Part shown: in pieces, positions 1 to 64,000 of the stretch
How the letters are laid out: each line of letters starts with the position of its first letter
Position numbering within the stretch: position 1 is the stretch's first letter
Assembly (NCBI GenBank): GCA_041665485.1
Contig: JBAYIT010000002.1
Span: 69,867-133,866 of the forward strand
Direction: 5' to 3'
DNA length: 64,000 bases
DNA from: Candidatus Shapirobacteria bacterium
Lineage (GTDB): Bacteria; Patescibacteriota; Microgenomatia; UBA12405
The notes under the pieces: model-generated
The model's database searches: none
The model's input: only the letters and a program-made list of their open reading frames with translations
What the model was told of the DNA's origin: nothing
Program-made: the position numbers and the translations under genes

Positions 1-67
1 AATTATAATTTCATCACAATTTAAAAACCTCTGTCACGGCCTAAATAAAATTCCCAAAAATATATCT

Positions 68-691
68 TTGCTACTCTTTTTTCTTATTGGTCTTATGTCT
101 ATGATGGTAATTTTTAACGGTCAATTTTTTCTTTTACATGTTAGTAACATTATTCCTCTTTACCGAGACAATCAATACTATCTTGATAATATTTTATCCA
201 TTGGCTACATGTTACTTGTATTCTCGGTATTTTCCATCATTTATATTTTATTTTTTAAATCAAAACATAACTTTATTTTAATTATTATTCTACCTTTCAC
301 TATTATTTTTTCCTTTTTTTACAATTTAAATTTTGGATTCCTTAATACTTACAAATACGCCCTCTCTGGTCTGGACATAAAACTTGAAAATATTAAAAGC
401 GATCAGGATTATTTTAAAAATCTCAATTTTCTTAATTGGCAAATTTCTAATGAAGGTCCTTCTATAAAAACATACACTTGTAAGATCAATGGTAATGGAG
501 TGTTTATGTATGCCAACTACATCTCAATTGATCAGCTGGCAATTAATCAATGTCAGATCTCAGATCCTATCAAAGATAAGGGATTATATTTTTCCCAAAT
601 GGACGGATTAGAGATATCTCCCGAACTTTCAGCTAAAGTTAGAACCCTATTTCTTCAGGGAAATTACGGCATATATCAGTTAACTGATTAA
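68..691 (+). CDS. hypothetical membrane protein (N-terminal TM helices); overlaps end of convergent GT gene
   Basis: 207-aa ORF with hydrophobic N-terminus and Asn/Tyr-rich remainder. No recognisable motif. Confidence 0.3.
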   Translation: MLLFFLIGLMSMMVIFNGQFFLLHVSNIIPLYRDNQYYLDNILSIGYMLLVFSVFSIIYILFFKSKHNFILIIILPFTIIFSFFYNLNFGFLNTYKYALSGLDIKLENIKSDQDYFKNLNFLNWQISNEGPSIKTYTCKINGNGVFMYANYISIDQLAINQCQISDPIKDKGLYFSQMDGLEISPELSAKVRTLFLQGNYGIYQLTD

Positions 692-1867
692 CTTTTTATA
701 GACTTCGATTACTTGTTTTGTCGTTTTCTTCAAGTCATAGTTTTGAACAATTTTTTTCCTGGAGTTTGAATAAAATTCTATTTTTTGTTTTGAGCTAAAT
801 GTTAATAACATATTCAAATTTTTAACCACATCATTTATATCACCATAGCTAGACAGAAATCCATTTACTTTGTTGTCAACAATCTCGCCAACTCCGCCCA
901 CATCAAAAGCCACTACAGACGTACCACATGCCATTGATTCTATTGCCATATTGGGTAAATTCTCGTTTTTTGAACACATCAAAAACACGTCGCTGGCACT
1001 ATATATCTCCCTCATTCTATCTTCATCATCAATATACCCTAAATACAAAAGTCTTTTACCACTTTTTTCAAAGACTTTTTTAACCTTATCTTTATCCCCT
1101 TTGCCAACAGCCACCACCACAATATCTTTCTTTATTTTAGACAATATCTTAACTGCTAAATTTATGTTTTTATTTTTATCACCATTTGCAAATGCCGCTC
1201 CAACTAATACCACCAAGACGTCCGGCTTCAAACCCAACTTACTTTTTGCCACTTTCTTGTCCTCGGGATAATATTTCTTTAAGTCAATTCCATTGGGGAG
1301 ATAAACAATTTCCCTGCCCTCAGTTAAACAACTTTGTTCCGCCTTTTTCTTAAGCCACCTACTCGGAGATACAAAGACCATTTTTTTAATTTTCTGATAA
1401 GTTTTTGTTTTTCTTTCCCATAACCATCTATTTAGGCTGAATTTACTCTCACTTTTGTACCCCTCTTTATACTTGTTATCATTACTATGATGTTCAGCAC
1501 CACAAAAGGGCCACATATCATGCATTGTCCAAACAGTCGGTTTGTTAAACTCTGCTAAATCCTCTGGTTTCAGTAGTGCCCCATTAATCCAATGTAAGTG
1601 AACTATATCAGGATTAAATTCCTTTATTTCATCGTTTATTCCTATTGAAAACAAAGCCGGGGAATAAAAGATGCCTTTATCAACCCTCAATACCCTTAAA
1701 AACAGTTGTTCTACTAAGAAAATCACAGAAGCAATCTTTCCTTTACCATAATTATTAACAGTTACGCGCTTTACTTCCAAACCCTCTCTAGTCAACTGAG
1801 TCTCAAGTCTGTTTACGGCCACCGCCGCCCCACCTAGCTTGGTTGCATTAACTATAAGTATTTTCAT
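680..1867 (-). CDS. glycosyltransferase, GT-B fold (GT4/family 1-like)
   Basis: 395 aa. N-terminal MKILIVNATKLGGAAV matches the GT4 N-domain. The C-terminal E-x7-E region (NENLPNMAIESMACGTSVVAFDVGG) is typical of retaining GT4 enzymes. Confidence 0.75.
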   Translation of the reverse strand: MKILIVNATKLGGAAVAVNRLETQLTREGLEVKRVTVNNYGKGKIASVIFLVEQLFLRVLRVDKGIFYSPALFSIGINDEIKEFNPDIVHLHWINGALLKPEDLAEFNKPTVWTMHDMWPFCGAEHHSNDNKYKEGYKSESKFSLNRWLWERKTKTYQKIKKMVFVSPSRWLKKKAEQSCLTEGREIVYLPNGIDLKKYYPEDKKVAKSKLGLKPDVLVVLVGAAFANGDKNKNINLAVKILSKIKKDIVVVAVGKGDKDKVKKVFEKSGKRLLYLGYIDDEDRMREIYSASDVFLMCSKNENLPNMAIESMACGTSVVAFDVGGVGEIVDNKVNGFLSSYGDINDVVKNLNMLLTFSSKQKIEFYSNSRKKIVQNYDLKKTTKQVIEVYKKLIS

Positions 1868-2881
1868 TTACAAGTGTCTTCGGAACCTGTAAATCGTATC
1901 AAATATAAAACAAAAATTTGTAGCATATAGCTTAATTAACTCAACTATCTTTAAAGACAATCCTAGTTGACTATTAATTATTAACTGCAATAACTTATAA
2001 GCTTTATCGTTACGAATATCGTTTCTTTCTTTTAAACCCAGCTTATGTTTTTCTAAGAACAATCTCTCAAGATCTCTGATTGTCTCATTAACTAATTGGT
2101 ATTCGTCTTTAGTTTCGGTCTTTAGGGTTCTTAGTTTTTCTACCAACTTTAACCCTAAATCCAAACCAACATTATCTTTTATGTATTTTTGTTCAATTAA
2201 ATCAGTATTGTTTATATGGCCGTCAAAATTTATTATTGTTAAGTTTTTTCCATGCTTCCTTAACTTCAATAATGGTTCTTGTATGTTGCTCGCTTTCGAT
2301 ATCTTCAAAACTTTTCCCCATAAGTCATAATCTTCCCCGGAAAATTTCTCTCTGCCTTCAATTGTTTTTGAACCATAGCCTCCTGTCTTTTCTATAATAG
2401 CTTTTCTCATCATCACCGATGGATGGGCCAACGGAGACTGAAACATCATATTCCACCTAATAAGCCAATCGTTTTTAGGATAATAATAGTTATCGACAAA
2501 CTTTCCGTCGGCATCAATCACTTTGCAGTTAGATCCCACCAGCCCAACATCAGCATGCAATTCCAGATACTTATACTGTTCATCCAATCGGCAATCCTCA
2601 GAAATATCGTCTCCGTCCATCCTAGCAATATATTTCCCCTTAGCCAAGGTTATTCCTTCGTTTAAGGTCGCCACCAACTTCATATTCTTTTTGTGTTGAA
2701 CAATTCTTATTCTTTTATCTCCATATGATTTCAATATTTTTTCAGTTTCATCTTTCGATCCGTCATCAATGATTAAAAACTCAAAATCCCTGTAAGTCTG
2801 CCTTAAGATACTTTCAACGGCCTCTCTTAAATATTTCTCGCCATTATATACCGGCATTAAAACCGTAACCTTAGGATTCAT
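1868..2881 (-). CDS. glycosyltransferase family 2 (GT-A fold)
   Basis: N-terminal VTVLMPVYNGEKYLREAVESILRQTY..FEFLIIDDGSKDET is the classic GT2 signature, with DGD/DxD downstream. Stop and start abut the neighbouring genes, suggesting an operon. Confidence 0.75.
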   Translation of the reverse strand: MNPKVTVLMPVYNGEKYLREAVESILRQTYRDFEFLIIDDGSKDETEKILKSYGDKRIRIVQHKKNMKLVATLNEGITLAKGKYIARMDGDDISEDCRLDEQYKYLELHADVGLVGSNCKVIDADGKFVDNYYYPKNDWLIRWNMMFQSPLAHPSVMMRKAIIEKTGGYGSKTIEGREKFSGEDYDLWGKVLKISKASNIQEPLLKLRKHGKNLTIINFDGHINNTDLIEQKYIKDNVGLDLGLKLVEKLRTLKTETKDEYQLVNETIRDLERLFLEKHKLGLKERNDIRNDKAYKLLQLIINSQLGLSLKIVELIKLYATNFCFIFDTIYRFRRHL

Positions 2882-3929
2882 TTAGCAACTTTTCAAAAAT
2901 ATTTTCATGTTTTTTGAGCCACAAGTTCACTTCAAAGATATTTTTAATTCTCTTTACGCATGCTTTCGAATATTTATGGTAATTTTTAGTTAATTTTAAA
3001 ACACTATCCATAATTTCTTTAAAAGTTGGATAATACATTTTTTCATAACTCTGTGTGATCGGTATCAATATGCCGCCATCATTTCCTACCAGTTCTCGCA
3101 AACCTCCACTTGCTCCAGCCACCACTGGTACACCAACACTCATCGCTTCTAAAGGAACTGTCGGACAAGAATCATTATATTGCAAATGAATTAATATATC
3201 AGCCTTTTTGTAAATAATCGGAGCTTCCTTTTGGTTATATGGTCCCAAAATTTCCACCTTTTTGTCTAAACCAAGTTCTTTAACTTTCTCTCTCGTTTCA
3301 TTTTCACCATTACTCCAAACTAACCCTCCGCCGATAATTAATTTGGCCTCATGTCCACTTTTTATCATCTCTGATAAAACCTTAATTGGTCCCAAAACTC
3401 TTTCTTTAAAATAATGAGTACCCATAACCAACATGGTTATTATATTTTTATTTAAATCCAGTTTTTTGGCATTAAATAACTTACTATCCACACTGTTATA
3501 CACGACAGAACTCTCTTTTTCAAAGATTCCTATATAGATATCTGCACTTGTTTTACAAAACTTGCTCTGATAGATTACATAATCTGACTGATGCATGAAT
3601 TCCGACATTTGTCGATTAATACTTTCCGCCCTCTCTCCAGCCCAAGCTGGATAAGCCACTCCGTTTTGATTCCAGACAATTTTTGCTCCAATTTTTTTTG
3701 CCTTATTTATCCACTCTTGTACCTCAAATGGCAAATAACTACTGACCAAATAAAGGATATTGAAATTTTTTTTATTCTCCGGATACTTTTTATTTAAATG
3801 CAAAAGTTTTACACCACCACCATAAATTTTATTTTTATTAATCACCCCTCCATAGCATAAACTTATGCCTTCCTTGCAATAAGTTGCCGTTTGCCACCTA
3901 ATTTGATATTTTTTGAAAATATTTTTCAT
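2871..3929 (-). CDS. glycosyltransferase, GT4-like
   Basis: 352 aa. C-terminal PLEAMSVGVPVVAGASGGLRELV is the GT4 nucleotide-sugar binding motif. Confidence 0.7.
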   Translation of the reverse strand: MKNIFKKYQIRWQTATYCKEGISLCYGGVINKNKIYGGGVKLLHLNKKYPENKKNFNILYLVSSYLPFEVQEWINKAKKIGAKIVWNQNGVAYPAWAGERAESINRQMSEFMHQSDYVIYQSKFCKTSADIYIGIFEKESSVVYNSVDSKLFNAKKLDLNKNIITMLVMGTHYFKERVLGPIKVLSEMIKSGHEAKLIIGGGLVWSNGENETREKVKELGLDKKVEILGPYNQKEAPIIYKKADILIHLQYNDSCPTVPLEAMSVGVPVVAGASGGLRELVGNDGGILIPITQSYEKMYYPTFKEIMDSVLKLTKNYHKYSKACVKRIKNIFEVNLWLKKHENIFEKLLNES

Positions 3930-4891
3930 TGATCTAAAAGTATTTTTAAATATTTACCACCCACTTCTTTCATATCAGCTACTTTTATATTTTTTTGATA
4001 TTTATCATAATTCAGTACTATTTCTTCAATTGCTCCCAGAGATTTTTCTTTTGTCTTAAATCCAACTCCACCTTTATTCACCAGTTCTGGATGCCCTCCA
4101 GACTCCAAAAACACTGCCGGTAAACCACATGACAACGCTTCAATCAGAGCATTCGAGCAAGGATCATCCTCCGAAGCCGTTATATAAATATCATGATCTC
4201 TTAATATATTTCCCAGCTCTTCTGAAGCCACCGGCTGAATATGTCTTATTTTTTTAAACTCTATCTGGCTTCTCCCCACAAAAGTAAACTCGTACTTATT
4301 CCAATCCAGATTCTCCTCAATCCATTTATATGTTGCTCCACCTTTTTTTGGGTTGTCAGACCAACTAGTAGCGATAATTTTTACTTTTTTATTGAGATAC
4401 TTATCTTCAAGTTTATAAAAATATCTCGAATCAACAGCATTCGTTATTATTGAAGGGTTGATGAACTTCAGCCCCAGTTCTAAATTTTTTTTATAACTAT
4501 AATTTGATTGGAATACCGTCGCGCCAGCAAACTCTAAATTAAGATTAAGCAACTCCTGATCGATACCTGAATTGTCTCCTCGATAAATCCCAACTGGGCC
4601 ATCAACCCGATGAATTATCCTCAAGCCAGGAAAATGTTTTTTATAAGCTCTTAGCTTTCTTACATTAAACAAGAAGGCATTTAATAGCACAGCCTTGGTC
4701 CTTCTACTTACACGATTTTTACCTACCGATATACCGTTTTTTTTGTATTCTTCAAACAAGGCATTCATGAAGGTATTTGAGCCACCATAAGGCCCTTTTA
4801 CAAATTCATGAAAGAAAACTATTTCGTTTCCCAACAGCCAATTTCTAATGTTTTCAATTAACATTTGCATTTTTAACCAATAAATCACCAA
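3926..4891 (-). CDS. glycosyltransferase, GT4-like (start uncertain, may be an internal Met)
   Basis: C-terminal NALIEALSCGLPAVFLESGGHPELV is a GT4 motif. The N-terminus overlaps the upstream gene by 38 nt, so the true start is probably the Met at residue 8-10. Confidence 0.65.
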   Translation of the reverse strand: MVIYWLKMQMLIENIRNWLLGNEIVFFHEFVKGPYGGSNTFMNALFEEYKKNGISVGKNRVSRRTKAVLLNAFLFNVRKLRAYKKHFPGLRIIHRVDGPVGIYRGDNSGIDQELLNLNLEFAGATVFQSNYSYKKNLELGLKFINPSIITNAVDSRYFYKLEDKYLNKKVKIIATSWSDNPKKGGATYKWIEENLDWNKYEFTFVGRSQIEFKKIRHIQPVASEELGNILRDHDIYITASEDDPCSNALIEALSCGLPAVFLESGGHPELVNKGGVGFKTKEKSLGAIEEIVLNYDKYQKNIKVADMKEVGGKYLKILLDQ

Positions 4892-5921
4892 ACAACTTCC
4901 TGTATCTTTTAGATATCACCTCTACCGAATACTTTTTCACAACAGTATCCCTCGCTTTTCCCCCCATTCTTTTCATAAGAGAATCATTTGTTATTAATTT
5001 TTCCAACGCGTCCACCCAGTCATCCTCAGTCGACGCAATTATTCCACCTCCTAAAAATCCGATCGCTTCTTTGTATGATCCTTGAGGTGAAGCTACAGCA
5101 GGCAGTCCCAATGCCATTCCCAAAGTAATCTTATACTCAGTATGACCCATTTCATAGGCATTACTTAACTTTTTGGGAGAGATGATAATATTGCTCTTTT
5201 TTAATTCTCGCAGATAGTTTTGATGACTAAACTCGACCCATTCACATTCCATAAACTTTTGAAAAACACCCATAATTTCCGGCCTTTCATCTGATACTAA
5301 AATCAACTTCAAACGATATTTTTCAGATAACTTCTTCAGAACATCTACAACTATCTCTAAATGAGCCGATTTTTTAGCCACACCACTCCAGACTAAATTT
5401 ACAGAATTATCAACAACGTAATTTATTCTACCCTTGTAAAAATTCATATCTACAGCATCGGGAATCATCACAACGTTGTTGTTATATTTTCTAACTACTG
5501 AAGCTATATAACTAGAATCAGCAATAACCACATCACAAATAGAAGCCATAGCAATAGCATCTCTATTCTGTTCGTAAGTAGGTTTTGTTCCAGGAACAAA
5601 ATAGTCTCCCCATACCTCAAAATAATTTACATTCGCGTCAAAGATCGTCATACTTCCATATTTTTTGATCTTCCTCGCTTCAACTTGACACTTCTCGTCC
5701 ATCATTTTTACAAATATTACAATATCGTACTTTTTTTTCGGATCATAAACCTCGTTCTTATATTCACTATTTTTATTTAACCATAGGGCTATATTTTTAC
5801 ACCTAACCTCCGACACCACCCCCTTGTAACCATATTGTTCAAGTTTTCTTTTTCCACCTACAAATGACTCATATGTTACCCAGCCAATTTTCCCCATCGA
5901 TTTCTTAAACCATACTATCAT
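4854..5921 (-). CDS. glycosyltransferase, GT-B fold (GT4-like)
   Basis: 355 aa. C-terminal EYKITLGMALGLPAVASPQGSYKEAIG is GT4-like. Confidence 0.6.
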   Translation of the reverse strand: MIVWFKKSMGKIGWVTYESFVGGKRKLEQYGYKGVVSEVRCKNIALWLNKNSEYKNEVYDPKKKYDIVIFVKMMDEKCQVEARKIKKYGSMTIFDANVNYFEVWGDYFVPGTKPTYEQNRDAIAMASICDVVIADSSYIASVVRKYNNNVVMIPDAVDMNFYKGRINYVVDNSVNLVWSGVAKKSAHLEIVVDVLKKLSEKYRLKLILVSDERPEIMGVFQKFMECEWVEFSHQNYLRELKKSNIIISPKKLSNAYEMGHTEYKITLGMALGLPAVASPQGSYKEAIGFLGGGIIASTEDDWVDALEKLITNDSLMKRMGGKARDTVVKKYSVEVISKRYRKLFGDLLVKNANVN

Positions 5922-6565
5922 ACACTTTCAACCTCACTCCAAATTTCCCCCCAATTAATCTTGATTTCATTAACTCTCAATCCGGCTTTCTTAATTTCAC
6001 GTCTAAAAGACTCTTCAGTATATTCAATGTAATGCGTTGGATCAAGTCGGTAATCAATCCCCAAGTCTTTCATTAACGCCGTTTGCCAATCTCGGTTTAT
6101 CATAGGCACCCTAATTAACCACCTCTTTGGGTTTATCTGTTTTTGAACCTTTTTTAAAAAATCAACTCTATTTTCTAAATGTTCCAACACATTTGACATA
6201 ACAATAGTATCAATTTTTGTACTCGGTAAATATGCAAGAGCGTCACCCAACACATACTCAATATTTTTATGGGGATACCTTTTTACTGCTATGTTATAGT
6301 TTTGTTTTGAAAGCTCTATTCCAATAATTTTTGCTCCAACCCTTGTCGCCATGTCATAATCAAGAAATCCGTTACCACAGCCAATATCTAGCACTATTTC
6401 ATTCTTCTTTAACTTATTACAGAAAAAATCATGATATTTGGTCAATCGGTGCTTTACATGCATTCCTTTATCCAAATTAAGACATTCATTATCTATCATC
6501 CTATCAAAGAAAAGCCTTACTCGAAACATCAATCTCAAACTTCTTTTTGTGTCAATAAATAGCAT
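5918..6565 (-). CDS. class I SAM-dependent methyltransferase
   Basis: VLDIGCGNGFL is the motif I glycine-rich loop. 215 aa. Last gene of a minus-strand GT operon. Confidence 0.7.
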   Translation of the reverse strand: MLFIDTKRSLRLMFRVRLFFDRMIDNECLNLDKGMHVKHRLTKYHDFFCNKLKKNEIVLDIGCGNGFLDYDMATRVGAKIIGIELSKQNYNIAVKRYPHKNIEYVLGDALAYLPSTKIDTIVMSNVLEHLENRVDFLKKVQKQINPKRWLIRVPMINRDWQTALMKDLGIDYRLDPTHYIEYTEESFRREIKKAGLRVNEIKINWGEIWSEVESV

Positions 6566-6647
6566 ATAATTACATCAGTATTATATCCTGTTTTAGAAGC
6601 GAATATAATATTAAAATACCGATTTTAAATTTCAAGAAAAACTCATC

Positions 6648-7619
6648 ATGAAACAACTGAATTTAAACAACGAGAAAGATTCAAAAGAATTTTACGAATC
6701 TCGTTATTCTAAAAATTACATGGACGATTGGCCGATTGAAGAAAAATTAAGAATTATTGAAATAATTAAACTTCTAAATTTTCCCGAGAAAGGCCAAGCT
6801 TTAGATTTCGGTTGCGGTCAGGGAATCTTTAGTGATGTTTTAAAACACGTTCTTCCCAATTGGACTATATGTGGCTGTGATATTAGTGAAACGGCTATCC
6901 AAATTGCTTCAAAAAGATTTCCGAAATGTAAATTTTTCACAAATAACGACCAGAAATACGCCTTAAAAAAGTTTGATTTTGTTTTTACCCACCATGTCCT
7001 AGAACACGTTTTTAACATAAAGGACTTGGTCAATCAAATTAATGGAAGATTAAAAGAAAAATCTTCAATGCTTCATATATTCCCCTGTGGAAATCCCGAT
7101 AGTTACGAATATAAATTATGTGCACTTAGATCCGATGGAATTAACGTTAACCGGGAAAATCGTTTTTATTACGAGGATGAAGGGCACGTTCGTCGCCTGA
7201 CAACCAATCAATGTGAAATCTTATTTAAAGAATTTAATTATACCCTGAAACACGACTATTACTGTTACCAACATTTTGGAGCCATAAACTGGATTAGCTT
7301 GTCTCATCCAGTTCTAATACTAAAAATGTTCAATCCTATCAAGGGTAAAGATGTAAAAGCAAAATTTACGCTAACTCTTCTGTTAATAAAAATGCTTTTC
7401 GTCTCAGCCGTAAGAATTTTAGCCAAAGAATATAAAAGATCAGCTTCATTTTTTACCTATCTATTTTATCTACCTTCAAAACTATTTATACCTTTTGACA
7501 ATTATTTTACAAGAAAAGCCCTAAACGAATGGAATAAAAGTAAAACCAAAAAAAACGGTAGTGAAATGTATCTTTTTTTTGTGAGGCAAAACAATCTCTT
7601 ACAACCATCAAAAAATTAG
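6648..7619 (+). CDS. class I SAM-dependent methyltransferase with C-terminal membrane-associated extension
   Basis: ALDFGCGQGIFS motif I. 323 aa with a hydrophobic C-terminal tail. Confidence 0.65.
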   Translation: MKQLNLNNEKDSKEFYESRYSKNYMDDWPIEEKLRIIEIIKLLNFPEKGQALDFGCGQGIFSDVLKHVLPNWTICGCDISETAIQIASKRFPKCKFFTNNDQKYALKKFDFVFTHHVLEHVFNIKDLVNQINGRLKEKSSMLHIFPCGNPDSYEYKLCALRSDGINVNRENRFYYEDEGHVRRLTTNQCEILFKEFNYTLKHDYYCYQHFGAINWISLSHPVLILKMFNPIKGKDVKAKFTLTLLLIKMLFVSAVRILAKEYKRSASFFTYLFYLPSKLFIPFDNYFTRKALNEWNKSKTKKNGSEMYLFFVRQNNLLQPSKN

Positions 7620-7673
7620 CAGTAATACTAATAAAACCAACACAAGCTTTTCAACTCATTTAACTCTATCAAC

Positions 7674-8774
7674 ATGAAACAAACCACAATTAGTAATCAC
7701 AAAAACCTAGGCCTTGATATTGCTAGATGTGTTGCCATCCTGTTTGTACTTATCGCTCACGGTACACTTTTTTTCTGGAAATATAATACTAACTTAAACA
7801 ATTTAATAATGTTGGGGTTTTTTGGAGTAGAGATATTTTTCGCCTTAAGCGGATATTTAATTGGAGGAATCCTTTTAAAAGATGTCTTTAATTCTGATAA
7901 TTCAAAAAAAGTAAACTTATTTAGGTTCTATTTAAGACGATGGTTTCGCACCTTACCGCTATATTACATTGTAGTCTTTGTGCTATTTTTGAAAAACAGA
8001 GACACCTTTACCTGGCAAAATTTACTATTTTTACAAAACTTTGACCATAAGTCGTTAAATTTTTTTGCCGTCTCTTGGTCACTTTCAATAGAAGAATGGT
8101 TTTATTTTTTTATTCCATTAGTCATATTCCTAGTTATTAAATCCACCCGAAAGACAAAGAGCTCCTTTCTTGGAGTTTGTCTGTTTTTTATCATATTTTC
8201 CCCAATAGCCAGAATATTATTAGTGACACTTTCAGACCCATCCTTTGATTTTGGTGTCAGAAAACAAATATTATTTCGTTTTGACGCCATGTCCTATGGT
8301 ATGTTATTCGCTGGTTTACGTCACTTTTATCCAAATATATTTAAAAACTTGGTAAAAGGAAAAATCTTTTTAATTACCAGTCTTGTTGGTTTTTTAATCA
8401 GCTTTATTTACTATGTTCCCATACAGTTCGGAAAATTTAATGAATTATTTTTTGCTCGTACACTATTTTTTAGTTTTGTAGCAATTAGTTCTAGTATATT
8501 TGTTGTTGGTCTAGAAAAAATTACCACTAACATCTCATCGAAAAATTTCTTCACAATATTGGTTTCTTTTGTTAGTTTAACTAGTTACTCGGCTTATCTT
8601 GTACACACAGAGGTTTTTTCACTATTTTTAAAAATTGATTCATCAACAAATAATATATTGATTTCCGGACTTACTTTTTTGTTTGCATTAATGGTTGTAT
8701 TTCTTATTTCTGGATTATCTTATAATTATTTCGAAAAATATTGGTTAAAATTACGAGATAAAATTACCAAATAA
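7674..8774 (+). CDS. acyltransferase family 3 (OafA/WecH-like O-acyltransferase) membrane protein
   Basis: About 10 TM segments. The N-terminal region (LDIARCVAILFVLIAHG...FFALSGYLIG) matches the Acyl_transf_3 conserved His/FF(x)SG pattern. Confidence 0.7.
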   Translation: MKQTTISNHKNLGLDIARCVAILFVLIAHGTLFFWKYNTNLNNLIMLGFFGVEIFFALSGYLIGGILLKDVFNSDNSKKVNLFRFYLRRWFRTLPLYYIVVFVLFLKNRDTFTWQNLLFLQNFDHKSLNFFAVSWSLSIEEWFYFFIPLVIFLVIKSTRKTKSSFLGVCLFFIIFSPIARILLVTLSDPSFDFGVRKQILFRFDAMSYGMLFAGLRHFYPNIFKNLVKGKIFLITSLVGFLISFIYYVPIQFGKFNELFFARTLFFSFVAISSSIFVVGLEKITTNISSKNFFTILVSFVSLTSYSAYLVHTEVFSLFLKIDSSTNNILISGLTFLFALMVVFLISGLSYNYFEKYWLKLRDKITK

Positions 8775-9598
8775 TGAACAATTCAAATCCAATCGTCACT
8801 GTTTTCATTGTCAACTACAATTCCGCTGATTTTATTGACATAAGTTTATACGCCTTATCAAAACTATCTGGCTACCCCTACAAAGTAGTCATTCGTGACA
8901 ACAACTCAAACTTAAGAGATTACCAAAAACTAGTAAATATCTGTCGCAAGTATCCAAACACAAAAGTTGTTCGTAGCCATACACCTCTTCGTGGCAGTCT
9001 AGCCCATGGAACTGCTTTAAATTATTTATGCAAAAATATCAACACTCCTTATTTTTCAATACTAGATGCCGATGCTATCTGGTTGATAAAAAACTGGGAT
9101 AAAATATTGATCAACAAACTTAACAAAAAAGTAAAAGCAATTGGTACCCAAGTAGCTCTAGACTCAAACAAACCAAAAGATTTTCCCATAATGTTTTCTA
9201 TCTTATTTGAGACAAAAACATTTAAAAATCTGAATATTGATTTCAGACCTGATAAATCCGACATAGTTAAAGACACCGGATACCAACTAAGAGAAAAATA
9301 TCTGTCAAATCATTTCTTAGGAAAAATTATTGAAATGAGAAACACCCGTGTTTACCATTCAGGTCCATTTAAAAATGTTATTTGTGCTGAATATTATTTA
9401 GACACTGATTATAATAATATTTTTTCTTCTCATTTTAGCCGAGGTTCTTCCTTGGGTAAAGCAAAATATATTAAAAATATGAGCATTATTAGTCCATACA
9501 GAATCCCATTTTTTGGAGATTACTTATTACAACTCAAGGGAATGATGGAAAAACATCATTGGATAAATATCTGTCGTAAAATTATCGACTCACAGTAA
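8774..9598 (+). CDS. glycosyltransferase family 2-like protein
   Basis: N-terminal IVTVFIVNYNSADFI...VVIRDNNS resembles the GT2 (NYN/DxS) pattern. 274 aa. Start overlaps the preceding stop (ATGA). Confidence 0.5.
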   Translation: MNNSNPIVTVFIVNYNSADFIDISLYALSKLSGYPYKVVIRDNNSNLRDYQKLVNICRKYPNTKVVRSHTPLRGSLAHGTALNYLCKNINTPYFSILDADAIWLIKNWDKILINKLNKKVKAIGTQVALDSNKPKDFPIMFSILFETKTFKNLNIDFRPDKSDIVKDTGYQLREKYLSNHFLGKIIEMRNTRVYHSGPFKNVICAEYYLDTDYNNIFSSHFSRGSSLGKAKYIKNMSIISPYRIPFFGDYLLQLKGMMEKHHWINICRKIIDSQ

Positions 9599-10219
9599 AT
9601 CACTCTTTACAGGTTTCATTACCACTTTAATACCATAACACGGGATAACAGATGAAAACAGTACTTCATATAACTCTTGGTAAATCATTTTTTTATTGAC
9701 AATCTTTTCCAATAAATTAAATAAATGTTTTATAACTGGAAAGTAAAATCCAAATGTCAATTTAATGCTACATATCTCAAACTTTTTTATTCCATAAAAT
9801 TCAGGTACTTTTCTGTATAGATTCTTAATACTATTTTTATTAGCATAGTAAAAAAAAGTGTAATATCCAAAATAACGTTTATGAGTCGGGTCAGAATAAA
9901 AATATGGATTTGAAAAATGTGGAACAAACAACTCCAAACTTCCGGATTTTTTTAAAACTCGATGAATTTCAAGAATCAACATGTCAAAATTCTCAATGTG
10001 CTCAAAAAAGCTTTTACATTTAATCAAGTCAACACTGTCGTCAGGCAAAAAACCCAAACCCTCTTCCAAATCAGATACAATATCCACCCCTTCCAAATCC
10101 AATCTATCTATACCTAAAAAATCATCTTTTCTTTTTACTCCACAACCCAATTCAATTGCTAAATACTTTCTCTGTTTAATGTTTTTTAACAGACCATTTT
10201 TGTCAATATATTTTTGCAT
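9590..10219 (-). CDS. class I SAM-dependent methyltransferase (Methyltransf_11-like)
   Basis: LAIELGCGVKRKDDFLGID..DIVSDLE motifs I/II. 209 aa. Overlaps the convergent + strand gene by 9 nt. Confidence 0.65.
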   Translation of the reverse strand: MQKYIDKNGLLKNIKQRKYLAIELGCGVKRKDDFLGIDRLDLEGVDIVSDLEEGLGFLPDDSVDLIKCKSFFEHIENFDMLILEIHRVLKKSGSLELFVPHFSNPYFYSDPTHKRYFGYYTFFYYANKNSIKNLYRKVPEFYGIKKFEICSIKLTFGFYFPVIKHLFNLLEKIVNKKMIYQELYEVLFSSVIPCYGIKVVMKPVKSDLL

Positions 10220-11473
10220 TTAGATTGATTTCCATTCTAATATTGGAGCCATCATCCCCATTCTTCTATCAATCCAATAAGGAGAATTACTTAATCCTCC
10301 TTGGATTTCGAGATTTACCGTAGGACAATCGTTTGATAAACCAATAATCCAATCCCCCTTATTAAACTTTGCGGTTAAAACAATACGATATTCCCCCTGG
10401 TTTAAAAAATGTTTTGGAATCTTATTCAATAATCTAATTTTACCTTTCATAAATTTTGGCCAAGAATCTTCGTCTCCGTCGTAAGTAGTCGACACAAAAA
10501 CAACATTGTTATCCGCATCATAAATAACATTACTTAAATTTATATTCAGATCGTCTGCTTTACATTCACCTTCAATCTGAATCCAGATATCATCATCATT
10601 CCTAACTGGCATATCCCTCAACTGCCCCTTTTCATTTGTTATCGAATATCTTAATGGTATAAAATCACCCGCAAATTGCTTTTCCCTCTTTAACCATTCA
10701 GCATTTTTCTTACCGACACCTTCATTATTACTGTAAGAGTAGTTTTTAATAGCTTTTAATACATTATTTGTATCGTCTTTAATATTACCTTGATCTAAAA
10801 CAATTACTTTTTTACACAATTTTTCAATCGCCCCCATATTATGACTTACAAATAACACCGTTCTGCCTTCTTTCTTTGATACCTCATCCATCTTCCCTAA
10901 ACACTTTTTTTGAAATTGAGCATCACCAACCGCTAAAACCTCATCAACGATAAGGATGTCTGGTTCGAGGTTTGCCGCTATAGCAAAAGCTAATCGAACG
11001 TACATCCCCGAAGAATATCTCTTCACTGGAGTATCCAAAAACTTTTCAATTTCCGAGAAAGCCACAATTTCATCAAATTTCTTTCTTATTTCTTTCCGGC
11101 TTAATCCCAAAATTGCTCCATTTAAAAAGATGTTCTCTCTCCCTGTTAATTCTTGATTAAACCCTGTTCCTACTTCCAATAATGACGCCACCCGGCCATT
11201 CATCGTAATCTTTCCTGTTGTTGGAGGAGTGATTTGAGACAATATTTTGAGTAGAGTGCTTTTACCAGCTCCATTCCGCCCAATAATTCCCACCGCCTCT
11301 CCTCGCTTAACCTCAAAATTTACATCTTTTAACGCCCAAAATTCTTCAACCGCCTTTTTCTTATTAAAATTCCATAAATTAGCAATTTGATCACGCAAAG
11401 AATAATAAGGTTCTTTAGCACCTATCTGATATTTTTTTCCCAGATTCTCTACTTTTATTATCGTATCACTCAT
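10220..11473 (-). CDS. wzt: polysaccharide ABC exporter ATP-binding protein (Wzt/TagH-like) with C-terminal carbohydrate-binding domain
   Basis: Walker A GIIGRNGAGKSTLLKIL, ABC signature YSSGMYVRLAFA, and Walker B ILIVDE. An approximately 170-aa C-terminal extension is typical of Wzt glycan-binding domains. Confidence 0.85.
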   Translation of the reverse strand: MSDTIIKVENLGKKYQIGAKEPYYSLRDQIANLWNFNKKKAVEEFWALKDVNFEVKRGEAVGIIGRNGAGKSTLLKILSQITPPTTGKITMNGRVASLLEVGTGFNQELTGRENIFLNGAILGLSRKEIRKKFDEIVAFSEIEKFLDTPVKRYSSGMYVRLAFAIAANLEPDILIVDEVLAVGDAQFQKKCLGKMDEVSKKEGRTVLFVSHNMGAIEKLCKKVIVLDQGNIKDDTNNVLKAIKNYSYSNNEGVGKKNAEWLKREKQFAGDFIPLRYSITNEKGQLRDMPVRNDDDIWIQIEGECKADDLNINLSNVIYDADNNVVFVSTTYDGDEDSWPKFMKGKIRLLNKIPKHFLNQGEYRIVLTAKFNKGDWIIGLSNDCPTVNLEIQGGLSNSPYWIDRRMGMMAPILEWKSI

Positions 11474-12297
11474 AGTGTATCGGCAAGAAATCTCTCCGTC
11501 TTTCTAAAATAAGCTAATCCAAACATAAAAAATAAAACACTAATTCCAAAAGTCATCGCCAACAAATTGAAATCGATAATTCCATAGAGAAACCCACCTC
11601 TGGCCATAGTAATTACCCCCGCCATTGGATTTAAAAACGAAACCCACCTATAACTTTCCGGGATAATCGAAGAAGGATAAATTACTGGAGTAACATACAT
11701 TAACAATTGTATAAAAAACGGTAGTATATAACGAACATCGCGATATTTTGCATTAATCGAACCCAAAAATAATCCTACTCCCAAGGCAGTTAAAAAAGAA
11801 CAAAATAGTAATACTGGCAAAAGCAATATCCCAATAACACAAGGAACGTAACCAAAAATTAAACTTAATCCAAAAAAGATTATCAAAGAGAATCCAAAAT
11901 CAACCAATGGAGTTACCGCCGTCGACAACGGTAATAACAATCTCGGAAAATAAACCTTTTTAATAATATTTTCATTATCAACCAGGCAAGAACTTGCCGA
12001 AGATAAAGATGTTGAAAAGTAATTCCACAAAAGCAATCCAGTGTAAACAAAAATAGGGTAGGGAACACCCTCTGAAGGAATTTTTGCCAGGTTGCCAAAA
12101 AAAACCGTAAAAATTATCATCGTAAATAACGGTTGAAATATCGCCCAACCTACACCCAAAACTGTCTGTTTATAGCGCACTTTAACATCCCTCCACGCAA
12201 AAGTATATAAAAGCTCACGGTATCGCCACAATTCTCCCCAATCTAGACATACCAAATTCTTGGGTGGTGTAATTGTATATACATTATCTTTTGGCAT
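11470..12297 (-). CDS. wzm: polysaccharide ABC exporter permease (ABC-2 type, Wzm/TagG-like)
   Basis: 275 aa with 6 TM segments. Translationally coupled to wzt. The N-terminal cytoplasmic LWRYRELL..RDVKVRYKQTVLGVGWAI is typical of ABC-2 permeases. Confidence 0.8.
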   Translation of the reverse strand: MPKDNVYTITPPKNLVCLDWGELWRYRELLYTFAWRDVKVRYKQTVLGVGWAIFQPLFTMIIFTVFFGNLAKIPSEGVPYPIFVYTGLLLWNYFSTSLSSASSCLVDNENIIKKVYFPRLLLPLSTAVTPLVDFGFSLIIFFGLSLIFGYVPCVIGILLLPVLLFCSFLTALGVGLFLGSINAKYRDVRYILPFFIQLLMYVTPVIYPSSIIPESYRWVSFLNPMAGVITMARGGFLYGIIDFNLLAMTFGISVLFFMFGLAYFRKTERFLADTL

Positions 12298-12326
12298 CGT
12301 ATTCTTATTCTACTATGACTCATCAA

Positions 12327-13898
12327 CTATTTTATTATCTGGTCACAGCTAATTTTTATTCTATCGTCCATAAATGAAATAGTTATACATTTCTTCTCTT
12401 CAATCAACTCACCCGCAATAAAACCATCAAAAAAACCACTGCCACCTTTTTTTGATATATTGATTAAACTACCGCTTAAATCTCTTTCCAAAAAACTATC
12501 GTATTCCTCAACGCTTTTACCTCTCCACCTAAACCCTAAAACATTTTTTACCCCATAGGCTTCAATGAATCTCTTTATCGACAACACCGATTCATAATCT
12601 CCAGGATCGTCACTTTCGAACAATAGTATTTTTTCTTTATTTTTGTTAGCTTCAGTTACAATCATCTGAACCTTATCAGTAAACAACCTTGTCCTAACTG
12701 CATTATTTCTACCTGCTTCAACAATTACGCCATATCCTACCGTTTTAATCGCTAAAGCCATGGCTACCAACCAAACCAAAGTATATAAACTATCTAACCA
12801 CTTTCTTGTAAACAATATTTCTATCAACCGCTTACCCATATAAAAAATCACTGCCAGCAACATTGGCAACATCAATATCCCCGGATAATCATAACGTGAC
12901 AAAACCGGCCAGTTCCCATTATAAAAAAACACCTGACTACCAATCACAATTACTCCCAATATCACTGTTATTAACAGTATTTTTAAAACACTCCACCATT
13001 CTATCCAGTTTTTTTGGTTATTTCTGTAAATATATAAACTAACCGCTCCAAAGAAAACTGTTATTAAAGTAAAAACCATTTTTAAAAAAATTGGTATCTT
13101 GCCATAAACTCTTACTATCCAGTTTATTAAATTATTCAACCTTCCGCCTGTTTCCACCGAATTTCCGTAAAGATCATAACTATTAGTAGAAAAATATTTT
13201 AGTAACCCAAACCAAATCCACATCTCAAACCCTGTTAACACCAAAGCCACCACCAAAAGACACCAATCTTTATTTTTACCAGTCAATTTATACACTACTA
13301 GTCCCCAAATCGGTAACAATAAGATAAAGAAATTTTCTTTTGTTCCCAAAGCAATCAATCCTCCCACGAAAACACATCCATACCCTATACCACTCTTACC
13401 ACGCATCCACACCCAATACAAACCCATTAAAACCATCGAGGTTCCCAAAACTCCATAAATTTCTGCTGGCCCAAGCCTTGTCCAGATATCTGACCATCCA
13501 GGATATAACAAAGTTACTAGCACTATCCCGACAGCCATGCTTATACCTATCCATTTTTCTAGCAAATATATACCCGTAAACACCATAAATACAAAAAGGA
13601 TAAATTTACTCATATACCACAAAACTGGATTATTCCCCCATAAACTACACTCTATTAAATATACCAACCAAAATGATGGTCGGAAACGGTTCACTTTTCC
13701 GTACTGACCAACTTCAGTACCTAATATTATCCGAGGAATTTCAAACACCGATATTTTTCCATCGTTACCCAAAAACGTCATTATTGCATGATCATCGATC
13801 ACACCCCACTTAGCTCCAAGATTTACACCAATCAAACACCAGCCCACTACTAATGACAATAATAAAATCACCCCATTTTTAATAACCGATCTTTTCAT
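12327..13898 (-). CDS. polytopic membrane protein, probable GT-C fold glycosyltransferase with C-terminal soluble domain
   Basis: 523 aa with more than 10 TM segments followed by an approximately 120-aa hydrophilic C-terminal domain. Sits in an operon with GT2/GT-C pairs. No definitive motif. Confidence 0.4.
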   Translation of the reverse strand: MKRSVIKNGVILLLSLVVGWCLIGVNLGAKWGVIDDHAIMTFLGNDGKISVFEIPRIILGTEVGQYGKVNRFRPSFWLVYLIECSLWGNNPVLWYMSKFILFVFMVFTGIYLLEKWIGISMAVGIVLVTLLYPGWSDIWTRLGPAEIYGVLGTSMVLMGLYWVWMRGKSGIGYGCVFVGGLIALGTKENFFILLLPIWGLVVYKLTGKNKDWCLLVVALVLTGFEMWIWFGLLKYFSTNSYDLYGNSVETGGRLNNLINWIVRVYGKIPIFLKMVFTLITVFFGAVSLYIYRNNQKNWIEWWSVLKILLITVILGVIVIGSQVFFYNGNWPVLSRYDYPGILMLPMLLAVIFYMGKRLIEILFTRKWLDSLYTLVWLVAMALAIKTVGYGVIVEAGRNNAVRTRLFTDKVQMIVTEANKNKEKILLFESDDPGDYESVLSIKRFIEAYGVKNVLGFRWRGKSVEEYDSFLERDLSGSLINISKKGGSGFFDGFIAGELIEEKKCITISFMDDRIKISCDQIIK

Positions 13899-15574
13899 CT
13901 AACCCCTAGATCATAAACTTCAACATAATAACCATTATACCCGATCCTTTCTTGCTTCCCGATAGAATAATTCTTCAAAATATTTTCCATAACCTCACTC
14001 TTTTCCGCCAACCAAGGAACATGAATATATTTAAATGACCTCAATCCACCAGCGTCATCCAACCCACCCAAAATTTTAATATCCTCAAAAAGGTATTCTG
14101 ACCCACTATCTCCGTAAACTATACTATCACCAATCAATTTATTGATTTTTTTAGCTAATTTATCAACAAACACAAACTCAGTGTTATACACCAATCCATC
14201 ATAGTACCCAAATATCGCTGAACTTCGACTATTCAATGAATTACCTCCAAATAATCTCTTGGGTAAAATGTCTATTGATCGAAAAATCTGCCCCAAGAAC
14301 AAAATTGATATTATTGGCAACATTATTCTAATTCTTTTTCCGTCTTTTACTAAATAATTAAATGCTAAACCGAAAAATAATGTTGTAAAAAATACCAAGG
14401 GAACCATATATCTAGCAAAAGTCATTGTAATAAATGTCAGATTAAAAATTAGTAGGCTTACAAAAACAAAAAGGATTACTATAAATTCCTGAAGTTTCTT
14501 ATTTGTCACAAATGAATTAAATTTAATTTCTTTTCTGACAATAAATTTTAATAATACCAATAAAGTAACCGCCGATAATATCCATGAAAAATTTAGCCCA
14601 AAAATCTGAAACAATCTGGTGATTACATTACCCTTTTCCAAACCAAAACAAAAAAGACAGCTATTATTCCACTGAAGTTCCAATTTACCACCCCCAATAA
14701 TTCCATTACTCCAAAAGTTCCCTTTGAAATAAAACCAGTATCCTATCATTAACGCCACTGGCAAAAATATTACCAATAACTTCCACAAATCATTTCTCAC
14801 CACCATTTTTCTTAGATAATTCACCCCAAATATAACTATATTAATTCCCAAAAAAGATAAGTAAATCAACCAACCGGTTTCTTTCGAGAAAATTATCAGT
14901 CCTGAATAAACAATAAAATAAATATATTTCTTGTACAGCCAACTTTCAAACATTAGTACTGTAAAAATAAGCACCGGAAAGTCGATATTAAAACTTATTG
15001 ATGTGGCAATACTCAAAGGATTTAAAGCAAAAATTAGAGTAATCCACAAATTAACAGATTTTCTCTTATTATTAAAATAATTTAAAATTTCATGAAAAGC
15101 CTTAATTGCTAACAATGACAAACACAAATTCCCAACACTTAACCAAATTTTGCTCTCACCCCCAAAAAATTGAGTTATTGCCATTAGGCCTGAATAACCC
15201 ATCGAAGAGTGTCCCAACCAATTGAAATTTGGTAAAAAAGTGTTTATCGTCAAGTCAAAGGACTCAATACTTGAATGTAATAACCTCCAATACCATCCAG
15301 CATCCCATCTTTGGGTGTAATTCAAAAAAGGGATTTGGATTAAACTTCTAATCACTAAAATTACGATTATTCCCAAATTGCCCCTAATATATTTTTTTTG
15401 AATCTTTTTTATTTTCATCATCACAACCACTACTGAAACAACGTTTGAAATCCCAATTAAAATCCAAAACAATAATCCGCGCTCAACCAATCTGACCTTT
15501 TCCAAAGCAAAAGCACTATCAATAAATATCGTCAAAGACACTAAAACATTTGCAATCTGGCTCAAAATTACCAC
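13895..15574 (-). CDS. polytopic membrane protein, possible GT-C glycosyltransferase
   Basis: 559 aa, many TM segments. A QRWDAGWYWRL loop follows TM1. A 4-nt overlap couples it to the neighbouring genes. Confidence 0.4.
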   Translation of the reverse strand: MVILSQIANVLVSLTIFIDSAFALEKVRLVERGLLFWILIGISNVVSVVVVMMKIKKIQKKYIRGNLGIIVILVIRSLIQIPFLNYTQRWDAGWYWRLLHSSIESFDLTINTFLPNFNWLGHSSMGYSGLMAITQFFGGESKIWLSVGNLCLSLLAIKAFHEILNYFNNKRKSVNLWITLIFALNPLSIATSISFNIDFPVLIFTVLMFESWLYKKYIYFIVYSGLIIFSKETGWLIYLSFLGINIVIFGVNYLRKMVVRNDLWKLLVIFLPVALMIGYWFYFKGNFWSNGIIGGGKLELQWNNSCLFCFGLEKGNVITRLFQIFGLNFSWILSAVTLLVLLKFIVRKEIKFNSFVTNKKLQEFIVILFVFVSLLIFNLTFITMTFARYMVPLVFFTTLFFGLAFNYLVKDGKRIRIMLPIISILFLGQIFRSIDILPKRLFGGNSLNSRSSAIFGYYDGLVYNTEFVFVDKLAKKINKLIGDSIVYGDSGSEYLFEDIKILGGLDDAGGLRSFKYIHVPWLAEKSEVMENILKNYSIGKQERIGYNGYYVEVYDLGVR

Positions 15575-17412
15575 TTAGTTATCTTATATAAACAGTAACT
15601 ATCAAAACAAACTTCTTTTGTGGAATTTTTTAACAAATAATCTTCGAAGACAAGCCGAGGCGGAGCCCAATCTTTCCATGTATAACTATTTAAAAAACTA
15701 TTCTTTAGTTCATAATCAATCGTAAAATATTGTATTTTCTTAACTTTCAAAAATTTTGTATATCCCAAACTTTCTCCCGGAACTTCAGTAGAGTACTTAT
15801 TATTATTTACTAAATAATACTTCGCATTATGATTCCAATAATTAAGCACTACAGTGTTTTCAAAATTCTGATTAATATAGTCAGTTACTAAATATGATTT
15901 TCCCATAACTCTGGAAAGATATTCTTTTCTTTCCATTAATCCAAACATTGTCATATTTTCTGAAAGTTTCACAATCGTTAAATTCGCCAACACTTTAGTT
16001 ATACTCAACGGTCTCAACCTATAAACAAAAAATACGATCATAATTATCGCCAATACACTTGTAATTTTCTTACTCAATTTACTTAAAGTAATACTAGCCA
16101 ATATAATTATTACCACCAAAGTTGATAATAAAAATCTAGTCTGATGTGTTATCCAGAAAAACCATATTATCAAATTTACCATCACCACAAGGGACAACAT
16201 CTTTACTTCCATTCGTTTCTGTTGCCCAAAACCTCCAACAAGTGCCAACAAAAAAGCCAACCCCACCACCATTCCTCTAATATGTAAATTATCCCGAATA
16301 AAAGAGTTGTATGGAATCAACAAAAAATTCAACAAATTCCTCTCTCGAACAAATCCTTTAACCGCTCTATCAATTAAATACATTTCTGAATCTGGCAAAC
16401 CTTTATGACCAAAAAAATATGGATATATTGGATTCCCTAATTGAACAAAATTTTTGACATACCAAAACCCACCCATCGCCAAAGCTGCCATAATTGCCAA
16501 AATAGCCTTTTGAATTATCTGTCGTAAACATTCCTTATTTTTCAGAAGATAGTATGTTCCCAATATTAAAACGTATATCGGAATTGTATAAATTGCCGAA
16601 TACTTAATTGATAAACTCAAGCCCCATAATCCTCCAGTCAAAATTAAAAATTTATTTTCTTTTTTCTCAACCCACCACAACATCATAAACAATCCAATAA
16701 CCTCCGTACTCACGGCAGCGGCATCAATATAACCACTAACCGCGTTATCAATTAATTCCACTAGAAAAAACAAAGAAATCCCAGAAAACAACCCTGATCG
16801 TAAACCATACCTCCTCTTTACAAAAGCAACGACAAAAACCACCAACGAAACAAATACAGTATAGTGGAGTGCGTGCATTAAAGAAGTTCCCTGTAGAGCC
16901 AATCCAAAAGCATAAAGTACTTCCATTGAGGCTGGTAAGTTTCCATAAAACAAACCACCAACCAACGGTAGTTTTAACTTACTGTCGTCGACTATTCTAC
17001 TAACTTCTGGTAAATGGTATGCCAATTCATCCCATGCGTGGGGAGGCATAAAACAAACAGTGTAATTTAAAAAAACTAAAATCCCCAACAAATACCACTT
17101 AACATTCCCCACCGTCAATATTTTCCTTATCTTAAAACTATTTTTTAATTCTTTAAATTCAAAAATTAGAACTATTATTCCCAATAAACCAAGATAAAAC
17201 CACAAATACAGCTTTGTAAACCAACCCATTAATCCGATAAATATTAATCCATTAACAAAGAAACCTAATCCGATTAGATATGACAACACCAAATATTCGG
17301 GCTCAAACTCAATTTTGCACTTTATCTTTTCTAAAATTAACTTCCCTAAATTACTTGTAATCAATACAAAAAAAACTAAAAAGAGTGTTACCCAAGCCAG
17401 TTCACTTAACAT
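15568..17412 (-). CDS. GT-C fold membrane glycosyltransferase (ArnT/PMT-like, GT39/GT83 family)
   Basis: 614 aa with more than 11 TM segments. The first extracytoplasmic loop carries the conserved acidic motif PHAWDELAYHLPE (DE motif of the PMT/ArnT family). Confidence 0.65.
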   Translation of the reverse strand: MLSELAWVTLFLVFFVLITSNLGKLILEKIKCKIEFEPEYLVLSYLIGLGFFVNGLIFIGLMGWFTKLYLWFYLGLLGIIVLIFEFKELKNSFKIRKILTVGNVKWYLLGILVFLNYTVCFMPPHAWDELAYHLPEVSRIVDDSKLKLPLVGGLFYGNLPASMEVLYAFGLALQGTSLMHALHYTVFVSLVVFVVAFVKRRYGLRSGLFSGISLFFLVELIDNAVSGYIDAAAVSTEVIGLFMMLWWVEKKENKFLILTGGLWGLSLSIKYSAIYTIPIYVLILGTYYLLKNKECLRQIIQKAILAIMAALAMGGFWYVKNFVQLGNPIYPYFFGHKGLPDSEMYLIDRAVKGFVRERNLLNFLLIPYNSFIRDNLHIRGMVVGLAFLLALVGGFGQQKRMEVKMLSLVVMVNLIIWFFWITHQTRFLLSTLVVIIILASITLSKLSKKITSVLAIIMIVFFVYRLRPLSITKVLANLTIVKLSENMTMFGLMERKEYLSRVMGKSYLVTDYINQNFENTVVLNYWNHNAKYYLVNNNKYSTEVPGESLGYTKFLKVKKIQYFTIDYELKNSFLNSYTWKDWAPPRLVFEDYLLKNSTKEVCFDSYCLYKITKW

Positions 17413-17746
17413 TTTTTACGACCTTCTTAATTGCCATTTCCGAAACCAACTTAGCAATTTGTTTTTGCAATCGATTTATCCTGATATGATTTTCAAACAT
17501 CACATAAGCCAAAATTATCAAAGCCATTACGTTACCGAGATCAAACAAACGAATGAAGAACAGTTCTTTAACCAAGGGCTCTAAATATTTTGGAAAAGAG
17601 GTAATAAACAACAATCCACCCCAGACAGTAACCCACACCATTGCCCCTTTAGCCCCAATTTCCTTTTTCTTCCAATACAAATAAACATTGTAAAGCATGA
17701 AAAAAGAAAAAATAAAGGCAATTAATTGAACTCCCAATATATTCAT
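17402..17746 (-). CDS. small membrane protein co-transcribed with a GT2 (GtrA-like/DUF2304-like role)
   Basis: 114 aa with 2-3 TM segments and a basic C-terminal tail. It lies immediately downstream of a DPM1-like GT2, as in Gtr cassettes. Confidence 0.4.
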   Translation of the reverse strand: MNILGVQLIAFIFSFFMLYNVYLYWKKKEIGAKGAMVWVTVWGGLLFITSFPKYLEPLVKELFFIRLFDLGNVMALIILAYVMFENHIRINRLQKQIAKLVSEMAIKKVVKNVK

Positions 17747-17748
17747 AA

Positions 17749-18420
17749 TTATTTTATGAAGAACCAGTAGGGGATTTGGGTTAAAATTTTCATCGCATCA
17801 AAAAGCGACACCCCTTTGTACTTATCAATGTAAATTGTATCAACCTTTAGTTCCTTAAAGGCAATTTTATTTTTCCCCACCTTGGTTGCCATTTCCGTTT
17901 CAATCCCATACCGCGTCGAATTCCATTTAATTATTTCGTAAACCTCCTTTCTAAACCCCAGATAACCACAAAGTAGATCTTTTTTCTTAATTCCAAATAA
18001 AACATTAACTAAGTGGGCCGCAAAAATATTCCCCAACTTTCTGATTAGGGGCATTCCCTTATTTAACTCTCTGTACCCAAAAACTACCGGGTAGTCAGCC
18101 AGACATTTCCTAAATTCGGGAATGTATCTCGGGTTATGTTGGCCATCGGCATCTAGAAATAACACCGCTTGAGCCCCTTTTATAAAGGCGTATTTTGCCC
18201 CGGTCTTCATTGCTGCTCCCTTGCCTAAATTAATCGCGTGCCTTAATAGCGAAATCTGATGTTCTCCGGCAAAACTCTTGGTTAATAATTCAAAAGAATT
18301 ATCAGCCGACCCGTCATCAACCACCACCACCTCACCGTCATGTATCTTCAAAACTGCTTCAACCGTATTTACCGCCCTCTTTCCTTCGTTATATACCGGA
18401 ATAATTATTGTTAAATTCAT
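17749..18420 (-). CDS. glycosyltransferase family 2, polyprenyl-phosphate sugar synthase-like (DPM1/GtrB-like)
   Basis: 223 aa. LTIIIPVYNEGKRAVNTVEAV...VVVVDDGSADNS and DADGQH are GT2 DxD/DAD motifs. The small size is typical of GtrB/DPM1-like enzymes. Confidence 0.7.
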   Translation of the reverse strand: MNLTIIIPVYNEGKRAVNTVEAVLKIHDGEVVVVDDGSADNSFELLTKSFAGEHQISLLRHAINLGKGAAMKTGAKYAFIKGAQAVLFLDADGQHNPRYIPEFRKCLADYPVVFGYRELNKGMPLIRKLGNIFAAHLVNVLFGIKKKDLLCGYLGFRKEVYEIIKWNSTRYGIETEMATKVGKNKIAFKELKVDTIYIDKYKGVSLFDAMKILTQIPYWFFIK

Positions 18421-20081
18421 TTGTTGTCAAAATATACCCACTCCATTTGCGGTTGTCCATTAGTAACTTTAATTGTCAATATATCAGCGTAATCTTTTGA
18501 ATCAACTAGCAGGGGAGTCAACTTTAAACAAAGCCAATCTTCACCAACCACTATCGGCTTAAACTCTAAAATCATTTGTCTTTCTCCCTGAACATCCCAA
18601 GGCTTTAAATAACCATGTCTATATATTTTTTTACACTCACTATTCATTATCTGATACCGATAGGGGACTATTATCTTTTTGTTTCTGTTATCCAAGTTTA
18701 ACGCCAACCCAGAAATATTTTTCTCCGCCACCTCTTTTAATAAATTTGTTTCTTTGTCGATCAATAATAACTTATCTGCCGGCATTTTTAACTCTAATTT
18801 ATTTACTGTATTTCCCGACCAATCAAAATACCGATTCCATAAACTATTTCCCATATTTACTAACACCCCAACTAAAAGTAACCCTAATAATATGTTTTTA
18901 AAATAAACCATCAATCCACTAATTAGCACCAACCACAATGGCACCAACGGCAGCCAGTAACGCCCCTGTATTCCCTCCACACTACTATTCCCTGGGTAAG
19001 ACCACATCAGATACATCACCAAAGTTGTCAAAAAAGTTACTAAAAATATCACCCCACCGATTACCACCAATTCACTTAATTTGATTTTATTCTTTAAGTC
19101 TTTGGCCAGTCTAGCCACCACAAAAACCGCCAATATTACAAATGCAAAATATAAATAATTATTTATCATCGGCATATTTCTCCAACCCATTACCCCAACC
19201 ATTTCCTCAAAATGGGGCAAGAATTTTTCTACCCAAGTATCTTTAACTACTTCCAAGAAATATATTAGATCATTTTTGATTACTTCAAGCTGTAATTTCG
19301 GATTAACAAAAGTCGGATAATTATTTTCTCCTTTGCCCAATTTTCCCGTTCCTAAAACCATCACTGTTACCAGTCCAATTACTATAATTTTTCGTCTGTC
19401 TAACCCAAACAGTAGTATTAACGGCAAATAAACCGGCTTAATTATGCTAATTAGCAATACTATTGCATAAGCCAGCCAACCTCTGTGCTTACTAAACCAC
19501 AAGGCTGTTAGTGGCAACACTGAACCCAAAATTACCACGTCATAGCTATAGGCTGTAGCCTGATGGACCACCATTGGCATTAGAGCGTAAAACCAGAGCA
19601 AATATTCAAATTTTTTATTAATTATTTTTAGCCCAATCTTAAGCATTAAAAGCAAAAACAAAAATCCAAACAATCTACCGGCATAAAAAATCACTGCCGG
19701 CTGATTAGTCCAACTCGTAAGCCATACACCAAGAGAATTAGGAATATAACCTAAAAAGTTCAAACCACACCCTCCAATATTCACTGTTTCTTTTAAATCA
19801 TCTTTCGTCCAACTTCTATTAAAATCAATCAAACCAAGCGGAAATTTTTGGTTTTCCAGTAGCACTTTCTCGAAATTAAAACTTTTTTGTACATCTTCGT
19901 AAACCTTAGGAATAATAAAATGGCCATTTCGACAAAATAATTGCCCGGAACTTAAAGCCACCGCTCTCGTAAAATGAGCCGTCTCATCAAACTTTTGAAA
20001 CGGCGGTAAACCAAGGGTCAACAACAATCCTTCCGCCAAGAGAAAAACCACCAAAAACAATCTCATTATTTTTCTAAACAT
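18417..20081 (-). CDS. GT-C fold membrane glycosyltransferase (ArnT/PMT-like)
   Basis: 554 aa, polytopic. Loop 1 contains FQKFDETAHFTRAVALSSG, a DE..H..R motif as in PMT_2/ArnT-like enzymes. A large C-terminal periplasmic domain is present. Confidence 0.5.
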   Translation of the reverse strand: MFRKIMRLFLVVFLLAEGLLLTLGLPPFQKFDETAHFTRAVALSSGQLFCRNGHFIIPKVYEDVQKSFNFEKVLLENQKFPLGLIDFNRSWTKDDLKETVNIGGCGLNFLGYIPNSLGVWLTSWTNQPAVIFYAGRLFGFLFLLLMLKIGLKIINKKFEYLLWFYALMPMVVHQATAYSYDVVILGSVLPLTALWFSKHRGWLAYAIVLLISIIKPVYLPLILLFGLDRRKIIVIGLVTVMVLGTGKLGKGENNYPTFVNPKLQLEVIKNDLIYFLEVVKDTWVEKFLPHFEEMVGVMGWRNMPMINNYLYFAFVILAVFVVARLAKDLKNKIKLSELVVIGGVIFLVTFLTTLVMYLMWSYPGNSSVEGIQGRYWLPLVPLWLVLISGLMVYFKNILLGLLLVGVLVNMGNSLWNRYFDWSGNTVNKLELKMPADKLLLIDKETNLLKEVAEKNISGLALNLDNRNKKIIVPYRYQIMNSECKKIYRHGYLKPWDVQGERQMILEFKPIVVGEDWLCLKLTPLLVDSKDYADILTIKVTNGQPQMEWVYFDNK

Positions 20082-20787
20082 TAATTTTATTTTTCACCAA
20101 CATCCACACCGCCTCCCAAAAGTCTTTAAGTTTAATTTTTTTACCCTGTTGTTTATTGCGCGGGTTGTAACTAATCGGCACCTCATATATTTTTTCTCCG
20201 CTTTTTAAAATCTTGGCAGTTACCTCCGGGCAAAATTCAAATCTTTTTGATTCAAGCTTTATCGACTTTAATAATTTTGTTTCAAACATTTTATAACAAG
20301 TTGGCTCATCAGTGATATTTCCACCATACAAAAGATTGGTCAACAAAGTTAATACTTGGCCTCCCAAATAAAAACCAATTCCTGAATAATGGTTTTTTCG
20401 ACCCCCAAGTTGTCTTGAACCATAAACCACCCTCACCTTATTCTCCATCATTTTAGCTAACATTGTCTTGAAATCGTTTGGATCATACTCTAAATCTCCA
20501 TCCTGAACTACTGCCACGTCGCCTGTCATTTTTTTAAACCCAGTTCTCAAAGCCATGCTTTTGCCTTGATTCTTAAGGTGATTAACCAAAACAATTGGCA
20601 ATTTTTTTGACTTAATTATTTTTCCTAATTTATCCCCGGTACCGTCAGTTGACCCGTCGTTAACCACAATTATTTCTTTCTTTATTTCTCCCAAATCCAC
20701 ATCCGCCACTCTCTTAATAATCTTTTCAATCGTATTCTCTTCGTTATATACCGGAATAACTATCGATAATCTTTTTATTGATTTCAT
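20074..20787 (-). CDS. glycosyltransferase family 2, dolichyl/polyprenyl-phosphate hexosyltransferase-like (DPM1/GtrB-like)
   Basis: 237 aa. LSIVIPVYNEENTIEKII...IIVVNDGSTDGT and VQDGDLEYDP are GT2 motifs. Confidence 0.75.
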   Translation of the reverse strand: MKSIKRLSIVIPVYNEENTIEKIIKRVADVDLGEIKKEIIVVNDGSTDGTGDKLGKIIKSKKLPIVLVNHLKNQGKSMALRTGFKKMTGDVAVVQDGDLEYDPNDFKTMLAKMMENKVRVVYGSRQLGGRKNHYSGIGFYLGGQVLTLLTNLLYGGNITDEPTCYKMFETKLLKSIKLESKRFEFCPEVTAKILKSGEKIYEVPISYNPRNKQQGKKIKLKDFWEAVWMLVKNKINV

Positions 20788-22367
20788 AGATGACCCGTTA
20801 TTATAACCAATTTTTGCCGTTCATAACCCAAGAAACTTGTCTCCTCTTCTGACTCCACCATAAATCCTCTAATTGTAATATTTTTTAAACAAGACTCATA
20901 TTCCGTATTCATCCCACTCCTAGCAGCAATCGTTACAAATTTTACCCGGTCTTTTGCTCTCAAATGTTTTTCCAACCTAAGTTTACTTTCCTCTTTGTAA
21001 TTCGAATTGTTTGTCATTTGACTATAGGCATTCTGGCCAATATTGAGCACCGGCAAATTAGTAAAAGGAGAGAGAACATAATAAGTCATCCCCCCAACCT
21101 CACAATTTAAATATATATCCGGTTTGTAAACCAAAGATTTATCGGCCTTAATCTTGCTTGCTAAAATATTTTTAAATTCCTTTGGATAACTTTCCCGGTT
21201 ATAAAAATACCCCGGCCGAAAGCCAATATCATAAGCCAAAGACAAGTTAACCACCCGCTTATTTTGAACCAAAAGTACCAAAAACAAAGGCAAAAACAAA
21301 AAATATCTCCAAGATTTATTTTGAAATTTTGAATAAATCAATAGAATTATTAAGCCTCCTAAATACTCCAGAATTAACCCATATCGTAAATAACCGAAAC
21401 TTAACCCCCAACCCAAAAAAGCCACTACATAAAAACTAACCAACCAAGATCGCGCCAAAAATAACGCTAAAATTGCCATTACAAAATAAATATTTATTTT
21501 GTAGTCATTAAACAAATCGTGGACTTGACCAAGTCTTGCCGGCTTTAAAGCCGAATAATAGCCCCACCCCAATCTTTGCCATAAATTTTCCCCACCAAAT
21601 TGAGGTTCATGAAAACTAACCGGAGCAAAATATTTAGATTTAAAAACCGCATTATAAAAAGGAAAAATCGGGCTACCCGTGACTAGCCAATTTTTGCCAT
21701 ACCACCACAGGGGCAACAACATTACTACTCCCAAAACCAACAATGCTTTCTTCGTGGCTATTTTCTTTTTAAACCACTGATACAACACCACCATCCCAAA
21801 GGCCGGAACCAAATATAAATTCGTTTGCTTCCCCGCCACCAACACTGATAGCAAAAAACCAGCCAAAAATAGATTGCCCTTAATTAACCAATAAACCACC
21901 CACAAGCCCGCCATCGCCACCAAGCCGTCAACATAATACGATCCAACTCCCAAAAATAGTTCAAACGACAAAAAACTACTTACCAATAGAAAAGTTGATC
22001 CCAAATCACCCAGAATTTTTCCCTTGTGGTTAAGTAATTTATATATTTTATAAATCGCCAAAATCCCCAAGTATATTGCCAGCACCGAAAAAAATGTTCC
22101 CAATCTATAGCCCAATAAAGCATTGAACCCAAAGCCTACCATATCCAAAATTGGCGAAAAGTTGTGAATCCCGGTCGGAAAAAATTCATATTTATTGTTT
22201 TCCCAATTAATACCCTTAAAACCTAAATACAAGTGATAATTCAACGAATCTGCCGACACATCGGGGATAAAAACTCGATTTAAAAAAATCAAAAAAGGGA
22301 TAGCTAAACCAAACACCAATAAAAAAAGTGACAACCACCACTCAAACTTTTTCAAAAACAATTTCAC
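20784..22367 (-). CDS. polytopic membrane protein, probable GT-C glycosyltransferase
   Basis: 527 aa, many TM segments. The loop after TM1 reads PDVSADSLNYHLYLGF. It pairs with the upstream GT2, giving a GtrB/GtrC-like arrangement. Confidence 0.45.
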   Translation of the reverse strand: MKLFLKKFEWWLSLFLLVFGLAIPFLIFLNRVFIPDVSADSLNYHLYLGFKGINWENNKYEFFPTGIHNFSPILDMVGFGFNALLGYRLGTFFSVLAIYLGILAIYKIYKLLNHKGKILGDLGSTFLLVSSFLSFELFLGVGSYYVDGLVAMAGLWVVYWLIKGNLFLAGFLLSVLVAGKQTNLYLVPAFGMVVLYQWFKKKIATKKALLVLGVVMLLPLWWYGKNWLVTGSPIFPFYNAVFKSKYFAPVSFHEPQFGGENLWQRLGWGYYSALKPARLGQVHDLFNDYKINIYFVMAILALFLARSWLVSFYVVAFLGWGLSFGYLRYGLILEYLGGLIILLIYSKFQNKSWRYFLFLPLFLVLLVQNKRVVNLSLAYDIGFRPGYFYNRESYPKEFKNILASKIKADKSLVYKPDIYLNCEVGGMTYYVLSPFTNLPVLNIGQNAYSQMTNNSNYKEESKLRLEKHLRAKDRVKFVTIAARSGMNTEYESCLKNITIRGFMVESEEETSFLGYERQKLVIITGHL

Positions 22368-22926
22368 TGTTTAATCCAAACTGAAACAATTTATAACTCA
22401 CCATTTTGAAACCAGTTTCCTTGGCTAATTTTACAACATCTTTTCTTTCGTAATATTTTTTATGATCGTCAATTTGAGCTTTATCAATTAACCCAATTTT
22501 AGCCATGAATTCCAACATCGGTTTAGATGGTGGAGTTGGTGTTGTCATAACCAAAAAACCGCCAGTCTTTAGCACCCTTCTAAATTGAGCAAATAAATCA
22601 CTTACTTTGTCCAAATCAATGTGTTCCAATACCGCCAACATCACTACCTTATTAAAACTATTTAGTTTTAGTTCATTCCAGATATTTTTATCTTGTTTTT
22701 TAAATTCTAAATTCTTAGATTTTTTTGGGTTTATCTCTAGGTCTATTCCCAATCCGTATCCAATCTTATCTGCAATTTTTCTCAAAAAATATCCCTGACT
22801 GCCACAGCCAAAATCCAACACCCTGTCTCCATTTTCAATATACTTTTCAACCCTTACCAGCCTCATTCCAGCAATTAACCTGTCTAATACGTTGAAAGCT
22901 TCCGTGCTCATAGGAGATGCTATCAT
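22342..22926 (-). CDS. class I SAM-dependent methyltransferase
   Basis: VLDFGCGSQGYF motif I. 194 aa. First gene of the long minus-strand operon. Confidence 0.65.
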   Translation of the reverse strand: MIASPMSTEAFNVLDRLIAGMRLVRVEKYIENGDRVLDFGCGSQGYFLRKIADKIGYGLGIDLEINPKKSKNLEFKKQDKNIWNELKLNSFNKVVMLAVLEHIDLDKVSDLFAQFRRVLKTGGFLVMTTPTPPSKPMLEFMAKIGLIDKAQIDDHKKYYERKDVVKLAKETGFKMVSYKLFQFGLNSEIVFEKV

Positions 22927-22931
22927 AAATC

Positions 22932-23489
22932 ATGACATTCACCACCCTCTCCCTCCCCGGATTAATCTTAATTGAACCTCAAGTTTTTGGAGATAATCGA
23001 GGCTTCTTTTTAGAAAGTTATAACGCCAAAGTTTTTGCCGAAAACGGAATTACCACCCAATTTATTCAAGACAATCATTCACAATCCCAAAACAACATTC
23101 TTCGCGGTCTACATCTTCAACTCCCTCCTTTTGCCCAAACCAAATTAGTCCGAGTCACTCGTGGCCAAGTCTTGGACGTTGTTGTTGATGCCCGCCCAAA
23201 TTCTCCTACTTACAAAAAATTTGAAATGGTGGAGCTTTCTGAAAGCAACAAACGCCAGCTTTATATCCCAGCCGGATTCCTTCATGGTTTTCTCACCCAA
23301 AGCCCGATTGTCGACTTTCAGTACAAAGTAGATAACTACTATTCTAAAGAGTCGGAAATCGGTGTTCTCTGGAACGACCCGGATATTAATATTTCCTGGC
23401 CCGCAAACAATCCAGAGCTATCTGCCAAGGATGCCATTAATCCGAGAATTGCTGAAGTTGAAGAAAAATTATCTATTTTCAAAAACTAA
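22932..23489 (+). CDS. rfbC: dTDP-4-dehydrorhamnose 3,5-epimerase
   Basis: IEPQVFGDNRGFFLESYN, catalytic His/Tyr context (NILRGLHLQ, YIPAGFLHGF) and YSKESEIGVLWNDPDINISWP are the RmlC signature. Confidence 0.9.
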   Translation: MTFTTLSLPGLILIEPQVFGDNRGFFLESYNAKVFAENGITTQFIQDNHSQSQNNILRGLHLQLPPFAQTKLVRVTRGQVLDVVVDARPNSPTYKKFEMVELSESNKRQLYIPAGFLHGFLTQSPIVDFQYKVDNYYSKESEIGVLWNDPDINISWPANNPELSAKDAINPRIAEVEEKLSIFKN

Positions 23490-23490
23490 A

Positions 23491-24378
23491 ATGAAAATAA
23501 TTGGCACCGGCCTTTCCGGGCTCGTCGGTTCAAGAATTGTTGAAATATTGGGCAATCAACATCAATTTATTGATTTTTCACTCGACAGCGGAGTGGATAT
23601 CCTCAATCAAAAACAACTCCAAGATGAATTCCAAAAACATCTTGACGCCTCTTTAGTTATCCATCTTGCCGCTTTTACCGATACTAATATTGCCTGGGCG
23701 CAAAGAGGGGACAAATCCGGCCTCTGTTACCAGCTTAATGTAATTGGAACCCAAAACATCGCCAACCTCTGCCAAGAACACAAGAAATATCTTATTTACG
23801 TCTCCACCGATTTTGTTTTCGACGGCGCCACCAATAAACCCTACACCGAAGACGATTTACCAAATCCAATCGAATGGTACGGCCAAACCAAATTCGAAGG
23901 AGAAAAAGTAGTCTCCCAATTAACCGATTCCGCCATCACCCGCATCTCTTTTCCCTATCGTGCTGTTTTCGCCCCAAAAAAAGATTTAATCAGAAAAATT
24001 ATTGACGGCTTTAAAAACAATAGTTTGAATCCATTTTTTACTGACCAAATTACCACTCCAACCTTTACGGACGATATCGCCAATGGCCTCGATTATTTCT
24101 TTAAAAACAAACCACAAGGCACATTCCACCTCACTGGATCGTCTTCACAGTCGCCCTTCGATCTCGCCAACGCTATTGCCCAAATTTTCGGTTTCGACCC
24201 AAGCCTAATCAGGCCTTCACTTCTTTCCGAATATATTAAAAACCAACCGCCCGAATCCCGCCCATGGCAAAAAAATCTTACCATTGACAACACCAAAATC
24301 ACTTCTCTTGGTCTCAATTTTTCCGATTTGTCTCAAGGGTTAGAGAAAATCAAAGAGCAGCTTCAGACGCTTTCTTAG
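23491..24378 (+). CDS. rfbD: dTDP-4-dehydrorhamnose reductase
   Basis: [18 protein letters not shown] Rossmann GxxGxx[16 protein letters not shown] (YxxxK). Start chosen at 23491 (ATG 1 nt after the rfbC stop), not the longer in-frame ORF starting at 23362, which overlaps rfbC. Confidence 0.85.
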
Positions 24379-25072
24379 CCATAAAATTACTTACCCGCAA
24401 CAAAGAATCAAATGTCCCAGCGTCTTCCCAGACACCATCAATAATATTTACTGTCAACTCACTACTTTGCAAATAAATATTGTTAAGATCGGTAATTTCT
24501 AATTCTCCCCGGGCCGATGGTTGCAAATCTTTGGCAAATTTGACCACTCGATTGTCATAAGTATAAAGGCCGACTACGGCATAGTCACTTTTTGGTTTAA
24601 TAGGTTTTTCTTCAATTGAAATTGCCCTCATTTCTTTATCAAACTCAACTACTCCAAACCTCTCCGGATCTGGAACTTTTTTTGCAAACACCATAGCGCC
24701 ATTGTTAAAAGTTTTTATAGCTTCCGAAAAATCATCCTCAAATATATTATCTCCCAAAATCATGGTTACATTATCGTTACCAATAAAGTTCTCTCCGATT
24801 CTAAAAGCGTCAGCCAACCCTCTCGGTTCTTCCTGAATTTCATAAGAAAACTTAACCCCAAAATCTCTCCCCGATCCTAATAAGTTCAAAAAATGACCGG
24901 AATAATCGGGGGCGATAATTATTAAGATGTCCTTAATACCCGCTTTAGCTAAAGTTTCAATCGGATAATAAATCATCGGTTTGTTGTAAACCGGCAGTAA
25001 CTGTTTTGAGGTGATTTTGGTTAACGGCCTCAACCGAGTGGCTTTCCCACCAGCCAAAACTATACCTTTCAT
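24350..25072 (-). CDS. rfbA: glucose-1-phosphate thymidylyltransferase (short form)
   Basis: [41 protein letters not shown] is the RmlA N-terminal signature. 240 aa. Confidence 0.85.
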
Positions 25073-25094
25073 TATCTTAGTATATACTTAAATC

Positions 25095-26108
25095 ATGAAA
25101 CTTTTAATCACCGGCGGTCTTGGTTTTATTGGCACCAATTTTATTCGTTATTGGATAACCAAACACCCAAACGATCAAATCATAAACCTCGATAAAATTA
25201 CCTACGCTGCCAACCCCGACAATCTGGCTAATTTATCAACCAACCCCAACTATAAGTTTATCAAGGGAGATATTGTTGATCAGGAGGTTGTCGACGATCT
25301 TGTTTCCCAAGTTGACACTATTGTCCATTTTGCCGCTGAATCGCACGTTGACCGCTCAATCGACGACCCTCTCCTTTTTGTTAAAACCAATGTTTTGGGA
25401 ACATACTCTCTTCTTAAAGCTGCCCTAAAACAAAAGACTCGTTTTCATCACATCTCCACCGACGAAGTTTATGGTACCGTCGACCCAAATACCAACGAAG
25501 AGTTTTCTGAAATCACATCCTTTAACCCAACTTCACCATACGCCGCCTCCAAAGCTAGTTCTGATCTTTTTGCCCTTTCTTTTTACAAAACTTACGGCCT
25601 GCCTTTAACCATTACCAATTGCTCAAACAACTACGGCCCCTACCAAAATCCGGAAAAATTTATTCCCCGTCTTATCACAAATATTTTGTCCGATAAAAAA
25701 ATACCCGTTTATGGTCGAGGAGAGAATCTTCGCGACTGGCTTTTTGTTGACGATCATTGCTCTGCCATCGAAACTGTTTTATTAAAAGGAAAAATAGGAG
25801 AAACATACTGCATTGGTGGGCTAAAAGAAGCTACTAGAAATATTGACATTGTTAAAAAAGTTTTAACCATTATGGGTAGGGGAGAGGAAATGATCGAATA
25901 TGTTGCCGACAGGCCAGCTCACGACAACTATCGTGTTTCTTGGAAAAAAATCAATCAAGAGCTCGGTTGGCAACCAAAAGAATCACTCGAGTCAGGGCTA
26001 ACAAAAACTATTAAGTGGTATACCGAAAATCAGGACTGGTGGCAAAAATCAAAAGCCGAAGCCGAACAGTTTTATCAAAAACTAAACAACTACCAAAACC
26101 TGAAATGA
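25095..26108 (+). CDS. rfbB: dTDP-glucose 4,6-dehydratase
   Basis: MKLLITGGLGFIGTNFIRY, HFAAESHVDRS, ISTDEVYG, YAASKASSD (YxxxK) are the RmlB SDR motifs. Confidence 0.9.
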   Translation: MKLLITGGLGFIGTNFIRYWITKHPNDQIINLDKITYAANPDNLANLSTNPNYKFIKGDIVDQEVVDDLVSQVDTIVHFAAESHVDRSIDDPLLFVKTNVLGTYSLLKAALKQKTRFHHISTDEVYGTVDPNTNEEFSEITSFNPTSPYAASKASSDLFALSFYKTYGLPLTITNCSNNYGPYQNPEKFIPRLITNILSDKKIPVYGRGENLRDWLFVDDHCSAIETVLLKGKIGETYCIGGLKEATRNIDIVKKVLTIMGRGEEMIEYVADRPAHDNYRVSWKKINQELGWQPKESLESGLTKTIKWYTENQDWWQKSKAEAEQFYQKLNNYQNLK

Positions 26109-27517
26109 CCGTGCTAAAGACTATTTTATCGGTTTCTATAATTCTCCTCTTCCTCTTTCTCCGTTTTTACAAAATCCAAAACTCTCTTTTCTTTTTTAAC
26201 GACATGGGCCGGGACATGTTGGTTTTATATACTTGGCAGGAAACCGGCAAACCTCCTCTTTTGGGCCCTCAAACCAGCGCCCTCCCTTTCAATCAATCGG
26301 CTATCTATTTTTACATCCTTTTCCCCTTCTATTTACTCACCAACGCCTCGCCCTACACCGCCCTTATCGCCAACGCTTTTCTCTACATCTCCTCTTTTAT
26401 CTTCAGTCTTTATTTTTTCCGCAACAATCCAAAATCTAGTTTCTTGTTACTAGTATCTTTTTTTCTCATAAGTGTCCACCCTCAATTTATTATCCAAAAC
26501 CGTTACATCTGGAACCCTTCGTTTGTCACTCCATTTTTACTTCCATCACTTTTATCTTTCTATCTCCTCAGCCAAAAATATTCAAAAATATATTTATGGC
26601 TTTTTTCTTTTAGTCTGAGCATGGCTCTTTCTTTAAGCTATTCTATCGCTCCACTTTTTATTGCCCTTATTGTTACTTCTCTTTTTATTTTCAAACAAAA
26701 AATTATTTCCATTCTTTTTTCTCTTGGAACTTCCCTTGCCATTATCAATCTACCCACTATTTTTTTTGAATTTCGCCATCAGTTCCTCTTAACCACTGCC
26801 CTATTAACCAAACATTCGCCACCTCAAGCCGACACAGAATTCTTATCTAAATTAAACAATCTCCTAACGTTTACCGTTGGTAGCTCCAGTTACTTACTAA
26901 ACTTAATCATCTTAATTTTAATCATCACCACTTCGCTCTTCTTTATTTTTAAATCTAAAAGCCATTTCCAAAAACTCATATCAATACTTCTCCTTATTAC
27001 CTTAGCTTTTACATTTCTAATTCCCATAACCATCCAAGCCCACTATATCTTTGGTATTTTAATCCTATTTTTTCTACTTTTAGCCTCAGTTCCCTTTCCT
27101 TATTCGCTTTTAATTTTAATTACTTCTAGCTTAATTTATTTCCAGCCATCTCACCTTAATTCTTATTTCAAAACTGCCCCCAGAACCATTACTCAAACCA
27201 ATCAATGTTTTCAACAGTTTTGCCAAAAATATCCCAAACCACTATTTGTCACTGTCACCTCAAGTCTTCATCCTTACCATTACGGCCCGGAATTTCGATA
27301 TCTAATGGCCAAAAACGGTTGCCTAGTTAGAAACATAGAATCACAACCATCTAGCGCCAATACCATGGCTGTCGTTCTCGATTCTGCCACCTTTTCTCAA
27401 AAAACTCACTATTATGAACTCGATCTTTTTGGCCCATTTTCTCTTGGCTCTACTTTCCCTTGCGCCCCCAACCTTGGCATTCAATTAATCACCAGGTCTA
27501 ATAACTCCATCCCTTAG
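26105..27517 (+). CDS. polytopic membrane protein, Pro-rich, unknown function (possible glycan polymerase or GT-C)
   Basis: Start placed at ATG 26105, overlapping the rfbB stop (ATGA). About 12 TM segments, no recognisable motif. Confidence 0.35.
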   Translation: MTVLKTILSVSIILLFLFLRFYKIQNSLFFFNDMGRDMLVLYTWQETGKPPLLGPQTSALPFNQSAIYFYILFPFYLLTNASPYTALIANAFLYISSFIFSLYFFRNNPKSSFLLLVSFFLISVHPQFIIQNRYIWNPSFVTPFLLPSLLSFYLLSQKYSKIYLWLFSFSLSMALSLSYSIAPLFIALIVTSLFIFKQKIISILFSLGTSLAIINLPTIFFEFRHQFLLTTALLTKHSPPQADTEFLSKLNNLLTFTVGSSSYLLNLIILILIITTSLFFIFKSKSHFQKLISILLLITLAFTFLIPITIQAHYIFGILILFFLLLASVPFPYSLLILITSSLIYFQPSHLNSYFKTAPRTITQTNQCFQQFCQKYPKPLFVTVTSSLHPYHYGPEFRYLMAKNGCLVRNIESQPSSANTMAVVLDSATFSQKTHYYELDLFGPFSLGSTFPCAPNLGIQLITRSNNSIP

Positions 27518-28505
27518 GTTTATTTTTATACCAAGTTACTAACGCTTTTACACTATCTTCAATCGTTCTTTTTGGCACCCAACCCAAAACAGATTTTACT
27601 TTATCGATATTAGCGTAAATTTCAGCGTATTCTCCCTTCCTTGCTTCACCTCTTTCTATTGGAAAGTCAGTTCCTGTTATCGCTTTCACCTGATTAACAA
27701 TTTCCATTACCGAATTTCCTCTACCTGTTCCCAAATTAAACAATTGACTCTCTCCACCATTACTTAAATATTCAAAAGCCAAAACATGAGCTTCGGCTAA
27801 ATCCAAAACATTAATGTAATCTCTAATTGGTGTTGTATCCGGCGTTTCCACTTGGGGGCAAGTTAGTTTAAACGGCTCAATTCCCAAGGCCCCTCGCACC
27901 GCATTTTGCATTAGTAGTTGCGATGGTTTTTTGCTATCGCCAATTATGCCATCTTCTACCGCCCCAGCCACGTTGAAATATCTAAAAATCGTGTATTTTA
28001 AACCATATATCTTTCCGAACCATCTAATCATTTCTTCGGCAATTAGTTTTGATTCACCATAAGGATTACTAGGATTAGTCGGATGCTTTTCATCCACTGG
28101 CAGATACTGACTCTCGCCGTAAACGGCGCAAGTTGAGGAAAAAACCAAGTTCTTAACATTGTTATTTTTAAGTGCGTTTAATAAGTTTAGCGTCCCCAAA
28201 TCATTATTTTCAAAATACAATTCCGGCTGTTCCATCGATTCATTCACCAAACATAGCGCCGCAAAATGCAATACTCCTGCTGGGCTAATTTCCTTAATTA
28301 TTTCATCTAATTTTTGCTTTTCTCTTAAGTCAACTTTATAAAAACTAATTTTTTCCTTACCGTACTTTTTCAGCAAAACATCAATTACTTCCTGATAACC
28401 TCGAAACAAATTATCAATCACCGCCACTTCGTAACCCTTCTCTAATAACGTCAAAACAGTATGTGATCCAATGTAACCCGCTCCTCCGGTAACTAAAATT
28501 TTCAT
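27498..28505 (-). CDS. galE: UDP-glucose 4-epimerase
   Basis: MKILVTGGAGYIGSHTV, SSTCAVYG, YGESKLIAE (YxxxK), and length 335 aa fit GalE. Confidence 0.85.
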   Translation of the reverse strand: MKILVTGGAGYIGSHTVLTLLEKGYEVAVIDNLFRGYQEVIDVLLKKYGKEKISFYKVDLREKQKLDEIIKEISPAGVLHFAALCLVNESMEQPELYFENNDLGTLNLLNALKNNNVKNLVFSSTCAVYGESQYLPVDEKHPTNPSNPYGESKLIAEEMIRWFGKIYGLKYTIFRYFNVAGAVEDGIIGDSKKPSQLLMQNAVRGALGIEPFKLTCPQVETPDTTPIRDYINVLDLAEAHVLAFEYLSNGGESQLFNLGTGRGNSVMEIVNQVKAITGTDFPIERGEARKGEYAEIYANIDKVKSVLGWVPKRTIEDSVKALVTWYKNKPKGWSY

Positions 28506-28508
28506 AAT

Positions 28509-29438
28509 TTATTTAATTAATAAAAATACTCCGCCAATTAATGCCCCGATTATCCCCATTACTCCGCCAAAGGTCGACACCAGTAAAATCTTTTCATCAG
28601 CAATTCCTAATTGAGAAAAGAAAAATAAAAACAATTGCTCTCTGGCTCCGAAGCCAGCCACTGATATTGGTAAAACTAAAATCAATGATATTACCGGCAT
28701 AAAAATGTAGACATCTAAAAGTCCAATCCCAGCCTTAAAAACCAACGAATAAAACCATACTGGCAACATCCAAATTGGTTCGGCCAAAAGCGATATTAAA
28801 AGGCATTTAAAAATTTTCCTTTTATTTTCTGCTCTTAATAAGCTAACTACCTGCATTATTCTTTTACCAAACGGCAATTTCATCACTAACTTCTCAAAAT
28901 CAACCAAGTAGACAAATAAATAAAAACCGATTACTCCAATGTTTAAAGCTCCAAATAGCCATAATAAAAATTCCGGAAATTTATACCCCAAAATCTTTCC
29001 TGCCACCAAGGCCACTAAAGCCACTATCGAAAAAGCCGTAAAGCCAATTACTCGATCAATGATCACCGAAGAGGCAATTCTTACTTTTGACAATTCCGGA
29101 TATTTTTCAATTAGTGGCAACCATTTAAATAAATCACCTCCCACCGCCGTTGGAAACACTAAACTATAAAAACCCCCGCCCCAAGTTGCTTTAGTAAAAG
29201 TCCAATAATCGGCAAACTTTGGTTTATCGAGCAGAAGCGTTGCCCATCTAATCCCGCCAATCAACATTATTACCGACGAATACACCAAAAACAACACCAC
29301 AAACCAAATCGGCACTAATCTCAGTTCACCAATCAAATGCACCACATTCACTCTCCTAAAAGCAAAATATATTAAAACTGCCGAAAAAATCAATCTTATC
29401 CACTTTGACCCCAAAACAATTTTTAGTTTATCTTTCAT
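28509..29438 (-). CDS. flippase-like membrane protein (LPG_synthase_TM/UPF0104 family)
   Basis: 309 aa, 8 TM segments. The N-terminus (KIVLGSKWIRLIFSAVLIYFAFRRVNV..GGIRWATLL) is typical of PF03706 proteins that flank glycosyltransferases. Confidence 0.5.
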   Translation of the reverse strand: MKDKLKIVLGSKWIRLIFSAVLIYFAFRRVNVVHLIGELRLVPIWFVVLFLVYSSVIMLIGGIRWATLLLDKPKFADYWTFTKATWGGGFYSLVFPTAVGGDLFKWLPLIEKYPELSKVRIASSVIIDRVIGFTAFSIVALVALVAGKILGYKFPEFLLWLFGALNIGVIGFYLFVYLVDFEKLVMKLPFGKRIMQVVSLLRAENKRKIFKCLLISLLAEPIWMLPVWFYSLVFKAGIGLLDVYIFMPVISLILVLPISVAGFGAREQLFLFFFSQLGIADEKILLVSTFGGVMGIIGALIGGVFLLIK

Positions 29439-29465
29439 AAAAGCTAACCTATACTATATCAGTAT

Positions 29466-30593
29466 ATGCGACTTTTGTTTGTTTCTCACATCCACCCACC
29501 TGGAGTTGACGGTGGCTCAAAAATAATCTGGAAACTAAGAGATTATTTCCAAAATAACGGCCACCAAACCTTGTCCCTGGCCACCAATCTTTATTCTACT
29601 GATGATTTTGTTAGATCCAACCCTAAAGCTAACAAGTTTACTCAAAACAATCTCTTTCTTCTTCCGACCTATCGCCTCCATCGCCGTCTCCCCAAACCGG
29701 TTTTTAAGATTGCTTCTTTTATCAAGTTTCTAGTTTCTTGTTTCAAGTTCCGCCCTGATTTCATAGTTGCTGGCCCACTCCCCACTACTATTATTTTTTA
29801 CGCCATCTTAATAAAGTTTTTAACTAGAGCAAAATTAATTTTTATTCCTTGCTTCCACGAAAAAGATTCAGAATTCACCTCCCTTTTTATCATCAAAGCC
29901 CTCCGCCAAGTCGATCTTCTCTGCACCCTCACCCACCACGAAGTTTCTGTTCTAACTAGGAACTATCATCTAAAATCTAACAACTGTTTTGTATTAGGCG
30001 CAGGCATCGACCACTCTTTTCTTATCAGTAAATTCACTAAGCCCAAAAAACAAAATTTATTATTTCTTGGCAACTTTGCCGCTCATAAACAAGCCGAACT
30101 TCTCATCAAATCATTTGCTATTCTCTTAGCCAAATATCCCCATCTCACCCTTACTCTAGCCGGCCAAAAAACTCTCTACTACCCTAAAATTTTAGCAACT
30201 CTCAAAAAACTCCCTCTCTCAATTCGTCAAAAAATTAAAATATATCCTAAACGCTATAGCACTAGCGCACTAGCGCACTTCCTATCTAATTGCTCTTTTC
30301 TAGTTCTACCCTCAATTCACGAAAGTTTTGGTTTGGTTTTCATTGAGGCTCTCGCCCGTGGCCGAGCGGTTATTGGCGCCGATATTGGACCGGTTTCGGA
30401 ACTTATTGCCCAAACCGGTGGTGGTCTTACTTTCAAACCCAAATCAATTCCTTCGCTTACTAAAGCCATTTCTAAACTTCTTAGTTCACCCGTTCTTTCT
30501 CAAAAAATGGCCCAAACCGGATATCAATACATCAAAGATCACTACACTTGGGATAAAATAGGGGACAGGCTATGCCAAAAAATCGCATGTTAG
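29466..30593 (+). CDS. glycosyltransferase, GT4-like
   Basis: C-terminal IHESFGLVFIEALARGRAVIGADIGPVSELI is the GT4 E-x7-E motif. Contains an internal 8-mer tandem duplication at 30261-30279. Confidence 0.7.
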   Translation: MRLLFVSHIHPPGVDGGSKIIWKLRDYFQNNGHQTLSLATNLYSTDDFVRSNPKANKFTQNNLFLLPTYRLHRRLPKPVFKIASFIKFLVSCFKFRPDFIVAGPLPTTIIFYAILIKFLTRAKLIFIPCFHEKDSEFTSLFIIKALRQVDLLCTLTHHEVSVLTRNYHLKSNNCFVLGAGIDHSFLISKFTKPKKQNLLFLGNFAAHKQAELLIKSFAILLAKYPHLTLTLAGQKTLYYPKILATLKKLPLSIRQKIKIYPKRYSTSALAHFLSNCSFLVLPSIHESFGLVFIEALARGRAVIGADIGPVSELIAQTGGGLTFKPKSIPSLTKAISKLLSSPVLSQKMAQTGYQYIKDHYTWDKIGDRLCQKIAC

Positions 30594-31036
30594 CATTACT
30601 TTTCATACCATTTTTTTTCTTACTCTATTTTCTATTTTTAAAAAACAACAACGATATCCGTCAAATCCGCTTACAAATCGGTGATAAATCTTTCTCCCTA
30701 GAAGTTGCCTCCGCTATTTGGCAACAAAGCAGGGGCCTGTCCAATCGCTCATCTTTATGCCCAAATTGCGGTATGTTGTTTGTTTTCCCAGAATCCCACA
30801 TTCAAACATTTTGGATGAAAGACACCCTTATCCCTCTCGATATAATTTTTATTGATACATTAGGTAAAATAGTTACTATTCACACTGCCAACCCCCAACC
30901 AAATACACCCATAAACAAACTCAAAACTTATTCCTCAACAAAAAATGCCCAATACGTTATCGAGCTCAATGCCGGCCAAGCAAAACTGTTAAACTTAACC
31001 ATCGGTCAAACCCTACCTCTACCTCTAACTTTATAA
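30572..31036 (+). CDS. DUF192 (COG1430) family protein, secreted/membrane anchored
   Basis: N-terminal TM, then GLSNRSSLCPNCGMLFVF...FWMKDTLIPLDIIFID..G.IV and YVIELNAGQ match the conserved DUF192 core (GMLFvF, fWMkNT.iPLDiiFi). Confidence 0.6.
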   Translation: MPKNRMLALLFIPFFFLLYFLFLKNNNDIRQIRLQIGDKSFSLEVASAIWQQSRGLSNRSSLCPNCGMLFVFPESHIQTFWMKDTLIPLDIIFIDTLGKIVTIHTANPQPNTPINKLKTYSSTKNAQYVIELNAGQAKLLNLTIGQTLPLPLTL

Positions 31037-31057
31037 CTTTCTAACTTTATAACTTTC
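31026..31057 (+). repeat. octanucleotide tandem repeat (taactttN)x4 spanning the DUF192 stop and the RBS region of the downstream GT4
   Basis: taacttta taactttc taacttta taactttc. It ends 11 nt before the ATG at 31069. Confidence 0.75.
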
Positions 31058-31068
31058 AAACTTAATTA

Positions 31069-32187
31069 ATGATTATTGGCATTGATGTTTCCGCCATTCC
31101 CTATGGTACCGGTGTTAGTAGCTACACTCTGAATTTAGTTCGTCATTTGCTCCGTATTGATAAAACTAACATTTACAAACTTTTTTTCTCCTCTCTCCGC
31201 CAGCCCCTACCTCCAGAAATCCAAGAACTTAAAGGAAAGAAAAATGTCAAAGTTTTCCACTTTCGTCTACCACCAACCTTTCTTGAGGTAATCTGGAACC
31301 AGCTTTATGTTTTACCCATCGAGCTTTTTATCGGTAAATGCGACGTCTTTCACACCTGGGATTGGTATCAACCTCCCTCACTTAACGCCAAAATTGTTAC
31401 CACCGTCCACGACCTGATTCCCTTTCTCTATCCTCAATGGCAACATCCCAAAACCATTACTACTTTCAAACGAAAATTTAACCAAGCCACCAGACACCCC
31501 ACCTCTTTTATTTGTGTTTCCCAAAACACCCGCACTGATCTTCTTAAACTATTCCCTAACATAAACTCCAAAAACATTACTATTATCTATGAAGCCGCCG
31601 AAGACAAATATTGCCCCCAAACCAAAGATAAAATCCAAAAGGTTAAAAAAATCTACGGACTCAACTCTTTTATTCTTGCCCAAGGAACTCGGGAACCACG
31701 AAAAAATCTTGATCGACTTATTAAAGCCTTCATTAAGTTCAAAGAACTCCATCCCCAAAACCAGACTGAATTAGCCATTACCGGCAAATATGGCTGGGGC
31801 CAAGATATTACCCACCCCCAACATTCTTATATCAAAATTCTAGGATATATTCCCGAAAAAGATATGCCCTCGCTTCACTCCGCCGCTCTTTGCTTAGCCT
31901 ACCCATCCCTCTATGAAGGTTTTGGCCTTCCGGTTATCAAATCCCTCAAGGTTGGCACCCCTGTTATTACCAGTAACACCTCATCTCTTCCAGAAGTCGC
32001 TGGCAACGCCACCATTTTGGTCAACCCAACCTCCGTCAAAGAAATAACCTTAGCCCTAACCAAAATAATTACCCAAAGCAACCTTCGTCAACAACTCAAA
32101 AGCATAAGTTTGGCTCAAGCTAAAAAGTTTAGTTGGACAATTACCGCCCGCCAAACCCTTTCCCTTTATCAATCCCTAATTAAATAA
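31069..32187 (+). CDS. glycosyltransferase, GT4-like
   Basis: [34 protein letters not shown] is a GT4 motif. Confidence 0.7.
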   Translation: MIIGIDVSAIPYGTGVSSYTLNLVRHLLRIDKTNIYKLFFSSLRQPLPPEIQELKGKKNVKVFHFRLPPTFLEVIWNQLYVLPIELFIGKCDVFHTWDWYQPPSLNAKIVTTVHDLIPFLYPQWQHPKTITTFKRKFNQATRHPTSFICVSQNTRTDLLKLFPNINSKNITIIYEAAEDKYCPQTKDKIQKVKKIYGLNSFILAQGTREPRKNLDRLIKAFIKFKELHPQNQTELAITGKYGWGQDITHPQHSYIKILGYIPEKDMPSLHSAALCLAYPSLYEGFGLPVIKSLKVGTPVITSNTSSLPEVAGNATILVNPTSVKEITLALTKIITQSNLRQQLKSISLAQAKKFSWTITARQTLSLYQSLIK

Positions 32188-32249
32188 ATTTAATAATTTA
32201 ATAATTTAAAATTGACTAAAAATTTAAAATTAAAAATTAAAAATTTCCT
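32188..32249 (+). repeat. AT-rich intergenic micro-repeats (aatttaat x2-3; aaaaatt x2-3) immediately upstream of the GT4 start
   Basis: aatttaataatttaataatttaaaatt...aatttaaaattaaaaattaaaaatt. No obvious purine-rich RBS. Confidence 0.6.
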
Positions 32250-33338
32250 ATGCTGATAGGTATCGACGGCAACGAAGCCAATCAACCAATTAGGGCCGGT
32301 GTTGGCCAATATGCTTTTCATATTCTTTGTAACTTAGCCAAACTTGATCAGCAAAACCAATATCTTATCTATCTTAAAGACCAACCTCTTTCTGATATGC
32401 CCAAGACCTCCAAAAATTGGCATTATCTAGTTTTCGGCCCCAAAAAACTCTGGACTAAGTTTGCCCTCCCCGTTTATCTCTTTACCCACTTCCCCAGACC
32501 TAATGTTTTCTTCTCTCCAAACCAATATTCACCTATCTTCTCTCCTTGCCCCACCATTCCCACTGTTCACGACATTGGTTATCTCACTTACCCCGAACAA
32601 TTTACCAAAAAAGATCTTTTCCAATTAACTTATTGGACCAAAGCTTCTATTTTTCGAGCTAAATACATTGTCGCTGTTTCTGAGTTTACCAAAAATGAGC
32701 TTATAAAAACTTATCATCTTGACCCCCAGAAAATCTCCATCGTCTACAACGGAGTAGACAGTCCCCCAATTACCGATTACCGATTACCAATTACCAAATT
32801 TAAAATTAATCAACCCTTCTTCCTCTCCGTCGGCACCCTTAAACCAAACAAAAATATTCCCTATATACTCGAAGCTTTTTCTTTATTTTTAACAAAGCAA
32901 CCCAACTACCAGCTAGTTATTGCCGGCAAAAAGGGTTGGCTTTTTGACGAAATATTTTCTACTGTCAAGAAATTAAAACTGGAATCTAAAGTTATTTTTA
33001 CCGATTACATCAGCGAAAACGAAAAATGGTGGCTTTACACTCAGGCTAGGGCCACCCTTATCCCCAGCCTTTATGAAGGTTTTGGTATTCCGGCCATCGA
33101 AAGCCAAAGAGTCAGCACTCCCGTTATTGCCAGCAACATCGAATCTTTAAAAGAAATACTCGACAAATCAGCTTTATTCGTCGACCCCAAAAACTATTTT
33201 GACCTAGCCAAAAAAATGCATGAAATCATTAATCCCAAAGTTCGGAAAGAATTAATTACTGCCGGACTTTCCCAAAGTCAAAAATTCACCTGGACAAACT
33301 CTGCTAAAACCTTAATCAACCTCTTTAATCAGTTATAA
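32250..33338 (+). CDS. glycosyltransferase, GT4-like
   Basis: [33 protein letters not shown] is a GT4 motif. A paralogue of 31069-32187. Contains an in-frame heptamer repeat at 32769-32796. Confidence 0.7.
32769..32796 (+). repeat. heptanucleotide tandem repeat (attaccN)x4 inside the GT4 coding sequence
   Basis: attaccg attaccg attacca attacca. In frame it encodes ITDYRLPIT. Confidence 0.75.
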
Positions 33339-33346
33339 TCAAAACT

Positions 33347-33943
33347 ATGAATGAGTACGTTGGCCAACCAGTCTCCATCAGCAATATTCTTCCCAAAATT
33401 ACTAACCGAACTAAAACTATCTTTCTCGAATTCTGGTTATATGTTTTACGTCTTGTTGGCCTAATTCCTAGCCATACTATCCGCAATCTCTTTTACATCA
33501 TTTCCGGTATTAAAATGCCCTTTTTTGGTTCTGTCATTCATCTTGGCGCCAACTTTTTCACTCCTCAAGGCATTACTATCGGCCAAAACACCATTATCGG
33601 CTACAGATCTTTTCTTGACGGAAGAGGAAAACTTAAAATCGGCAACCATGTTGATATTGCCTCAGAAGTTATGATCTACACCGATGAACACGATGTTAAT
33701 TCAGAAAATTTCGGCAATTCTTTCGCTCCAGTAATTATTGAAGACTATGTCTTCATTGGACCCCGCTCAATTATTCTTCCTGGCGTAACTATCAGTAAAG
33801 GCGCCGTCGTTGCTGCCGGCGCTGTCGTTACTAAAAGCATCCCTCCAGGTGAAATTTGGGGCGGAGTTCCAGCCAAAAAAATAAAAGATCGTGGTCTAAA
33901 AAGCTACAATTACCGCCTCGGTCGGCCCATGCTTTTCCAATGA
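33347..33943 (+). CDS. sugar O-acetyltransferase, left-handed beta-helix (hexapeptide repeat; WbbJ/LacA-like)
   Basis: Repeating [LIV]G-x4 hexapeptides ([41 protein letters not shown]) and C-terminal [15 protein letters not shown]. Confidence 0.75.
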
Positions 33944-34488
33944 TCAAAAAAATTATCCTAATCTTAGTTCTTGTCTCTAATCTCTTATTTCTATCTTATC
34001 TTCTTTCTCCCACCCCCAGCCTTCCACCCCTAGCCAACAGCGCTATATCCAATCTCCCCGGCGACACCGTTCAAGTTTCCAATGTCTCCGGCTTTTTTAC
34101 CAACCAAACCCGGCAACAAGTCATTAATTTTTACAAAGCCAACTATACCGGCCCGTTCCGCATTATTCTCAATCACCCTCCAGAAAAAGCTAGAGAGGTA
34201 ATTGTTGACACTATCCCAAGCTATTATTTCGAAGAATTTATTCTCCCCTTTAAAGAAACACTATATATTAATGGTTATGAGTGGCAAAACGATGTTTTTA
34301 CCAAACTGGAAAACAGACTTAAAAATAAACTTATTTACGACAGCAAAGAGTATTTTTCTAAAATCACTATTCGTCGTTTTCCTGTCAGTATCAAAAACCG
34401 CCTCGTTAATTTCTTCATCGTTGAAGCTGGAATTTTAGCCATAATTAGTATCTACTACATTAAAGTCTTCAAGAAAAATGCCAGTTAA
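33940..34488 (+). CDS. hypothetical membrane-anchored protein
   Basis: Start at ATG 33940, overlapping the upstream stop. N-terminal TM helix ([18 protein letters not shown]) and a C-terminal TM helix. No motif. Confidence 0.35.
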
Positions 34489-35452
34489 ACCAATACTATC
34501 TATCATTATCGTTTCCTATAATGTTGCTCCTTTCATTGAAAATTGTTTAAAATCAATTTTTGCTGACAAAAACCTAGATTTTAATGGTGACTCTAAGAAT
34601 TCCAAAACCCCCGCCGAGCTCATCATCGTCGACAACCATTCCTCCGACGCCAGCGTTTCGATCATTAAAAATTTTCAAATTAAAAATTGTTTAAAAATTT
34701 CAAATTTCAAATTAAAAATCAGTCATTCCAATCAAGGTTTTTCCCAAGCCAATAATCTCGGCGTCAAACAAGCCCAGGGCAACTACCTCCTCTTCTTGAA
34801 TCCTGACACTGTCATCCTCCATTCCTCAATTAGCCAATCTCTTGATTGGTTATCTAGTCACCCTGAAGCTCTTGGTTGCACTGCCCAACTTCTCAACACC
34901 GACAAAACCATTCAACCATCAGGTGGCTTTTTTCCCAATCTATTAAATCTCTTTACTTGGTCAACCAACCTCGACGACCTACCCCTGACAAACGATCTTA
35001 TTAAGCCCATTCACCCCCACAGTCCTATTTTTTATACTCATCCAAAATTCTATCTCCAAGACCACTCCCAAGATTGGCTTACCGGCGCCTGTATTCTCCT
35101 CCGCAAAAACGCCTTTGATCAAGTTGGTGGATTTGACCAAGACTACTTTATGTACGGCGAGGAATTAGAACTCTGTTATCGGTTGAAAAAAGTTTTTCCT
35201 TTAAAAAAGTTTTGGTACCTTATCGGCCCTCAAATAACCCATCTCGGTGGCGGTTCATCTGTCAATCGCCTCAATCCACTTATTAATGAATATCATGGTA
35301 TTATCGCTTTCTTTAAAAAACATCAACCCTCTTGGCAATTACCTCTCGCCAAGTTACTAATTAAATTCAACTGTCTCTGTCATTATCTTCTTTATCTTAT
35401 TAAGAAACCGGAAACCGCCAAGCTTTATCAACAAATTTTTTCCCAACTATGA
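34478..35452 (+). CDS. glycosyltransferase family 2
   Basis: ILSIIIVSYNVAPFIENCLKSI...IIVDNHSSD, GFSQANNLG, FLNPDT and YGEELELC are GT2 motifs (DxD, QxxRW-type region). Carries an AT-rich 7-mer repeat insert at 34667-34720. Confidence 0.7.
   Translation: MPVKPILSIIIVSYNVAPFIENCLKSIFADKNLDFNGDSKNSKTPAELIIVDNHSSDASVSIIKNFQIKNCLKISNFKLKISHSNQGFSQANNLGVKQAQGNYLLFLNPDTVILHSSISQSLDWLSSHPEALGCTAQLLNTDKTIQPSGGFFPNLLNLFTWSTNLDDLPLTNDLIKPIHPHSPIFYTHPKFYLQDHSQDWLTGACILLRKNAFDQVGGFDQDYFMYGEELELCYRLKKVFPLKKFWYLIGPQITHLGGGSSVNRLNPLINEYHGIIAFFKKHQPSWQLPLAKLLIKFNCLCHYLLYLIKKPETAKLYQQIFSQL
34667..34720 (+). repeat. AT-rich 7-mer tandem array (aaaaatt/tcaaatt)x7 inside the GT2 coding sequence
   Basis: aaaaatt ttcaaatt aaaaatt gttt aaaaatt tcaaatt tcaaatt aaaaatc. 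It encodes KNFQIKNCLKISNFKLKI at the same linker position as the 38412 repeat in the paralogue. Confidence 0.75.
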
Positions 35453-36828
35453 CTTTTAATCTTTTTCGTCCAATCCTTGCCATCCTCCTTCTTTTTATTC
35501 CCCTATATCCAAAATTCCCCTTGTCTTTTGCTCAAGGCGCTCAAGTCGCTTTTCGTCTTGACGACATTATCATTGCTCTAGTTTTTTTAATCTACCTCGT
35601 TAATCAGATAAAAAACCGATTTCCAATTTTAAAATTAAAGGTGACCTGGGTAATTTTAGCCTACCTTATCGCCATTACTTTAAGTAGTCTTAATGCTTTC
35701 CTAATTTACCAAACCACCCCCACCCATATTCTTCTTCTCCATCTCCTAAGACGTTTTCAATATATCTCCCTATTTTTTGTCACCCTTGAAGCCATTAAAA
35801 CCCGCCGTGATTTTAAGTTTATCTATCTTTTTACTTGCCTTGCCTTTATTGGTGTCTTTGCCTATGGCATTGGCCAAAAATACTTTAACCTTCCCATTAT
35901 TTCCACCATGAACTTTGAGTTCGCCAAAGGCCAACTCCTCCAAATGAATTTTTGGAGTCGAATCAGTTCCACTTTTGCCGGACATTATGATCTGGCCGCC
36001 TATTTAAGTGTCATTTCCGTCATCTTCTTTGGTGTCTTTTTGTCTCAAAAAAACAAACTTTATCGCTTCTTTTCTTTCATCCTTTGGTTAATGGCTTTCT
36101 ACCTACTCACTTTAACTGCCGCCAGAATCTCCACCTTTGCCTACTGGGGCGGAGTCACTCTCCTCTGTCTTCTTCTCAAACGTTTCTTCTGGATTATTCC
36201 CACCAGTCTCTTGGTGGTTCTAAGCATCGTTAGCTCCAAAGATCTTAACCAACGTCTGCTTGCCACCATCCCCAGTATCAAGCCTTATTTTTCCCAGAAT
36301 ATCGCCAAACCAACTCCAGCAACCATTCCCACTATTACCCCAGTTCTTACACCAATTCCAACATCTAAAATCCAAGATCTAACATCTAAGATCTCTCCAA
36401 TACCCACCGTTTTCCGCCACAAACCTGAAGAGTTTCCTCCAGTTGATGCTGACGCCGGCGTTGCCAGAAGTGGCGAAATCCGTTTTAATGTCGAATGGCC
36501 CCGGGCCATTACCGCTTTTAATAAAAATAAACTATTGGGAACCGCCCCCGGCTCTATTACTTTAGCCACCGACAACGATTATCTCCGCAGTCTCGGCGAA
36601 ACCGGACTCCTTGGTTTTGTCACCTTTTGCCTCATCTTTGTTTACTTTTTTATCAATCTAATCAAAAAATCTACTGCCCTCAACCTTGTTTTTGCCACCG
36701 CCATTCTCATTGTCTTGGTCAACGCCATTTTTATCGATATTTTCGAAGCTTCAAAAACCGCCTACCTTTTTTGGATGATGATGGCTGTTTTTTATAAATC
36801 GGAAACTTTAAATGATTCAAAAGGTTAG
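35449..36828 (+). CDS. O-antigen ligase/polymerase-like (Wzy_C-like) polytopic membrane protein with Pro/Thr-rich loop
   Basis: 459 aa with more than 10 TM segments and a large hydrophilic loop (residues approx. 280-370) rich in P/T/I. The architecture resembles WaaL/Wzy. Confidence 0.45.
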   Translation: MTFNLFRPILAILLLFIPLYPKFPLSFAQGAQVAFRLDDIIIALVFLIYLVNQIKNRFPILKLKVTWVILAYLIAITLSSLNAFLIYQTTPTHILLLHLLRRFQYISLFFVTLEAIKTRRDFKFIYLFTCLAFIGVFAYGIGQKYFNLPIISTMNFEFAKGQLLQMNFWSRISSTFAGHYDLAAYLSVISVIFFGVFLSQKNKLYRFFSFILWLMAFYLLTLTAARISTFAYWGGVTLLCLLLKRFFWIIPTSLLVVLSIVSSKDLNQRLLATIPSIKPYFSQNIAKPTPATIPTITPVLTPIPTSKIQDLTSKISPIPTVFRHKPEEFPPVDADAGVARSGEIRFNVEWPRAITAFNKNKLLGTAPGSITLATDNDYLRSLGETGLLGFVTFCLIFVYFFINLIKKSTALNLVFATAILIVLVNAIFIDIFEASKTAYLFWMMMAVFYKSETLNDSKG

Positions 36829-38227
36829 TCTAATTGCCGTTTTAGTTATTGGTCTAATTCTTCGTCTTTACAAAATCGATTCTCCCCTCGCTGATTGGCA
36901 CTCTCACCGCCAAGCTGACACCGCCTCGGTCACCCGTAATCTTTCTCAAAATTTAGAAAATTTTTTTACCCCCACTTATCATGATTTAAGTAATCTTCAA
37001 TCCGGCCAAGAGAATCCCCAAGGTTACCGCATGGTTGAGCTCCCTCTTTACAATCTCTTTTCCCTAATCACCGTCAAAATTACTGGGCAAAGTCTCGAAA
37101 TTAGTAGCCGTCTAACCTCAATTCTCTTCTCTCTTGGTAGTAGCTTTATTATTTTTCTCATTGTCCGCCGTCTTACTAATCTTTTTTGGCCATCTCTCCT
37201 TTCTACTGCTGTCTTTTTATTTTTGCCTTTTAGTATCTATTATTCTCGGGCAATTCTTCCCGAAAACGTGGCCGTTTTTTTTATGCTCCTCTGCCTCTAT
37301 TTCTTTCCAAAAAATCTTATTGTCGCTGGGATTACTCTCGGACTTTCTTTTCTTGTCAAGCCATTTACCGGCTTTATCGTCTTTCCGGCCCTAATTTATT
37401 TAACCCTCTCCCATCGTCCACCACTTTTAAAGCTTTTCATCTTTTTTGTTCTGGCGATCCTGCCATTCTTTTTCTGGCGTCAACATATTTCCCATTTTCC
37501 TCAAGGCATACCCGCCTCTGCCTGGTTGTTTAACAACAGCGATAAGCCAATTTTTCCCGAATGGTATCGTGGTTATAATTTAACCTTCATCAACCATCTG
37601 GTTGCCTTCCGTCCCAGTTGGTTTAACTGGCTCTTCAACATCCGCATCAATCAGCTGATCCTCGGTTCTTTTGGCCTTGTCCCTTTTATTGTCGGTTTTG
37701 CCTATCGTCATCGTCAGGTAAAAATAACTAATTTTTCACTTTTTCTCGGAACCATGTTCTATTTTATTATCGTTGCTCAAGGCAATATCCAGCACGACTA
37801 TTATCAAATTCTTATCATTCCTCAAATTGCTATTTCCACCGGCCTTGGTCTCTATTATCTTCGGCAACATTCCTTTTTTCTATTTCTTATTCCCGTAACT
37901 ATTGGCTTAGTCATCAGCTGGTCTCAAATCAAAAATTATTACCATATTAATAATCAAAATATTATTAAAGCCGGCCAAATTGCCAATCAACTTCTTCCTC
38001 AAGATGCTATTGTTGTTGCCCCCTACAACGGCGACACAAGCTTTCTTTATCAAATTAATCGTTCCGGTTATCCCATCGATATTTACGATCTTGATTCAAT
38101 CAAAAATCTCCACCCCAATAATCCATTATTCTTGGTTTCAGTAAACTTTGATGACTATACCAACAAAATTATCAAATCAAATACTGTCATAATCCAAAAT
38201 AAAGATTTTGTAATTGTTAAACTATAA
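36812..38227 (+). CDS. GT-C fold membrane glycosyltransferase (ArnT/PMT-like)
   Basis: 471 aa. N-terminal TM, then loop SPLADWHSHRQADTASVTRN (an acidic motif as in PMT_2 family proteins). More than 10 TM segments. Confidence 0.5.
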   Translation: MIQKVSLIAVLVIGLILRLYKIDSPLADWHSHRQADTASVTRNLSQNLENFFTPTYHDLSNLQSGQENPQGYRMVELPLYNLFSLITVKITGQSLEISSRLTSILFSLGSSFIIFLIVRRLTNLFWPSLLSTAVFLFLPFSIYYSRAILPENVAVFFMLLCLYFFPKNLIVAGITLGLSFLVKPFTGFIVFPALIYLTLSHRPPLLKLFIFFVLAILPFFFWRQHISHFPQGIPASAWLFNNSDKPIFPEWYRGYNLTFINHLVAFRPSWFNWLFNIRINQLILGSFGLVPFIVGFAYRHRQVKITNFSLFLGTMFYFIIVAQGNIQHDYYQILIIPQIAISTGLGLYYLRQHSFFLFLIPVTIGLVISWSQIKNYYHINNQNIIKAGQIANQLLPQDAIVVAPYNGDTSFLYQINRSGYPIDIYDLDSIKNLHPNNPLFLVSVNFDDYTNKIIKSNTVIIQNKDFVIVKL

Positions 38228-38231
38228 ACAA

Positions 38232-39158
38232 ATGACCCCCGACCTATCTATTGTTATTTTGAATTTCAATACCGGTGACTATCTAAAAAAATGTCTTGAA
38301 AGTATCTACCAAAGCCAACTTAAACATCAAATAGAAGTTATTGTTGTTGACAACGCCTCCACCGATGACAGTATCGATCAAGCCAAAAAACTTGATTTTA
38401 AGTCCAAAAAAATTCTAGATTCTAGATTCTTGATTCTAGATTCTAATTTGGGTTTTGCTCAAGGCAACAATCAAGGAATTAAATTAGTCAACCCTCAAAG
38501 TAGATACGTTCTTTTCCTAAATCCCGACACCACCGTCAATTCCGACACTCTCTCTGGCACCATCGATTATCTCGATTCTCACCCTAAAATCGACGCCGCC
38601 ACCGTCAATGTAGTTTTTGTCAAAACCGGCCAAACTCAACCCGAATGTCATCGCGGTTTCCCCAGTCCTGGGAACGCCTTCTTCCACTTTTTTCTTCCTT
38701 TTCTTCCTAAAATCTTTCCCAAATCTAAATTATTTAATGGTTATTTCCTTGGCCACCTTGACTTTAATCAACCTCAAATTATTGACGCCTGTGTTGGCGC
38801 CTTCATCGTTCTTAAAAAGAGGGTAGGGGAGACTGTTGGCTGGTGGTGTCCCGACTATTTTTTCTACGGCGAAGACCTTGATCTTTGTTACCAAATTCAA
38901 CAACACGGTTTTAAACTCTGGTATCTCCCCCAATACCAAATTCACCATTTTCAAGGTATTTCTTCCGGAGTTAACAATGCCACCTCCAAGGCCTCTCGGT
39001 CTACTAAAATAAAAATCGCCAAGGCCTCTACAGACGCCATGAGAATTTTTTATCGCCGAAATCTTCTCCACCATTACTCGCCACTTTCCCAAAAAATAAT
39101 TCTCTTTGGGATTAAATTGCTAGAACTTCAACGCCTTTTCAAAGCCAAATATTTATGA
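38232..39158 (+). CDS. glycosyltransferase family 2
   Basis: Start at ATG 38232. LSIVILNFNTGDYLKKCLESI...VIVVDNASTDDS, GFAQGNNQG, FLNPDT and YGEDLDLCYQI. A paralogue of 34478-35452. Contains a heptamer tandem repeat at 38412-38446. Confidence 0.7.
   Translation: MTPDLSIVILNFNTGDYLKKCLESIYQSQLKHQIEVIVVDNASTDDSIDQAKKLDFKSKKILDSRFLILDSNLGFAQGNNQGIKLVNPQSRYVLFLNPDTTVNSDTLSGTIDYLDSHPKIDAATVNVVFVKTGQTQPECHRGFPSPGNAFFHFFLPFLPKIFPKSKLFNGYFLGHLDFNQPQIIDACVGAFIVLKKRVGETVGWWCPDYFFYGEDLDLCYQIQQHGFKLWYLPQYQIHHFQGISSGVNNATSKASRSTKIKIAKASTDAMRIFYRRNLLHHYSPLSQKIILFGIKLLELQRLFKAKYL
38412..38446 (+). repeat. imperfect heptanucleotide tandem repeat (attctag)x5 inside the GT2 coding sequence
   Basis: attctag attctag attcttg attctag attctaa. 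In frame it encodes ILDSRFLILDSN between the DxD and GFAQGNN motifs. Confidence 0.8.
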
Positions 39159-40273
39159 AACACCTAGTTATTGACGCCCGATGGTACGGCCCCAAACACA
39201 CCGGTATTGGCCGTTATACTCAAAACTTAATTTTAGAGTTAATCAAAATTAAAGACTTTCAGAAAAATATTAAATTAACTCTCTTAATTCACCCGGAAGA
39301 TAAGAAAAACATTCAATCGGAACTTGGATTAGATATTAATTTTGTCACCACCAACATTACTCACTATTCTTTCCTCGACCAGATCATTACCCCCTTTATT
39401 CTTTACCATCTTCAGCCCGACCTCGTCCACTTTACCCACATTGACAAACCGATTCTTTATTTCAGTAAAAGTGTTGTTACTATCCACGACCTGATTAAAA
39501 ACTTTTCTACCGGCCCGGAAACTACCACCAAAAATATCGGTATCTACTGGATCAAACAATTTGCCTATCTTCTAAATAGCTGGTTTTCCATTAAATTCAA
39601 TTCTCTTATTGTTCCCAGTAATTATTGGAAAAATTATCTTATTTCTCATTACCACCTTCTAGCTTCGCAGGTCACCACCACCCACGAAGCCGTCGACCCC
39701 AAATTCCTAAAATTAAAAACTAAGAACTACCAACTAAGAACTAAGAACTATCTCTTATATACTGGCAATCTCTACCCTCATAAAAATCTCGACGTTGTCC
39801 TTCAAACCCTTACCAAACTACCCAATCTCAAACTAAAAATAATTTCCAAGCCTTCAGTTTTTCTCGATCGTCTAAAGGCCACCATTCAAGAACTCCATCT
39901 TCAAAAACAAGTCGAATTTTTAGGTTTCGTCCCCGACAATGATTTTCAAAAAATATATCAAGAAGCCCTCGCTTTTGTTTTCCCCAGTCTCATGGAAGGT
40001 TTTGGCCTACCGCCACTCGAAGCCATGAGCTTAGATTGCCCGGTTATTTCTTCAAATAGTAGCTGTTCTCCGGAAATCTACCAACAGGCTGTCCTTTATT
40101 TTAATCCAAAAGACCCAGATGATTTAGTAAAACAAATTAATCTTCTCACTACTAAGCCCAGTCTTCGTCAACAATTAATTGCCAACGGCTACCAACAAGT
40201 TAAAAAATATTCATGGTCCAAAACAGCCAAACAAACCCTTGCGGTCTATAAAAAACTCTTAAATACTAATTGA
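39155..40273 (+). CDS. glycosyltransferase, GT4-like
   Basis: PSLMEGFGLPPLEAMSLDCPVISSNSSCSPEI is a GT4 motif. Heptamer repeat at 39720-39750. The stop lies inside the heptamer array at 40268-40299. Confidence 0.7.
   Translation: MKHLVIDARWYGPKHTGIGRYTQNLILELIKIKDFQKNIKLTLLIHPEDKKNIQSELGLDINFVTTNITHYSFLDQIITPFILYHLQPDLVHFTHIDKPILYFSKSVVTIHDLIKNFSTGPETTTKNIGIYWIKQFAYLLNSWFSIKFNSLIVPSNYWKNYLISHYHLLASQVTTTHEAVDPKFLKLKTKNYQLRTKNYLLYTGNLYPHKNLDVVLQTLTKLPNLKLKIISKPSVFLDRLKATIQELHLQKQVEFLGFVPDNDFQKIYQEALAFVFPSLMEGFGLPPLEAMSLDCPVISSNSSCSPEIYQQAVLYFNPKDPDDLVKQINLLTTKPSLRQQLIANGYQQVKKYSWSKTAKQTLAVYKKLLNTN
39720..39750 (+). repeat. heptanucleotide tandem repeat (ctaagaa)x4, imperfect, inside the GT4 coding sequence
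   Basis: ctaagaa ctaccaa ctaagaa ctaagaa cta. It encodes KTKNYQLRTKNY. Confidence 0.75.
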
Positions 40274-40299
40274 AAATTGAAAATTGAAAATTGAAAATT
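40268..40299 (+). repeat. heptanucleotide tandem repeat (aattgaa)x4 spanning the stop of one GT4 gene and the TTG start of the next
   Basis: aattgaa aattgaa aattgaa aattgaa aattt. The upstream TGA stop (40271-73) and the downstream TTG start (40284) both lie within the repeat units. Confidence 0.8.
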
Positions 40300-41384
40300 T
40301 CAAGATTGCTATTTTTTTTGATTGGCTCAATCAATGGGGCGGGGCCGAGCGTCTTCTTGGTGACATTTTAACTATTTTCCCCAATGCTAATCTTTATACT
40401 TCAATCTGGGACAAGTCAAAAACACCTTGGTTACCAAGCTCCACCAAAGTCTTTGTTTCAAAACTAAATAATTTTTCTTTTTTTCGCCAAAACTCACCTC
40501 TAAGCCTGGCTCTCCAACCCTTATTCTTGGAACAATTTAACTTTAAAGACTATCAACTAGTTATCTCTCTCACTTCCCAAAACGGCCACTGTCTCCTTAC
40601 TCCACCAGATACAACTTTTGTTTGCTATCACTTAAACCCCAACCGCTATCTTTACCAAATTTCTCACTCTTTACTTAAACATATTTATTCTTTTTACAAA
40701 AAAATAGACTGGATCTTTGCCCAAAGGCCAGACTACTACTTCACCACTTCTCCAACCGTCCAAAATCGAATCAAACAAACCTATGGCCGAGAAGCAGAAA
40801 TTATTCACCCCGGAGTCGACACTGATTTTTTTTGCCCCCCAAAAAACCCCAAACCAGGAAACTATTTTCTCGTTGTCTCCCGTCTGGTTGTTCATAAAAA
40901 AATTGAGCTGGCTATCCGCACTTGTCATCAGCTCAAACAAACGCTTGTTATTGCCGGTACCGGCCGAGACGAAACCCGCCTTAAAGAAATTATCCCCTCG
41001 TCTCCATTTATAAAGTTTGTTGGTCAAGTTTCAGACAAGAAACTATTAACCCTCTACCAAAATTGTCTGGCTCTAATCTGCCCTCAAGAAGAAGATTTTG
41101 GCTTAACCCCACTTGAAGCTATGGCCTGTGACAAACCGGTTATTGCCTACAACCAAGGTGGTATTCCCGACACCATTATCAACCATAAAACCGGCATTTT
41201 ATTTGCCAAACAAACAACCGAATCATTGGCTGAAGCCATTAATTTATTTTTTAAAACTAAGTTCGAAGTTCTAGACTGCCGAAGACAAAGTCTTAAATTT
41301 AGTCGTCGTCGCTTTATGTTAAACTTTACTCATTCACTAAACACAATTCTCCATGATCAACCAAAAATCCAAATTTCTGGTTAA
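40284..41384 (+). CDS. glycosyltransferase, GT4-like (TTG start inside heptamer repeat; start uncertain)
   Basis: N-terminal IAIFFDWLNQWGGAERL is typical of the GT4 N-domain. C-terminal PQEEDFGLTPLEAMACDKPVIAYNQGGIPDTI. Confidence 0.7.
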   Translation: MKIENFKIAIFFDWLNQWGGAERLLGDILTIFPNANLYTSIWDKSKTPWLPSSTKVFVSKLNNFSFFRQNSPLSLALQPLFLEQFNFKDYQLVISLTSQNGHCLLTPPDTTFVCYHLNPNRYLYQISHSLLKHIYSFYKKIDWIFAQRPDYYFTTSPTVQNRIKQTYGREAEIIHPGVDTDFFCPPKNPKPGNYFLVVSRLVVHKKIELAIRTCHQLKQTLVIAGTGRDETRLKEIIPSSPFIKFVGQVSDKKLLTLYQNCLALICPQEEDFGLTPLEAMACDKPVIAYNQGGIPDTIINHKTGILFAKQTTESLAEAINLFFKTKFEVLDCRRQSLKFSRRRFMLNFTHSLNTILHDQPKIQISG

Positions 41385-42024
41385 AACAAGAACCATCCTC
41401 TTTAACCTTTGGAAACGGTTAGTTGATATCTTTAGTTCTCTCTTTCTCCTCCTAATATTTTCACCAATAATGATAATTACGGCTATTATTATTAAAGTTA
41501 GCTCCCCGGGGCCGATATTGTTTAGTCAACTTCGGGTTGGTAAAAATAGTCGCCCATTTCGGATGTACAAATTCCGATCAATGTTTATCGGCGACAACGA
41601 CAAAAGACTTCGTGAAGAACACCCAAAACTATGGGAAAAATACAAAGCTTCTGACTGGAAACTCCCGCTTGAAGAAGATCCGCGGATTACCCCCATCGGC
41701 AAATTCATCAGAAAATTTACCATCGACGAATTTCCTCAACTTTTCAATGTTTTCATTGGCGATATGAGCTTGGTTGGTCCTCGAGCTTACCGCGAAGAAG
41801 AACTCCAGGAGTACTCCAAAAAATACCCTCAAAGCCAAGGACACATCGACGATCTCCGTCAGATTAAACCGGGCATCACTGGCCTCTGGCAAACATCGGG
41901 TAGAAACGAACTACTCTTTGAAAAAAGAGCCGAGCTTGACTCCTACTACGCCCGCAATCTTTCTTTTCGCCAAGATATGAGAATTATTCTTAAAACACCC
42001 CTCGCCATGCTTTCTCGCTGGTAA
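41353..42024 (+). CDS. polyprenyl-phosphate sugar phosphotransferase (bacterial sugar transferase family; WbaP/PglC-like, short single-TM form)
   Basis: SPGPILFSQLRVGKNSRPFRMYKFRSM and DEFPQLFNVFIGDMSLVGPRA are hallmark motifs of the monotopic phosphoglycosyl transferases. Confidence 0.8.
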   Translation: MINQKSKFLVKTRTILFNLWKRLVDIFSSLFLLLIFSPIMIITAIIIKVSSPGPILFSQLRVGKNSRPFRMYKFRSMFIGDNDKRLREEHPKLWEKYKASDWKLPLEEDPRITPIGKFIRKFTIDEFPQLFNVFIGDMSLVGPRAYREEELQEYSKKYPQSQGHIDDLRQIKPGITGLWQTSGRNELLFEKRAELDSYYARNLSFRQDMRIILKTPLAMLSRW

Positions 42025-42053
42025 TATTAACTTTTTTCCATTAGACTTACTAA

Positions 42054-43937
42054 GTGAAAATAAAAAACATTCTCATTTCTATTATTTCTGTTCTAGTAAT
42101 TCTTGGCACTGTTCTTAGTTGCCTCGGCTTCTTTTTTGTTTATCTTCCCGGAAAGGAAGTTCAACAATCAGTTCAAAACGCAGTCGATAAGACCAAAACA
42201 CTCCAACAGGCTATTAGCTCCAAAGATCTTAAACTGGCCAAAGAAACATTAGTCGACGTCCGCCGACAACTCCAGGTAGTTAGTCAAAAAACAGAAAAAT
42301 TTAAATTTTTTCAAAAGTTACCCCGATTAAAATATTACTATCAAGACTCGCAGACTTTTCTTGATATTGCCAGTAATTCTATTGATATTGGCGATATTGT
42401 TATCGCTGCCATCGAGCCATATTCTGATTTTCTTGGACTTGCTGGTAGTAGCACCGATAGTGCTAAAACCACCCAAGATAGAATTGCTTTCCTAACCCAA
42501 AGTGTTGAAAGCCTGATTCCTCACCTTAATAGCATCGAAACCAAATTTGGCCAAATCAAATCTGACCTCGATAAAATTGATCCCAATCTATATCCTGAAA
42601 ATCTTCGTGGCTACCCGCTTCGCTCATACCTAATGAAGGCCAAACAAATGACTGACGAAACCTACGGCTATTTTAAAGACAGCCGTCCGTTACTTGAAAA
42701 AACTGCTTGGCTACTTGGCAAAGATAAACCCCGAAACTACTTTCTCATTTTTCAAAATGATGCGGAACTTCGCCCGACTGGGGGATTTTGGACCGCCTAC
42801 GGTATTCTCAAAGTCGATAATGGCAAAGTTACACCCCTAATCTCTGATGATATCTACGCTCTCGACGCCAAATTTCAAAGCACCATTCCTGCCCCTCGCC
42901 CGATCAAGGCCTATCATCTCAACGTCCCTTACTGGAATTTACGGGACATGAATATCTCTCCAGATTTTCCTGAAAGCATCAAAACTTTCTTAGGATACTA
43001 CAATAAAATATCTGGCAACAAAGACAAAATAGACGCTGTCGTCGCCATTGACACCCAAGTTCTGGTTGACCTTGTTAAGGTTTTGGGTAGAGTTGGTGTT
43101 TCCGGCTGGGGAAACTTTTCTGCCGACCCCGACAAACGCTGTGATGGTTGCCCTCAAATTATCTATCAACTTGAATGGATTGCCGGCCGGCCCAGAAATT
43201 ACATTGAAACTGATCGCAAGGGCTTTCTTGGCCCTCTAATGCAAGCCCTGTTAAGCAATGCTATGGGGTCAGAAAAAAGTAAAATCCCTCTCTTGGTAGA
43301 AGCCGCCGTTAATAATATTCACCAGAAACATATCCTCTTCTATTTTATTGACCCTTTAATGCAACAGTCAGCCGTTACTGCCAATGTTTCCGGCTCAATC
43401 TATCAATCACCGGCTAAGATGGACTATTTTCATCTCAACGATGCCAATATGAGCAGTGCCAAAACAAATTTATTTTTAAAACAAAAAATTAAACACGAAA
43501 TTATTTCTCAAAACGGTGTCGTCGAACATAAAGTCACCATTACTTATCAAAATCCGTCCAAAGCTAGTAATTGTAATCTAGAAAAAGGAGACCTTTGTCT
43601 CAACGCCCCTAAATATCGTGATTGGTTTAGGTTCTATGTTCCCCTCGGTTCCAAATTAGTTAAAATGACCGGCTCTGAAGTTGATCCGGTTCTTTACGAA
43701 GAACTAGGCAAGCAAGTTTTTGAAGGATTTTATGGCAACAAATATCCTCTTTATGCTCAAGGTAGCCTTAAAACATCAATCCAATACCAATCATCAGTCG
43801 CCCCAAGTAGTCAATATACTCTCTACCTCCAAAAACAACCCGGAACCAAGGCTATTCCCTATGAACTTTGGGTCAATGGTCAAAAATACGACGAGTTTTC
43901 CTGGACAACCGACAAGATCATCAAACTCTCTCTTTAA
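42054..43937 (+). CDS. DUF4012 domain protein (exported, N-terminal TM anchor)
   Basis: GTG start. FLIFQNDAELRPTGGFWTAYGILKVDNGKV matches the DUF4012 conserved ELRPTGGF motif. 627 aa. Confidence 0.55.
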   Translation: MKIKNILISIISVLVILGTVLSCLGFFFVYLPGKEVQQSVQNAVDKTKTLQQAISSKDLKLAKETLVDVRRQLQVVSQKTEKFKFFQKLPRLKYYYQDSQTFLDIASNSIDIGDIVIAAIEPYSDFLGLAGSSTDSAKTTQDRIAFLTQSVESLIPHLNSIETKFGQIKSDLDKIDPNLYPENLRGYPLRSYLMKAKQMTDETYGYFKDSRPLLEKTAWLLGKDKPRNYFLIFQNDAELRPTGGFWTAYGILKVDNGKVTPLISDDIYALDAKFQSTIPAPRPIKAYHLNVPYWNLRDMNISPDFPESIKTFLGYYNKISGNKDKIDAVVAIDTQVLVDLVKVLGRVGVSGWGNFSADPDKRCDGCPQIIYQLEWIAGRPRNYIETDRKGFLGPLMQALLSNAMGSEKSKIPLLVEAAVNNIHQKHILFYFIDPLMQQSAVTANVSGSIYQSPAKMDYFHLNDANMSSAKTNLFLKQKIKHEIISQNGVVEHKVTITYQNPSKASNCNLEKGDLCLNAPKYRDWFRFYVPLGSKLVKMTGSEVDPVLYEELGKQVFEGFYGNKYPLYAQGSLKTSIQYQSSVAPSSQYTLYLQKQPGTKAIPYELWVNGQKYDEFSWTTDKIIKLSL

Positions 43938-43939
43938 TA

Positions 43940-44494
43940 ATGTCCGAATTTGTTGTTACAAGGGCAATCGTCATCAATCGTCTCCCCAAGGAAAATAATA
44001 TTGACATCACTCTTCTCACCGAAAAACTGGGTAAGATTTACGTCAAAGCCAATGGGGCCCAAAAGATAACCAGTCGTCGTTTGGGCCAAATTCAACTCGG
44101 CAATATTATCAACGCCCATCTCTATCGTCATCAAAACAGCTTTTGGTTATCCGAAAGCATCGTCGAATCAGCCTTTCTCCAAAACCAAATCAGCCTGTCA
44201 CAATCAAACCTTCTCTTTTTTATCCTAGAAGTTAGCAATCGACTTCTCCCCACCGAAGTCAATCAACCGGAGATATTTTTCACCATCAAGCAAGCTGTCG
44301 ATAACATCAAAAGAAATTCTTTTGCCAAATTAATTGACAATGAAATCAAATTTCTTGATCTTCTTGGGTTCGGCCCACCCGAAGAGATAATTTTATCTTT
44401 CGATCAAAAAAAATATCGTCACTGCCAACAGCTAATTACCGCCTATTTCGAATCTCTCACCAACTACCAATTCCAAAGTTTAAAATTATGGTAA
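43940..44494 (+). CDS. recO: DNA repair protein RecO-like (short, N-terminal OB-fold plus helical region)
   Basis: Start at ATG 43940. RAIVINRLPKENNIDITLLTEKLGKIYVKANGAQKITSRRLGQIQLGNIIN is a RecO-type OB-fold pattern. 184 aa is shorter than canonical RecO. Confidence 0.5.
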   Translation: MSEFVVTRAIVINRLPKENNIDITLLTEKLGKIYVKANGAQKITSRRLGQIQLGNIINAHLYRHQNSFWLSESIVESAFLQNQISLSQSNLLFFILEVSNRLLPTEVNQPEIFFTIKQAVDNIKRNSFAKLIDNEIKFLDLLGFGPPEEIILSFDQKKYRHCQQLITAYFESLTNYQFQSLKLW

Positions 44495-44640
44495 ACTAAC
44501 AGATTGCAACGATGAAAAGGTTGGCATCTTGGAGTTGCTAAACAAAGTGGTCCGATAACTATCGGACAACCAGAGTGGAACCGCGGCTTTCGAAAATAAT
44601 TCGAAATTCGTCTCTGATAATTATTTAATTATTAGAGACC
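44495..44640 (+). ncRNA. T-box riboswitch-like leader (glycine specific) upstream of glyS
   Basis: T-box consensus-like AGAGUGGAACCGCGG at 44572-44586, including the UGGA bulge that pairs with tRNA-Gly ACCA/UCCA. A stem gcaac...gttgc (44506-44538) encloses a loop containing GGC followed by A (Gly specifier) at 44523-44526. Downstream hairpin tttcgaa-aataa-ttcgaaa (44588-44606). Sits directly 5' of the glycyl-tRNA synthetase ATG. Confidence 0.5.
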
Positions 44641-45963
44641 ATGGAACAAAATAAAAACCAAGACGACACCGTCAGTAAAATAGTATCCCTGTGTAAACGT
44701 CGGGGAATAATCTTTCAAAATAGCGAGATTTACGGCGGGGTTCAAGGTTTCTATGATTTTGGCCCAATTGGTTCTTTAATGAAAAAAAATTGGAAAGATG
44801 CGTGGATCCATGACAACGTCACCAGTCGTAAAGACGTGGTCATGATCGACGGTTCAATTATTACTCACCCCCGTGTCTGGGAAGCCTCCGGCCATGTTAA
44901 AAATTTTGCTGATGATTTGGTCGAATGCAAATCCTGCCACAAAAGATTTCGCCCCGACCTTATTAATAATGCCGCCAAATGTCCTGAATGTAATGGTGAA
45001 CTTACCGACCCCCGCAAATACAATATTCTTTTTCATACCGAAATTGGGGTTATTGAAGGTGAAAAACTCCCTGCCTATCTAAGAGGAGAAGCCTGCCAAA
45101 CCATTTATCTCGATTTCAAAAATATTGTCGATAGCACCAGGGTAAAAATCCCCTTTGGTATCGCCCAAATAGGGAAAGCCTTTAGAAACGAAATCACTCC
45201 CAAAAACTTCCTTTATCGCACCCGCGAATTCGAGCAATGGGATATTCAATATTTCGTTCACCCCTCCGATATGGACAAGTGGTACGAATATTGGAAAAGT
45301 CAAAGAATGTCTTGGTACCAAAAATATTTTAATCAACAAGACAATTTACGTTTCCGCCAACACCAACCAGACGAATTAGTTTTTTATGCCAAAAAAGCCT
45401 TTGATATTGAATTTAATGCTCCTTGGGGCTGGGCTGAAATGGAAGGTATCCATTGGCGCTCTGACTACGATCTTACCCAACATTCCAAGTTTAGTGGCCA
45501 AGATTTGTCTTATCTTGATCCGATTACTCACGAAAAGTATCTTCCCTGGATTGCCGAAACTTCCGGAGGAGTCGACCGTAGTTTTTTCTTCCTCCTTCTT
45601 GATAGCTATCGGGAAGACAAACTAGAATCCGGCGAAATCCGCACTTGGCTCAAAATCCACCCCAAAATCGCCGCCTATAAAGCCGCCATCTTCCCTCTGG
45701 CTTCAAATAAACCAGAGTTAGTTTCCAAAGCCGAAAGTATTTATCAAACTTTATCGCAAAACTATTCTATCGATTTTGATGATAGTAGTAATATCGGTAA
45801 AAAATACCGTCGCCAAGACGAAATTGGCACCCCTTGGTGTGTTGTTGTTGACTACCAAACCATCACCGACAACACTGTCACTATTCGTGACCGCGACACC
45901 ATGGAACAAATTCGGCTTTCAAGTCAGGATCTTTCTTCTTGGTTACAAACTAAACTATCTTAA
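44641..45963 (+). CDS. glyS: glycine--tRNA ligase, alpha2 homodimeric type
   Basis: N-terminus LCKRRGIIFQNSEIYGGVQGFYDFGPIGSLMKKNW is the class II GlyRS signature. Motif 2/3 regions present (FRNEITPKNFLYRTREFEQ, GGVDRSFF). Confidence 0.85.
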   Translation: MEQNKNQDDTVSKIVSLCKRRGIIFQNSEIYGGVQGFYDFGPIGSLMKKNWKDAWIHDNVTSRKDVVMIDGSIITHPRVWEASGHVKNFADDLVECKSCHKRFRPDLINNAAKCPECNGELTDPRKYNILFHTEIGVIEGEKLPAYLRGEACQTIYLDFKNIVDSTRVKIPFGIAQIGKAFRNEITPKNFLYRTREFEQWDIQYFVHPSDMDKWYEYWKSQRMSWYQKYFNQQDNLRFRQHQPDELVFYAKKAFDIEFNAPWGWAEMEGIHWRSDYDLTQHSKFSGQDLSYLDPITHEKYLPWIAETSGGVDRSFFFLLLDSYREDKLESGEIRTWLKIHPKIAAYKAAIFPLASNKPELVSKAESIYQTLSQNYSIDFDDSSNIGKKYRRQDEIGTPWCVVVDYQTITDNTVTIRDRDTMEQIRLSSQDLSSWLQTKLS

Positions 45964-45977
45964 TCTATAATCAAACT

Positions 45978-46670
45978 ATGGATATAAGAAAAATAACTCT
46001 CTTCGTTCTGGTTATCTTCTCCGGCTTGGCCCTTTCAGGTTGCGGACCGGCCAAAAAAATTGAAACAACAATTACCCCCACCCCCATCCCAAGAGTTGTT
46101 GAGATGCCAGCGGAAGATAGGCCACATATCAGCTTGATTCCCCGGGTGGACGGCCACGAACTCAAACTTAAGATAGACAAAATTCCAAGCTACGTTTCTC
46201 AAATTGAGTACGAGTTACTCTACACCGCCACCGATGAAGGCAACGAAATAGAAAAAGGAGTAGGGGACACCATAAAAGTTACCGGTAACAACCTGGAAAG
46301 AGATCTATTATTGGGAACTGCCAGTTGTACCAACGGCTGTAAATACAAATATGATGCCAACATCAACGGCGGAACCCTAACCCTTACTTTTATTAATCAA
46401 AATTCTCAAGTTTCCACCTATCAAACACCTTTTCGTTTCGTTTCCGGATCAGAATTAAAAAAGACAAAACTTCTGGACCTTCCAACCGAGAATTTTTCTA
46501 TTAGTCTCAATAATCCCGCTTCAGAATTTTTCATCCTACTTAAAAATTACCGCCCCGGATTTTCCGTTTTCAGTAGCGGTTCCGGTAAAGGAAAAGTTAT
46601 CTCCATCACTCCATCCACCTTTACTAAAACCGATCTCAATCTGATTAGTGGCGAATATCTCGGACCTTAA
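45978..46670 (+). CDS. lipoprotein, unknown function
   Basis: Signal peptide with lipobox LALSGC at residues 17-22. Hydrophilic Thr/Gly-rich mature region. Confidence 0.5.
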   Translation: MDIRKITLFVLVIFSGLALSGCGPAKKIETTITPTPIPRVVEMPAEDRPHISLIPRVDGHELKLKIDKIPSYVSQIEYELLYTATDEGNEIEKGVGDTIKVTGNNLERDLLLGTASCTNGCKYKYDANINGGTLTLTFINQNSQVSTYQTPFRFVSGSELKKTKLLDLPTENFSISLNNPASEFFILLKNYRPGFSVFSSGSGKGKVISITPSTFTKTDLNLISGEYLGP

Positions 46671-47530
46671 TGGATTACCACCAATCTGTTCTAGCCAATG
46701 AAATAGTTCAATTACTCTCTCCTGATTCTAATAAAATATTCATCGACGCCACTCTCGGCCACGGCGGACACACCCTAAAATTACTCGAAAGGGGAGCTAT
46801 TGTTTACGGACTTGACGCCGATCCATTATCCCTTGAAATTGCCAAAAAAAGGATTGGTAAAAACAGCAATTTCCACCCAATTAATGCAAACTTTAGAGAT
46901 ATTGGCCAAATTTTTAAAATCCAAATCAATCAACCACTTGACGGCATACTTTTTGATCTTGGTCTAAATCTTTATCAACTTAAACAACAAAATCGCGGAT
47001 TTTCTTTTGACGATACCGACACTCTCGATATGAGACTGAACCCAGATCAATCTTCGCCTACAGCTACCGACCTGATCAACAAACTCACCCAGACTGAACT
47101 TGAAAACTTATTTTCAAAATATGTTCAACAACCATTTTCTCGAGAAATATGTCAAACCATTGTCAATCGTCGGCAACACAGGAAAATAACCACCGCCAAA
47201 GAGCTATCTGAAATCGTAAAAGAATTTTATCTTCAGAAAAAAATATTTTCTTCAAAACATCCCGCCACTCTTATTTTTCTCGGCCTAAGAATCGCCGTTA
47301 ATCAGGAATTTGAATCGCTATCTCTGGCTCTCAATGACTGCTTATCAATCGGACTTCCCAAAACTACTATCGCCGTCATCAGTTTTCATTCCGGAGAGGA
47401 CCGGATTGTAAAAAACTTCATTCGCCAAAACAATCTCCCAACCGGACAAATTAAAAAACCGTCAACTTCGGAAATCCACCAAAACCCACTCTCTCGATCG
47501 GCCATATTAAGATGGTTTAGCCCAAAATGA
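46670..47530 (+). CDS. rsmH: 16S rRNA (cytosine1402-N4)-methyltransferase
   Basis: MDYHQSVLANEIVQLL...FIDATLGHGGHT and GILFDLGLN are RsmH/MraW motifs. First gene of the dcw cluster. Confidence 0.85.
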   Translation: MDYHQSVLANEIVQLLSPDSNKIFIDATLGHGGHTLKLLERGAIVYGLDADPLSLEIAKKRIGKNSNFHPINANFRDIGQIFKIQINQPLDGILFDLGLNLYQLKQQNRGFSFDDTDTLDMRLNPDQSSPTATDLINKLTQTELENLFSKYVQQPFSREICQTIVNRRQHRKITTAKELSEIVKEFYLQKKIFSSKHPATLIFLGLRIAVNQEFESLSLALNDCLSIGLPKTTIAVISFHSGEDRIVKNFIRQNNLPTGQIKKPSTSEIHQNPLSRSAILRWFSPK

Positions 47531-47772
47531 GTAAAATCATTAAGATCACCTTTGTCGTTATTCTTATTCTGGAGCTGACCTTCTCTATTATCTATTCTCA
47601 AATAATAGTTGAGTTAAACGGGCTGTTTCAACAATCCCAAAGCCAAGTTTCTCAAGCCAACGAACTCAATCTTGATTTAACTCAAAAACTATCAGAAATT
47701 ACCTCAATCAAATCTCTCTTGGCCAGTAGTTCAGCTAAAAATTTAAAGCCAATAACCAATGTTCTCTACTAG
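47527..47772 (+). CDS. ftsL: cell division protein FtsL-like (single TM plus coiled coil)
   Basis: 81 aa. N-terminal TM (ITFVVILILELTFSIIY) then a Q/L-rich coiled coil. Sits between rsmH and ftsI with 4-nt overlaps. Confidence 0.45.
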   Translation: MSKIIKITFVVILILELTFSIIYSQIIVELNGLFQQSQSQVSQANELNLDLTQKLSEITSIKSLLASSSAKNLKPITNVLY

Positions 47773-49342
47773 AGTTGGCTCTTTATCTGTTGCCATTATC
47801 ACTAGTTTTATTGTTATATTAGGCCGAATTATTTACTGGCAGTTTTACACTCCAACCAATCTTCGTCGTCAAGAAACCAGCCAAAACTATAGTGATCACC
47901 AAATAGACGAAAATCAAGGAAAAATATACTACAAAGACCATTCTCTCCTGGCTGGAAACAAAAGGGTATACAAATTATCTCTTTATAAACCAAATCTAGA
48001 TAAACCAATTGAAGATGTCCGTCTAATCCTTGAAAAGGAGATCACCAACCTTTTGCCTCAAGATAAAATTCGTCTCCGTTCAATTGTGGAGAAACCAAAC
48101 CTCAAGTGGGTTGACTTTGAAACCGAGATCACCAAGGAACAATATCAAAAAATAAGCACCATTGCCGGCCTCGAATTCAAATCAAAAACTAGTCGTTATT
48201 ACCCCGAGTCGGATTTGTCTCAAAATCTCTTTTTTGGTATAGAAAGCTACTATCGCCGACAACTCCAAGGAAAACCAGGATACTTTTATTCCAATCAGGA
48301 CGCTCTCGGATTACCGGTTTTAACTCAGCATTCATTATATATCGAACCAGTTGACGGTCTCGATCTATCTACGTCTATTGACCGAAGAATACAGTATTTA
48401 ACTGAAACCACCATCGCCGACGGCATCAATAAATATTCCGCTGACTCGGGAATGGCAATTGTTCTGGACCCTCAGTCAGGAGCCGTTTTAAGCCTCGTCA
48501 GTCTTGAGTCTAGCCCTTCTGCTAACCAAAACTCAAAGCTAATTGATCCAATTAGTCATCTCTTTGAACCAGGCTCAATTTTCAAACCATTAGTTGTTGC
48601 TGCCGCTCTCGATTCCAATTCCATCAGCGATGATTATGTCTGCCCCAAATGCGATCAACCATTTATTGCCAGCGGTTTCTCCATCAACAATTGGGACAAA
48701 TCTTTCCACCCCAACACTGACATTAAAGACATTATCAAAAATTCTGACAATATTGGTATGAGTAATATTGTCTTTGTTCTCGGCCAAAAACAATTTCTTA
48801 AGTATTTTAACCTTCTTGGTTTGGACAAAAAAACCGGCATTGACCTCCCCAGTGAAAATATCTCTCCAGTCAAATCATACTGGTCTGACATTGATCTGGC
48901 CACCGCCTCCTTCGGCCAAGGGCTTGCGGTTACCCCCATTCAAATGATTCAGGCCTTCAACTCTCTGGCCAACTCCGGCAAAATCGTTCATCCTCACATC
49001 AATCTTAATAACCCAATTAAGCCACCCATCAAAGTTTACTCTGAAAACACCGTCGAAAAAATAAATCAGATTCTTTCCTACGCCGTCAACAACGGAGTTG
49101 TCTCCCAATTCAAACCAAAAGATCTTGATGTTTGTGCAAAAAGTGGCACTGCTCAGGTCGCCATAAACGGACAATATTCCGACAACTCTTTCATCGCCTC
49201 ATATATTGGCTACTCTCCCTGTCGCCATCCCAAATTTACTTTACTCATAACCCTCTCCAATCCCAAAAGCTCGTCTTGGGGATCAAGTACTGCTGCCCCT
49301 TTGTGGTTCTCGTTAGCGGAAAAAATAGACAAACTGCTATAA
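47759..49342 (+). CDS. ftsI: penicillin-binding protein 2B/FtsI-type transpeptidase
   Basis: SxxK (GSIFKP), SxN (NSDNIG) and KSG(T) (AKSGTAQV) transpeptidase motifs. N-terminal TM and dimerisation domain. Confidence 0.85.
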   Translation: MFSTRVGSLSVAIITSFIVILGRIIYWQFYTPTNLRRQETSQNYSDHQIDENQGKIYYKDHSLLAGNKRVYKLSLYKPNLDKPIEDVRLILEKEITNLLPQDKIRLRSIVEKPNLKWVDFETEITKEQYQKISTIAGLEFKSKTSRYYPESDLSQNLFFGIESYYRRQLQGKPGYFYSNQDALGLPVLTQHSLYIEPVDGLDLSTSIDRRIQYLTETTIADGINKYSADSGMAIVLDPQSGAVLSLVSLESSPSANQNSKLIDPISHLFEPGSIFKPLVVAAALDSNSISDDYVCPKCDQPFIASGFSINNWDKSFHPNTDIKDIIKNSDNIGMSNIVFVLGQKQFLKYFNLLGLDKKTGIDLPSENISPVKSYWSDIDLATASFGQGLAVTPIQMIQAFNSLANSGKIVHPHINLNNPIKPPIKVYSENTVEKINQILSYAVNNGVVSQFKPKDLDVCAKSGTAQVAINGQYSDNSFIASYIGYSPCRHPKFTLLITLSNPKSSSWGSSTAAPLWFSLAEKIDKLL

Positions 49343-49354
49343 TTTAGCCATATC

Positions 49355-50572
49355 ATGCCTTCTATTAGAAAAATAAAAAATATCTTTTGGCATTTACCCA
49401 AAGCCGTTGTTGCCAACATCATTTATCAGTTTCCCAGTCGCCACCTTAAATTAATTGCCGTTACTGGCACCGATGGCAAAACTACTACCGCCACCCTCAT
49501 TCACCATCTCTTAAAAAAATCAGGAATTAAAGTCGGGCTGATTACCACTGTCACCAGCCCGGGTTTACACACCACTTCTCCTGACTCGCTAATTGTCCAA
49601 AAAGTCTTATCTGACTATTTTCACCAGGGTTATAGTCATGTTATTCTCGAAGTTACTGCCCATGCTCTTGACCAATTTCGCTTCTGGGGTTGCCACTTTC
49701 AGGTTGGAGTTTTAACCAATATCACTCACGAACATCTCGACGAATTCAAAACCATGGAAAATTACACCGCCGTCAAAGCTAGTCTCTTTTCCTCCTGCCA
49801 AACCGCCATTCTCAATAAAGACGATCCGTCTTTTCCGCAAATAAAAGCAAAATTTCCAAAAAAAATCATTCCCTACAGTATTAAATCACCCTGTAAATAT
49901 CAGGCTAAAAATATCCATCTTACCTCAAATTCCATTACCTTTACCGCCAATAGGCTAAAGATAGTCACCGACAGCCCTTATCGTTATCAAATTTACAACA
50001 TTCTTCCAAGTCTTATAATCTCTGACCTTTTCAAACTAAAGCGGTCAAGTTTTCAAAAAAATATCGCCGTTTTTCCTCACATCTCCGGACGCAGACAAGA
50101 GGTCAACAATCGTTTTGGTTTCAAAACTATTGTTGATTTTGCCCACACCCCCAATGCTCTCAAAAACACTCTTGAATCTCTCAAGAAAAAAAGGGGGAGC
50201 AAAATAATTGTTATCTTTGGAGCCACCGGTGGCCGAGACCAATCCAAACGTCCGCTTATGGGCAAGGTCGTTTCTGAATTGTCTGATATTGCCATCATTA
50301 CCTCCGACGACACCAGAAGTGAAAACATCTCCGTCATTAATCGTCAAATAATCTCCGGAATCACAAAAAATAAGAAATTCAAATATTATCAAATCGAAAA
50401 CCGTCAAGAGGCTTTTAATTATGCTGTTAGTATTGCCAAAACCAACGACATCATTATCGCCTGTGGCAAAGGTCACGAACAAACCATTCTCCTCGGTAAT
50501 ATCGAATACCCCTGGTCTGAAACCGCCGCCTTTCAAACCGCCTTCAAACTAAGAAGTCAAAAACATGACTAA
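49355..50572 (+). CDS. murE: UDP-N-acetylmuramoyl-L-alanyl-D-glutamate--diamino-acid ligase (MurE) lacking the N-terminal UDP-binding domain
   Basis: IYQFPSRHLKLIAVTGTDGKTTTA aligns to the E. coli MurE domain-2 start (FYHEPS..LVGVTGTNGKTTT). C-terminal GGRDQSKRPLMG and TSDDTRSEN correspond to MurE GGDRDKGKRPLMG and TDDNPRTEE. Only about 30 residues precede the P-loop; there is no room upstream for domain 1. Confidence 0.75.
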   Translation: MPSIRKIKNIFWHLPKAVVANIIYQFPSRHLKLIAVTGTDGKTTTATLIHHLLKKSGIKVGLITTVTSPGLHTTSPDSLIVQKVLSDYFHQGYSHVILEVTAHALDQFRFWGCHFQVGVLTNITHEHLDEFKTMENYTAVKASLFSSCQTAILNKDDPSFPQIKAKFPKKIIPYSIKSPCKYQAKNIHLTSNSITFTANRLKIVTDSPYRYQIYNILPSLIISDLFKLKRSSFQKNIAVFPHISGRRQEVNNRFGFKTIVDFAHTPNALKNTLESLKKKRGSKIIVIFGATGGRDQSKRPLMGKVVSELSDIAIITSDDTRSENISVINRQIISGITKNKKFKYYQIENRQEAFNYAVSIAKTNDIIIACGKGHEQTILLGNIEYPWSETAAFQTAFKLRSQKHD

Positions 50573-51155
50573 ATATAATCTAAAACCATCCAGTCCAGAC
50601 CCTGCCACAAACTATGCTCTTGGTTTACTCCCTCAAAGAAACGTGGCCCACCTCTGGTATCAGGACACCAGTTGCCGATCTAATCTTTCAAAATTTAAGC
50701 TTTCCTCAGAAAACAAAAGAATAATAAAATTAACCGGCGATTTTGAATTCGAAAAAATACCTTTATTAAAATTTAACCTATCATCAAGTCTCCTAAACAC
50801 CATAAACACCTGGTCTGAGACCCTGGACTGGCAATTTCCCAAAAGCTCAATTAGAAATGTTTTTACTCACCACATCTTCAATTATCTTTACCTCTGGAAA
50901 AAAACAGGCAGTCAGAATGTTGTTGCCTATTCTGTCTGTTATTTTGATCAAAACATCTCTCATATCGCCTACGTTTTTTATCACCCCAGTCTGGCCCGAA
51001 CCAATCTTCCCATCAGGCTGACTCTTCAATCCATTATTGATAGTCAAAAATTGGGGCTAAAATATTGTTATCTTGGTCGTTTCAGTCATTACAAACGCAA
51101 CTTTCCCGGATTTGAACATTATCAAAATCAAATCTGGTCGGATTACCGCCACTAA
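50565..51155 (+). CDS. hypothetical protein; weak resemblance to aminoacyl-tRNA-protein transferase (ATE_C/Bpt, Fem-like fold) C-terminal region
   Basis: 196 aa. The C-terminal YCYLGRFSHYKRNFPGFEHYQNQIW recalls the ATE/Bpt YLGY..KM.YK..F.P.E...W region. The match is from memory only and weak. Confidence 0.25.
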   Translation: MTKYNLKPSSPDPATNYALGLLPQRNVAHLWYQDTSCRSNLSKFKLSSENKRIIKLTGDFEFEKIPLLKFNLSSSLLNTINTWSETLDWQFPKSSIRNVFTHHIFNYLYLWKKTGSQNVVAYSVCYFDQNISHIAYVFYHPSLARTNLPIRLTLQSIIDSQKLGLKYCYLGRFSHYKRNFPGFEHYQNQIWSDYRH

Positions 51156-51159
51156 CAAC

Positions 51160-52461
51160 ATGAAAATACACATTTTAGGTATCGCCGGAACTAAAACAGC
51201 CCCCCTTGCCATTCTTTTGCAAAGAATGGGCCACCAAGTTAGTGGTTCTGATCAGCCACAAATTTTTCCCCCCATCAGTACCCTGCTTGCTAAAAACAAA
51301 ATCCCTATCAATTCCACTCCCATCACCAAAGAAATTGATCAGGTTATTGTCGGCAACTCTTTTAAATCATTCCAACTTTGTCAATCAGAATACCAACAGG
51401 CACAAAAGCTTAAAATCCCCACCATGTCTTACACCCAGTACCTAATTAGAAATCTTATTAAAAAACAATCAATACTTGTTGCCGGATCTTATGGTAAAAC
51501 AACTATCACTGGTTTATTATCGTTTGTTTTTCTTAAACTTAAACTTGACCCGTCGTATATGTTTGGTGGCCAAGCGGTAAATCATCTCGAATCAACCAGA
51601 TTCGGTCAGTCTGATTTTTCAATTATCGAAGCCTGTGAGTCTATAAACGGACTAGATACCCAGTCAACATTCCTATATTATCCAATTAAGTACGTCATAT
51701 TGACATCCGCCGATTGGGAACATAAAGATTCCTTTAAAACCGAACAAGAAAATTTAAAAGCATTTATTCAACTGGTTAGTAAAATCCCTAAAAATGGCCT
51801 ACTTGTCTATAACCCCAAAAGCAAATCAGCCTCATCAGTCGCCCAATACTCTTCGGCCAAAAAAGTACCGTACAACTACTCTTTAAACATAAACCCGATT
51901 ATTCCCGGAAAATATAACTTCGAAAACTCACTTGCAGTGGCTACTCTCTGCCAAGAATTAGGGTTGAATAAAATCGCATTCATCAAAGCCATTAATCAAT
52001 TCCGAGGAATTAAACGTCGATTAGAACCTATTTACCACCACAAAGACATATTGATATACGACGATTTCGCCCAATCTCCGGTAAGAATAAGCCAAGCGCT
52101 TCAAGCTATATCCGAAAAACATCCAAACTGTCCGATCAAAGTTTTTTTCGAACCTCATGCCTCCTTTCTTCAATACCAAGCCGGAATTAAAGGTCTTAAA
52201 GAATCTCTCCAAATAGCCACTGAAATTATTGTTTCGCCATTAAAATTTTCTGAAAGTGTCTCTAAATCAGACAGAGTAACTATTAAGGACTATCAAAAAA
52301 TTCTTGAAAAAAAAATGGAATACATTCCCGATTACCAATTGATTTCCCAACATTATCTTCAAACACTTCAAAAGGGGGATATCTTAATTCATTTTAGCTC
52401 CGGAGGCCTTAATGGCCTTACTTGCTTAAAAAAGATTGCTAAAAACTTAATTTCCCGATAA
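51160..52461 (+). CDS. MurC/Mpl-family UDP-N-acetylmuramate--amino acid/peptide ligase, Mpl-like
   Basis: Start at ATG 51160. MKIHILGIAGT..LAILLQRMGHQVSGSDQPQIFPPISTLL resembles Mpl (MRIHILGICGT..GHEVTGSD..YPPMSTLL). P-loop LVAGSYGKTT, GQSDFSIIEA, YDDFAQSP (compare Mpl YDDFAHHP). Confidence 0.65.
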   Translation: MKIHILGIAGTKTAPLAILLQRMGHQVSGSDQPQIFPPISTLLAKNKIPINSTPITKEIDQVIVGNSFKSFQLCQSEYQQAQKLKIPTMSYTQYLIRNLIKKQSILVAGSYGKTTITGLLSFVFLKLKLDPSYMFGGQAVNHLESTRFGQSDFSIIEACESINGLDTQSTFLYYPIKYVILTSADWEHKDSFKTEQENLKAFIQLVSKIPKNGLLVYNPKSKSASSVAQYSSAKKVPYNYSLNINPIIPGKYNFENSLAVATLCQELGLNKIAFIKAINQFRGIKRRLEPIYHHKDILIYDDFAQSPVRISQALQAISEKHPNCPIKVFFEPHASFLQYQAGIKGLKESLQIATEIIVSPLKFSESVSKSDRVTIKDYQKILEKKMEYIPDYQLISQHYLQTLQKGDILIHFSSGGLNGLTCLKKIAKNLISR

Positions 52462-52470
52462 CATTAACCA

Positions 52471-53505
52471 ATGACTCATCTTTTTCTCGGTCTGCTCCTC
52501 TTTTCTTTTTTAACCACCAGCATTCTCGTTGTCCCTTTCATAAATCTTCTCTACCGCCTTAAATTTCAACGTCAGAACCAAAAAACAGTTGACTTCCAGA
52601 ATAAAAAAACTGAAATATTTGATAAGTTTCACTCTCAAAAACAGGGGACTCCTGTCGGTGGTGGCCTCCTCATTATTCTTTCCGTCTGCCTTCTTTTCAT
52701 TATTCTTCTTCCTATTCTAAAATTTGCTCGTATTTTTATCTCCTCTAACTACCAAATGGAGAGTGAACTGGGCATAATTTTCTTCTCTTTCATTAGTTTT
52801 GCTCTTCTCGGCCTATATGATGATGTTCACAAGTTTTTCGGCTTCCAAAAAACAGGCTTTTTTGGATTGAAGATGCGCCAAAAGCTACTTCTCCAAATTT
52901 TTTTGGCCACCGTTATTTCTTGTCTAATTTACTTCCAACTAGGAATTAACTTTATTTACATCCCCTTTGCTGGAGCTGTTAGTCTTGGTCTGTTTTTTAT
53001 TCCCATAAGCAGTGTTATTATCGTTGCCTTCGCCAACTTCTTCAATATTACTGACGGGCTTGACGGCCTTTCCTGCGGGCTTTTAATGATTTCTCTTTTT
53101 GCTTTTTGGTTTCTTAGTAGCAACTCTCTGGATACTCCAATTTCTCTCTTTCTTAGTCTGTGGCTGGGAGCATTAATTGCCTTCCTGTATTTCAATGTCT
53201 TTCCCGCCCGCATCTGGCTGGGCGACGTCGGCTCTCTCTCCTTTGGAGCCACCTTTGCCGTCATCGCCATTCTTCTCGGAAAAATTGTCCCTCTTATTAT
53301 TGTTGGCTCACCCTTCATTATTGAAGGCCTTTCCAGTGCTATCCAGATTATTAGTAAGAAATATTTTAATCGAAAAATATTCCCTGCCGCTCCCATCCAC
53401 CTCACCCTCCAACATTTTGGTTGGGAAGAGCCAAAAATCGTTCTTCGTGCTTGGCTTGCCGGTATTATTCTCGCTATCTTTGGCCTATGGCTCGGACTAA
53501 ACTAG
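52471..53505 (+). CDS. mraY: phospho-N-acetylmuramoyl-pentapeptide-transferase
   Basis: NITDGLDGL and WLGDVGSLSFGATFA are MraY signature motifs. 10 TM segments, 344 aa. Confidence 0.9.
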   Translation: MTHLFLGLLLFSFLTTSILVVPFINLLYRLKFQRQNQKTVDFQNKKTEIFDKFHSQKQGTPVGGGLLIILSVCLLFIILLPILKFARIFISSNYQMESELGIIFFSFISFALLGLYDDVHKFFGFQKTGFFGLKMRQKLLLQIFLATVISCLIYFQLGINFIYIPFAGAVSLGLFFIPISSVIIVAFANFFNITDGLDGLSCGLLMISLFAFWFLSSNSLDTPISLFLSLWLGALIAFLYFNVFPARIWLGDVGSLSFGATFAVIAILLGKIVPLIIVGSPFIIEGLSSAIQIISKKYFNRKIFPAAPIHLTLQHFGWEEPKIVLRAWLAGIILAIFGLWLGLN

Positions 53506-54194
53506 AAAAATTACTAACAGAAGAGGTCAATCATTATTTAGGAATTCCGTATGCTAAAAACTACTGGAAAAACAACCTCTTAATTAAAGAGGCTATTCTT
53601 GGTGGCAAAGGAACCTGGCCGGAAATTGACTACGCCACCACTTGCGCCGGAGAAAAATACCAAGTTGACATCACCTCTCTATCACCCAAAGAACTCTATA
53701 ATTTTCAAAAAAAACACAAGATCGGCATCGATTGCTCCGGTCTCGTCTACCACCTACTCGATTTCATCGATAAAAATATTGGCGCAAATGGCATTCTATT
53801 TAAAGTTGTCAGTGTTAATCCTAATCATGGCAAATATGGCGTTAGGTCACTATCAGCCGACAGCCTCACCAATTCTATAAATTCTTACCCCATCACCAAT
53901 TATTCTCATGTTCAGCTCGGAGATTTAATTCGCCATCATCAAGGCAAGCACACTCTCCTTATTACCGGCCAAAAGAACAACCGCCTCAACTATGTTCACA
54001 GTAGTCTCACCACTTTAGTTTCCGGAGTTCACACCGGCTATATCAAAATAATTGACCCTCAAAAACCACTTTTTTACCAAGATTGGACCGATGTCACTAA
54101 AAACCACCAAAAATATCAGGAACTTTCTGACTCCAAAGCCGGGGACGGCATATATCGCCTTAATTGCTGGAAAAATATTACTTTTCCTCTATAA
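53487..54194 (+). CDS. NlpC/P60-family (papain-like) cell-wall peptidase/amidase-like protein
   Basis: Start at ATG 53487, overlapping the mraY 3' end by 19 nt. GIDCSGLVYHLL is the NlpC/P60 catalytic Cys motif. A downstream His-containing region (HVQLGDLIRHHQGKH) follows. Confidence 0.5.
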   Translation: MARTKLEKLLTEEVNHYLGIPYAKNYWKNNLLIKEAILGGKGTWPEIDYATTCAGEKYQVDITSLSPKELYNFQKKHKIGIDCSGLVYHLLDFIDKNIGANGILFKVVSVNPNHGKYGVRSLSADSLTNSINSYPITNYSHVQLGDLIRHHQGKHTLLITGQKNNRLNYVHSSLTTLVSGVHTGYIKIIDPQKPLFYQDWTDVTKNHQKYQELSDSKAGDGIYRLNCWKNITFPL

Positions 54195-54345
54195 GTTCTC
54201 GATATTTAGATGGGTCTAAAGATAATATCTCTACTTCCGTTCCACATTCTTGGCACTCTAAAATGTCGCCAACTTCCAGCAATCCTTCTGTTTTTTTAAT
54301 CTCCATTCCGCAATCTGGGCAAATAATTTTTTTGTTTTGGTCCAT
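54178..54345 (-). CDS. LysW-like C4 zinc-ribbon small protein (55 aa), not in the supplied ORF track
   Basis: Reverse complement translates to MDQNKKIICPDCGMEIKKTEGLLEVGDILECQECGTEVEILSLDPSKYRELIEEK. The CPxCG...GE...C.ECG.E.E...LDP pattern mirrors LysW/ArgW amino-group carrier proteins (CPECGAEL..GELVVCEDCGAELEVVGLDP). The C-terminus is EEK, not the canonical ..EDWGE. Confidence 0.45.
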   Translation of the reverse strand: MDQNKKIICPDCGMEIKKTEGLLEVGDILECQECGTEVEILSLDPSKYRELIEEK

Positions 54346-54378
54346 ATAGAGTAAAATAAAATCTAACTAACCTATTAT

Positions 54379-55167
54379 ATGACACCTTTAATCAAATTCG
54401 AAAACATCTACTTTAAGAGGGAAGATCAAAACCCTACCGGGTCGGCCAAAGATCGAAGCCTTCCACTGCAACTAAAAAATCTTCTTGCTAAAAACTATCA
54501 ATCAGCTGTCATCTCATCTTCTGGTAACGCCGCCATCTCTGCTATCTTTTATTGTCGAAAACTAAATATTCCTCTCAAAGTCTTTCTTTCTCCACAAACT
54601 GATCCTTACAAATTAAAATTAATTCTCTCTCAACATCAGGATGTCACCCTTACTCCATCTCCCAATAGTCTGGCTTTTAAATACGCCAAAACTAACCATT
54701 CATATCTCCTGCGTCAATCAACCGACCCTGTTGCCCAAATCGGTTACTCCACTATTGCCACCGAAATAGTTTCCAAGCTCCCTCTTGTTTCCAGCATCTT
54801 TATACCTGTTGGCTCCGGAACCACTCTCCTTGGCGTCTCCAAAAATTTACCCCAAAACGTAAAAATATTCGCCGTAGAACCGGCCTCTCGCTACGGCCAA
54901 GAATCAGAAACTATCACCGACGCACTATCTGTCAAACTAACCCCTCTTAAATCAGAAGTCGCCGAAGCTATTAAAAAACATCACGGGTCAAATATCATCG
55001 TAAGAAACCAAGCCGTTTTAGATAATCTAAAAAAACTCCATCAACATCAAATAAACACTTCTCCCGAAGGCGCTCTTGCTTTAACAGGCTATTATCAAGC
55101 CAAAACAAAATTTGAAGTTGGAGACTACCCCGTTATTTTATTAACTGGCATTAATCGCCAAATATGA
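54379..55167 (+). CDS. fold-type II PLP-dependent enzyme, cysteine synthase/CBS (CysK)-like, short (262 aa)
   Basis: FKREDQNPTGSAKDRSL is the PLP-lysine motif (CysK E..NPxGSvKDR, threonine synthase NPTGSFKDR). SSGNAAISAIFYC matches TSGNTG. A Gly-rich loop PVGSGTTLLG is present. Confidence 0.6.
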   Translation: MTPLIKFENIYFKREDQNPTGSAKDRSLPLQLKNLLAKNYQSAVISSSGNAAISAIFYCRKLNIPLKVFLSPQTDPYKLKLILSQHQDVTLTPSPNSLAFKYAKTNHSYLLRQSTDPVAQIGYSTIATEIVSKLPLVSSIFIPVGSGTTLLGVSKNLPQNVKIFAVEPASRYGQESETITDALSVKLTPLKSEVAEAIKKHHGSNIIVRNQAVLDNLKKLHQHQINTSPEGALALTGYYQAKTKFEVGDYPVILLTGINRQI

Positions 55168-56213
55168 AAAAACTAATCCAACTAATTATCAACTCTGGCT
55201 ACACTATCATTTATCCTCAGGTCGACGAATTCCTCGGAATTGATTTCCCCCAACTTAATTGCTTTCATTCTCTCAAAAATGAATCAAAAACAGTAAAAAA
55301 TACTGGCCAATTTCTTAAATCAAACCTGAAATTCATAAGTCAGGAATTTAAACCGCCAATCGCCATCATGCCTTTCAAACCATCAGCCAAAACCGAAAAA
55401 ATTTGCCAAAAGCAAAATTGGCTGGTTCTAAGCAATCCCGCCAAATTAAATCGTCTACTGGAAGACAAAATAAAATTCAGCCAACTTTGCCACCAACACA
55501 AACTCCCCACCATCCCCCATCTTGTCGCTCCACTCGATCAAGAAAATTTTCTTTTGGCTCAAAAAAAATTTGGCCCGAAACTCGTTCTTCAAACTCACTT
55601 CGGCTGGGCCGGCAATAGCACCTTTTATTTTGAAAGTTATCAGGAAATCGCCAATAAAATTTCCCCAAACACCCTTTGTAAGTTTTCACCCTACCTGGAG
55701 GGCTACACTCTCATTAACAACTGCTGTCAAACAAAATTTGGTCTAATTCAAAGCCCAGTTGGCCGTCAACTTACCGGCCTTAAAGAATATACCCAAAACC
55801 CTTTTGCCACTGTTGGACGTCAGTGGCCCTCTCTTGCTCCTCAATCTGTTATCAATCAGGTGGTTGAGGTTACTAAACTACTATCCGACAAATTGCTAAA
55901 AAAATACGATTATCGTGGTTTTTTCGGAATAGATTTTTTTGTCCACCAAAACCGAGTTATGATTCTTGAAATTAATCCCCGATTAACCGCCTCATTTGGT
56001 TTCTACACTAAACTCGAAACGGATAACAATATCACCCCTCTTTTCCTCTTTCACTTAGCCGAATTTCTTAACCTTGATTATCAGGTCGATTTTGATCGAG
56101 AACAGTCAAGAACTGACTCCTCTTTAATTGTTGGCACCGAAATAACTCCCAAAGACAAGTTCGGTAAAACCATTGCCCAATACCACCAGACTTCCCCTAT
56201 TATCAAGGATTAG
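55164..56213 (+). CDS. ATP-grasp family ligase (RimK/LysX/Ddl-like), specificity unknown
   Basis: LEDKIKFSQLCHQHKLPTIPHL (central domain) and RGFFGIDFFVHQNRVMILEINPRLTAS (C-terminal Mg/ATP site) are generic ATP-grasp motifs. It lacks the Ddl N-terminal HG..GEDG signature. Confidence 0.55.
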   Translation: MKKLIQLIINSGYTIIYPQVDEFLGIDFPQLNCFHSLKNESKTVKNTGQFLKSNLKFISQEFKPPIAIMPFKPSAKTEKICQKQNWLVLSNPAKLNRLLEDKIKFSQLCHQHKLPTIPHLVAPLDQENFLLAQKKFGPKLVLQTHFGWAGNSTFYFESYQEIANKISPNTLCKFSPYLEGYTLINNCCQTKFGLIQSPVGRQLTGLKEYTQNPFATVGRQWPSLAPQSVINQVVEVTKLLSDKLLKKYDYRGFFGIDFFVHQNRVMILEINPRLTASFGFYTKLETDNNITPLFLFHLAEFLNLDYQVDFDREQSRTDSSLIVGTEITPKDKFGKTIAQYHQTSPIIKD

Positions 56214-57252
56214 CCCGCTAATTTGGCTACCAATAAGTATTACCATAATTGGCTTATTCTTTATTTCTCTTGCCAGCCCGTCAGAAGCCAAAAGTTTTGG
56301 TAGTCCAACCTATTTTCTGGAACGACAATTTATTTGGGCAATCGTTGCCTTCCTTCTCTATTTTATTGCCACCAAAATTCCTGTTAATTTACTTTTTCGC
56401 CACTCTATTTGGCTTTACTTAATCTCTATTGTCGGACTAATAATCGTTCTTATTCCTCAACTCGGCCATCAAGCTCTTGGAGCCAGCCGTTGGTTCCGAT
56501 TCGGCCAAATTGGCATTCAACCAACCGAAATTTTCAAACTAACTGGAATCATTGTTTTTAGCCAAATATTTTCTCAAGCCAAATATCAGTCACTCAAATA
56601 TCTTTTATATTTTCTCTGTCCGCCACTACTTCTCATTCTCCTCGAACCAAACTTTAGTGCCGTTGTTCTCATTTGTGCTATTACTATCTCCATCTATTAC
56701 CTTTCCGGAGCTAGTCTCAACGATTTAGTCATCCTTAGCCTTATCGGCCTTGCCTCTGGTTGCATCCTTGTTGTCACTTCACCCTATAGGTTAGCCAGAT
56801 TCAACAGTCTAACTTCACCCGACAGCCAAAAAAGCTACCATTCTCAACAACTAATCATCAGCCTCTCTGCCGGAGGCTGGTTTGGTAAAGGTCTAACTAA
56901 CTCTAATCAAAAATTTCAATTCCTTCCCAAAATTTCTACCGACTCAATTATGGCTGTTATTGCTGAAGAAACGGGCATTGTCGGTATTGTTGCCATCTTC
57001 TACCTCTATCTAACTTTAATCGGCCATCTCTTTAAATTATCAAAAAAAGTTATTGCCCCATATTCTCTTTTCGTCGCCGGCATCGCCTGTTGGCTTGCTT
57101 TCCAGGCTTTGGTTAATGCCGCTGCTGTTTCTTCTCTGGTTCCTTTAACCGGTGTCCCTCTGCCTTTAATTTCCTACGGCGGATCTTCACTTGTTAGTCT
57201 AATAGTTGCCTTTGGACTAGCAAAAAATATAGAATCAAAATATGCCAAATAA
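56173..57252 (+). CDS. ftsW: SEDS-family peptidoglycan glycosyltransferase FtsW/RodA
   Basis: 10 TM segments. The C-terminal VPLPLISYGGSSLVSL SEDS signature is present. Sits in the dcw cluster before murG. Confidence 0.85.
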   Translation: MPNTTRLPLLSRISPLIWLPISITIIGLFFISLASPSEAKSFGSPTYFLERQFIWAIVAFLLYFIATKIPVNLLFRHSIWLYLISIVGLIIVLIPQLGHQALGASRWFRFGQIGIQPTEIFKLTGIIVFSQIFSQAKYQSLKYLLYFLCPPLLLILLEPNFSAVVLICAITISIYYLSGASLNDLVILSLIGLASGCILVVTSPYRLARFNSLTSPDSQKSYHSQQLIISLSAGGWFGKGLTNSNQKFQFLPKISTDSIMAVIAEETGIVGIVAIFYLYLTLIGHLFKLSKKVIAPYSLFVAGIACWLAFQALVNAAAVSSLVPLTGVPLPLISYGGSSLVSLIVAFGLAKNIESKYAK

Positions 57253-58297
57253 TAAGGTAATCTGCCTTACCGGCAATCACCATACTCCAGCCATAGAACT
57301 TATTCGCCAACTAAAACAGCAACCCCAAAAGTGGCAAATAAGCTATTTAACCCACAGCTATCAAACTGAGACTCACATCAAAAACACCATTATTCCTAAA
57401 CTCAATGTCAGCCTCCATCTAATTCAATGCAACAAATTCGACCGTCAAAAACCACTTCTGTCCATCTTTAAAACACCACTCTTAATCGTTGGCATTTTTC
57501 AATCTTTATTACTTCTTAAGTCGGAAAAACCAGATATTGTCGTTTCTTTTGGTGGTTATGTTTCTGTTCCGGTAATTATTGCTGCTTGGATTCTCAAAAT
57601 TCCCTCAATCACCCACGAACAAACACTCACTATCGGCCTGGCTACCAAAATAAATAGTTACTTCTGCCAAAAAGTTGCTCTGTCTTTTCCTGGTCCTGAC
57701 ATTAACAATAAAACTATCGTCACTGGCAATCTTCTTCGCCAACAAATCTTCGATACCAAATCAAAAAAATATCAAAGTCTTGAATCAAAAATTAAAAAAT
57801 CACCACTAATTTATATCACCGGAGGCAGTCAAGGATCCCAATTTATTAATGACTTAACCGTTAGTATTTTACCTCAACTTAGCCAATACACAATTATCCA
57901 TCAAACCGGGCCAAAACCAACTCAAACAAACAACAAATATCCCAATTATCACCAGACCGAATATATTGACCTCGAAGATATCGGCTGGGTTTTCCACCAA
58001 TCCTCTTTAATTGTCAGCCGAGCCGGGGCTAATATTTGTCAGGAAATTGCCACTCTCAACCATCAATCAATTATTATTCCTCATCCCAAAACTCAACAAG
58101 ACGAACAAATAAAAAACGCCCAGTGGCTTAAATCAAGATTACCGGAATTAACCACTATTATTCCTCAATCAAAAGCCAACTCTAGTTTAGTTACAAGGGC
58201 GATTTTTAAACACCTTAATTCCAAAATTAAAAACAACAAAACAATCGCGGGCCAAACAACCCATCCTCTAATCAATCTCATCAATGAAATGGTTTAA
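57242..58297 (+). CDS. murG: UDP-GlcNAc--undecaprenyl-PP-MurNAc-pentapeptide GlcNAc transferase
   Basis: GT28 architecture. LIYITGGSQGSQFIN (MurG GGSQGA motif). N-terminal LTGNHHTPAIEL Gly-rich loop variant. Confidence 0.8.
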   Translation: MPNNKVICLTGNHHTPAIELIRQLKQQPQKWQISYLTHSYQTETHIKNTIIPKLNVSLHLIQCNKFDRQKPLLSIFKTPLLIVGIFQSLLLLKSEKPDIVVSFGGYVSVPVIIAAWILKIPSITHEQTLTIGLATKINSYFCQKVALSFPGPDINNKTIVTGNLLRQQIFDTKSKKYQSLESKIKKSPLIYITGGSQGSQFINDLTVSILPQLSQYTIIHQTGPKPTQTNNKYPNYHQTEYIDLEDIGWVFHQSSLIVSRAGANICQEIATLNHQSIIIPHPKTQQDEQIKNAQWLKSRLPELTTIIPQSKANSSLVTRAIFKHLNSKIKNNKTIAGQTTHPLINLINEMV

Positions 58298-58658
58298 AGT
58301 TCTTCTCATTATTTTTATTGTCGCCTCTTTCTTCTTCTTTAGATTGTCACTTCACTATCAAAATATCTCCCCAAATTCAAACAATCTTAGTCAGTATCTT
58401 AAATTCAAGTCCGCCCTGGAATCAAACGGTTTTATAATCCACACGATCGATATAAGCTCCCTAAATCAAGCTAAAGTATTAATTTCAAACACCAAGGAAA
58501 CCCCATCATTCACTGTTTACTTCAATCTTGATCATCCCATCGAGCAACAGCTTATGCTCTTACAAAAGGTAACTAAAATCGCTACAATTAAACTTAAATA
58601 CCCCTACCTTATAGATTTCGGCGGGGAAAAACCATATGCCACACTCAAAAATAATTAG
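58284..58658 (+). CDS. small bitopic membrane protein, possible minimal FtsQ/DivIB-like (POTRA only)
   Basis: 124 aa. N-terminal TM (VLLIIFIVASFFFF) plus a roughly 95-aa periplasmic domain. The position between murG and ftsA is the canonical ftsQ slot. Confidence 0.3.
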   Translation: MKWFKVLLIIFIVASFFFFRLSLHYQNISPNSNNLSQYLKFKSALESNGFIIHTIDISSLNQAKVLISNTKETPSFTVYFNLDHPIEQQLMLLQKVTKIATIKLKYPYLIDFGGEKPYATLKNN

Positions 58659-59883
58659 CGGATTGGATATCGGCACGTCCAAAATTACCGCCATTGTCAG
58701 CCAGTATTTTGAAGTAGAAAACAAACTGAATGTTGTTGCTGTCGCCTCAGTTCCCGCCACTGGCTTTCGTAAGGGTCAAATCGTCAATCTTGAAGAGGCC
58801 AGCAAAACCCTTAATCAGTGTATTGAATCTGCCGAAAGAATGGCCGGCTTTGAAATAAGTAACCTTCATATTTCCCTCGCCGCCAACTACATTGAATCCG
58901 TCAATTCTCAAGGAGTCGTCGCCATTAGTAATCCTAACGGAGAAATCGGCAAAGATGACATTGTCAGAGTTATTGAAGCTGCCAAGGCTATTTCTTTACC
59001 AACCGGCAAAGAAATTATTCACGTTATTCCCCGAAGGTATACCGTTGACGGTCAAGATGGCATCATTGATCCCGTTGGTATGAACGGTATCAGACTGGAG
59101 CTCGAAGCCCACATTATTCTTGCCTCAACTCCAGCTCTCAAAAATCTCCACAAATGCCTCGAAGAAATTGGTATTACTCCTATCAGCATTATTTACTCCG
59201 GCCTTACCACCACTAAAGCTGCCGCCACTGAAACCGAAAAAGAGCTTGGAGTTGCTATTGTCGATATCGGTGGATCAATTACCACCATCACTATTTACCA
59301 AGAAGGCTCCCCAACCTACTCGGCTGTTATCCCCGTTGGAGCCAACAATGTCACCAACGATTTGGCCATTGGCCTGAGATTATCAATTGACGAAGCTGAA
59401 AAAATTAAACTCCGCCTCGGTCGGATTATTGAAAATAAAAAATATCAAGACGAAATTGAACTATCTCAATTTGGCATAACCACCGATGAAAATCATAAAA
59501 TTTCTCTTCAAACCGCCGTTAGCGGAATTATCAAACCCCGGCTTGAAGAAGTCTTTTCTCTAGTTTGGAAACAAATTGAAGCCAGTGGTTTCTCTGAATC
59601 CATACCCGCCGGTGTCGTCCTAACTGGTGGAGGATCACTAACCACTCAAACCAGAGATATTTGTGGCAAAATTATTCCTCTACCTCTCCGTCTTGCTTCC
59701 CCCCCCAAAATTGGCGGAATAGTTGATGAAATATCCAACCCTGCTTTTACTAGTACTATCGGCTTGATTCTTTATGTTAAAGACAATCAGCAACCGCAAA
59801 CCACTAAAAACAAGAAAAGTAGGGTCAATATTGGTGGCATATTTGGTAGATTAAAAAACATTATTGAACCACTTCTTCCCTAA
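58636..59883 (+). CDS. ftsA: cell division protein FtsA
   Basis: N-terminal ISGLDIGTSKITAIV (actin-fold phosphate-1) and VVDIGGSITTITIY (phosphate-2). 415 aa. Confidence 0.9.
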   Translation: MPHSKIISGLDIGTSKITAIVSQYFEVENKLNVVAVASVPATGFRKGQIVNLEEASKTLNQCIESAERMAGFEISNLHISLAANYIESVNSQGVVAISNPNGEIGKDDIVRVIEAAKAISLPTGKEIIHVIPRRYTVDGQDGIIDPVGMNGIRLELEAHIILASTPALKNLHKCLEEIGITPISIIYSGLTTTKAAATETEKELGVAIVDIGGSITTITIYQEGSPTYSAVIPVGANNVTNDLAIGLRLSIDEAEKIKLRLGRIIENKKYQDEIELSQFGITTDENHKISLQTAVSGIIKPRLEEVFSLVWKQIEASGFSESIPAGVVLTGGGSLTTQTRDICGKIIPLPLRLASPPKIGGIVDEISNPAFTSTIGLILYVKDNQQPQTTKNKKSRVNIGGIFGRLKNIIEPLLP

Positions 59884-60995
59884 TGGCTCTCATAAAAACC
59901 CTTGCCGGTCAATTTGCCAAAATTAAAGTTCTCGGAGTTGGTGGCGGTGGCAATAATGCCATCAATTCCATGATTAGCCTCGACAATATCCAGGGGGTAG
60001 AGTTTATCGCCATTAACACTGATTCCCAGGCCCTCTTAAACTCTCAGGCACCAATCAAAATTCAAATTGGAGAAAAATTAACCAAGGGCCTTGGCGCTGG
60101 CAGTGACCCCCAAATCGGCGAACAAGCCGCCGAAGAATCGAAAGACAAAATCAGAGAAGTTTTGGAAAATGCTGATATGGTTTTCATCACCGGTGGCATG
60201 GGTGGGGGAACCTGCACCGGCGCCGCCCCCATAATTGCTAAAATCGCCAAAGAAGAATTGGGTATTTTAACCATCGGTGTTGTCACTAAACCTTTTCTTT
60301 TCGAAGGCACCCGCCGAATGACCAAAGCCGAAGAAGGTATTCGGGAACTCAAGCAACACCTAGACACCTTGGTAGTTATCCCTAATCAGAAAGTCATGGA
60401 GGTTGTTAATAGCCAAACTACCATGATTGATGCTTTTAAAATCGCCGATTCGGTTCTCAACAAGGGCACCAAGGCCATTGCCGACCTTATTACCACTCCC
60501 GGCCTAATTAATCTTGATTTTGCCGATATAAAGTCAATTATGAACAACGCCGGCACCGCTCTGATGGGAGTCGGAGAAGCTGAAGGCGACAACAAAGCCA
60601 GGGAAGCTGTTAGTGCTGCCATCGACTCACCCCTCGTTGATGTTGATATCCGAGGCGCTCGGGGCGTTCTTATCAATATCACCGGTGGACCAGATCTGAC
60701 TATGGCTGAAATTGAAGATGCTGCCCAAACCATTACTCATAGCACCTCGCCCGACGCCAATATTATTTTCGGAGCCACTATTGACCCCGAGCTTAAAGGT
60801 AAAATAAGAATTACTGTTATCGCCACCGGTTTTAGCACCGATAGGCCAAAATCTTATTCTCAAGCTCCAATCAAACTGATTGAAGAAAACCACCCATCTC
60901 CCCAAGTTCAACAACTAATGAACGACCAGGAAATACCTGAAGGGATTGATATTGTCGATGAATTTGACATCCCCGCCTTCTTAAGAAAAAAGTAG
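59883..60995 (+). CDS. ftsZ: cell division GTPase FtsZ
   Basis: GVGGGGNNAI, GGGTGTGAAPIIA (tubulin signature), NTDSQAL. 370 aa. Confidence 0.95.
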   Translation: MALIKTLAGQFAKIKVLGVGGGGNNAINSMISLDNIQGVEFIAINTDSQALLNSQAPIKIQIGEKLTKGLGAGSDPQIGEQAAEESKDKIREVLENADMVFITGGMGGGTCTGAAPIIAKIAKEELGILTIGVVTKPFLFEGTRRMTKAEEGIRELKQHLDTLVVIPNQKVMEVVNSQTTMIDAFKIADSVLNKGTKAIADLITTPGLINLDFADIKSIMNNAGTALMGVGEAEGDNKAREAVSAAIDSPLVDVDIRGARGVLINITGGPDLTMAEIEDAAQTITHSTSPDANIIFGATIDPELKGKIRITVIATGFSTDRPKSYSQAPIKLIEENHPSPQVQQLMNDQEIPEGIDIVDEFDIPAFLRKK

Positions 60996-61083
60996 TATAA
61001 TAAAAACCAACAATGGCAAATAATACTATTTTAATTATTTCCTAGCTCCAGGAGCCGAATTACTTCGGCCACCCGGGGCATTA

Positions 61084-61112
61084 AAATCCTTCACTTCGAA
61101 GGATTTTTTGTT
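61084..61112 (+). terminator. rho-independent terminator-like hairpin after ftsZ (preceded by a second hairpin at 61054-61069)
   Basis: aaatccttc-actt-gaaggattt followed by tttttg (61084-61110). Upstream hairpin gccgaa-ttac-ttcggc. It lies only about 12 nt before the ileS ATG. Confidence 0.5.
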
Positions 61113-61122
61113 TTAATAAACC

Positions 61123-63897
61123 ATGAACTATTTTTCTGAACTCAATCAAAACCCTGATTTAAACCAAATAGAGTTAGACACTCTTAAATGGTGGCAAGAA
61201 CACGATATTGTTAATCTTTATCTCCACAAAAACGATAATTCGCCGAAAACTTTTTCTTTTATTGATGGCCCCATCACTGCCAACGGGCCCATGGGCGTTC
61301 ATCATGCCCGTGGCCGAACACTTAAAGACGTTTTTCAACGCTATAAAAATTCCTGTGGCTTTGCTCAAAGATTTCAAAACGGTTTCGACTGTCAAGGATT
61401 ATGGGTTGAGGTTGAAGTTGAAAAAGAAGCCGGTTTCAATTCTAAAAAAGACATTCAAAATTTTGGCCTGGAAAATTTCACCAATGCTTGCCTTGCTAGA
61501 GTTAACAAGTTTTCTACCATTCAAACTGAACAGTCACAACGTCTGGGTATGTTTATGGATTGGCCCAATTCTTACTACACCAATTCTGTCGAAAATAATC
61601 TCTACATTTGGCATTTTCTAAAAAAAATAAACGATAAGGGCTGGCTTGTAAAGAAAAAATCAGCCACCACTTGGTGCCCTCGTTGCGAAACTGGTCTTTC
61701 CCAACACGAGCAAGCCGATGGTTATCAGGAAATTACCGACACTTCAGTCTATGTTATGTTTAAACTTCAAAGTCGCTCCGATGAATATATTCTAGCTTGG
61801 ACCACCACCCCCTGGACACTCTCTGCCAATGTTCTTTTGGCCATCAACACTCAACATCAATATGTTAAAGCTAAACATCAAGGCAAAATTCTTTATTTGG
61901 CCAAAATATCTGCTGAAAAGCTGGGGCTAACTGATTATGAAAAAATCGATGCGTCATCTCTTCTTAATATTCCTTATGATTCTCTTTACGATATCCCTGC
62001 CCAATCCGGTGTCAAACATTACATTACCAATTGGGACCTAGTTGATCCAATTGAAGGCACTGGTGTCGTCCATATTGCTCCCGGTTGTGGCCAAGAAGAC
62101 TATGAATTAGGTAAAAAACTAAATAGTGACATGATTGCCCCTCTCGACGAGACCGGCCATTTTACCCAAGGTTACGGAGAATTAACCGACAAATACGCCC
62201 ACCACGTCAACCAACAAGTTTTTGATTATCTCGAAGCAAAAAAAGCTCTATTCAAAACCGAACCGATTACCCATCGCTACCCCCACTGTTGGCGTTGTAA
62301 AACCAAATGTTTATTTCGTCTTGAGGACAACTGGTTTATGGACGCCGATGAAATCCGACCGCTTCTCAAATCCGCTGCCGACAAAGTTAATTGGCATCCC
62401 AAGTATGGTGGTCGTCGAATGCAAAACTGGCTTGACTCTATGGAGGATTGGATGATTAGCCGTAAGCGTTTTTACGGATTAGCCTTGCCTTTTTACCCCT
62501 GCTCCTGTGGCCACCTTACCGTTATTGGCAGTCTAGATGAATTAAAAGCCAAAGCTGTTAACCCCAAGCTTGTCGAGGAATTAAAATCAGTTCATCGCCC
62601 CTGGATTGATGCTATTGAGATAAAATGTTCTAAGTGTGGTAAAAATGTCACCAGAATCCCCGATGTTGGTGACGTTTGGCTTGATGCCGGCATCATCCCT
62701 TTCTCTACTCTCAAATATCTCTCTGATAAAAATTATTGGCAAAAGTGGTTCCCGGCTGACTTGGTTTTGGAAATGACCGAACAAATCCGCCTTTGGTTTT
62801 ACTCCATGCTCTTCATGAGTGTCACTCTTGAAGATGTTCCACCTTACAAACACGTTGTCACCTACGCCGAAGTTCGTGATGAAAAAGGCAATCGGATGAG
62901 TAAAACAAAAAAGAACGGTATTCCCTACGACGAAGCCATCCCTAAAATGGGCGCCGATGCCATGCGTTGGCTCTACTGTCAACAAAAAGCTTACACTTCA
63001 GTTAACTTTGGTTACGATATTGCCGATCAGGTTAAACGGGATTTTATCTTTATTCTTTGGAACTCTTATCGCTTCTTTACTCAACACGCCAATCTTGAAA
63101 ACTGGAGCCCAAAACAAACAACCAACCCCACCACTCATATTTTAGATCAGTGGATAGTTTCTCGTCTGAATTCCACTATCAATAAAGTCACCAAAGCGTT
63201 GGATAAATTTTCAACTCCACTTGCCACTGCCAGCATCGAAAGTTTTGTTTCCGATTTATCGACCTGGTATATTCGTCGCTCCCGCGATCGAGTCGATAAT
63301 TTCGATCTCCTTTATCAAATTTTTAATACCCTTACCGTTATTATTTCTCCTTTTGTTCCCTTTTTTGCCGAAACCATCTATCAAAACCTTAATCCCACCA
63401 AAAATAAATCTGTCCATCTCCAAAATTGGCCTAATGCACTAACCTCAACTATTAACTCCGAATTGGAAAAAGAGATGGAGGTGGTTCGTCAAATCTGTCA
63501 ACTTATTCATGGCCAAAGACAAGCCACCGCTATTAAAGTTCGTCAACCACTATCTTCAGCCACTGTCACCAGCAAATTTCAACTTCAACCCGAACTTATC
63601 AACATTATCTGTCAAGAAACCAACATCAAAACCGTCACTCTTATAAAAAATCAATCATCCTCAATCGAGGTCTCCCTTGACACGGTCATCACCCCCGCCC
63701 TCAAAGAAGAAGGTGATTTTCGCGATTTTGTTCGCCAAATTCAAGTTATTCGCAAAGAATCGGGGTTTTCTCCGGCTGATAAAATTTCTATCCTCGCCCC
63801 AACTTGGCCAAAAAGTTTTGAAGCTGAAATTCTTAAAAAAACCCAAGCTGTCTCCATTGTTCAAGACACCTCCCTCCAAATCAAAAAAATCAGCTAA
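61123..63897 (+). CDS. ileS: isoleucine--tRNA ligase (class I; ValS not fully excluded)
   Basis: HIGH-region variant PITANGPMGVHHARGRT, FDCQGLWVEVEVE (IleS WDcHGLPiE), DLVLEMTEQIRLWF (IleS DLYLEGSDQHRGWF), KMSKS as NRMSKTKKNG. 924 aa. Confidence 0.75.
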   Translation: MNYFSELNQNPDLNQIELDTLKWWQEHDIVNLYLHKNDNSPKTFSFIDGPITANGPMGVHHARGRTLKDVFQRYKNSCGFAQRFQNGFDCQGLWVEVEVEKEAGFNSKKDIQNFGLENFTNACLARVNKFSTIQTEQSQRLGMFMDWPNSYYTNSVENNLYIWHFLKKINDKGWLVKKKSATTWCPRCETGLSQHEQADGYQEITDTSVYVMFKLQSRSDEYILAWTTTPWTLSANVLLAINTQHQYVKAKHQGKILYLAKISAEKLGLTDYEKIDASSLLNIPYDSLYDIPAQSGVKHYITNWDLVDPIEGTGVVHIAPGCGQEDYELGKKLNSDMIAPLDETGHFTQGYGELTDKYAHHVNQQVFDYLEAKKALFKTEPITHRYPHCWRCKTKCLFRLEDNWFMDADEIRPLLKSAADKVNWHPKYGGRRMQNWLDSMEDWMISRKRFYGLALPFYPCSCGHLTVIGSLDELKAKAVNPKLVEELKSVHRPWIDAIEIKCSKCGKNVTRIPDVGDVWLDAGIIPFSTLKYLSDKNYWQKWFPADLVLEMTEQIRLWFYSMLFMSVTLEDVPPYKHVVTYAEVRDEKGNRMSKTKKNGIPYDEAIPKMGADAMRWLYCQQKAYTSVNFGYDIADQVKRDFIFILWNSYRFFTQHANLENWSPKQTTNPTTHILDQWIVSRLNSTINKVTKALDKFSTPLATASIESFVSDLSTWYIRRSRDRVDNFDLLYQIFNTLTVIISPFVPFFAETIYQNLNPTKNKSVHLQNWPNALTSTINSELEKEMEVVRQICQLIHGQRQATAIKVRQPLSSATVTSKFQLQPELINIICQETNIKTVTLIKNQSSSIEVSLDTVITPALKEEGDFRDFVRQIQVIRKESGFSPADKISILAPTWPKSFEAEILKKTQAVSIVQDTSLQIKKIS

Positions 63898-63906
63898 ACT
63901 AAACCA

Positions 63907-64000
63907 TGTGGCTTTCCATCCTCGTCCTCTTTGGTTTTAATTTATTAACGATTAGCTCCGTTTCACCTGAAAATCTCGCCAAACAAATCTTTGCCTGGGC
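63907..64000 (+). CDS. 5' end of a gene truncated by the window edge; hydrophobic N-terminus (signal peptide or first TM; lspA-like position after ileS)
   Basis: MWLSILVLFGFNLLTISSVSPENLAKQIFAW. ileS-lspA linkage is common, but 31 aa are insufficient to call. Confidence 0.25.

Follow-up and report, generated by a model that had tools for sequence, protein, structure and literature searches.

Peptidoglycan precursor synthesis is among the best-studied and most conserved bacterial pathways and is a prime antibiotic target. Precedents for amino-acid chemistry on carriers are LysW/LysX/LysK, CysO/CysM/Mec and glutathionylspermidine synthetase/amidase. In the LysW/ArgW systems (LysW-LysX/ArgX-LysZ-LysY-LysJ-LysK of Thermus, Sulfolobus and Thermococcus; AmCP of Streptomyces) a small acidic C4 ribbon with a flexible C-terminal tail offers the gamma-carboxyl of its EDWGE terminus to a RimK/LysX ligase, and the same gene unit holds a LysJ-type aminotransferase as PLP enzyme, the metallohydrolase LysK, a kinase and a reductase. 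The CysO-CysM-Mec-MoeZ system of Mycobacterium tuberculosis uses a ubiquitin-like beta-grasp carrier with a GG-thiocarboxylate, an E1-like adenylyltransferase and a JAMM metalloenzyme protease. In glutathionylspermidine synthetase/amidase (GspS) and the YkfC-type gamma-D-Glu-L-Lys endopeptidases, taken together, an ATP-grasp-type ligase is joined, even fused, with an amidase of the NlpC/P60/CHAP superfamily that acts on a gamma-glutamyl-type amide. In Xanthomonas MurD2/MurL, L-Glu is added first and then epimerised on the tether in an ATP-coupled manner. Classical Alr is a fold-type III enzyme, and MurI is cofactor-independent.

The locus compared here with these systems lies in a 64-kb window, that is, the whole stretch of DNA analysed, from a Candidatus Shapirobacteria bacterium. 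At 54178-56213, bounded by mraY and a P60-like gene on one side and by ftsW on the other, the window encodes an antisense 55-aa zinc ribbon, a 262-aa PLP enzyme and a 349-aa ATP-grasp ligase. The features are:

52471 to 53505, plus strand: MraY (Glycos_transf_4, E 4.5e-28), a conserved neighbour and the upstream boundary of the slot
53487 to 54194, plus strand: P60-like protein, a putative divergent NlpC/P60-like cysteine hydrolase of 235 aa, assigned from family alignment motifs
54178 to 54345, minus strand: acidic LysW-like C4 zinc ribbon of 55 aa (Pfam PF21344, Zn_ribbon_LysW)
54346 to 54378, no strand: divergent intergenic spacer of 33 nt between the ribbon and PLP start codons, from the sequence
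54379 to 55167, plus strand: fold-type-II PLP enzyme of 262 aa (PALP, PF00291)
55164 to 56213, plus strand: ATP-grasp ligase of 349 aa (ATP-grasp_3)
56173 to 57252, plus strand: FtsW (FTSW_RODA_SPOVE, E 2e-76), a conserved neighbour and the downstream boundary of the slot

A preliminary description of this DNA had placed three open reading frames between mraY/NlpC-P60 and ftsW, in a murD slot that lacks murD and in a cluster without ddl. Coordinates, strands and lengths are all as described there, and a phmmer search of the 64-kb window with E. coli and CPR references detected no homologues of MurD, MurF, Ddl, MurI, Alr or MurB. The only Mur ligases in the window are MurE-like and MurC-like, and no ligase at the TIGR01087 level stands between mraY and ftsW. 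The cluster’s MurE is devoid of its N-terminal domain, while its MurC-like ligase scores for both the MurC and the Mpl models.

The arrangement of the module genes is far beyond chance. The order MraY, P60-like, ribbon (minus strand), PLP enzyme, ATP-grasp, FtsW is essentially invariant in ~80 Shapirobacteria species loci with 42-55% protein identity, so that the survey between mraY and ftsW proposed as a check bore out the conservation of the insert. Among related loci with enough upstream sequence, 142/143 have the antisense ribbon immediately before the PLP gene, with the ATP-grasp gene next in line. A metagenome scan with a 19-sequence alignment as query found the module in ~80 further loci in three arrangements, and it is widely conserved among ultra-small CPR bacteria. 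The module stands either in the place of murD or beside it: the window and the dcw-embedded arrangement have no murD in the cluster, and in other lineages MurD directly adjoins the ribbon (TIGR01087 258 and 228 bits, cut-off 212), with the order P60-MurD-ribbon-PALP-ATPgrasp at ~20 loci. In related clusters a bona fide Ddl (Dala_Dala_lig_N+C) and MurF stand immediately upstream of the module. Fusions join PALP to ATP-grasp (P0393) and ATP-grasp to NlpC/P60 (P0300, P0317 and P0351). The ribbon is never part of a fusion and remains a separate protein beside the fused enzymes. The insert had been described as three genes; from the fusions and the recurrent adjacency, the unit is read here as four genes, with the neighbouring P60-like gene as a member. 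Full-text literature searches found no published description of the module, in agreement with the earlier remark that such a combination had not been seen in a dcw context.

The ribbon had been likened to the LysW/ArgW carriers, and the comparison holds: it scores 34.7 bits against Pfam Zn_ribbon_LysW PF21344 (gathering cut-off 27), and among solved structures it matches best the LysW proteins of Thermus (3wwl, E 8e-7) and of Thermococcus (5k2m_E, 5.5e-6). It stays below the LysW equivalog cut-offs (TIGR01206 38.7 bits vs 53.2; NF041070 23.1 vs 75). By these profile and structure matches the ribbon is assigned as a LysW homologue with the LysW globular domain. Its tail, ...YRELIEEK in the window, is ~5 aa shorter than that of LysW and ends in EEK in place of EDWGE. 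In a set of 125 unique homologues from diverse CPR lineages, 123 end in Lys, and the full EEK is nearly always kept. The stretch between the second CxxC and the C-terminus measures 25 aa in 118/119 homologues. The mean net charge of the homologues is -7.5, and the pI of the window ribbon is 4.4. The fixed tail length together with the EEK terminus argues for a tail directed at an active site, and we propose the ribbon as a carrier or swinging-arm partner.

The PLP enzyme matches PALP PF00291 with E 4.5e-40 and has the features of fold-type II, namely the PALP domain, a Schiff-base lysine (Lys24, within NPTGSAKDR), a Ser-Gly-Asn loop and a Gly-rich phosphate loop. It had been called CysK/CBS-like; the fold type and the lysine motif stand, but the enzyme is at least as near to threonine synthase, threonine deaminase and serine racemase as to CysK/CBS. 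An ordinary CysK is rejected by scores far under the cut-offs of the cysteine synthase models (TIGR01139 29.9 bits, cut-off 351; TIGR01136 34.2, cut-off 344), and the threonine synthase models give 29.9 bits (TIGR00260, cut-off 167) and 85 (PRK08329, cut-off 358). The window enzyme is without the N-terminal ~40-60 aa of ThrC, a ThrC-like motif being retained in longer relatives, and from its sequence it is classed as a minimal member of a CPR-specific, ThrC-derived family. Two residues, Arg112 and Glu230, are the same in all sequences compared (133/133). Glu230 lies at the PLP-N1 position, aligned with the N1-contacting Ser of serine racemase, and R112-Q-S stands where the reference enzymes have the H-P-N / S-S-S substrate loop. 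A typical serine/aspartate racemase was rejected, since both the N1 Ser and the SR-type substrate loop are missing.

The gene of the ATP-grasp ligase overlaps the PLP gene by 4 nt and is translationally coupled to it through this overlap. As had been described, it encodes an ATP-grasp ligase: it is above the ATP-grasp_3 cut-off, its AF2 model (pLDDT 96.4) has a clear ATP-grasp fold, and the E-x-N-x-R Mg/ATP motif of the superfamily is present. At 349 aa the protein is shorter than is usual in its family, whose members have ~450 aa and are related to PRK06524. In fold comparison its nearest relatives are small-molecule carboxylate ligases, including BesA, a gamma-Glu ligase, and PylC, which acylates Lys at N-epsilon, and on the basis of the modelled fold we lean towards this substrate class. 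HMM and fold comparison rule against a RimK/LysX-like enzyme, although LysX and RimK are smaller proteins, which may account in part for their lower fold-comparison Z. The Ddl HMMs give 13-15 bits against cut-offs of 245-310 (TIGR01205: 13.4 vs 245.65), and no Dala_Dala_lig Pfam match was found in the protein. With a true Ddl and MurF accompanying the module in relatives, an ordinary Ddl or Ddl substitute is rejected.

The P60-like gene most likely starts at the conserved ATG 53487, which gives 235 aa, rather than at the mechanical start 53421 of its reading frame. In most loci it immediately precedes the ribbon gene. In the family alignment the DCSG Cys, G-x-H and Y-x-HS His motifs are invariant and line up with those of Spr/MepS. 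Pfam NLPC_P60 gives weak matches in 10/17 relatives (best 8.6e-5) and none in the window copy, whereas the NLPC_P60 domains of the three ATP-grasp fusions match strongly (1e-17 to 1e-19); the pairwise similarity between the P60-like family and these fused domains is confined to the Cys motif. No signal peptide or TM segment was evident by eye, and the protein appears to be cytoplasmic. The catalytic motifs are intact in the PLP enzyme, the ATP-grasp and the P60-like hydrolase. The recurrent P60 partner and its fusion to the ligase imply an amide bond that is both made and broken, and we propose the hydrolase as the release enzyme of the module.

Compared with the LysW systems, the module shares a homologous small acidic C4 ribbon as a separate polypeptide, the flexible C-terminal tail and the presence of an ATP-grasp ligase, a PLP enzyme and a putative hydrolase in one gene unit. 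In contrast to them, the ribbon offers the amine of a terminal Lys, the ligase is from a different ATP-grasp family, the PLP enzyme is of fold-type II, the hydrolase is a putative cysteine enzyme of the NlpC/P60 type, no kinase or reductase is present, and the context is the dcw cluster or murD of CPR bacteria. With this tail motif, an ATP-grasp of another family and no LysZ/Y/J/K, a canonical LysW/LysX system is rejected. The carrier, activator and protease of the CysO system have no homologue among the module proteins. With the GspS and YkfC-type enzymes the module shares the joining of a ligase with an amidase-type domain, seen in the fusions, and an apparently cytoplasmic P60-like enzyme. 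There is no detectable sequence relationship to them past the superfamily, and the module adds a carrier protein and a PLP enzyme.

A peptidoglycan building block assembled on a protein carrier is the probable product of the module. Our leading explanation, tentative and held with slightly less than even confidence, is a four-component CPR module for cytoplasmic peptidoglycan-precursor synthesis in which the ribbon serves as carrier in a load-modify-release cycle. The acidic ribbon would be mobile, and its fixed-length tail would present the C-terminal ...EEK in turn to three basic enzymes. The ATP-grasp enzyme would form an ATP-driven amide bond at the terminal lysine, either by joining an amino-acid carboxylate to the epsilon-amine of that lysine, in the manner of PylC and BesA, or by extending or recharging the ribbon’s C-terminus. 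The PLP enzyme, with Glu protonating PLP N1, would transform the tethered or incoming amino acid, and the NlpC/P60-like cysteine hydrolase would cut the (iso)peptide bond, freeing the product and regenerating the carrier. We infer covalent loading, attachment site, substrate and product from the homology, conservation, fusions and context that were observed. A carrier-dependent amino-acid pathway feeding peptidoglycan was one of two readings offered in the preliminary description, and the ribbon adjacency, the EEK tail, the enzyme-only fusions and the embedded murD make it the best one, with loading of the carrier as its conjectural part. Counting against this explanation are the missing EDWGE with Lys at the end, an ATP-grasp that is not RimK/LysX-like, a ribbon gene on the opposite strand, a window P60-like protein without a significant Pfam match of its own, and a basic enzyme pI that is nothing unusual in this proteome.

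NlpC/P60 enzymes typically cleave gamma-D-glutamyl bonds, and one arrangement has murD within the module. From these two points our most specific guess is an ATP-driven conversion of L-Glu, tethered via its gamma-carboxyl, to D-Glu for MurD. The link to D-Glu, which possibly holds, is drawn from the gene context in other lineages. The likeness to MurD2/MurL is conceptual, an alternative D-Glu route through epimerisation of a tethered glutamate; there UDP-MurNAc-L-Ala serves as the tether, and the enzymes have no relation to those of the module. We consider it rather unlikely, yet worth stating, that in a large CPR clade an essential peptidoglycan amino acid, most plausibly D-glutamate or else a new diamino acid, is built on the C-terminal Lys of the ribbon instead of being made free, in a route that replaces MurI. 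Here the ATP-grasp would load, the Glu-N1 PLP enzyme would invert or rebuild, and the gamma-glutamyl-type NlpC/P60 would free only the correct product. In lineages without murD in the cluster, such as this Shapirobacteria genome, the module might replace the MurD step too.

The ribbon could also serve for carrier-bound beta- or gamma-replacement in the manner of CysO/CysM/Mec, with a lysinoalanine-, Dap- or DAP-surrogate-type diamino-dicarboxylic acid as cross-linking residue for MurE. The preliminary description had already brought up beta-replacement, with lanthionine and diaminopropionate derivatives as examples, and the data speak neither for nor against these products. The Lys epsilon-amine or a loaded amino acid would attack a PLP-bound aminoacrylate or vinylglycine, the P60-like enzyme would clip off the product, and the ATP-grasp would put a new lysine on the ...EE terminus, in the way that TTL and RimK lengthen C-termini. 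The descent of the PLP enzyme from ThrC-like replacement enzymes, the invariant terminal Lys with its exact tail length, and the MurE without N-terminal domain, a hint at an unusual position-3 step, agree with this. We nevertheless judge it unlikely: the Mur ligase inside the module is MurD and not MurE, the ATP-grasp is closer to small-molecule ligases than to LysX, RimK or TTL, no donor-activating enzyme (serine kinase or acetyltransferase) belongs to the module, and, from the alignments and established knowledge, Glu at PLP N1 is atypical of beta-replacement enzymes of this fold. The structural nearness of the ATP-grasp to L-amino-acid and peptide ligases would also suit a pathway with no carrier chemistry, in which a free amino-acid racemase/dehydratase and a free amino-acid/dipeptide ligase make a non-canonical stem-peptide or cross-bridge block and the ribbon, on the opposite strand and at times co-oriented with MazG, is either a subunit for regulation or scaffolding or a small protein unconnected with the pathway and syntenic by chance. 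The near-universal adjacency of the ribbon in very divergent lineages, even beside fusions, is difficult to account for unless the genes are directly linked in function, and both the active-site-directed tail and the bond made and broken with the P60 partner speak against this pathway, which we likewise think improbable. The other preliminary reading, a PLP/ATP-grasp pair replacing racemase/Ddl, loses its Ddl half, because coexisting Ddl and MurF exclude a pure Ddl replacement and the Ddl scores are far under the cut-offs; a racemase-type role of the PLP enzyme is possible.

Salvage of peptidoglycan peptides is very unlikely in our estimate. A cytoplasmic YkfC-like P60 would cut stem peptides scavenged from a host at gamma-D-Glu-Lys/DAP, the resulting fragments would be modified and joined again by the ATP-grasp and PLP enzymes for use by MurD and a Mpl-like MurC, and the ...EEK of the ribbon would mimic or compete with the Glu-Lys end of the stem peptide. 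The minimal biosynthetic capacity of CPR bacteria (PMC6744442), the dual MurC and Mpl scores, the apparently cytoplasmic P60-like protein and the resemblance of the E-K terminus to the D-iGlu-Lys junction are consistent with salvage. However, it is a purely contextual reading that leaves the PLP enzyme and the LysW-like fold without a clear role, and the module has neither a conserved transporter nor a conserved LD-carboxypeptidase.

If carrier-bound precursor synthesis is true, a conserved module in or beside the MurD slot of a large uncultivated group is an unrecognised variant of a textbook pathway. LysW-type carrier chemistry, so far a part of how thermophiles and archaea make lysine and arginine, would then reach bacterial cell-wall synthesis, with a C-terminal Lys as attachment residue, the ligase family and a PLP enzyme with an unusual active-site Glu as its new elements. 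Although the organisms resist cultivation, the module proteins are small and soluble, which opens the hypothesis to direct in vitro tests.

Family membership alone does not define the function of the ATP-grasp, since its more distant paralogues stand in unrelated surroundings, in a 7TM-transglutaminase/ATPgrasp_ST/MATCAP/FGase cluster and in a glycosyltransferase region. A scan of the 33-nt divergent spacer gave no promoter or terminator signal above shuffled expectation; the median spacer length among relatives is 40 nt. The ribbon gene lies on the strand opposite to the other module genes and in some Shapirobacteria is followed by a MazG-like gene, so that it could have a separate role.

The four proteins of the module, a P60-like hydrolase, an antisense LysW-like zinc ribbon (55 aa), a PLP enzyme (262 aa) and an ATP-grasp ligase (349 aa), occur together, have intact catalytic motifs and are linked to the genes of cytoplasmic peptidoglycan synthesis. 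The window comes from a Candidatus Shapirobacteria bacterium (CPR/Microgenomates); it has ~39% GC and a strong C-skew, and its dcw cluster is ordered as follows.

Genes of the dcw cluster in the window
46670-47530, MraW, followed by FtsL and then FtsI
49355-50572, plus strand, MurE-like ligase, 405 aa, without the N-terminal UDP-binding domain
50565-51155, plus strand, ATE_C-like protein, 196 aa, between murE and murC
ending at 52461, MurC/Mpl-like ligase
52471-53505, MraY
53487-54194, P60-like ORF
54178-54345, minus strand, ribbon (Zn_ribbon_LysW)
54379-55167, plus strand, PLP enzyme (PALP)
55164-56213, plus strand, ATP-grasp ligase (ATP-grasp_3)
from 56173, FtsW, MurG, FtsQ-like, FtsA, FtsZ and IleS

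The three ORFs of the preliminary description, a LysW-like ribbon, a PLP enzyme and an ATP-grasp ligase between mraY and ftsW, match the window exactly, and their assignments hold: the ribbon reaches 34.7 bits on Zn_ribbon_LysW (gathering cut-off 27), the PLP enzyme matches PALP with an E-value of 4.5e-40 and the ligase exceeds the ATP-grasp_3 cut-off. The reported lack of murD and ddl in the cluster is likewise borne out, as homologues of MurD, MurF, Ddl, MurI, Alr and MurB were not detectable across the whole 64 kb. The cluster itself (46670-60995) is without MurA, MurB, MurD, MurF and Ddl and encodes only two Mur ligases. The MurE-like ligase aligns to the MurE model (486 positions) only from around position 90 onward, and its score still exceeds the TIGR01085 subfamily cut-off; the MurC-like protein scores under both the MurC and the Mpl cut-off in HMM searches. 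Unlike in the window cluster, MurA is encoded between murC and mraY in most Shapirobacteria relatives.

A 4-nt overlap between the PLP and ATP-grasp genes (55164-55167) suggests translational coupling. The divergent start codons of the ribbon and PLP genes are only 33 nt apart and their promoters must therefore sit in coding sequence. The ribbon and P60-like genes are convergent and share 17 nt at their 3' ends (54178-54194). The protein encoded at 50565-51155 has weak similarity to the C-terminal domain of arginyl/leucyl-tRNA-protein transferases (ATE_C 8e-5; arginyltransferase models ~1e-6), and its gene keeps the position between murE and murC both in Shapirobacteria and, at locus L173, in the dcw-embedded arrangement. 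By analogy with Fem enzymes, a possible function is the tRNA-dependent transfer of an aminoacyl group to a peptidoglycan precursor.

Scanning one genome per species yielded 80 loci with 42-55% identity, mostly labelled Shapirobacteria, and a metagenome scan using the wider ATP-grasp family yielded 80 further loci; both sets are partly redundant (L001 and L005, for example, are one contig) and for many of the MAGs the NCBI labels are placeholders. ORFs were called by a script and then matched to the window proteins. In the species scan, the order MraY-P60like-ribbon(-)-PLP-ATPgrasp-FtsW was found in essentially every locus spanning the region. Thus, the proposed three-gene insert between mraY and ftsW stands as a conserved unit, but the unit comprises four genes including the P60-like one. 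The loci of both scans sort into three arrangements.

Arrangements of the module
A, dcw-embedded: (MurC-MurB-)MurA-Ddl-MurF-MraY-P60-ribbon(-)-PLP-ATPgrasp-FtsW-MurG
B, stand-alone, ~20 loci: P60-MurD-ribbon(-)-PLP-ATPgrasp
C, Shapirobacteria: gene order as in the window

In 142 of the 143 loci whose upstream sequence is long enough, the antisense ribbon is the gene next to the PLP gene on its upstream side, with a median of 40 nt between the start codons. In a subset of Shapirobacteria the ribbon gene is directly followed, in the same orientation, by a gene for a MazG-like NTP pyrophosphohydrolase (102 aa) (L001 8697-9005, minus strand; L003 8656-8964, minus strand; also L021), which is found neither in the window nor in most loci.

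In a profile search against 1.8 billion representatives, the ATP-grasp protein of Shapirobacteria proved to be a short version within a wider family whose members have 430-480 aa and which comprises 251 clusters at E below 1e-30. This family includes natural fusions, PALP::ATP-grasp (P0393, 782 aa) and ATP-grasp::NlpC/P60 (P0300, P0317 and P0351, with NLPC_P60 matches of 1e-17 to 1e-19). The module proteins are thus fused pairwise, the ribbon never being part of a fusion. Directly upstream of the fusion genes the antisense LysW-like ribbon is again encoded, and these contexts also hold a Mur ligase scoring over the MurD equivalog cut-off; the Mur ligase inside the module is MurD. A distant ATP-grasp paralogue (P0342, PRK06524-like, 194 bits) belongs to another cluster (L171 2075-10480) with 7TM_transglut, ATPgrasp_ST, MATCAP, FGase, a Ddl-like ATP-grasp and GNAT, which looks like a separate peptide-ligase system.

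The nearest solved relatives of the ribbon are LysW of Thermus and of Thermococcus. The alignment to LysW ends three residues short of the ribbon C-terminus, and the ribbon lacks the tail of LysW (...EEAEDWGE). Instead, among 125 unique homologues with an average net charge of -7.5, an EEK terminus is near-invariant, the last residue is Lys in 123, and 25 residues separate the second CxxC from the C-terminus in 118 of 119 ribbons. Such a fixed length, invariant end and strong acidity would be expected of a swinging arm reaching into active sites, as LysW does.

The PLP enzyme is a minimal fold-type-II core, and its longer relatives keep a ThrC-type N-terminal motif. Archaeal ThrC-like models top the HMM ranking, all far under cut-off; serine racemase and threonine deaminases are the best matches in the PDB sequence comparison, and the AF2 model (pLDDT 92) is equidistant from dehydratases, Asp racemase, Fn1220, ThrC, CysM and SbnA. 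In 133 unique sequences K24 (the Schiff-base Lys), R26, G49, N50, R112 and E230 are invariant. In HMM alignments E230 falls on the Ser of the E-P-S-G/S-A motif. In threonine deaminase and serine racemase this Ser forms a hydrogen bond with the pyridine nitrogen N1 of PLP, and the alignment places E230 putatively at the N1 position. Acidic residues at this position are uncommon in fold-type II, the known case being ACC deaminase; an acidic residue would favor carbanionic chemistry.

The DCSG Cys and two His motifs are retained across the P60-like family and align with Spr/MepS. The window protein has no Pfam match, and NLPC_P60 matches, all weak, were obtained for 10 of 17 family members. Due to the lack of an obvious signal peptide, the protein probably acts in the cytoplasm.

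The module shares the architecture of the LysW system, namely carrier, ATP-grasp, PLP enzyme and hydrolase, but differs from the LysW family in tail motif, equivalog score, ligase family and partner enzymes. In logic it parallels CysO/CysM/Mec and GspS. Our general reading, a carrier module, is tentative and nearly evenly balanced against its being wrong. We infer a load-modify-release cycle at the C-terminal lysine of the ribbon, in which the ATP-grasp enzyme would form an amide at this lysine, the PLP enzyme would transform the amino acid and the P60-like hydrolase would release it. In the version we favor, L-Glu would be tethered via its γ-carboxyl to Lys-Nε, epimerized with PLP and released D-specifically. 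It is favored because NlpC/P60 enzymes characteristically cleave γ-D-glutamyl bonds and because the embedded ligase is MurD; as a specific claim it is perhaps rather unlikely, its link to D-Glu resting on gene context in sister lineages. If true, the route to D-Glu would be ATP-driven and controlled.

Replacement of Ddl by the PLP/ATP-grasp pair, suggested in the preliminary description, is excluded, and so is the ATP-grasp enzyme as a Ddl substitute: arrangement A has a bona fide Ddl beside the module, together with MurF, while the usual MurD slot is without MurD. Three explanations compete with our reading of the module. A β-replacement as in CysO/CysM could use the terminal Lys of the ribbon as the site on which a diamino acid is built; racemase and ligase could act on free substrates, with the ribbon as regulator; or the module could serve stem-peptide salvage. 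Full-text literature searches found no description of the module. Should its attachment chemistry or its product lack precedent, it could turn out to be a categorically new system.

A long surface-polysaccharide region (22900-44000) precedes the dcw cluster. Large polytopic membrane proteins and numerous GT2/GT4 glycosyltransferases are encoded there, as well as dTDP-rhamnose-type genes, which by eye are RmlA/B/C/D-like. Over the entire window (1-64000) the GC skew is strongly negative (-0.11 to -0.47 in 2-kb bins), equally for minus-strand genes (~700-22900) and plus-strand genes (~29000-64000); such a strand asymmetry is unusually large, and it does not depend on how the genes are oriented.

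What the first reader, a model, noticed from the sequence alone, without database searches (positions are those of the whole stretch)
54178..54345. Unannotated antisense 55-aa LysW-like zinc-ribbon gene overlapping the NlpC/P60 3' end
The supplied ORF track lists a low-complexity + strand ORF (54164-54349). The minus strand instead encodes MDQNKKIICPDCGMEIKKTEGLLEVGDILECQECGTEVEILSLDPSKYRELIEEK. This has two CxxC knuckles and the GE...LDP spacing of LysW-family proteins. It is divergent from the CysK-like gene, with a 33-nt gap, and overlaps the upstream + gene by 17 nt. Its C-terminus is EEK rather than the canonical C-terminal Glu (EDWGE). If it is a carrier protein, it would be an atypical one.
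Basis: seen in the sequence. Interest (0 to 1): 0.7.

Follow-up and report, generated by a model that had tools for sequence, protein, structure and literature searches.

The report
Lysine-tailed LysW-like carrier in cell-wall operon
The 55-codon minus-strand ORF is a real, strongly conserved gene for a LysW-type zinc-ribbon protein that ends in lysine instead of glutamate. It always sits with a PLP enzyme and an ATP-grasp ligase among peptidoglycan genes, so it probably marks an undescribed carrier-protein step in cell-wall precursor synthesis, not lysine biosynthesis.

Summary
Window 54178-54345(-) encodes a 55-aa protein with two CxxC knuckles. It passes Pfam Zn_ribbon_LysW (34.7 bits, cutoff 27). 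Its profile hits solved LysW chains at E about 4e-9, and its AF2 model matches LysW structures first.

It is not unannotated: NCBI and JGI already call this exact protein 'LysW'. That name is misleading. It fails the LysW equivalog cutoff, and its C-terminus is an invariant ...E-E-K, not ...EDWGE. No LysX/Z/Y/J/K genes lie nearby.

In 80 of 80 related species loci it is intact and on the opposite strand. It is more conserved than its neighbours, lying between a cytoplasmic NlpC/P60-like gene and a ThrC-like PLP enzyme plus an ATP-grasp ligase, in the murD slot of the dcw cluster.

Lys-terminated relatives in other CPR lineages, 22 Dormibacteria-like loci (GC 67%) and other uncultured bacteria keep the same divergent arrangement, often with a MurD-like ligase. 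A canonical EDWGE LysW control sits in the classic lysine operon.

Best reading: a new Lys-terminated class of LysW-type carrier serving peptidoglycan precursor synthesis. The chemistry is inferred, not shown. My preferred proposal is D-Glu supply through a γ-Glu-ε-Lys adduct.

The parts
54178..54345 (-). Gene for a 55-aa Lys-terminated (…ELIEEK) LysW-superfamily zinc-ribbon protein. Zn ligands are C9, C12, C31 and C34. It is acidic (14 D/E against 7 K/R).
   Evidence: ORF; PF21344, 34.7 bits against GA 27; PDB LysW E about 4e-9; AF2 model and Foldseek hits to LysW; conservation, invariant C-terminal K; purifying selection; charge.
54346..54378 (.). 33-nt divergent intergenic region between the LysW-like gene and the PLP-enzyme gene. 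On the minus strand a perfect TATAAT lies at 54379-54374, overlapping the T of the PLP gene's ATG. On the plus strand there is a TAAAAT.
   Evidence: TATAAT lies within 12 nt of the PLP start codon on the LysW-sense strand in 54 of 74 related loci. This is a consensus match only; transcription was not tested.
54379..55167 (+). Fold-type II PLP enzyme, 262 aa, threonine-synthase/serine-racemase-like. It has the PLP lysine K24 (GSAKDR) and an SSSGNAA loop. It is always divergent from the LysW-like gene.
   Evidence: PALP 4.5e-40; weak archaeal-type ThrC models, far below cutoffs; best PDB hit serine racemase, 6e-14; invariant residues across 75 sequences, including distant lineages; synteny.
55164..56213 (+). 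ATP-grasp carboxylate-amine ligase, 349 aa, of the PRK06524-like family. Its start overlaps the PLP gene's stop by 4 nt (ATGA).
53487..54194 (+). Divergent cytoplasmic NlpC/P60-like papain-fold protein, 235 aa counted from the conserved Met. It has an invariant GIDCSG Cys and a His, and no signal peptide. Its 3' end overlaps the LysW-like 3' end by 17 nt.
   Evidence: the JGI gene call is 235 aa; alignment, invariant C83 and H155; 27 of 35 members hit PF00877, best 1.4e-6; Spr/MepS only at E 0.4-0.6; clear PF00877 proteins at the equivalent place in other lineages.
49355..53505 (+). Upstream dcw context: MurE (405 aa, N-terminally short), an ATE_C/Fem-like 196-aa protein, MurC-like ligase (433 aa from 51160), and MraY.
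56173..58297 (+). Downstream dcw context: FtsW and MurG. The NlpC/P60, LysW-like, PLP and ATP-grasp block therefore occupies the position between mraY and ftsW, where E. coli has murD.
   Evidence: E. coli order murE-murF-mraY-murD-ftsW; no MurD-like or MurF-like gene in the window or within ±10 kb in the CPR loci.

Best explanation
The ORF is a genuine gene for a small acidic zinc-ribbon protein of the LysW (amino-group carrier protein) superfamily. It belongs to a distinct class whose C-terminus is an invariant lysine (…E-E-K-COOH) rather than the reactive glutamate of LysW (…EDWGE-COOH).

It is the small-protein component of a conserved module. The core is a threonine-synthase/serine-racemase-like PLP enzyme plus an ATP-grasp ligase of the L-amino-acid-ligase/BesA/PylC/PurK type, both transcribed divergently from it. 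The module usually adds a cytoplasmic NlpC/P60 papain-fold hydrolase. Outside the dcw-embedded versions it also adds a MurD-like Mur ligase. The module is wired into cytoplasmic peptidoglycan-precursor synthesis, at or near the MurD (position-2, D-Glu) step.

Proposed mechanism (inferred, not shown):
1. The zinc-ribbon body docks on each enzyme, as LysW does.
2. The ATP-grasp enzyme activates a carboxyl group of a free amino acid, most likely the γ-carboxyl of L-Glu. It joins it to the ε-amino group of the terminal Lys. This tethers the substrate by its side chain and leaves its α-amino-acid end free.
3. The PLP enzyme, which needs that free α-amine, converts the tethered residue. The most likely conversion is Cα epimerisation to D-Glu.
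4. The NlpC/P60 enzyme belongs to a family whose usual bond is γ-D-glutamyl-diamino acid. It hydrolyses the isopeptide and releases the product for the MurD(-like) ligase.

Sub-confidences: real gene 0.98; LysW superfamily 0.95; not lysine/arginine biosynthesis 0.9; functional partner of the PLP and ATP-grasp pair in a peptidoglycan-linked pathway 0.75; covalent carrier through the terminal Lys 0.4; product is D-Glu 0.15-0.2.
For: Real gene under purifying selection:
- It is intact in all 80 species loci, at 60-78% identity. Most neighbours are at 31-61%; only MraY (72-88%) matches or exceeds it.
- Codon entropy is 0.66/0.41/1.32 and pN/pS is 0.25.
- Shine-Dalgarno-like motifs lie upstream in lineages that use them.

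LysW homology:
- PF21344 scores above its gathering score.
- PDB LysW 5k2m_E is hit at 3.7e-9 and 3wwl_A at 5.5e-9.
- The AF2 model's top five Foldseek hits are LysW chains, TM 0.61-0.67, probability 1.00.

A distinct class:
- The terminal K is invariant in 120 of 120 listed clusters and in every locus where the ORF could be delimited.
- The K terminus also holds in distant relatives ending EEEK, DEEK or MIQK.
- With tails removed, the nearest neighbour has the same tail class in 162 of 171 cases.

The module is conserved across deep divergence (GC 32-67%):
- Shapirobacteria, 80 of 80 loci.
- Eight further look-ups in other lineages.
- 22 Dormibacteria-like metagenome loci.
- All show ATP-grasp and PLP enzyme divergent from the LysW-like gene. 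On the convergent side lies a MurD-like ligase (with or without NlpC/P60), an NlpC/P60-like or unassigned 234-254-aa protein, or MraY.

Control: a canonical EDWGE LysW lies in the classic operon with homocitrate synthase, aconitase, HICDH, RimK-type LysX, LysY, LysZ and LysJ.

The adjacent Mur ligase is MurD-like. TIGR01087 scores are 181-247 bits against a cutoff of 212. It differs from E. coli MurD at D182N, K319S/Q and L416F. D182 and K319 are shown to affect Glu chirality and L416 lies in the Glu site (PMC8788868).

The ATP-grasp fold is closest to enzymes that make γ-Glu or Nε-Lys amides (BesA, PylC) and to L-amino-acid ligases.

The enzymes look active: PLP Lys and Asn loop, ExNPR motif, Cys/His pair.

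A genuine Ddl accompanies the module in L087, so this ATP-grasp is not the Ddl.

An ATP-dependent alternative D-Glu route, MurD2/MurL, is a precedent.
Against: - No covalent adduct, enzyme activity or expression was observed. Every chemical step is inference.
- The PLP enzyme's best family matches are threonine synthases, not racemases. No fold-type II glutamate racemase is known to me.
- NlpC/P60 enzymes normally cleave γ-D-Glu joined to the α-amine, not the ε-amine, of the diamino acid (established knowledge).
- NlpC/P60 is absent next to the module in at least one lineage (L092).
- A MurD-like gene is absent from the dcw-embedded CPR versions within ±10 kb.
- The AF2 model leaves only about 4 free tail residues. 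That is a much shorter arm than LysW's, so reaching into active sites may be hard.
- I could not test whether genomes carrying the module lack murI, dat or a canonical murD.
Confidence: 0.45

Rival explanations
1. Non-covalent role. The zinc-ribbon protein is an adaptor, activator or regulatory subunit of the PLP enzyme, the ATP-grasp ligase or the MurD-like ligase. Alternatively its conserved antisense placement inside the operon tunes expression of the flanking genes. The EEK tail would then be a binding epitope rather than an attachment site.
For: - The opposite-strand placement holds across phyla, with very short divergent gaps and frequent convergent 3' overlaps.
- A TATAAT overlaps the PLP gene's start codon in 54 of 74 loci.
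- AF2 predicts residues 47-51 pack as a strand, leaving only about 4 free residues.
- Nothing here shows a covalent adduct.
Against: - The protein sequence, not just the locus, is under strong purifying selection and is more conserved than most neighbouring genes, MraY excepted.
- Its only characterised homologues are covalent carriers that work with ATP-grasp ligases.
- An invariant terminal residue is the hallmark of such carriers.
- Tail conservation does not depend on which gene overlaps it, or on whether any does.
Confidence: 0.27
2. C-terminal α-carboxyl or processing chemistry instead of ε-amine chemistry, in one of two forms.
(a) The NlpC/P60 peptidase removes the encoded Lys to expose Glu54. 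Glu54 then acts as a LysW-style amino-group carrier for the ATP-grasp ligase.
(b) The ATP-grasp ligase and the papain-fold peptidase add and remove residues at the C-terminus. This would resemble the tubulin …EEY tyrosination cycle (TTL and vasohibin), RimK on S6, or scaffold-peptide biosynthesis.
For: - The −1 and −2 positions are mostly Glu, resembling LysW and tubulin acidic tails.
- An ATP-grasp ligase and a papain-fold hydrolase are paired in the module.
- Precursor capping is known for Pup and ubiquitin (established knowledge).
Against: - An amino acid joined through its α-amine to a Glu γ-carboxyl or to the α-carboxylate has no free α-amine. That is hard to reconcile with a fold-type II PLP enzyme being the most constant partner.
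- The −1 residue can be Q or T and the −2 residue can be I, V or D, while K never varies.
- NlpC/P60 is not always adjacent.
- The ATP-grasp is not of the RimK/LysX or TTL clade.
Confidence: 0.2
3. It is what the databases call it: canonical LysW/ArgW, the α-aminoadipate/glutamate carrier of lysine or arginine biosynthesis.
For: NCBI and JGI names. The Pfam LysW domain hit. TIGR01206 is its best NCBIfam match.
Against: - TIGR01206 scores 38.7 bits against a cutoff of 53.2, and NF041070 scores 23 against 75.
- There is no C-terminal Glu or EDWGE motif.
- No LysX, LysZ, LysY, LysJ or LysK lies in any of more than 110 contexts, whereas the EDWGE control has them all.
- The partner ATP-grasp is not RimK/LysX type.
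- The neighbours are cell-wall genes.
Confidence: 0.03
4. Spurious ORF: the + strand ORF, or no gene at all, is the real feature.
For: The ORF is short, overlaps a + strand ORF, and has no obvious Shine-Dalgarno sequence in the window.
Against:: universal conservation, a coding pattern of substitution, and an antisense frame open in only 21 of 79 loci.
Confidence: 0.01

Closest known systems
LysW/ArgW amino-group carrier proteins (Thermus, Sulfolobus, Thermococcus; PDB 3wwl, 5k2m, 3vpb)
   Same: About 55 aa. Same zinc-ribbon fold with two CxxC knuckles, a G-[DE]-I-x-x-C…CG-x-E-x-E core and a following …P-L… segment, and an acidic surface. Both are encoded next to an ATP-grasp ligase.
   Different: - The terminal residue is an invariant Lys, not Glu, and there is no EDWGE motif.
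- The predicted free tail is about 4 residues rather than about 11.
- The partner ATP-grasp is LAL/BesA/PurK-like, not RimK/LysX.
- The partners are a ThrC-like PLP enzyme, NlpC/P60 and MurD-like ligase instead of LysZ, LysY, LysJ and LysK.
- The context is peptidoglycan synthesis, not the lysine or arginine operon.
- The gene is always on the opposite strand to its partners.
BesA (γ-Glu-propargylglycine ligase) and PylC (3-methyl-D-ornithine–Nε-lysine ligase), ATP-grasp amide ligases
   Different: Sequence identity is only 11%. They act on free small molecules, not on a protein terminus. PurK, PurD and biotin carboxylase score similarly, so the fold does not fix the substrate.
MurD2/MurL alternative D-Glu incorporation pathway (Xanthomonas and others; PMC8788868)
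   Same: A non-canonical MurD-like ligase is paired with an ATP-consuming step that yields D-Glu in the stem peptide, in bacteria lacking murI. D182 and K319 of MurD affect Glu chirality there; the module's MurD-like proteins differ at both and at the nearby site residue L416.
   Different: No MurL homologue was looked for or seen. Here the accessory proteins are a PLP enzyme, an ATP-grasp ligase, a papain-fold hydrolase and a carrier-like protein. The substitutions are not the MurD2 ones (N, not E, at position 182; K348 retained).
Tubulin tyrosination cycle (TTL ATP-grasp ligase plus vasohibin papain/transglutaminase-fold carboxypeptidase acting on …EEY) and RimK on ribosomal protein S6
   Same: An acidic …EE-X C-terminus is paired with an ATP-grasp ligase and a papain-fold hydrolase. 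This resemblance rests on established knowledge only.
Asl(fm) D-aspartate ligase plus aspartate racemase operon of Enterococcus and Lactococcus
   Same: A racemase is paired with an ATP-grasp ligase that joins an amino-acid side-chain carboxyl to the ε-amine of a Lys that follows γ-D-Glu, for peptidoglycan. This rests on my own knowledge and was not tested here.
   Different: There the acceptor Lys belongs to the UDP-MurNAc-peptide and no small carrier protein is involved. The racemase is PLP-independent.

Membership tests
Pfam PF21344 Zn_ribbon_LysW (LysW-like globular domain superfamily) | Match to the family HMM above the gathering score | tested here: met
   34.7 bits against a cutoff of 27, E 1.3e-8, residues 9-49. 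All 120 listed homologues carry PF21344.
Pfam PF21344 Zn_ribbon_LysW (LysW-like globular domain superfamily) | Four-Cys zinc ribbon with the LysW fold | tested here: met
   C9, C12, C31 and C34 are invariant. The AF2 model (pLDDT 78.9) has LysW chains as its top five Foldseek PDB hits, TM 0.61-0.67. The profile hits 5k2m_E and 3wwl_A at E about 4e-9. Zinc binding itself was not tested.
LysW/ArgW amino-group carrier protein (TIGR01206 / NF041070 equivalog) | Score above the curated equivalog cutoff | tested here: not met
   TIGR01206 scores 38.7 against 53.2. NF041070 scores 23.1 against 75.
LysW/ArgW amino-group carrier protein (TIGR01206 / NF041070 equivalog) | C-terminal Glu in an EDWGE-type tail, whose γ-carboxyl carries the substrate | tested here: not met
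   The tail is …ELIEEK. The terminal K is invariant in 120 clusters and in every locus where the ORF could be delimited. Canonical members in the same searches end in EDWGE.
LysW/ArgW amino-group carrier protein (TIGR01206 / NF041070 equivalog) | Genomic association with LysX/ArgX (RimK-type ATP-grasp), LysZ, LysY, LysJ and LysK | tested here: not met
LysW/ArgW amino-group carrier protein (TIGR01206 / NF041070 equivalog) | Covalent loading of an amino acid on the C-terminal residue by an ATP-grasp ligase | not testable with these tools
   This needs mass spectrometry or an in-vitro ligation assay.
NlpC/P60 papain-fold hydrolases (upstream gene 53487-54194) | PF00877 match and a Cys/His catalytic pair | tested here: inconclusive
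   The window protein scores E 0.14, below the cutoff. 27 of 35 orthologues match weakly, best 1.4e-6. The GIDCSG Cys and a downstream His are invariant. The profile hits Spr/MepS only at E 0.4-0.6. Equivalent genes in other lineages hit PF00877 clearly.
Threonine synthase (neighbour 54379-55167) | Score above the equivalog cutoff of a ThrC model | tested here: not met
   The best is PRK08329 at 85 bits against 358, and TIGR00260 at 30 against 167. It is a fold-type II PLP enzyme (PF00291, 138 bits) of unassigned specificity.
D-Ala-D-Ala ligase (neighbour 55164-56213) | Ddl family match, and being the only Ddl-like gene of the cluster | tested here: not met
   Ddl models hit only at E 0.01-0.03. 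A bona fide Ddl (PF01820 and PF07478) coexists with the module in L087.

The most novel reading that the evidence does not exclude
Lys-terminated LysW-like proteins are 'carboxyl-group carrier proteins', the mirror image of LysW. They tether an amino acid by its side-chain carboxyl to the ε-amine of their terminal Lys, so that a PLP enzyme can work on the free α-centre. In Patescibacteria, Dormibacterota and other uncultured lineages this would constitute a third, ATP-driven and carrier-mediated route to the D-Glu (or another non-canonical position-2 residue) of peptidoglycan. The known routes are MurI/Dat and MurD2/MurL.
Probability: 0.17. Interest if true: 0.9.

Novelty: new variant of a known kind. 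Interest (0 to 1): 0.75.

Why it matters
LysW-type carrier proteins are known only from lysine and arginine biosynthesis and, to my knowledge, from a few Streptomyces natural-product pathways. They always use a C-terminal glutamate.

Here a whole class has an invariant C-terminal lysine and a different enzyme set. It is locked into peptidoglycan-precursor gene clusters across very distant, mostly uncultured bacteria (CPR/Patescibacteria, Dormibacterota and others). That has three consequences.
- It exposes a systematic mis-annotation ('lysine biosynthesis protein LysW') in organisms that are not expected to make lysine this way.
- It points to an undescribed step in cell-wall precursor synthesis, occupying the murD slot of the dcw cluster or paired with an atypical MurD.
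- It gives a small, easily expressed four- to five-protein system in which the idea can be tested directly. It could also be a lineage-specific antibiotic target.

Tried and rejected
- Canonical LysW function: rejected.
- The ATP-grasp as the cluster's D-Ala-D-Ala ligase: rejected, because a true Ddl coexists in L087 and Ddl models barely hit.
- The extra ~1.3-kb gene between mraY and murC in most relatives being the missing MurD: rejected. It is MurA-like by its N-terminal motif, and the same position in L092 carries an EPSP_synthase-family gene.
- Tail conservation as a by-product of the overlapping convergent gene: rejected. The overlapped gene differs between lineages (NlpC/P60, MurD-like, MraY) or is absent, yet the tail is kept.
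- The small protein as a detached N-terminal zinc ribbon of a ThrC-like enzyme: no support. No ThrC-sized protein appears among the top 150 profile hits.
- PDB sequence search with the ATP-grasp: uninformative, only CPS at E 0.03.
- σ70 promoter and terminator scan of 53300-55000: not above shuffles, 5 found against 4.0 expected.
- tRNA scan of the window: none found.
- tblastn with E. coli MurI, MurD and MurF and a CPR Ddl against the window and all fetched loci (1.8 Mb): no MurI, Ddl or extra MurD. This says nothing about the rest of those genomes.
The Dormibacteria subgroup worked.
- Literature searches found no description of this class or module. One search failed on syntax.
Full report
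**1. The observation**

Window 54178-54345 on the minus strand is an ATG-initiated ORF of 55 codons. It encodes MDQNKKIICPDCGMEIKKTEGLLEVGDILECQECGTEVEILSLDPSKYRELIEEK, exactly as reported.

- The + strand ORF 54164-54349 also exists.
- The gap to the divergent PLP-enzyme gene is 33 nt (54346-54378).
- The convergent overlap with the upstream + gene is 17 nt (54178-54194).
- The window is 37.5% GC. Its gene content is that of a Candidatus Shapirobacteria (Patescibacteria/CPR) genome.
- The exact protein is on record from NCBI, JGI, ENA and Logan assemblies, on contigs up to 335 kb. NCBI and JGI name it 'lysine biosynthesis protein LysW'.

**2. It is a real gene**

A search of 5.8 billion proteins returned 242 clusters. 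The 120 listed are 50-81 aa long, 65-84% identical, and all carry PF21344.

A scan of one genome per species returned 80 loci, nearly all Shapirobacteria or Microgenomates MAGs.

- The ORF is intact in every locus where it could be delimited.
- Its identity to the window protein is 60-78%. Most flanking proteins are at 31-61%; only MraY, at 72-88%, matches or exceeds it.
- Codon-position entropy is 0.66/0.41/1.32. pN/pS is 0.25 with pS saturated at 0.78.
- An antisense frame stays open in only 21 of 79 loci. The + strand ORF is therefore a shadow of the real gene.

**3. What family it belongs to**

Evidence for LysW-superfamily membership:

- Pfam Zn_ribbon_LysW matches above its gathering score: 34.7 bits against 27.
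- A profile of 35 homologues hits the solved LysW chains of Thermococcus (5k2m_E, E 3.7e-9) and Thermus (3wwl_A, E 5.5e-9).
- An AF2 model (pLDDT 78.9) has LysW chains as its five best Foldseek PDB matches, with TM 0.61-0.67 and probability 1.00.
- The four Cys are invariant, and the protein is acidic, with 14 D/E against 7 K/R.

Evidence against being canonical LysW:

- TIGR01206 scores 38.7 bits against a cutoff of 53.2.
- The tail is …E-L-[IV]-E-E-K in every homologue. The final K is invariant, and the −1 residue is only rarely Q or T.
- The AF2 model packs residues 47-51 as a β-strand onto the ribbon. That leaves a free tail of only about 4 residues.

**4. A wider Lys-terminated class**

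An exhaustive profile search of 1.84 billion cluster representatives gave 830 hits at E ≤ 1e-3. Reading these sequences shows three broad kinds:

- canonical …EDWGE LysW;
- proteins with long poly-acidic tails, or tandem duplications;
- many 48-70-aa proteins from other lineages that end …EEEK, …DEEK, …EDEK or …MIQK, with the same distance from the conserved Pro to the terminal Lys.

With the tails removed, the nearest neighbour of a sequence has the same tail class in 162 of 171 cases. The Lys-terminated proteins therefore form coherent lineages distinct from canonical LysW.

**5. Genomic context: the key result**

In the window and in all 80 Shapirobacteria loci the gene order, in window orientation, is:

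mraW … ftsI – murE – ATE_C-like – murC – (murA) – mraY – NlpC/P60-like → | ← LysW-like | → PLP enzyme – ATP-grasp – ftsW – murG – ftsQ-like – ftsA.

The LysW-like gene is always the only one on the opposite strand.

Look-ups of nine Lys-terminated proteins from other lineages showed the same core. In every case a PALP gene and a 414-471-aa ATP-grasp gene are divergent from the LysW-like gene. All the ATP-grasp partners scanned belong to the PRK06524-like family. The convergent side varies:

| Query / locus | Convergent side and notes |
|---|---|
| P0430, Dormibacteria, GC 67% | MurD-like, then NlpC/P60; not in a dcw cluster |
| P0423 | MurG and FtsW on the convergent side; NlpC/P60 and MraY lie upstream of the PLP–ATP-grasp pair; two FemAB genes nearby |
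| P0401 | 234-aa protein, then MraY; a true Ddl, MurA, MurC and MurF nearby |
| P0379 | MraY |
| P0315 | MurD-like with an inserted DUF559 domain |
| P0409 | MurD-like, then SH3-NlpC/P60 |
| P0405 | MraY; complete dcw cluster from mraW to ftsZ, with no NlpC/P60 or MurD |
| P0425 | 250-aa protein, then MraY |
| P0400 | MurD-like, then a 235-aa protein |

A metagenome scan with the Dormibacteria subgroup gave 22 further loci. All have ATP-grasp – PLP enzyme ←|LysW-like→|← MurD-like – NlpC/P60 – 287-aa unknown. Again the small protein is among the best-conserved members (68-98% against 46-90%).

As a control, a canonical EDWGE LysW (P0490) sits in the textbook operon. That operon holds homocitrate synthase, aconitase subunits, homoisocitrate dehydrogenase, RimK-type LysX with its LysX pre-ATP-grasp domain, LysY, LysZ and LysJ.

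The two tail classes thus have entirely different, internally consistent contexts.

**6. The partners**

*PLP enzyme (54379-55167).* It is a fold-type II enzyme (PF00291, E 4.5e-40).

- Its best family matches are archaeal-type threonine synthases, far below their cutoffs.
- Its best solved relative is serine racemase (E 6e-14). Aspartate racemase, dehydratases, CysK and SbnA follow.
- The PLP lysine (K24 in GS-x-K-D-R), the SSSGNAA carboxylate loop and a glycine-rich loop are conserved in at least 97% of the 75 sequences aligned, distant lineages included.

*ATP-grasp enzyme (55164-56213).*

- It overlaps the PLP gene's stop codon by 4 nt.
- It keeps the E-x-N-P-R Mg/acyl-phosphate motif.
- It has no RimK or LysX signature.
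- It gives a very confident AF2 model (pLDDT 95.6).

*Upstream gene.* Its likely start is the conserved Met at 53487, giving 235 aa as in the JGI call.

- It is a divergent NlpC/P60. The GIDCSG Cys and a His are invariant.
- 27 of 35 orthologues weakly hit PF00877.
- There is no N-terminal hydrophobic segment, so it is probably cytoplasmic. The same holds for the clear NlpC/P60 proteins of the other lineages.

*Mur ligase adjacent to the LysW-like gene in stand-alone modules.*

- It is MurD-like. TIGR01087 scores 181-247 bits against a cutoff of 212.
- Relative to E. coli MurD it has D182N, K319S/Q and L416F.
- In the MurD2/MurL work, D182 and K348 switch, and K319 relaxes, the choice between D-Glu and L-Glu. 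L416 lies in the Glu site, but its substitution did not change specificity (PMC8788868).

*Position in the CPR dcw clusters.* In the dcw-embedded CPR versions only MurE and MurC lie within ±10 kb. The module occupies the mraY–ftsW interval, where E. coli has murD.

**7. How it most likely works**

*Shown:* homology to a covalent carrier; an invariant terminal Lys; obligatory linkage to a PLP enzyme and a carboxylate-amine ligase; frequent linkage to a γ-glutamyl-type papain-fold hydrolase and a MurD-like ligase; and embedding in peptidoglycan-precursor genes.

*Inferred:*

- A fold-type II PLP enzyme needs a free α-amine, whereas LysW-style attachment blocks it.
- The terminal Lys offers a free ε-amine.
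- The simplest scheme that uses every component runs as follows. The ATP-grasp enzyme joins a side-chain carboxyl, most simply the γ-carboxyl of L-Glu as BesA does, to Lys55-Nε, as PylC does for free Lys. The PLP enzyme then acts on the tethered α-centre, most simply by epimerisation to D-Glu. NlpC/P60 cleaves the γ-D-glutamyl-lysine isopeptide. MurD(-like) uses the product.
- ATP would make the L-to-D conversion unidirectional, as ATP does in the MurL route.

I put the general carrier-in-a-peptidoglycan-pathway reading at about 0.45, and the specific D-Glu chemistry at 0.15-0.2.

Weak points:

- The PLP enzyme looks more like ThrC than like a racemase.
- Canonical NlpC/P60 bonds involve the α-amine of the diamino acid.
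- NlpC/P60 and MurD-like genes are not universal neighbours.
- The predicted tail is short.
- I could not check whether module-bearing genomes lack murI or dat.

**8. Rivals**

- *Non-covalent adaptor or regulatory role, possibly exploiting the conserved antisense placement (0.27).* Gaps between the LysW-like and PLP start codons run from −2 to 195 nt, and are typically 14-44 nt in Shapirobacteria. A perfect TATAAT on the LysW-sense strand overlaps the PLP start codon in 54 of 74 loci. Convergent 3' overlaps are frequent.
- *C-terminal α-carboxyl or processing chemistry (0.2).* Either the Lys is removed to expose Glu54, or there is a tubulin-EEY-like add-and-remove cycle.
- *Canonical LysW (0.03).*
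- *Spurious ORF (0.01).*

**9. Novelty**

Five literature searches found nothing on a Lys-terminated LysW class or on a LysW–PLP–ATP-grasp–NlpC/P60–MurD module. All carriers seen are from uncultured lineages, which explains the silence.

I rate it a new variant of a known kind: a LysW-type carrier with a different reactive terminus, a different enzyme set and a different pathway. If the ε-amine 'carboxyl-carrier' logic is right, it would border on a new kind.

Noticed in passing
window 54346-54381 and the equivalent region of L004-L083: Back-to-back promoter-like architecture. On the LysW-sense strand a perfect TATAAT directly abuts or overlaps the PLP gene's start codon (CATATAAT) in 54 of 74 related loci. 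A second conserved A/T motif (…TTATATTTT…) reads as a −10 box for the PLP/ATP-grasp direction. Both −35 regions would lie inside the opposite gene.
   Followed up: partly
window 54178-54194; L084 8140-8174; many loci (conv_gap −17 to −50): The 3' end of the LysW-like gene usually overlaps the 3' end of the convergent gene, which is NlpC/P60, MurD-like or MraY depending on lineage. There is then no room for terminators, so the operon transcript and the LysW-like mRNA would be mutually antisense. The opposite-strand placement is conserved across phyla.
   Followed up: partly
window 50565-51155 (+): A 196-aa protein lies between murE and murC, with weak Arg-tRNA-protein-transferase C-terminal (ATE_C, GNAT-like) similarity. 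It is conserved at this place in all Shapirobacteria loci, L089 and L092. FemAB genes occupy nearby positions in another lineage. It may be an aminoacyl-tRNA-dependent stem-peptide or cross-bridge transferase.
   Followed up: no
window 49355-50572 (+): MurE is only 405 aa and aligns to MurE models from about position 71-90 onward. It therefore lacks most of the N-terminal (UDP-MurNAc-binding) domain. Short MurE genes (382-440 aa) also occur in L089 and L092.
   Followed up: no
window 52461-52471, compared with L004 11716-13044 and most other loci: Most relatives carry a 442-aa MurA-like gene between murC and mraY. The window, and about a dozen loci such as L005, L022, L039 and L044, lack it there.
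   Followed up: partly
L084 10582-11445; L097-L118: In Dormibacteria-like loci a conserved 287-aa protein with no Pfam match is a sixth constant member of the module, upstream of NlpC/P60.
   Followed up: no
L090 8134-10185: The MurD-like ligase of this module carries an inserted or C-terminal DUF559 (endonuclease-like) domain, at residues 491-597.
   Followed up: no
proteins P0248-P0390: Many other uncharacterised LysW-like classes exist. Examples are tandem-duplicated 120-180-aa forms with basic tails, and forms with long poly-Asp/Glu tails ending in W, Y, D or E. None resembles canonical EDWGE LysW at the terminus.
   Followed up: no
record titles of L005-L083: Dozens of the Shapirobacteria-like MAG contigs are titled 'uncultured Gammaproteobacteria bacterium', and one 'Candidatus Methanoperedens sp.'. 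These are evidently taxonomic mislabels of CPR bins.
   Followed up: no
window 1-64000: ARAGORN finds no tRNA or tmRNA gene in the whole 64-kb window.
   Followed up: yes
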